Source: a virus
Lineage: Duplodnaviria; Heunggongvirae; Uroviricota; Caudoviricetes
DNA: 20,133 nt
IMG/VR virus record: IMGVR_UViG_2778261637_000004
Direction: 5' to 3' (one strand)
The position numbers and the translations under genes were made by a program. The notes beneath the pieces are model-generated. The model made no database searches. It worked only from the letters and a program-made list of their open reading frames with translations, and was not told where the DNA came from. Below, piece by piece: positions 1-20,133 of this stretch. Position 1 is the first letter of the stretch. The number at the start of each line of letters is the position of its first letter.

Positions 1-837
1 CTATTTCTTCTCTGTAATTTTTACACTGTTTTCCAACTGCTTGATGCTGACCTGCGGGGTCGGCAACTCCTCAGGCATGGTTCCGCCAAGTTCCTGAATG
101 GTTTGCCTCACCTTGCGACCCACGTCAAAGTGTGTGGTGTTAGCTTGCTGTTTTGAATTCACGCCATCCCGCTTGAGTTTTTCTTCTGTTTGGGTAGCTC
201 GAAAGAGATTAGCCGCCAGTTCTGTTGAACCCATATGATCCAGGATCTTCTGACTCTTTTTCAGCCCCTTCCGCTGATGGATGGCTTTCTGATCTAATCC
301 ACCATACAGTCCCCGGTAACCATGATTCTGAAATATGGCGAAATCGATAGCTGTCGCTACCCCAGCTTGCTGCGCTGCCTCAACTAATTGTTTGTTATGT
401 TCTTTCAACTCATTTCTCAGAAAAAGACGCTTTTCGTCTTCACGAAGTTGCCTGAAAGCTTCATCGTCAGCCAGCTCCTGCCGTCGGGTCTGGATAGCAA
501 AATAAGTTTGCCCTGCCGCAATAACCGGTTTCGCAGGGTCGCCGTTTTGTACTACCAGGTAACAGGCATAGCGGGAGAGTACGATGTCTTTTAATGCTCT
601 TTTGGCATTTGAGCCAATTTTGACCATATCGAGGATCTCCTCGAAATGGTCATCAATTGTGTGACCACTATTCAGACAAGCTTCTTTGGCGCGCGTTAAT
701 ACAGGTATAAAGTGACGATACTCTGAATAACCCAGTAGTTTTCCAAGTTGTCTTGCTGACCATTGTTCTGCTCCGTTTGCATTAATCAGCTTTATCTCTT
801 CAAAAGGTTGATGATGTTCGTTCATTGCCCACTCCAT
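1..837 (-). CDS. dinD: DNA damage-inducible protein D (Bro-N domain family)
   Basis: 278-aa ORF with stop codon at 1-3. The protein (MNEHHQPFEEIKLINANGAEQWSARQLGKLLGYSEY...) is recognised from memory as E. coli DinD. A consensus LexA box sits 35-50 bp upstream. The true start is probably the ATG at 825 (MNEHH) rather than 837. Confidence 0.8.
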   Translation of the reverse strand: MEWAMNEHHQPFEEIKLINANGAEQWSARQLGKLLGYSEYRHFIPVLTRAKEACLNSGHTIDDHFEEILDMVKIGSNAKRALKDIVLSRYACYLVVQNGDPAKPVIAAGQTYFAIQTRRQELADDEAFRQLREDEKRLFLRNELKEHNKQLVEAAQQAGVATAIDFAIFQNHGYRGLYGGLDQKAIHQRKGLKKSQKILDHMGSTELAANLFRATQTEEKLKRDGVNSKQQANTTHFDVGRKVRQTIQELGGTMPEELPTPQVSIKQLENSVKITEKK

Positions 838-870
838 GTGATATCGATTGCAAGGAAAGTAAGTTTACAA

Positions 871-886
871 CTGTGTTTATATACAG
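871..886. promoter_or_regulatory. LexA operator (SOS box) in the dinD promoter
   Basis: CTGTGTTTATATACAG matches CTGT-N8-ACAG with an AT-rich spacer, directly upstream of the dinD start. Confidence 0.65.
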
Positions 887-1533
887 TTGTGAGTATCTCA
901 CGTTCTCACTGCGCTGGGCAAAAAAACATCGCAAAATCTGGAGCAGGCACGCAAAACAGAATTGAATGTTGCGGGGAGGAAAAATGCCGCTCTGTTTGAG
1001 TGGGCGGCATTTGTGAAGGCTGAAAAGGAAGAATTGGCGTTACGAGTTATTCTGTTGAATCTGTTTGTAGAGTATTGGCCTCAGTTCCGCATTGTAGCTG
1101 ATTTTTTTCTAATGCGTTTTTTGATTATGTACACCCTTATGTACACGTTTTTTTAAAGCGTTCAGCAATTACGCTGGTGGATGATCACGGATAACCTGAC
1201 ATCTACAGCCGCCTTAAAAAGCTGAACCCGACAAGCATTACTGCGTATCGGGTTCGTTCGCTCTTTCTACTCGTGGCAGATGAGTTTACGGTGTGATTTT
1301 ATCGGGCGAGGGTATTGTATCAGGCATCCCCTTTTCTATGCAGATTTGCATAGTTCCGAATGGTGGCGTTATGGAAGCCTCCCATATCAGCATCATGCCC
1401 ACCAGCGTGAAGTATTTTTTATTTCGCGGGTGTAAAAATTTGACGAGGCGGGCGGTCCCATAAGCAATGGGTTGTAGGGATTTCGATCCCCCCTCCTGAA
1501 TGCAATTTTTCGTATATATATATACAAAACAGT

Positions 1534-1688
1534 GCGGGTTATGCGGGTTACCGGGTTATCTTAGCGTGCTAACTATTTTTTATTCTTTAGTATCAATATG
1601 TTGTAAAATGCACTGTTCATTATTCAAGCATCGCATAACCCGCAAAACATCCCAAATAACCCGCAAACGCCCCAAAATAACCCGCAAA
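1534..1688. repeat. Iteron cluster A: three tandem GCGGGTTAY 9-mers, a ~75 bp AT-rich spacer, then three ATAACCCGCAAA copies at 20-22 bp spacing; putative origin or cis-replication region
   Basis: Tandem copies at 1534-1542, 1543-1551 and 1552-1559 (degenerate). AT-rich spacer 1561-1630. Inverted copies at 1635-1646, 1655-1666 and 1677-1688. No ORF covers the region. Confidence 0.6.
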
Positions 1689-2351
1689 CACATTGCTGAA
1701 AGCAGGGGTGGATAGTTCCACTGGTGCCACAGAACGGCTGAATACGGTAACTGTTGCTGGTGGTCTGTCCTGTTGTCGTTCCAGTCTCATCAAATTGAGA
1801 GGCAAGACAAAGTGCATTTTTGCACTATAGCCAAAGCCTCATAAAACATAGTTACCCCCACAGGTTGGCAAACCATTACCCAACGCAATTAAGTGCGTCA
1901 GAATCGATTACAGCGCGTTCCTGTGGCACGTTGTTGCCGTTCTCAACAGTGAAAGGAGAGCGTAAAAAGCGCATATCTATTACTGTTGAGGGGTGTAGCG
2001 GCATATATCGCGCATATCCACGCCGTTAATCCCGATACCGTCACTGCGCATTGAGATCAACCAGAAGATTAAGATAGTTTTACCTGAAATTATCCAAATA
2101 ATTGTTTTAACTGATTAATTTTTCGAATATCTATTGTTAGGGAATAAATCATCAGATACACCATAAAACGACATCTTTCAGGGTGTAGAAGATGCAAAGC
2201 CGGTACTGAAGAAAAGACAAAGAATATGAATGGCTGGACACACGATGGAAGGATTGTCCATTGAAGGATCAATCCCCATGGTATAAGTATTAATAAAACC
2301 GCGCAGCGGGCTTTTTTATCTGCGGTTTCCCGCCCGGGCGGCGGTGGCATT

Positions 2352-2379
2352 CGTTAAAAACAAGGCCGCGAAAGCGGCC
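2352..2379 (-). terminator. Rho-independent terminator closing the cargo operon
   Basis: GGCCGC-GAAA-GCGGCC hairpin (2364-2379) followed on the minus strand by TTGTTTTT, 10 nt after the stop of the 104-aa gene. Confidence 0.6.
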
Positions 2380-2388
2380 TGTGACATG

Positions 2389-2703
2389 TCACGATAGTTC
2401 CGTTTTGTTGAATTCAATTATATCAAGGTCAGAACTTTCGTAATCCTTACCGAATAAAGCAAAACATATCGCGTCAAGTTCTCTCTTATGTTTGGACGCC
2501 CGATCATAATTACCACCCCAACAGCAAATGAATCCACCAAGTACTGCTGATTCAAAAAGTAATGATGCTGCATCAATATGTCTGAACCAGGAGTCTATAA
2601 GTAAAGCAGAGAGTGATATTAATGTTCCCCACCCGCCAATCCTTCTCCATTTCTCAGCTTCATATTTAAGAGAAGCAATATATTCAATTTTATCTCTCGT
2701 CAT
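2389..2703 (-). CDS. Small predicted membrane protein (104 aa, two hydrophobic segments), AT-rich; last gene of the cargo operon
   Basis: Its ATG overlaps the stop of the upstream 925-aa gene (TGATG), indicating translational coupling. Hydrophobic stretches IGGWGTLISLSALLIDSWF and ASLLFESAVLGGFICCWGG. About 38% GC against a GC-rich neighbourhood. Confidence 0.6.
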   Translation of the reverse strand: MTRDKIEYIASLKYEAEKWRRIGGWGTLISLSALLIDSWFRHIDAASLLFESAVLGGFICCWGGNYDRASKHKRELDAICFALFGKDYESSDLDIIEFNKTELS

Positions 2704-5480
2704 CAGTTCCCCACCGCCTTTCCAAAATCCGGTGCTCTACGTGGCGCAATAGCACCCGGTTCCCACCAACTCGTTATGTCGAACTCCCGTTGCGCGCGGT
2801 CCCTTACTCGATCATTGTAACCAGGGTTTGCCATCTCCTGAAGTTGTTGCAATATCAGGTGATTGGTTATCGCTTTCGCATACCACAGGTTTGCGAATGG
2901 AGTGATCATGCGGGCTGTTTTCAGTGCATCGGCACCGAATGATGTTTCTTCACCCTGTAGAGCCTTCTGTGGGTTAGTAATCAGTAATTTTGTTAACTGC
3001 TCTGCAAAGCTCAACACAGGGCCACCCATAGTGGCACCGATGCTGGAGCCATATTGCGTATGGTCCTGGAAAATAAAATCACCGTAGATACCGAACGAAC
3101 CACCTTTCAGTAGAGCCTGAACCCATGTGGTTGGTTTTGTCATATCCAGCGGGTCATTACCATTTAACAAACTGTTCATCTGGATCGCAAACATACCAGC
3201 AAGAGTTGTTCCCCCGATATATGAGGCCAGAAATTTAATGGCCGGAACGGTGTCCAAATCCCGTGTTCTGTTAACAAGTTGCCGAAATCCAGCAAATGGG
3301 GTTGTTTTGAAGAGCATGAAGCTCTTCATTAACTCGCCAGCATCATCACGGGCATATGTATCAATACCCGTAGCGGTGGTCACAGCATTGGTCATCTCAC
3401 CGTGCGTAATTCCCAGCAATTTCTGGGCTGCTTCAGCGCGTGCATTACGAATCATGCGCGTGATGGTCTGCTCAGCCTCAGCGTCGAATGCTTCTTTCAT
3501 CCGTTTCAGGCGTTCTGGAGGGAGATCTCCAAGGGCTGCCAGTGCCTTTTCACTCCCGGCACGAATCCGGGCAATACGGTCTGCCATAATGTCGGCGATT
3601 ACGTTATCGGGCACAGCGTAAATCGCGTCTGGCGTCATCCCCATATGCCCGGCAGTAGTCATCGGCCTGAGTTCTGCCGCTGCCATGATGGCCCAGTCCT
3701 CATTGCTCCATCCCTTGTTAGCCAGAATGGTTTTATCGGTTCCTTTTATATCGTCCAGCGTCTTAAATTTTCTGGTCAGCTCGCCAATATTTTTGTACAT
3801 CAGGAGACCAAACGACGCTTTGTTTGCGCGGTCCATAGCGATCAGCCCGGACCACTTCAGTGTCTTCTCTGCGAACCAGCCAGTTATGCCGCGAGACAAG
3901 TCAAACCCGCCCATTTTCGAAACCACAGCAGCATGTGAATCCACCAGCAGACCGAGTTCAGCATTCGCCTTTTTGGCATCTCCACTAAACAGGTTTTTGA
4001 TAGTGTTAACGGAAAGCCGCATTCCACCACGGGTAAAGCCCAGCGCCTGCGCATTTGCCCGCATAATTGCCTGGTCGCTGGTTGCTGTCAGTACGCTGGT
4101 GCCAAGCATGGCGCTGGTCATCAGGTTACGCAGACCACCAACTGCTGAAGAGAACACACTCGATGAAGCGACACCATTTAGGCCAGCCATTGAGTTGAAC
4201 ATACGGGCAACTAATTTGGCCTCATCCTCCATTTCTTTTTTGCGTTTCCCGCCTGTTACTGCGCGCTTATAGATGCGATCCAGTACCAGGGAAAAGTTTC
4301 TTTCGGCGTCCGGACCAAAGGCTTTAACGACGCCCAAATCCCTGGATGATGATTGCAGGTGCGACATCATCACCCCCACCAGCGGCTGCTGAGTGTATCG
4401 CTCCATATAGGCGAAGTGTGACTGCGCATCCTTGAACGCCATCACCCTGTGCTGAGAACCACGGCTCTTTATTCCTCCGGCTCCCATAAATGTACCAGGC
4501 TCAATTTTGTTTGCCCCATCAGTGGCCTTCGTTTCAAAGATCGCTTCCAGTGCCTGACGGTACTCGACGTCATTCATAATGCTGCCGTCAGGATTAACGT
4601 AATTGCTGCGATCCTGCGTGTTGTAAGCGTCATCAACCCATTTCTGGCGGGCAAACTCAATCGGTGGCTGGCGACCTGAAAGACGTGCTGTAGCTTGCTC
4701 TGCCACTGGTAACGATGCCAGCCATTCTTCGCGCCCGGCATTGCGAATAAGGTCAGCATCATCCACATATGGCGTATGCCAGTCTTCTCGCAGGCCTATG
4801 TCAAAGCCGTTGTCGTTCATCTCATGACGAACACGGCCTGTTACATCCTTCCAAATCTGTGCAATTTTCTTCGCCAGGGGATTACCGGTATCTTCGCCAT
4901 AAATTTCTTTCAGGATCTGGAGTTGTGCAGACTTTGCCGCCTGCCTGTCGAATACACTCCGAAACCGCTGCTCTCCAAGCGCCCTGCTCTGCTCGAAGAA
5001 TTTGCGGACGTCATCACCTGCTTTTAGAAGTTCAGCACTGAGCTGACGGGACCAGTCCTGATATGCCCCAATTGCAAGCTCTTCAGCAGAAGTAACGGAG
5101 ATATCAGCTTTGTCTCTCGATCGTCGGCCAGCAAAAATAAACTGCTGCAAATTAACAGGTGTCTGCTGATCAGGCGGGATGTTAGCATCGAGAGTGTCAG
5201 TAATTTTACTGATGGCGATCGCATTCTGGGCAACACGCTGTCTTTTCTTGTACACATCATGAACCACACGCTGGCGTACCAGTTCTGCTGCATCCATGTA
5301 TGTTTGAGCATCAGGAATACCACTTTTGCCTTCTTTTGCATTCTTTCTGTGCACATGCTGCACAGCTTCTTTGATACGATCTTCAATATTTTTCAGCTCA
5401 TCAGCCTTTGGCTGGCGACCAAGTGTCTGCGCAATAGCTTCAACACATGCCTGTTTCATTATGGGTTCCTCAAGAAGCAC
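2703..5480 (-). CDS. Large hypothetical protein (~918-925 aa), Gly/Ala/Ser/Thr-rich with hydrophobic glycine-rich segments; cargo operon gene 3
   Basis: Long uninterrupted ORF. The track start is a GTG at 5480; the more likely start is the ATG at 5459 (MKQACVEAIAQ) preceded by GAGGAA. No Walker A or other recognisable catalytic motif. Segments such as GTSVLTATSDQAIMRANAQALGFTRGGM and GGTTLAGMFAIQMNSLLNG resemble phage structural or ejection-protein composition. Confidence 0.85.
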   Translation of the reverse strand: MLLEEPIMKQACVEAIAQTLGRQPKADELKNIEDRIKEAVQHVHRKNAKEGKSGIPDAQTYMDAAELVRQRVVHDVYKKRQRVAQNAIAISKITDTLDANIPPDQQTPVNLQQFIFAGRRSRDKADISVTSAEELAIGAYQDWSRQLSAELLKAGDDVRKFFEQSRALGEQRFRSVFDRQAAKSAQLQILKEIYGEDTGNPLAKKIAQIWKDVTGRVRHEMNDNGFDIGLREDWHTPYVDDADLIRNAGREEWLASLPVAEQATARLSGRQPPIEFARQKWVDDAYNTQDRSNYVNPDGSIMNDVEYRQALEAIFETKATDGANKIEPGTFMGAGGIKSRGSQHRVMAFKDAQSHFAYMERYTQQPLVGVMMSHLQSSSRDLGVVKAFGPDAERNFSLVLDRIYKRAVTGGKRKKEMEDEAKLVARMFNSMAGLNGVASSSVFSSAVGGLRNLMTSAMLGTSVLTATSDQAIMRANAQALGFTRGGMRLSVNTIKNLFSGDAKKANAELGLLVDSHAAVVSKMGGFDLSRGITGWFAEKTLKWSGLIAMDRANKASFGLLMYKNIGELTRKFKTLDDIKGTDKTILANKGWSNEDWAIMAAAELRPMTTAGHMGMTPDAIYAVPDNVIADIMADRIARIRAGSEKALAALGDLPPERLKRMKEAFDAEAEQTITRMIRNARAEAAQKLLGITHGEMTNAVTTATGIDTYARDDAGELMKSFMLFKTTPFAGFRQLVNRTRDLDTVPAIKFLASYIGGTTLAGMFAIQMNSLLNGNDPLDMTKPTTWVQALLKGGSFGIYGDFIFQDHTQYGSSIGATMGGPVLSFAEQLTKLLITNPQKALQGEETSFGADALKTARMITPFANLWYAKAITNHLILQQLQEMANPGYNDRVRDRAQREFDITSWWEPGAIAPRRAPDFGKAVGN

Positions 5481-5487
5481 GCTGCCG

Positions 5488-7512
5488 CTACAGAATAAAC
5501 CTTCGATTCGTTCTGGACTGTCTTAATCTGTTCATCCAACTCAGCCAGGAGATCAGAAAGTTTTGTCGGGTTTCCGGGTGAGCTATAGTCAGCTCAGGAT
5601 TGGCAACAGCCATGTCCCTGGCAGCCATAAGGTCATAGCTGTTGGATGAGAGAACCTGCCCTGTATCTGGATCAACGCTGACGTCCCCTCTGTGTTCACC
5701 AGCCGATGAGAAAGCACTTTCAGCACGAGGGACAGGCGATTCACTAATTGGCTCTGATGATGTTTCATATCTGACACCATTTTCTTCAAAAACCTTTTGT
5801 ATTTCATGGTATTGCTCTTGGTAAGTATCAGATGTATCTGATCGCAATGGACCATCAAGCCCTCGCGCCATCCCCCCAACATTTACAGGCTGACCATCAT
5901 TAAGTTGCCTGTATGCTTCATCCATGGCGTCAACATGGCTGTTGATGCTCTCATTGCTGGTGTGAAGCACTGGTGACGATTCAATATCGTAATGAAGCCC
6001 CTCATTCAAAATGTGGGCTGCATCAATATCGCTTGGTTTTATTCTTTCCCTCGCCCGGATACCAAAAACTTTTTCTACTGCGGCTTCCAGTTTCATATTG
6101 CGAAGACGCATACTTACGAGTAACCGTAACTGCTCAGGTGTAACGGTTCCAACCTGAATACCACTGTATCTGAATATATAGGCTTTAAAACCTGAAATAA
6201 TTTTTTCCCATGACGAAACGCTTGTCTTTAGAGATGGATTTACTGCATGTGCGGCAACTTCTTCAGCGTATAACCACTCAGGATATGTTTCAGGGTACTC
6301 ACCCCTTTTCTTATATTCATAATATTGTGACATCCCATATGCAAATTCAGGATAGTCAGAATGCTTGTTTGCAGATTTAAGTACAGCATTAGCTAGCTTT
6401 CTGGCCTTCCAGTCAGGGTAATGGCGCTGCTCAAGATGAAGCGCCTCATGATGAAGGGTTTCTAACAGTTCTTCATGGTCTTTTAATCCATTAATATTTA
6501 TTCTTATTATTGGTTCTTTTCCAGAAGCTACTGTCACATGACCTTTATTCAGAAGTATTTCTCCATCACTATTTTTTATTGCTGGTTCATTAATAAGTTC
6601 TATTACTCCTGAATCAGATAAATCACGAACCATTGACTCAATGTTACCATCAGGAGATTGCTGATAATGTTCACCAAAAGTTGATTTTATTTCTTCTGCA
6701 GAAATGTTCGACTCTGTACCATCATGGTTATTATGGGTAGTCAGGTGATGAACGCCACCAAAGACCCCGCCTAAAACGGCATCGACTAACATCGCCTGAC
6801 CGTCAAATACCCGGTACTGTTTTGCCATCTCCGTGTAGCCTTTTTCCTCCAGTGTTGCACCGACAGAGTAACGGTTCAGTCCACCGAATCCGGTGTTGAT
6901 TGCCACACCTGAGGCAATGCGCGTTGCCAGTGTGGTGCCGACGGCAGCGGGTAAGGCCATACCCACAGCATTGAAAAGGCTCTGCTGCGTTGCCAGGTTA
7001 CGCGCCGTAGCCTCATCTACTCCCTTCCCTTTAAAATCCTGATAGGACTGCTCATACGTAGAACCGAAGGCTGTAGCAGCGCCGATGAGTGGGCCGCCAA
7101 ACATAGTTGTTCCGATTGCAGGAACAAATTTACCAAGCTCATTTAATACCTCAGCCGCCATTCCCTGGCTGCCTGCATCAGGCTTCACATAGCTGCGGGC
7201 ATCCTGTAACTGTTTTCCGATCGTGTCGTATGTATCATTCAGTGTTTTGTCAGCATCAGGGAACATCTCCCGAAAAATATTAACAGTCGGTGCCACGTCT
7301 GCGGTAAATGCCGGATCGCTAATCAGGCGCTTGCTGAATCCGACGGCAGACTGCGCGAGACCGAGAGCCCCCTCCGCTACGCCGCTCAAAAGTGCAGTAC
7401 CTGAACCCTGGAAGGGAGTCGGATCGTAGTCTTCTGGCCTTGCTGGGTTGGCAACTGTTTTGTCGTCAATCCATGCCTGACCTTCTGGAGCCAAAGAAAA
7501 AACATCAGACAT
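5488..7512 (-). CDS. Large hypothetical protein (674 aa) with an embedded AT-rich segment carrying an HExxH(x4)H zincin-like motif; cargo operon gene 2
   Basis: Its ATG overlaps the stop of the 843-aa gene (TAATG). HEALHLEQRH occupies residues 355-364 (nt ~6421-6450). Roughly nt 6170-6760 are 27-35% GC, against about 55-60% in the flanking parts of the same gene. Confidence 0.85.
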   Translation of the reverse strand: MSDVFSLAPEGQAWIDDKTVANPARPEDYDPTPFQGSGTALLSGVAEGALGLAQSAVGFSKRLISDPAFTADVAPTVNIFREMFPDADKTLNDTYDTIGKQLQDARSYVKPDAGSQGMAAEVLNELGKFVPAIGTTMFGGPLIGAATAFGSTYEQSYQDFKGKGVDEATARNLATQQSLFNAVGMALPAAVGTTLATRIASGVAINTGFGGLNRYSVGATLEEKGYTEMAKQYRVFDGQAMLVDAVLGGVFGGVHHLTTHNNHDGTESNISAEEIKSTFGEHYQQSPDGNIESMVRDLSDSGVIELINEPAIKNSDGEILLNKGHVTVASGKEPIIRININGLKDHEELLETLHHEALHLEQRHYPDWKARKLANAVLKSANKHSDYPEFAYGMSQYYEYKKRGEYPETYPEWLYAEEVAAHAVNPSLKTSVSSWEKIISGFKAYIFRYSGIQVGTVTPEQLRLLVSMRLRNMKLEAAVEKVFGIRARERIKPSDIDAAHILNEGLHYDIESSPVLHTSNESINSHVDAMDEAYRQLNDGQPVNVGGMARGLDGPLRSDTSDTYQEQYHEIQKVFEENGVRYETSSEPISESPVPRAESAFSSAGEHRGDVSVDPDTGQVLSSNSYDLMAARDMAVANPELTIAHPETRQNFLISWLSWMNRLRQSRTNRRFIL

Positions 7513-10043
7513 TATTCAACCCTCACGACAATAGCTTTATTGGTTCTGGGATCTGTTGCCCAGCGTCCGCTACCATTTACAAGCCGATACCGGTTATTGC
7601 CGATATTAACTGGCGTGAAATTTGACACTGCATTTACGTTAAGTCCGGCATCTTTCAGTGCTTGTTTCGCAGATGTGGTATAGCGATCTTTGAAAGTAGA
7701 TTTATCCATGCCGAAAGGCATTACAACGTCGCCGCCATTAAAACCATTGTATATACCGCCAGTAGCATACTTCACGGCATCAGCTACAATGTCTGTATCA
7801 GGCATACTGGTTCTTACCGTAGATGCATCACCAGATTGATAAGCTATTCCTGCATAAGCGGCTTTGAAAAGGCTATAACTGATCTGGCGTAACTGCGGGT
7901 TACGGGCAAATGCATTACCTACCTGTTCGTCGAAAGCGTCTTTCATCTTATCTTCGCTCGGCAACTGTACCGGAGTTATGCCCGCATTCTTCATGGCCTT
8001 CGTCGGATTCAGTAGTTGGTCGCCGGAAAGAATAACCTTTGCAACGTCGTACTTGTTCATCGTCGGCTTATACCCGATGAACTGACTATATGGGATCGTC
8101 GGCTTGGTGTTGTCGTACTGGTTATCCGGCGTGCCCAGCAGCAGCGCAGAATAGGCTGTTGCCGCACTGTTCGGAGCAATTACAGATGCCACCTGCCGTA
8201 TTGCTGGCGCAGGCAGCTTCTCCCCCATGCTCTGCAACAGTTTAATTGTCTGGTCAACGTTCTGAGTGCCGCGCACCTGCTGTGCCAGCGCAGCCGCCTC
8301 TTCACTGTTGAGGATTGGGGCATTAATTCCCAACGCGCGTAAGCTTTCCTGCGACGAGAAACGGTTAGCCACCTCGGCAGTGATGTCGTCAGGGTTGTTG
8401 CTGGTGATCGGCTTATAGGCTCCGATTTCCACCGCTGCACTAAACGGATTATTCTGCCTCTGGGTTATTACCTTCGTGGCTGCCGCCGATACCCGGTCGA
8501 ATAACTCCGCACGAGACGCATACCCCTCCCCTGTTTCACCAGTATCCGGGCGCAATTGCTCAACATATGCGGTAATGCTGCTTGTCGGCATGTTGCGGAA
8601 AGAGCCTATATACTGTCCGGCGATCTGCAAATTTCTGAACTCGATATATCGCAGGTTTCCTTCTCTGACACCATAAGCTGCAATGAACTCATCCTCACCA
8701 GGTGGGTTAGGAAATTCAACGCCACGCATAAACGCAGCCGTTGCATCGCGAACCCTGCTATCGAGCATCGTTCTATATTCAGCCTGCTGCTGTCTGGCTA
8801 ATGCATCCGTCTGTCGCAACACGCTGGCCTGATCTGATTCACTTAAAGCATCGAACCAGGCTACACCGGTATAACGTTTATTTTTTGTCGGTAGCTGAGA
8901 AAGCCCCAGTGCGGCACTAACGCCAGCGGCCAATTGCTGATCACTGTACGGCTGACTGCCTTGCTCATGATGAATAATTGCTTTGCACAGAGATTTCAGT
9001 GTGTCAGGATTTGATGCGTCAAGCGGCTGGTCAGGAGTTACACCGAGCTGAGCACATACTGCCCGTATATAAGCATCAGTTTTATTATCATCACTGGCCG
9101 GTGCCCAGCGATTAATTATTTCGCTGATGGTGTCATAACCCTGACGCTGATACGACAGCAAATTGCGACCAAGCGCGCGAATACCGTGTTCAGGGGTTTC
9201 GAATTTGGCAAAGCGACCATCATCACCAGTCTGCCCAACCCACGGATTAGTTTTGCTGTATTCAAGATTGCCGGGGTTATTGTTGCGTATACCGCGGGTA
9301 CGATCGGAAGAGCCACTATCTGCTACAGCACGGCGAGATCCAGCAGCAGTATCGCTTAACTCTCCGTTTTGCTGTCTTACCTGAAGATAGTTTGCTCCAA
9401 TAGCATTTTGAGCAGTTGCTTTTGCTGTTGCTTCTTTAAACTCGATTTTCTTGGCCTGGATTTGCTCGTCGCTCCAGCCATGCGCAATACCGTAATCCTC
9501 AATTTGCTGGAAAGTTTGCGTATTAGCCAATATGTATGCTGCGTTGTTGCCATATAATGCTGAGGCATTTTTACCATTATTCAGCAGTGTCGCCTGAAAC
9601 TGGCCTTCTTCGTAGGCATTTATTTGCCCTATCTCGTACCTCCCGGCCTGCGTAGCGAACTGAATACGCTGCTGCTGCGCCTGCTGCATGAAAGCATTAC
9701 GAGCCTGTTCATCCGGCAGCGACATAGCCAGTTGTTCGACCTGAGCATCAAACTGCTGTGTATACTCATGGCCTTTTCCAATAGCATTTTTCCCTTTCAG
9801 ATTAAGCAATCCTGTTTCAGGATTATTCAGCAGATCACTGCCTGTCTGACTGAGTTTAAGGGATGCCTCCTGAACCAAGGCAATATTGGCGCGCTGTTTT
9901 GCCTGACCAAGAACATCAATTGCCTCTGTCCCTGCCCGAACAAAAGCATCACCAATACCTGGCTGAGAAAACGTCTGCAAGCCTGCTGACTGAACTCCAC
10001 GGCTCTCAACCTGACGTCCGGATACTGTTGGTACGACTGGCAT
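7512..10043 (-). CDS. Large hypothetical protein (843 aa), Gln/Ala-rich N-terminal region and a conserved-looking GIRNNNPGNLEYS...RWAP block; cargo operon gene 1
   Basis: Long ORF with ATG at 10043 and an AGGGGG Shine-Dalgarno upstream. The block at residues 251-315 (nt ~9099-9293) looks like a conserved domain core. GKNAIGKG is not a canonical Walker A. Confidence 0.85.
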   Translation of the reverse strand: MPVVPTVSGRQVESRGVQSAGLQTFSQPGIGDAFVRAGTEAIDVLGQAKQRANIALVQEASLKLSQTGSDLLNNPETGLLNLKGKNAIGKGHEYTQQFDAQVEQLAMSLPDEQARNAFMQQAQQQRIQFATQAGRYEIGQINAYEEGQFQATLLNNGKNASALYGNNAAYILANTQTFQQIEDYGIAHGWSDEQIQAKKIEFKEATAKATAQNAIGANYLQVRQQNGELSDTAAGSRRAVADSGSSDRTRGIRNNNPGNLEYSKTNPWVGQTGDDGRFAKFETPEHGIRALGRNLLSYQRQGYDTISEIINRWAPASDDNKTDAYIRAVCAQLGVTPDQPLDASNPDTLKSLCKAIIHHEQGSQPYSDQQLAAGVSAALGLSQLPTKNKRYTGVAWFDALSESDQASVLRQTDALARQQQAEYRTMLDSRVRDATAAFMRGVEFPNPPGEDEFIAAYGVREGNLRYIEFRNLQIAGQYIGSFRNMPTSSITAYVEQLRPDTGETGEGYASRAELFDRVSAAATKVITQRQNNPFSAAVEIGAYKPITSNNPDDITAEVANRFSSQESLRALGINAPILNSEEAAALAQQVRGTQNVDQTIKLLQSMGEKLPAPAIRQVASVIAPNSAATAYSALLLGTPDNQYDNTKPTIPYSQFIGYKPTMNKYDVAKVILSGDQLLNPTKAMKNAGITPVQLPSEDKMKDAFDEQVGNAFARNPQLRQISYSLFKAAYAGIAYQSGDASTVRTSMPDTDIVADAVKYATGGIYNGFNGGDVVMPFGMDKSTFKDRYTTSAKQALKDAGLNVNAVSNFTPVNIGNNRYRLVNGSGRWATDPRTNKAIVVRVE

Positions 10044-10139
10044 CAGTAACCCCCTGTTTTGAATCGTGTACCAGAATTCATAAAACCTGATTTAAATAAC
10101 ATTGGCGTCCCTCCGCTTTGATGCTGTACCAGCGATTCA

Positions 10140-10346
10140 TTACTCACCCCCCGATGCAAAACCATTCTGATTAAGCCAGGCGTTTACGGCATGTCTGACA
10201 ATCTGCGCCACGCCTGGTAATGGCTGATCAGGGTGATTGTTCACATGGTCGATTCTGTACTGCTTAAGGCGCATCACGGTCTGTGCATCCAGATGAACGG
10301 AACCACCTCTGACATCGCCTGTGTTCAGGTCATTAATACAATTCAC
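10140..10346 (-). CDS. Small protein (68 aa), possible ribbon-helix-helix-type regulator heading the cargo operon
   Basis: GTG start at 10346 preceded by a strong AAGAGGAAA Shine-Dalgarno. The beta-strand/helix/helix pattern (SVHLDAQTVMRLKQYRIDH...VAQIVRHAVNAWL) is consistent with an RHH fold but is unverified. Confidence 0.55.
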   Translation of the reverse strand: MNCINDLNTGDVRGGSVHLDAQTVMRLKQYRIDHVNNHPDQPLPGVAQIVRHAVNAWLNQNGFASGGE

Positions 10347-10447
10347 AGCAATTTCCTCTTACTGACTAAACTATGCACATTATCGATCGAAAAAAGTGGT
10401 AGATAAACATATTTCTATCATAAAAACAGATTGATTGAGTTCAGATC

Positions 10448-10472
10448 CAAAAAAAGCCGGATTGCTCCGGCT
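10448..10472 (-). terminator. Strong Rho-independent terminator between the replication operon and the cargo operon
   Basis: On the minus strand: AGCCGGA-GCAA-TCCGGCT hairpin followed by seven T residues. Confidence 0.7.
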
Positions 10473-10478
10473 CTGTGC

Positions 10479-10628
10479 TTACTTCTGGTAGTTACGCCAT
10501 ACTGATTTCCCGATCCCATCTATCCCCATTTCTTTTTCAGTGCGTTTAAGCGACCGTTTCAGGTCTTCTAAATTATCCGGTTGCTTCGGTGGCCTCTGTG
10601 CCTTCCTGGAACATTCCAGTCGTCGCAT
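10479..10628 (-). CDS. Small basic ORF (49 aa) below the ORF-track threshold
   Basis: Hand translation gives MRRLECSRKAQRPPKQPDNLEDLKRSLKRTEKEMGIDGIGKSVWRNYQK. The stop lies 7 nt before the terminator hairpin. The ribosome-binding site is weak. Confidence 0.3.
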   Translation of the reverse strand: MRRLECSRKAQRPPKQPDNLEDLKRSLKRTEKEMGIDGIGKSVWRNYQK

Positions 10629-10712
10629 TGATATGTAATACCGTTCCTTGTCAGTTCCCCAACTGCATTACTTCACCCCATCGCGCCGCCGCTCTTCGAT
10701 ACAGGGTTTTAG

Positions 10713-11129
10713 TTAGCCTCCGGCTCTTCCGTAGCGCTGTTCTGGTGGATTCACATAGCCCCTTTCTTGCAGGTATTCGCGAATATCAGACATCAGGAGA
10801 CGGTTAACCGTGCTCCTGTCTTTTCTCTGGTAAAGGCGTCTGGTGATCATGAAGTAGTTAGCAATGACCTCCGGTATATCCCTGACGCTGATACATGCTG
10901 TATGCTGGTCAATAGCTTCAATCATCTCTTCACGAGTTACAAAAGTCTGGCGTAAACGAGTGATCACACCATGTACATCTGAATGATCATTTATACGCTT
11001 ATTTTGGCGCTTCGCGCTCTCGACTGTGACACTGACAACAATGTCAACTCTTTGTTTCTCCGCCATTTCATCCACAATGTGATCACCTGCACGGCGACCA
11101 TGTGCGTGATCATTTCTTACTATTTCCAT
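10713..11129 (-). CDS. Hypothetical protein (138 aa), last large gene of the replication operon
   Basis: ORF with GGAGGAG upstream of the ATG at 11129; overlaps the end of the FinO/ProQ gene by 20 nt. No recognisable motif. Confidence 0.55.
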
Positions 11130-11607
11130 TCATCTCCTCCAGTAGTTTTCCTGCGTGCATCTGTTGTAGTGGTGTTACCTCGCCGCACGGCTGGCCTTTC
11201 AGGTCGTAACGCGCGCCACCAGCTACCAGGGCGCGGTAATAGCGCGGAGTCTGCACATAACGCGCCAGCGTTGCGCGTAGTGTTCCCTGTCCGAGTGAAA
11301 TACCTCTCGCGGCAATATCCTGTATCAGGTCGTCAAATATCCCCACCTTAAGCGGCTTAGGTGATTCCGGGCTGAATAATTCAGGCCATAGCTCAATAAG
11401 ACGGTTAACGCGTCTGCGGTTTTTACGCTGCCGTTTGGTCATACGCCGCCGCGGTGTTTCTCCTGTGAGCTTCTGCTGTGTGTTCTGGTTATCTGGCATC
11501 ACTTTATGCGCCGATGTGGTTTTATTCTGCTGCTGAGCCGCCTGTGCTGTTTTCTGCGGCGTGCCGTAAATGCCCTTCGGTTTTCTGTTTATGGTCAGCT
11601 TTGTCAT
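11110..11607 (-). CDS. FinO/ProQ-family RNA-binding protein
   Basis: Basic N-terminal region ([14 protein letters not shown]) followed by [30 protein letters not shown]...[39 protein letters not shown], matching the ProQ/FinO domain signature (PLKIGI..DL...RY...R.DL.G.PCGE). Confidence 0.75.
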
Positions 11608-11643
11608 GCCTTCCCCTGTAATTACTCTGTTCGCTGTTGTGAA

Positions 11644-12069
11644 TTAAAACGGTATCCCGTCCCCGTACGGATCATCGTGCTGGCCTGTCTGTTGCTGTGC
11701 CCTGTTCAGTGCATCAGTAGCCTGCCCCTGCTGGCCTTTTTTGCCGCCCGGTCGCGCCGTTCGCGCACTGATTACGCTGTCTGCGATAACCTGCCATCCC
11801 TGCCTCGTTTCGCCGTTCTGGCCCGTCCACCGGCTCACCTGCATGTTACCGGCCACGCTCACCAGTTCGCCTTTGTGGTGTTTTGCCAGTGCGTCAGCCT
11901 GTCTGCCAAACGCCAGGACGGATAACCACATCGTCGCCGTTCCGTCATCTGCCTGATTGCATGGAAGAGGGACCGCCATACTCGCCATCGCCATTTGTGT
12001 GCCCTTGCTGGTGGTCTTTAACTGCGGGTCAGCCACCAGCCGCCCGTAAGCTGATATTTGCGCCGTCAT
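11644..12069 (-). CDS. ssb: Single-stranded DNA-binding protein (SSB family, mobile-element type)
   Basis: 141 aa; OB-fold-like N-terminus, a Gly/Gln-rich linker and a C-terminal acidic tip ending DDPYGDGIPF (canonical SSB ends DDDIPF). Confidence 0.8.
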   Translation of the reverse strand: MTAQISAYGRLVADPQLKTTSKGTQMAMASMAVPLPCNQADDGTATMWLSVLAFGRQADALAKHHKGELVSVAGNMQVSRWTGQNGETRQGWQVIADSVISARTARPGGKKGQQGQATDALNRAQQQTGQHDDPYGDGIPF

Positions 12070-12132
12070 GCTGTTTGTTCTCCGGTTTTAACGTGATAGT
12101 TACGCTTGTTTACACTCTTACAGTGAAATTTT

Positions 12133-12255
12133 GCGGGTTACAATCGCACATTTGCGGGTTATAACTGCTGTTTTGCGGGTTACGTGCGGGTTATTGATTT
12201 CCTTTTTAATCATGCAGTTAATTAACTTATGCACAGGATAACCCGCATAACCCGC
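12133..12255. repeat. Iteron cluster B: four GCGGGTTAY copies (21 bp spacing), a ~43 bp AT-rich spacer, then two tandem ATAACCCGC 9-mers; putative origin
   Basis: Copies at 12133-12141, 12154-12162, 12175-12183 and 12186-12194; inverted tandem copies at 12238-12246 and 12247-12255. Sits in the 210 bp gap between the primase stop and the ssb start. The arrangement is the reverse complement of cluster A. Confidence 0.6.
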
Positions 12256-12279
12256 AACTTTTTACCTCACACAGGGAAG

Positions 12280-14406
12280 TTAATCTTCTGCTTCAGGCTG
12301 GAACATCAGCACGTAAAAAATATGCTGCTTCCCGCCAATCCTGCCGAGCGCCTTTTTCTTGTAACGGCGGTCGCCTCCCGCTTCCAGCATTCCGGCAGCA
12401 CTCAACGCGCGGGCAAAGTGAGACGGATTAAATCCCTGTGCGATCTCCCCCTCAAACACATGCGGAAACGTGTAAAAACGGAACTCATCATCTTCATTTC
12501 TGATACTCCCCTTTCTGTATCCGGCAAGGTCTTTAATCGGTAAATCACGCTCATCGCTGTTTGGATAAGGAAGGTATCGACTGAACCCGAACGACGACAA
12601 AAACGCCTCAGCCTGTTCAACCATCTGTTTAAATTCCCTGTTGCCCGTGCCGAATTCCTTCACCCAGGCATTAAAGTTATGCTGAACTGCATCACGGCAC
12701 GCCTGAACATCCCAGCCTGTAACATGACCGGAAAGCACAAGCGCGGCCTCCAGTACGGCGAATCTTTCCCCCACGCGGTGAACCTGCTCGCCGTAGCTCT
12801 CCGGTATCAGGTTGCGCCACCGCTCGCGACATGCCCTTACCGCGTCCTTTGCCTCCTGCTGGTGGCCTGCCAGCCATTTAACCCACTCACGACCTGCCGC
12901 CCCGTGATTTTCTGTCCAGGCATCTTTTAACGCGTCTGCGTGCGCCTTTCCGGTGCTGTATTCGTGAAACTGCGAGGCCTTTTCCATCGGCACGTTAAGC
13001 AGACGGACAAGCTGCCCCGCTTTAATTTTTATCCCTTCCGTTTTGAGGAATGTTTCAACGTCCATTTCTCCGGTGCTGATTGCCACCGTGCGCCAGTGTT
13101 TTATCTCCCTGTTGCCGCCGTCCTTCGCCCCCTGTAATTTCCCGGAACCGTTAAACAGCGTATAGGCTGACGTGGACACCTCCCGCGCGTTTCCGGCCTG
13201 GCCTATTTCATCCAGGGGTAACAGCCCGTCATTATGTGCTTCGGCCTCGTTGGCGATACCTAACGCCGTTCCGTACCAGGTCAGCCGTTGCGCGTCCGGC
13301 TCTCCCCATAAACTTGATGCAATGTTCTGTGTGGTGGTTTTACCTGCTGATGATTGCTCAAAAAGATGAACCCCGAAGCCGTCAGCACCCACCAGCCCGA
13401 TTAATGGTGCGGATAGCGATACCGCCACACCCAGCATCATGGACGGATTACCACCAGCCAGCCGCGCCACGGTATCGCGCCAGCCCTCCGCTGTTCCCGC
13501 CACGGAATAGCCATTAACTGCGGCAGTTTTTCCGGTAAACAGGATGGGTTTCTCTGATTCACCAATGACCGAACCATCCGGCATGATGTACGCACCAAAA
13601 TGCCAGCCCGTTGTAGTGCTTAGCTGCCATTCCTCATGACTTCCGCTTAACTGCATCCAGTCAGCCAGGATGGCTCTGTATTTGCCGTTGGTCGTCACGT
13701 TAAGACCGTGGTCTTTCAGCAACCGCCAGCCGTCACGGTCACCAATGCCTCCGCACGGGACCGCCATTGTAATGACCTCATGGTTTGCTGGTTTTTTCCA
13801 GCGCATCACGCGGTAATGCTCTTTGCCGATTGTTCCTGTTCCCAGTAGTTCAAGCGGAGAACATAACCACGTCTCAGGCCGGATAATTTCGCCTGACTGC
13901 TTGTCCACTTTGGGCGTTACCCAGAAAACACCATCGACGCGACTTTCAACACGAGGCTTTAATTCGTCATCATAATTTCCGGTGAAATTTGTCTTTGCCG
14001 GAAGGTTGATCACCAGACTGTTACCGCGTTCCGCATCATCCTTCAGTCCAGCCATGCGCGGTGTCCAGTCCTCCGGCTGCTGGTCAACAAAGCTGCGGTA
14101 GCAACGCGCCTCCTTCACACCCGCCACTGCAAGCAGTGTCGCTATCTGTGTAAGGTGCTGCTCTGATATTTCACCAGCACGATAAACGCGCACGTAATAG
14201 CGCCCTTTGTCGATGATTTGCGTGTCTGCCAGACTCGCCAGTTGTTCCGGTCCAAGAATAACTGGATGTGTATCATCTGCCGCAATATGCTTTCCGGCCC
14301 ATTCGCTCCACTCTTTCGCATGTGCCCAGGCATCACTACCCGCAAAGATAATCACCTCCGTCATTTTGTCTTTCGGCTGGTGCTTTAAATTCGGTGCGCG
14401 TTTCAT
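12280..14406 (-). CDS. Replication initiator: primase/helicase-type protein with a P-loop NTPase domain
   Basis: 708 aa. Walker A-like LFEQSSAGKTTTQ and an acidic LLPLDEIG stretch (Walker B-like). ATGA start/stop overlap with the upstream 100-aa gene. Sits beside the iterons and ssb, as in P4-alpha-like and PICI replicons. Confidence 0.8.
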   Translation of the reverse strand: MKRAPNLKHQPKDKMTEVIIFAGSDAWAHAKEWSEWAGKHIAADDTHPVILGPEQLASLADTQIIDKGRYYVRVYRAGEISEQHLTQIATLLAVAGVKEARCYRSFVDQQPEDWTPRMAGLKDDAERGNSLVINLPAKTNFTGNYDDELKPRVESRVDGVFWVTPKVDKQSGEIIRPETWLCSPLELLGTGTIGKEHYRVMRWKKPANHEVITMAVPCGGIGDRDGWRLLKDHGLNVTTNGKYRAILADWMQLSGSHEEWQLSTTTGWHFGAYIMPDGSVIGESEKPILFTGKTAAVNGYSVAGTAEGWRDTVARLAGGNPSMMLGVAVSLSAPLIGLVGADGFGVHLFEQSSAGKTTTQNIASSLWGEPDAQRLTWYGTALGIANEAEAHNDGLLPLDEIGQAGNAREVSTSAYTLFNGSGKLQGAKDGGNREIKHWRTVAISTGEMDVETFLKTEGIKIKAGQLVRLLNVPMEKASQFHEYSTGKAHADALKDAWTENHGAAGREWVKWLAGHQQEAKDAVRACRERWRNLIPESYGEQVHRVGERFAVLEAALVLSGHVTGWDVQACRDAVQHNFNAWVKEFGTGNREFKQMVEQAEAFLSSFGFSRYLPYPNSDERDLPIKDLAGYRKGSIRNEDDEFRFYTFPHVFEGEIAQGFNPSHFARALSAAGMLEAGGDRRYKKKALGRIGGKQHIFYVLMFQPEAED

Positions 14407-14705
14407 TTCTTGCCCCTGAATGCGTTAATCATGTTCTTTATTACCTGAATATTTGCCCGTGCTTTCTCTTTACTGGTGGGCTTACTGCGTGGTGCTGCAC
14501 ATACCAGTGAAAAATCACGCCGGAACTGATGAACGGGCATCACACAGTCATAGTCGTACCCTGCGCGGCGGTATGTAATGTGCCGTTCATACACGGAATT
14601 AATAACCACGATGTCGCCATATTTATCCCGGAAAATATCCCCGATCCTGATTTTCGGGTGAGTCTGTCCGCTGGCATTTAAGCCAGTAAATTTAATCTTC
14701 TTCAT
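14403..14705 (-). CDS. Hypothetical protein (100 aa), translationally coupled to the primase gene
   Basis: ATGA overlap with the primase start; 2-nt gap from the upstream 85-aa gene. Confidence 0.6.
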   Translation of the reverse strand: MKKIKFTGLNASGQTHPKIRIGDIFRDKYGDIVVINSVYERHITYRRAGYDYDCVMPVHQFRRDFSLVCAAPRSKPTSKEKARANIQVIKNMINAFRGKK

Positions 14706-14707
14706 GT

Positions 14708-14965
14708 TTATTTCCCGGTGTGGGGTTCTTCTTTATATTTATGGGCTAACAAATCTGGTAATTGCCTGTATTTATCCTCGGCAATATATTCAGAATAATC
14801 GACAGCACTGTTCAGTATATCTAACGCCGTTTCATGCTCCAGATTCGAAACTATAAGGAACGTTGCTACTTTTAGCATATTCGCGATATGCAAAAGAGCA
14901 TCAATTTCATTTTTTGGCGCTTCGCTGAATTTTTGCTCCAGAAGAATAAATCGTTCATCACGCAT
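14708..14965 (-). CDS. Hypothetical protein (85 aa)
   Basis: ATG at 14965 preceded by AGGAGGA; acidic, helical-looking sequence. Confidence 0.6.
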   Translation of the reverse strand: MRDERFILLEQKFSEAPKNEIDALLHIANMLKVATFLIVSNLEHETALDILNSAVDYSEYIAEDKYRQLPDLLAHKYKEEPHTGK

Positions 14966-15161
14966 AGTGTTCCTCCTGACGGATGCGGGCAGTAAATACC
15001 ATCACGCAGCCAGCCGGGGATTGCTGACGGGCTTCCTGTTCGCTGGTGGCCACGATGTGAATCACGCGCGGTTGTGCCGTACTCAGGGCGATAAAACGCC
15101 AGATGTATTTATTCAGGTTGTGCGAGTCCCGCCCTTGCGGGTGTGTGGTATGATTTCTCAT
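14958..15161 (-). CDS. Hypothetical small protein (67 aa), first gene of the leftward replication operon
   Basis: This is the C-terminal 67 codons of the 415-aa track ORF, starting at an ATG (15161) with GAGGT upstream; it overlaps the next gene by 8 nt. The rest of the 415-aa ORF conflicts with a well-supported plus-strand gene. Confidence 0.45.
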   Translation of the reverse strand: MRNHTTHPQGRDSHNLNKYIWRFIALSTAQPRVIHIVATSEQEARQQSPAGCVMVFTARIRQEEHYA

Positions 15162-15257
15162 AGCTACCTCGATACTTCTGCTATCGTTGGTGGTTAGAAG
15201 CCCGGTTAGTGTTAGCGCACTGCCGGGTTTCGTCGTTTCTGCACCTTGCATCAACAA

Positions 15258-15336
15258 GGTGTAAGTAACTTTATTTATAGGTGGCTTACATGTCAATGCT
15301 TTTATGTAAGACTTTTTATGTGTATATTGTCTTACA
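15258..15336. promoter_or_regulatory. Divergent promoter/operator region with nested inverted repeats
   Basis: GTGTAAG (15258-15264) pairs with CTTACAC (15330-15336), and CTTACAT (15284-15290) with ATGTAAG (15303-15309). TATATT -10-like element at 15322-15327. Lies between the leftward replication operon and the rightward RHH-like gene. Confidence 0.45.
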
Positions 15337-15357
15337 CTTTCGTTAAGAGGATTACAG

Positions 15358-15663
15358 ATGGCTACAGGTTCAAAAAACGCAAAATCACAATCGCTGACAG
15401 CTCGGATCCCGCATGATGTTATTGAAGGCATGGAATCCGTAAAACTGGACGGCGAAAGCAACGCCGGATTCATAGTAACCGCCATGCGTGGTGAGATCGC
15501 CCGCCGCCAGGCAGAAGGAAGCGGAGAAAATCCCCTCGTGTCTTCACTGGATGCCTTAGTTAAGGTCGAACAAATCGGCATCAAGGCAGCGGAGGAAATC
15601 GGGCAACTCGTAGCCGTCGCTCGTGAAGAACTCCAGCGCCGGGAGGCCAAAGAGCAGGAATAG
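15358..15663 (+). CDS. Small DNA-binding protein, ribbon-helix-helix-like (MobC/CopG-like); candidate island regulator
   Basis: ATG preceded by AAGAGGA. SLTARIPHDVIEGMESVKLDGESNAGFIVTAMRGEIARR is consistent with an RHH N-terminus followed by a helical C-terminal region. Confidence 0.6.
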   Translation: MATGSKNAKSQSLTARIPHDVIEGMESVKLDGESNAGFIVTAMRGEIARRQAEGSGENPLVSSLDALVKVEQIGIKAAEEIGQLVAVAREELQRREAKEQE

Positions 15664-15720
15664 CCACTATCAGCGCCATAGTTTGAGGAACGCAGGCGCA
15701 TTGCTTTACAGGGCAGCACC

Positions 15721-15900
15721 ATGAGCGACACAGAATCAACAAAAACACCATCACCAACTCGTAAGAGACGACGCAAAAATATAGCGCATGAACATGAATC
15801 AGAAAGATTCGCACCTTGTTCGTTTGCTCTTGAGAAATTCCTTAAAGAGCACAGGAAAAAGCTCTCGTTGCAAACCCTGGAACGAACCAAATCTGACTGA
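15721..15900 (+). CDS. Small basic protein (59 aa), not in the ORF track
   Basis: Hand translation gives MSDTESTKTPSPTRKRRRKNIAHEHESERFAPCSFALEKFLKEHRKKLSLQTLERTKSD. Followed by a plus-strand terminator; the ribosome-binding site is weak. Confidence 0.35.
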   Translation: MSDTESTKTPSPTRKRRRKNIAHEHESERFAPCSFALEKFLKEHRKKLSLQTLERTKSD

Positions 15901-15967
15901 TCACATTGCCCACCAGCTGCAAATCTGGCATTGTTGGCGATGCGTTTGATTTCCTTTGTTCCCACTG

Positions 15968-15995
15968 GCGACCTCTCCCGGTCGCCTTTGTTTTG
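15968..15995 (+). terminator. Rho-independent terminator for the rightward small operon
   Basis: GGCGACC-TCTCCC-GGTCGCC hairpin followed by TTTGTTTT. Confidence 0.6.
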
Positions 15996-16044
15996 CCAGT
16001 TATCCAGCAACGGGGCGCTTTTTCTTTCTGTAACGTTCGGATCG

Positions 16045-16602
16045 TTACACATTGTTTTCACCCTCCAGAAAATCAGGCTGATATTTACGCCATAGCGCCC
16101 GCTCTTCTCGTTCCAGTGCATCTTTTGCCTCTTTGCATTGCTGTAACCTGTAACCGCGTTTGCTGGCTTCCTGTTGATAGGCAGCCTGGCGTTTACTGAA
16201 ATCATTCAGCATGGCAAACGGAACACCATAACCCCCCGTTTTGCGGATTGAAGGGATAACCTCGCGGAATACCCAGTTACTGAAACGGTGCGCAAATGTG
16301 CCTGGTGTGGAAGCTTTACGGCTGCGGGCGATCAGTTTGTAGAAACCTGATTCAGAGACAACATTCCAGCTTCTGGCACCACCACGCTTACCGGAATGCC
16401 CCTCGGTTAAAGCTAGGGTCATTACCTCGTCGTTATCCAGAACTGAAACGGCATCAGTAACATTGCTGATTTCCAGCGCAGCACACACATCAGCGCCAAC
16501 AAACCACGGCTCGCCGTTGATACTCACTATGCGCACCTGAATGTCATCGAATTTAATGACAGAGATTTCAGTGCGCCCGGCATAAAAGACAGGTTTACGC
16601 AT
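16045..16602 (-). CDS. Bro-N domain protein (phage anti-repressor family)
   Basis: 185 aa. IQVRIVSINGEPWFVGADVCAALEISNVTDAV is a typical Bro-N core. 8-nt overlap with the upstream gene. Confidence 0.8.
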   Translation of the reverse strand: MRKPVFYAGRTEISVIKFDDIQVRIVSINGEPWFVGADVCAALEISNVTDAVSVLDNDEVMTLALTEGHSGKRGGARSWNVVSESGFYKLIARSRKASTPGTFAHRFSNWVFREVIPSIRKTGGYGVPFAMLNDFSKRQAAYQQEASKRGYRLQQCKEAKDALEREERALWRKYQPDFLEGENNV

Positions 16603-17419
16603 GGCTGCTCACCTCCATGTGGCGGGCTAACCAGCGTTGCGAAAGGCGAATTAATTCAGCTTTCCGCTGGTGGTAGTCCAGGCCTAACTCAATCAGCGTG
16701 ATATTGCTCTGCTCAAGGTAAGAAAGGTGCTCAAGCTGCAACACGCTCATGTGGTCGCGTGGTTCACCTGTGATGCCGTTCGCCTGCGCCCACTGTTTTG
16801 CAGTCATGCCACCCAGCACGATACGCGCCAGCATATTAGCTTCCGTAGTGTAGTGGTGCTGGAGCGTGTTTTTACCCAGTTCAGCCCGGTACGCCTCCAG
16901 CGCGGCACACATTGGCTTAAAGTAGCTGGCTACGGTGATACGGGCTTTCAGTTCCCGGCGTAACGCTGCGGAACGTACAGGCGCTACCTTGTGTAGCTCC
17001 TCCTCGCATTTGATGAAGTACTGACGAACGGCGCGGCCCTGTTCGGTGCGTTCGATCATTGCCAGTTCTTTCGCCATTCCGACACTTAACAGATAGTCTT
17101 TACCGGGTCTGCCAGAGTGCTTAATCTTGCTGTAAGCCTCGCCATTCGGGCTTTTCCCCAAATTTGGGGAAATTGTTTTATGGACTGAGTAATCGTACCC
17201 AATGGTGAAGTCATATTCAGAGATGCGATCAGTGATCCATGTAGAGAAGTCTTTTCCCACGCCCAACGCTTTGTGTAACGCTTTTGCGCTAACAACAGCG
17301 GCTTCACGCCCGCCAATAACGCCGGAAATAACCGGGATAATTTCGCCGAAATTTTGCAGATTCTGGTTTTCAGGCCGAACAAAGCCCTGCCCCTGTACGG
17401 GCGTTTTTCGCAGTTTCAT
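16595..17419 (-). CDS. Phage anti-repressor, AntA/KilA-N-like N-terminus with KilAC/ORF6C-like C-terminus
   Basis: 274 aa; the domain pattern (AKALHKALGVGKDFSTWITDRI...; ...EANMLARIVLGGMTAKQWAQANGI...) is recognised by eye only. Confidence 0.7.
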   Translation of the reverse strand: MKLRKTPVQGQGFVRPENQNLQNFGEIIPVISGVIGGREAAVVSAKALHKALGVGKDFSTWITDRISEYDFTIGYDYSVHKTISPNLGKSPNGEAYSKIKHSGRPGKDYLLSVGMAKELAMIERTEQGRAVRQYFIKCEEELHKVAPVRSAALRRELKARITVASYFKPMCAALEAYRAELGKNTLQHHYTTEANMLARIVLGGMTAKQWAQANGITGEPRDHMSVLQLEHLSYLEQSNITLIELGLDYHQRKAELIRLSQRWLARHMEVSSHA

Positions 17420-17496
17420 AAAAACTCCGCTATCGAATTAAGTTACTTTTTATTTGCTGGTGGATAGCTGGAGGCAAAAGCCCCATTGCTATTTAA

Positions 17497-17703
17497 TCAG
17501 GCTGATGTGTTTCGGCGTTCTTCCAGCCAGCGATTAATCTCTACCGCATCAAACGCGGTAACATTACTGGTAAGTTTTATAGGCCGTGGTAACGTGCCAT
17601 TTTTCACCCAGCGATCGATTGTTGGCATAGAGACTCCCAGCAGTTCTGGCAAACGGTATCGGCGAATGTAGCCAGTAGTAGGAATGGTAGATTGTTCTGT
17701 CAT
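17497..17703 (-). CDS. alpA: AlpA-family transcriptional regulator / excisionase-like protein
   Basis: 68 aa with a winged-HTH core (YIRRYRLPELLGVSMPTIDRWVKNGTLPRPIKL); the usual integrase partner in P4-type and CP4-57-type islands. Confidence 0.8.
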   Translation of the reverse strand: MTEQSTIPTTGYIRRYRLPELLGVSMPTIDRWVKNGTLPRPIKLTSNVTAFDAVEINRWLEERRNTSA

Positions 17704-17814
17704 GTTCCCATAGCTCCTGTTGATAGCGGTTGACGTTACGGGAACAAATTTAGCGATTTGATAGGTGATGGATAAGGCACACTAGTTCTACTGTGCCTGT
17801 ATAGTTAAGTCACT

Positions 17815-18771
17815 CTACACCTTTCCGTTAGCTGCGGATCTTAAGTGTTTTAGGATTACGTTTTCGTTAGTAATGGTTAGCGGTGGTATCTCATCTTTGT
17901 GAGTGAGAATACAATCACGCCACTTTTCAGGGCTTATTTCTTTGCGTTCACCCCGGCACTCATCAGGGTATTTTGATAGTAAGTATATTGCAGATTTAAA
18001 TAGCTTTTCTCTATTCGTTGCGTGATGTTCTGCAATGTGATTAACCTTTTTTATTTCCTGCATTAACTGAGGATTGGCGGAAACCCCTCGTCGAGTGTTA
18101 TTTGGGAGGTCACTGTAATCACCATTGTATTTTAGTAATTCTCTTACTTGGTCTGAGGTTATCCATAAATCATTTTCCGTTATTTCGACGTCAGAATATA
18201 CTTCTTCATAATTTTCGTCATCTTCTTTGCTATCGTAAATATCATCATAATCTAGCAATAAAGGAATTAAACAAAGAGCGGGTGTGGTCTCATCAGTACG
18301 ATAAAGATCCAAAGACCCCCATAAAAGAGAAGATTTCCCATAATTCAATACTGAATTTATTACTGGCAGTTGGGGAACCCACAAGCCAAAGGCTCTTCCT
18401 TGATGGCTTTGTGATTTTTCGCTAGAAGAACTTCCCTCAGCTAGTTGAGACTGATAGAACCATGGATGGAAAATTGTGTCATCATTTTCTTGATCGTAAG
18501 AAACTCGATCAATAGCGAATGATGTATATTTTGATATATTGCGAGCAGATGCTAGAACGCTATTGTTAGTACTTAAAGATAAATACCAATCGCTAAGCTC
18601 AGTTGCATTACCTTCAATCCATAGGACTGATTTTAATCCATCTAACCTAACGCATAGAGTTATTTTCTCAGATACAGCGAGGCTTAGTAAATCATCAGTA
18701 CTAACACCTAAAAAATCAGCAGCCCTTTTTATACGGCAAAATGAAAATGGTATTTTTGTAGTGTCAGACAT
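17815..18771 (-). CDS. Hypothetical protein (318 aa) with an N-terminal HTH-like segment; AT-rich int-proximal accessory gene
   Basis: ORF of 957 bp at about 35-40% GC. The N-terminus (RIKRAADFLGVSTDDLLSLAVSEKI) is HTH-like. Length and position resemble yfjH of CP4-57, but sequence identity is not verified. Confidence 0.7.
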   Translation of the reverse strand: MSDTTKIPFSFCRIKRAADFLGVSTDDLLSLAVSEKITLCVRLDGLKSVLWIEGNATELSDWYLSLSTNNSVLASARNISKYTSFAIDRVSYDQENDDTIFHPWFYQSQLAEGSSSSEKSQSHQGRAFGLWVPQLPVINSVLNYGKSSLLWGSLDLYRTDETTPALCLIPLLLDYDDIYDSKEDDENYEEVYSDVEITENDLWITSDQVRELLKYNGDYSDLPNNTRRGVSANPQLMQEIKKVNHIAEHHATNREKLFKSAIYLLSKYPDECRGERKEISPEKWRDCILTHKDEIPPLTITNENVILKHLRSAANGKV

Positions 18772-18864
18772 ATGCCACCTTTAAGCATTTCACCTTAAAA
18801 AATGAATGAGTCCAGCGGTAAGGTTTTCCGCTCTTCACCCCGTCGGGCTAGGCTCAATCTGTCC

Positions 18865-20133
18865 CTATGATAGCTTATGCATTTTCCTGATTGGCGTCAC
18901 GTTGTATTCTTCATTGCGTTCTAGCGCTACCAGCAGATCAGCCCACTGTGCCAGCGCAGCTTTACGCTCATCAAAATACTGATGGCGGTTATAAATCCCC
19001 TCCACACCCTTAATGCGATGATTGAGGCATCGTTCCGCTACGACAGGATCAACACCCAATGCTGCTAAATGAGTACGTGCGGTACGCCGGAAGTCGTGAA
19101 TCGTGAAATTAGGCACATCCGGCATTTCGGCGCGAACCTTAGCCAGTGCTACGGGTAAAGTGCTTTCCTGAATATGTGGGATCATTCTGTTTTGCATCTT
19201 CCTGGCTGGAAGCACCCATGCGCTATTACATGAAAAGGTGTGTAGCTCTCTCAACCATTCAACGGCAGGAGAAGGTAGAGGTATATCAATAGGGTCTCCG
19301 TTTTTGCTGCGTTCTTCCGGCAAATGCCATACCGCACCATCTAAATCAAACTCTTCCCATCGTGCGGCGCATAACTCCATCTTACGAACGCATAGTGCCA
19401 GCAATAGCTTAAATGTCAGTTCGTTCTGGCGGCTGAATCCTTTGGCTTTACGCATTGCCTGAAAAAATTGGATTAATTCGTCACGGTTCAGCCAGCGATC
19501 ACGAGATAATTCTTTCCCACCAGCATCTGATACTTCGAAAGCTGAGCAGGGATTTATCTCCAGAGCGTGGCGTTTTATCCCATAGTCAAAGATACGGCGT
19601 GTCCAGCGTAATACATCTGTTGCTATCGTTGGTGCTCCTCGGTCAACGATACCTTTCAACATGTCGTCAATGTGGCGTGGCTTAACGTCCTCTACCTTCA
19701 TATGCCCAATGCAGGGGTTAATATCCTTATCAATTCTCCGGCGAAGGATATCGGGATGTTTCCATCTCGGAAGTATCTGTCGCTCGAAGTATTCGGCGGC
19801 CAGATCTGAAACGCGCATGGCGTTTTTCTCAGCCTCCATTTTTGCCAGTGCTTCAGCTTTTCGTTCCTGTTTTTCTGCTGCTACGTCATAGCCAAGAGCA
19901 ACTCTGGCTGACAGCTCTTTTGCTGTTTCTCTGGCTTTTGATAGTGACAGTTCGGAGTAAGAGCCGATAACCATAGCCCGCTGTTTTCCTGCGAGCTTAT
20001 ATCGGAATCGCCAGAACGGGACTGTGTAGTTTTTGGGGTAGCAAATATAAAGGCCGTTGCCGTCTGCCTTGCCATCAAATCTGTCTCCCGCCTTTATCCA
20101 TGCGCGGATCTGCATATCTGTGAGTTTTGGCAT
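18865..20133 (-). CDS. Tyrosine recombinase, P4-type integrase with an N-terminal arm-binding (DUF4102-like) domain
   Basis: 422 aa. The N-terminus (LTDMQIRAWIK...DGNGLYICY...WRFRY) matches the P4-integrase arm domain. The C-terminus has HDFRRTARTHLAALG and a GIYNRHQY tyrosine region. The start codon is the final three bases of the window. Confidence 0.9.
   Translation of the reverse strand: MPKLTDMQIRAWIKAGDRFDGKADGNGLYICYPKNYTVPFWRFRYKLAGKQRAMVIGSYSELSLSKARETAKELSARVALGYDVAAEKQERKAEALAKMEAEKNAMRVSDLAAEYFERQILPRWKHPDILRRRIDKDINPCIGHMKVEDVKPRHIDDMLKGIVDRGAPTIATDVLRWTRRIFDYGIKRHALEINPCSAFEVSDAGGKELSRDRWLNRDELIQFFQAMRKAKGFSRQNELTFKLLLALCVRKMELCAARWEEFDLDGAVWHLPEERSKNGDPIDIPLPSPAVEWLRELHTFSCNSAWVLPARKMQNRMIPHIQESTLPVALAKVRAEMPDVPNFTIHDFRRTARTHLAALGVDPVVAERCLNHRIKGVEGIYNRHQYFDERKAALAQWADLLVALERNEEYNVTPIRKMHKLS

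Follow-up and report, generated by a model that had tools for sequence, protein, structure and literature searches.

The DNA analysed here (the window; 20,133 nucleotides) belongs to a virus of the Caudoviricetes (IMG/VR record IMGVR_UViG_2778261637_000004) and carries, one after the other and all co-oriented, a P4-type tyrosine integrase gene (int), a gene for a protein of 318 residues, hereafter the target, and alpA (Table 1), as the initial annotation had described in placing the target between int and alpA. The integrase matches the Pfam families Arm-DNA-bind_3 (1e-19), Phage_int_M (8e-17) and Phage_integrase (5e-16), and is 86-97% identical to the integrases of yicC-adjacent islands in E. 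coli, Pantoea, Yersinia and Tatumella. In Gram-negative PICIs, AlpA activates the satellite cycle (PMC6092414). With int, alpA and a DUF927 primase gene in the same orientation and no full virion gene set, the island is a PICI-type satellite. It also encodes Icd-like, SSB, ProQ/FinO and AntA/BRO-N genes, and three of its large genes are similar to those for internal-virion or ejection proteins of phages; similar genes are present in EcCIMP1, an experimentally validated PICI (PMC11773190).

Table 1. Features of the int-alpA interval and of the target protein, in positions of the window
Feature	Position	Strand	Description	Source
Integrase gene	18865..20133	-	P4-type tyrosine integrase, 422 aa, directly upstream of the target
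RF02996 'int-alpA RNA'	18793..18858	-	within the 93-nt int-to-target spacer	Rfam, cmscan
Mini hairpin	18772..18788	-	ATGC-TTAAAGGTG-GCAT, directly before the ATG	read from sequence
Target gene	17815..18771	-	318-aa ORF, ATG start	ORF list and translation
Target residues 1-53	18613..18771	-	predicted Xis/MerR/AlpA-type winged helix, net charge about 0
Target residues 54-171	18259..18612	-	acidic beta-rich middle domain, conserved GLW motif (G129)
Target residues 172-195	18187..18258	-	acidic Asp/Glu/Tyr-rich linker, predicted disordered
Target residues 196-318 and stop codon	17815..18186	-	beta-beta-alpha unit, disordered loop, helical C-terminal domain
Inverted repeat, 11+11, near-perfect	17775..17798	-	AGGCACAGTAG-AA-CTAGTGTGCCT, 17 nt past the stop codon
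Candidate alpA promoter	17747..17775	-	TTATCC-17 nt-TAAATT	read from sequence
alpA leader inverted repeat	17703..17746	-	GTTCCCGTA...TATGGGAAC, encloses the alpA Shine-Dalgarno, ends at the ATG
alpA	17497..17703	-	68 aa; Phage_AlpA 3e-06, HTH_17 6e-07	Pfam

Compared with its orthologues in Intestinirhabdus and Pectobacterium, the target shows a dN/dS of 0.09-0.12 at a dS of 0.3-0.8. It is under purifying selection (dN/dS of about 0.1), and the open reading frame is therefore a real, functional gene. The AT-richness reported earlier is also found: the GC content is 37.4% and the GC3 28.2%, against 48.3% for the window, and the GC3 is the lowest among the 19 main ORFs of the window, with two small ORFs (2389-2703 and 14708-14965) nearly equal to the target in GC, at about 38%.

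The N-terminus of the protein, described as HTH-like in the initial annotation, is predicted to adopt the beta-alpha-alpha-wing fold of a winged helix, and its best structural matches are Pukovnik Xis, the GIsul2 AlpA-family excisionase and RdfS. The winged helix is not basic, having a family mean net charge of -2, and its putative recognition helix contains Asp27, which is invariant in an alignment of 45 members and conserved in at least 90% of an alignment of 110. For the approximately 265 residues beyond the winged helix no structural match was found. The acidic centre rich in Asp, Glu and Tyr that had been pointed out before corresponds to the linker (LLDYDDIYDSKEDDENYEEVYSDV), in which 11 of the 24 residues are Asp or Glu and four are Tyr, and which has a pLDDT of 53-67. 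After the linker, a short beta-beta-alpha unit (DLWIT...) and the disordered loop lead to the helical C-terminal domain, which is conserved and mildly basic (pI 8.7), carries the motifs E.HA.NRE ... YPDECRG ... ISPEKWRD and contains seven residues that are invariant in the 45 sequences (E248, A251, R254, E255, C272, R273 and W284). This domain is 50-80% identical in proteins of 316-321 residues whose N-terminal parts cannot be aligned, and between subfamilies its dN/dS is 0.04-0.06, with saturated dS; the N-terminal two thirds are variable, whereas the C-terminus is conserved at the protein level even where synonymous sites are saturated. As a whole the protein is acidic, with a pI of 4.9 and a family mean net charge of -10.6.

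The non-coding parts of the interval are structured as well. The Rfam motif RF02996 scores 42.5 bits against a gathering score of 35.8, and consists here of an 8-bp outer stem around two hairpins, followed by a U-rich tail and AAGG. Its position directly 5' of the target had gone unnoticed in the earlier reading. In 9 of 13 independently found contexts of the target family the motif stands 15-21 nt before the start codon (besides the present locus, it is found in L004, L009, L010/11, L012, L013, L014, L017 and L018), and it is absent from the other four. The motif is not exclusive to the target family, given these four contexts and the presence of an unrelated protein family, DUF6387 (PF19924), behind the same leader in 13 of 43 motif-bearing loci. 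Since the instances do not share a conserved U-run, the outer stem and U-tract are unlikely to form a plain int terminator, and no small upstream ORF after the motif is conserved either. The orphan motif 'int-alpA' is the 5' leader of the gene in the slot. Between the motif and the ATG, the stem of the mini hairpin covaries across loci (GCGT/ACGC, ATGC/GCAT, ACGT/ACGT), and the hairpin appears to put the Shine-Dalgarno sequence in its loop. A promoter scan of the int-target spacer found no sigma-70-like promoter on the minus strand.

Past the stop codon, the 11+11 inverted repeat, whose arms are 91% complementary in a repeat search, is a candidate for either a terminator-like hairpin or an operator. 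The stem GGTACAGT...ACTGTGCC recurs 3' of the gene in L005, L009, L010, L012 and L074 despite saturated synonymous sites, and this conserved hairpin stands between the target and the putative alpA promoter, a candidate that agrees with the consensus at 8 of 12 positions and falls below the threshold of the promoter scan. The inverted repeat in the alpA leader shows compensatory changes across loci (CCCGTAAC/GTTACGGG, CCCATAAC/GTTATGGG and CCCCTAAC/GTTAGGGG) as well as G.U pairs; a dependence of this hairpin on the target was considered and dropped, the hairpin being found also in islands that lack the target family. The int-alpA interval is a structured expression slot, in which an RF02996 leader, a gene and a hairpin are followed by the candidate alpA promoter.

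Among 1.84 billion representative sequences, the target family comprises 693 clusters at 50% identity (E<=1e-3), and its named members are all 'hypothetical proteins' of Enterobacterales; the target belongs to a large, unnamed protein family that is restricted to this order. Searches of Pfam, NCBIfam and PADLOC returned zero matches for the whole protein or three fragments of it at E<=10, and nothing for 110 family members or 10 members of odd length, one of the 110 showing a sub-threshold HTH_17 match (E 0.005). Pfam HTH models likewise did not match the whole protein or residues 1-53 alone, even at E<=10, and domain-library searches detected no catalytic, membrane or NTPase signature. When two family profiles were searched by sequence against the PDB, the match to CDPK3 proved spurious, caused by a His-tag/TEV-site, and nothing else was found. 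The sole library family that matches the target is phrog_7144 of PHROGs v4 (E 6.5e-15, 56.3 bits; target residues 5-262 against profile positions 6-253 of 313), which is annotated as 'unknown function', and the match does not cover the conserved C-terminal domain of the target. As no member of the family is characterised, there is no clear orthology to a characterised backbone gene.

The genomic position of the family is fixed. The order int, target-family gene, alpA/primase is found in all 13 contexts reached via the protein itself and in 29 further IMG/VR loci, and a scan of genome contigs for related loci gave only three. Complete int-gene-alpA triplets number 34 and span at least three integrase lineages (26% identity), and a capsid-forming PICI-like element is among the islands that carry the family. 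The family gene is always directly 3' of int, at a spacing of 13-110 nt, and in more than 40 contexts the family is seen in just one slot of one element class. Of the motif-bearing islands sampled, about two thirds have a family member in this slot. An E. coli island that carries the gene is that of ETEC1716 (98.9% identical). Fixed in its position, the family is also the most frequent occupant of the int-alpA slot in PICI-type satellites, and the target is not sporadic cargo, a point that the initial annotation missed. Its view of the interval as variable nevertheless holds, since other islands have an empty interval, a 216-aa protein, DUF6387 or yfjH there. EcCICFT073, the prototype PICI, has no gene in the slot, and in ExPEC XM the slot is filled by the 216-aa protein, the C-terminus of which is vaguely similar to the target by eye; nothing significant was found, and homology was rejected. 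The DUF6387 proteins share with the target the slot, the RF02996 leader, the location upstream of alpA, a similar size (268-301 aa) and the lack of characterisation, but their sequence is unrelated (the target family profile scores E 0.05-0.8 against DUF6387). In ICEKp258.2, DUF6387 is found directly upstream of alpA and far from int.

Co-variation with the two neighbours was measured as the Spearman correlation of pairwise identities in 29 unique int-gene-alpA triplets, which gives 0.55 for the C-terminus and AlpA, 0.41 for the C-terminus and Int, and 0.07 for the N-terminus and Int. In one locus (L058) the same gene (91-95%) and alpA (85%) are found behind an integrase of only 26% identity, and in two others (L046 and L056) 90%-identical integrases are nevertheless followed by unrelated alleles. 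Exchange of the N-terminal two thirds is independent of Int, and the target is linked to alpA rather than to int. Co-evolution of the C-terminal domain with the integrase, which had been suggested by 10 loci, was dropped with the 29 unique triplets.

The explanation that we favour, with a probability of roughly one in three, is that the target works in the resident state as a sensor or regulator, through which the alpA/int switch of the satellite is coupled to phage infection. Int and the target would be transcribed together in the resident, uninduced state, and the target would act as a modular adaptor protein, in which the acidic Xis/AlpA-like winged helix and the fast-swapping beta domain may form a specificity or sensing module, and the conserved, mildly basic helical C-terminal domain may contact a conserved partner, be it DNA near the alpA promoter or a protein. 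Such a protein would be an optional addition to the basic AlpA circuit and not a stand-alone defence enzyme. The constraint on the gene, the size of its family and the strict gene order in all contexts recovered speak for this explanation. Exchangeable defence cargo would normally be expected in several kinds of site. The linkage to alpA rather than to int, seen in L058 and in the Spearman coefficients, points in the same direction, as does the place of DUF6387, the alternative occupant, directly upstream of alpA in ICEKp258.2. A winged helix and variable N-terminal two thirds joined to a conserved C-terminus, with no catalytic signature detected, would suit a regulator, and so would the arrangement of the flanking DNA, with no promoter found between int and the target, RF02996 directly 5' and a conserved hairpin past the stop codon. 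In Gram-negative PICIs, moreover, no repressor or helper sensor is known and the switch-on of alpA by helpers is unexplained (PMC6092414), which leaves a vacant niche for such a protein.

Several observations weigh against a sensor or regulator. EcCICFT073 is helper-inducible and transferable (PMC6092414) although its slot holds no gene, so the target is not required for the basic cycle. The unrelated DUF6387 proteins behind the same RNA leader and the 216-aa protein of ExPEC XM give the slot the look of a cargo hotspot, immune systems have been reported at the 5' end of PICIs (PMC11364771), and accessory 'moron' genes typically have a low GC content. The alpA leader hairpin is alike with or without the target gene. 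Finally, the non-basic winged helix with its conserved Asp27, in a protein that is acidic as a whole, argues against a classical DNA-binding repressor.

The main rival to a sensor or regulator is an accessory anti-phage gene in a 5' hotspot of the satellite, active in superinfection exclusion or in interference with helpers or competitors, which we regard as only slightly less probable. Expression would here, too, accompany that of int in the resident state; recognition of a phage component would fall to the variable N-terminal part, with the conserved C-terminus as the effector. The slot is optional and exchangeable, the GC content is low, the turnover of the N-terminal two thirds follows neither Int nor AlpA, and expression in the resident state is probable for the target, all of which would fit. 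Immune systems are reported from the 5' or 3' ends of PICIs (PMC11364771), and EcCIMP1, a related satellite, confers superinfection immunity via unknown genes (PMC11773190). The initial annotation had also considered a defence role, but zero PADLOC models match the target (0 defence families at E<=0.01 in PADLOC-DB v2.0.0), and the alternative occupants of the slot are likewise without a match. No recognisable nuclease, NTPase, membrane or toxin effector domain was found either, and a partner gene is absent. Mobile defence genes like Tai span phages, P4-like elements and PICIs, whereas the more than 40 contexts found for the target family all show it in the same slot of a single element class.

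A more specific form of the favoured explanation, in which the target family supplies many Gram-negative PICIs with their missing helper-phage sensor, as a functional counterpart of Stl, is improbable. In the resident state the protein and the integrase would be produced together, with the RF02996 leader setting the amount of the protein. A helper-phage protein would be the ligand of the variable winged-helix and beta module, and until it is bound the conserved C-terminal domain would restrain the alpA promoter or AlpA; DUF6387 would then be an analogous alternative sensor. Stl (Rpr), the master repressor of SaPI/PICI satellites in Gram-positive bacteria, and the target are both satellite-encoded and int-adjacent, with expression in the resident state (presumed for the target), and both pair an HTH-type domain with a highly variable stretch, possibly suited to different phage proteins (PMC6092414). 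They share no sequence similarity, however, and the HTH of the target is not basic. Stl is divergent from the operon that it regulates, whereas the target has the orientation of int and alpA, and at least one functional PICI, EcCICFT073, does without the target gene.

Distinctly unlikely, too, is an acidic protein-binding factor acting on the host or on other mobile elements, such as an anti-defence protein, a DNA mimic or an anti-repressor-like protein, in which the winged helix would serve protein-protein contact. The strongly negative mean charge of the family, the acidic, disordered linker and the presence of AntA and BRO-N anti-repressor-like proteins in the same island are consistent with such a factor, but composition is the sole basis for it: sequence and structure searches revealed no similarity to known anti-defence or DNA-mimic proteins.

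The structural matches of the N-terminus to excisionases and recombination directionality factors (RDFs), together with the constant location directly 3' of int, could also suggest an RDF or integrase cofactor, one that would steer integration or excision with its Xis-like domain on att arm DNA and its C-terminus on the integrase; we consider this quite improbable. Winged-helix proteins of this kind (Pukovnik Xis, the GIsul2 protein and RdfS; Pfam HTH_17/Phage_AlpA) have 50-120 residues, whereas the target is about four times the size of known RDFs, matches no Pfam HTH and has an acidic putative recognition helix in place of a basic one. Instead of a small, basic DNA-binding protein that co-varies with the integrase, the target is a protein of 318 residues with a pI of 4.9 and a near-zero correlation of its N-terminal part with Int, and the swapped partners in L058, L046 and L056 agree with this. 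The excision-promoting function is already supplied by AlpA in PICIs (PMC6092414, PMC11773190), and EcCICFT073 excises normally without the target gene.

Orthology to the likewise uncharacterised YfjH (b2623) of the E. coli K-12 cryptic prophage CP4-57, with which the initial annotation had matched the target by length and position, is refuted at the sequence level: the equal length (318 aa) and the shared int-alpA interval stand, but BLASTP gives no similarity (best E 1.6), hhalign of the 110-member family profile a probability of 0.4%, yfjH lies on the opposite strand relative to intA and alpA, and RF02996 was not found in the CP4-57 locus (L003).

If the target is a sensor or regulator, a gap in the biology of Gram-negative satellites would be filled, and if it is the helper sensor in particular, the orphan 'int-alpA' RNA would gain a function and the switch-on of alpA by helpers would be explained. 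As an immunity gene, it would represent a new single-gene defence family of about 700 sequence clusters, and if it is neither, its interest as a conserved hypothetical protein would be modest. In many enterobacterial satellites the int-alpA interval is neither an empty spacer nor a place of random cargo, and one large, unannotated protein family fills most of the motif-bearing int-alpA slots sampled.

The gene between int and alpA shares its orientation with both neighbours and has a GC content of 37.4% (GC3 28.2%), compared with 48.3% for the window; its GC3 is the lowest among the 19 main ORFs, and two short ORFs come close to it in overall GC. The AT-rich 318-aa frame described in the initial annotation stands, with both flanks identified by domain matches, and the acidic Asp/Glu/Tyr-rich centre ascribed to it was located at residues 172-195, LLDYDDIYDSKEDDENYEEVYSDV. 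Comparison with the Intestinirhabdus (L012) and Pectobacterium (L013) orthologues gives a dN/dS of 0.09-0.12 at dS 0.3-0.8, and of 0.04-0.06 for the N-terminal 53 and the C-terminal 74 residues. The target is under purifying selection and is a real, constrained gene.

Features of the int-alpA interval and predicted architecture of the target protein
Feature	Position	Strand	Description
P4-type tyrosine integrase (int)	18865-20133	-	Upstream of target; Arm-DNA-bind_3, Phage_int_M and Phage_integrase domains
RF02996 'int-alpA RNA'	18793-18858	-	Orphan, sRNA-class; 42.5 bits (gathering score 35.8)
Target ORF	17815-18771	-	ATG start, 318 aa
Winged helix	residues ~11-53		Beta-alpha-alpha-wing unit, AlphaFold2 model
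Beta-rich domain	residues ~76-170		AlphaFold2 model
Acidic linker	residues 172-195		Disordered, AlphaFold2 model
Beta-beta-alpha unit	residues 196-213		Short, then disordered loop, AlphaFold2 model
C-terminal domain	residues 245-315		Helical, AlphaFold2 model
11+11 inverted repeat	17775-17798	-	17 nt past target stop codon
Candidate alpA promoter			TTATCC-17 nt-TAAATT, inferred; putative -35 abuts the inverted repeat
alpA leader stem-loop	17703-17746	-	Encloses alpA Shine-Dalgarno, ends at alpA ATG
alpA	17497-17703	-	Downstream of target; matches Phage_AlpA and HTH_17

The target belongs to a large unnamed family, for which a literature search found no descriptive paper. A word-indexed search returned 68 clusters, the named ones all being Enterobacterales "hypothetical proteins", and when 1.84 billion representatives were searched exhaustively with a profile, 693 family clusters, mostly of 270-350 aa, came up at E<=1e-3, 206 of them at E<=1e-10; ten distant clusters that were sampled are Brenneria, Enterobacter or Salmonella hypotheticals, or unnamed. 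Of the complete E. coli genomes, 5,426 in all, ETEC1716 alone has the target's own allele (98.9% identity); other family alleles are frequent in the species, with clusters containing 374 and 263 sequences. No model of Pfam, NCBIfam or PADLOC matches the target, three fragments of it or 120 relatives, and two family profiles matched nothing among PDB sequences except a spurious tag-derived entry; the sole library match is phrog_7144 (function unknown; E 6.5e-15). The proposed equivalence with YfjH of CP4-57 is refuted: YfjH also has 318 aa and is flanked by intA and alpA, but its gene is on the opposite strand, the best BLASTP E value is 1.6, and the 110-member family profile aligns with it at 0.4% probability. 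The equal length is a coincidence.

All recovered contexts show the co-oriented order int, family gene, alpA and/or primase. Through the protein, they were found in E. coli (ETEC1716, with the island between dinD and yicC, and two other alleles), Pantoea, Yersinia, Intestinirhabdus, Pectobacterium and Tatumella, in Brenneria and two Salmonella islands that occupy a different attachment site, and in the Klebsiella phage record P12620-1. The Morganella morganii "plasmid" p46903_1 (NZ_CP070523.1; 24.7 kb, circular), likewise reached through the protein, carries int, family gene, alpA and primase together with capsid, protease, portal, connector, HNH and terminase genes, terS/terL being present twice, and is probably an excised capsid-forming PICI with a partial duplication that was deposited as a plasmid. 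Scanning IMG/VR with the RNA motif yielded 29 further family loci, mostly on 15-18-kb satellite-sized contigs, and complete int-gene-alpA triplets number 34 (29 unique). In satellites the family gene keeps a fixed position; the slot itself can stay vacant or be taken by another gene. In the prototype PICI EcCICFT073, int and alpA are separated by a gene-free stretch of 365 bp, and ExPEC XM carries an unrelated 216-aa protein behind an integrase 97% identical to that of the window.

In the ETEC1716 island (NZ_CP122880.1 55343-69791), int, target, alpA and antA are ~99% alike to those of the window, whereas the distal module differs (DUF2213, lytic transglycosylase, a different primase), so the left and right halves of these islands recombine freely. 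In the window, three large cargo genes (2703-10043, -; 925, 674 and 843 aa) match PHROG internal-virion/ejection protein families (phrog_684, phrog_1145, phrog_992), a lytic transglycosylase among them, and have no match in PADLOC or NCBIfam. DNA-transfer-like proteins are likewise encoded downstream of the primase in the published PICI EcCIMP1, which has the podophage Kapi1 as its helper (PMC11773190). At the far end from int, an ORF starting at the window's first base (1-837, -) shows strong similarity to the specificity subunits of type I restriction-modification systems and to the PADLOC candidate system PDC-S13 (E 1e-113 to 6e-121). The 415-aa ORF at 14958-16205 (-) is over-extended, its Icd-like cell-division inhibitor match being confined to the last ~100 codons, and 15358-15663 (+) is a YlcI/YnfO family protein according to the annotation of related islands.

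The RF02996 match lies in the spacer between int and the target and ends 21 nt before the ATG. Of 13 contexts that were recovered without use of the motif, nine have RF02996 15-21 nt ahead of the family gene, among them the Morganella and Klebsiella loci, whose integrases are only 26% identical; it is absent where the slot is empty or filled by the 216-aa protein. Of the int-linked IMG/VR loci that carry the motif, 43 extend far enough downstream to show the following gene: a family member in 29, DUF6387 in 13 and another winged-helix-like protein in one. Exclusivity to the target's family was rejected on account of the DUF6387 loci; across related loci, RF02996 serves as 5' leader to the gene in the slot, be it of the family or DUF6387, and is not tied to alpA itself. 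Between RF02996 and the start codon, a 4-5-bp hairpin, whose stem covaries across loci, holds the Shine-Dalgarno sequence in its loop. No sigma-70-like promoter was detected on the coding strand of the spacer, from which we infer that the target is transcribed with int. In islands whose family gene lacks RF02996 (L005-L007, L080, L081), a C4 antisense RNA (RF01695) lies downstream of alpA, at 10006-10231 in L005; the E. coli loci L005-L007 add isrK, the c4-a1b1 target motif and an adjoining Phage_ASH gene, an arrangement resembling the P1/P7 c4-ant immunity module.

Behind the target, the inverted repeat, whose stem GGTACAGT...ACTGTGCC is kept in diverged loci and has further ACAGT/ACTGT copies nearby, could be a terminator or an operator. 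Compensatory changes and G.U pairs occur in the conserved alpA leader hairpin in at least 10 loci, among them islands that lack the family gene; the hairpin therefore belongs to alpA and may control translation or transcription of the satellite's master activator.

An AlphaFold2 model built from a 45-sequence alignment (pLDDT 81.4, pTM 0.65) predicts five modules. The predicted winged helix aligns in register with the island's own AlpA (hhalign), at a probability of only 4.4%, and is unusual for a DNA binder, having a family mean net charge of -2 and a conserved Asp27 in the putative recognition helix (invariant in the 45-member and at least 90% conserved in the 110-member alignment). Over its full length the protein is acidic (family mean -10.6), the C-terminal domain alone being mildly basic (pI 8.7, mean charge +1.5). 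This domain is the most conserved part, with the motifs E.HA.NRE ... YPDECRG ... ISPEKWRD, and is common, at 50-80% identity, to 316-321-aa proteins whose first ~195 residues are no longer alignable. Synonymous sites are saturated while the protein sequence stays alike, so the conservation acts on the protein.

The conservation pattern of the family is modular. Among pairwise identities of the 29 unique triplets, Spearman correlations are 0.07 for Int and the N-terminal 195 residues, 0.17 for the N-terminal part and AlpA, 0.41 for Int and the C-terminal domain, 0.55 for the C-terminal domain and AlpA, and 0.68 for Int and AlpA. One locus (L058) has the same gene (91-95%) and alpA (85%) downstream of a 26%-identical integrase, and two others (L046, L056) have integrases 90% identical followed by unrelated slot alleles; together with the correlations, this argues that the family gene travels with alpA rather than with int. 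The N-terminal two thirds behave like a specificity cassette that can be exchanged, and dN/dS comparison gave no sign of positive selection within a subfamily. DUF6387 lies directly upstream of alpA in ICEKp258.2, at the island end opposite int.

The linkage to alpA, the restriction of the family to this slot in more than 40 contexts and the lack of a known repressor or helper sensor in Gram-negative PICIs (PMC6092414) point to a sensor or regulator that is linked to the alpA switch and itself dispensable, a reading to which we give a probability of about one in three. Such a protein would be expressed with int in the resident state, and its variable module, for sensing, and its conserved C-terminal module might have separate tasks. 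That it is specifically a Stl-like helper sensor for Gram-negative PICIs is improbable. The main rival, an anti-phage accessory gene, is a tentative possibility to which the optional, exchangeable slot, the AT-richness and the immune systems reported at the 5' end of PICIs (PMC11364771) lend weight; the defence role raised in the initial annotation drew no PADLOC match, however, no effector domain is recognisable, and the family was not seen outside the int-alpA slot, which also speaks against it. An acidic protein-binding or anti-defence factor, for which composition is the sole basis, is unlikely, and an RDF or integrase cofactor is slightly more doubtful still, given the protein's size, its charge and the absence of co-variation with Int.

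The target is an uncharacterised member of the 5' int-alpA accessory/regulatory interval of PICI-type satellites, a kind of locus already known, for which the new points are the strict position of the family, its size and the orphan RF02996 motif tied to the slot gene.
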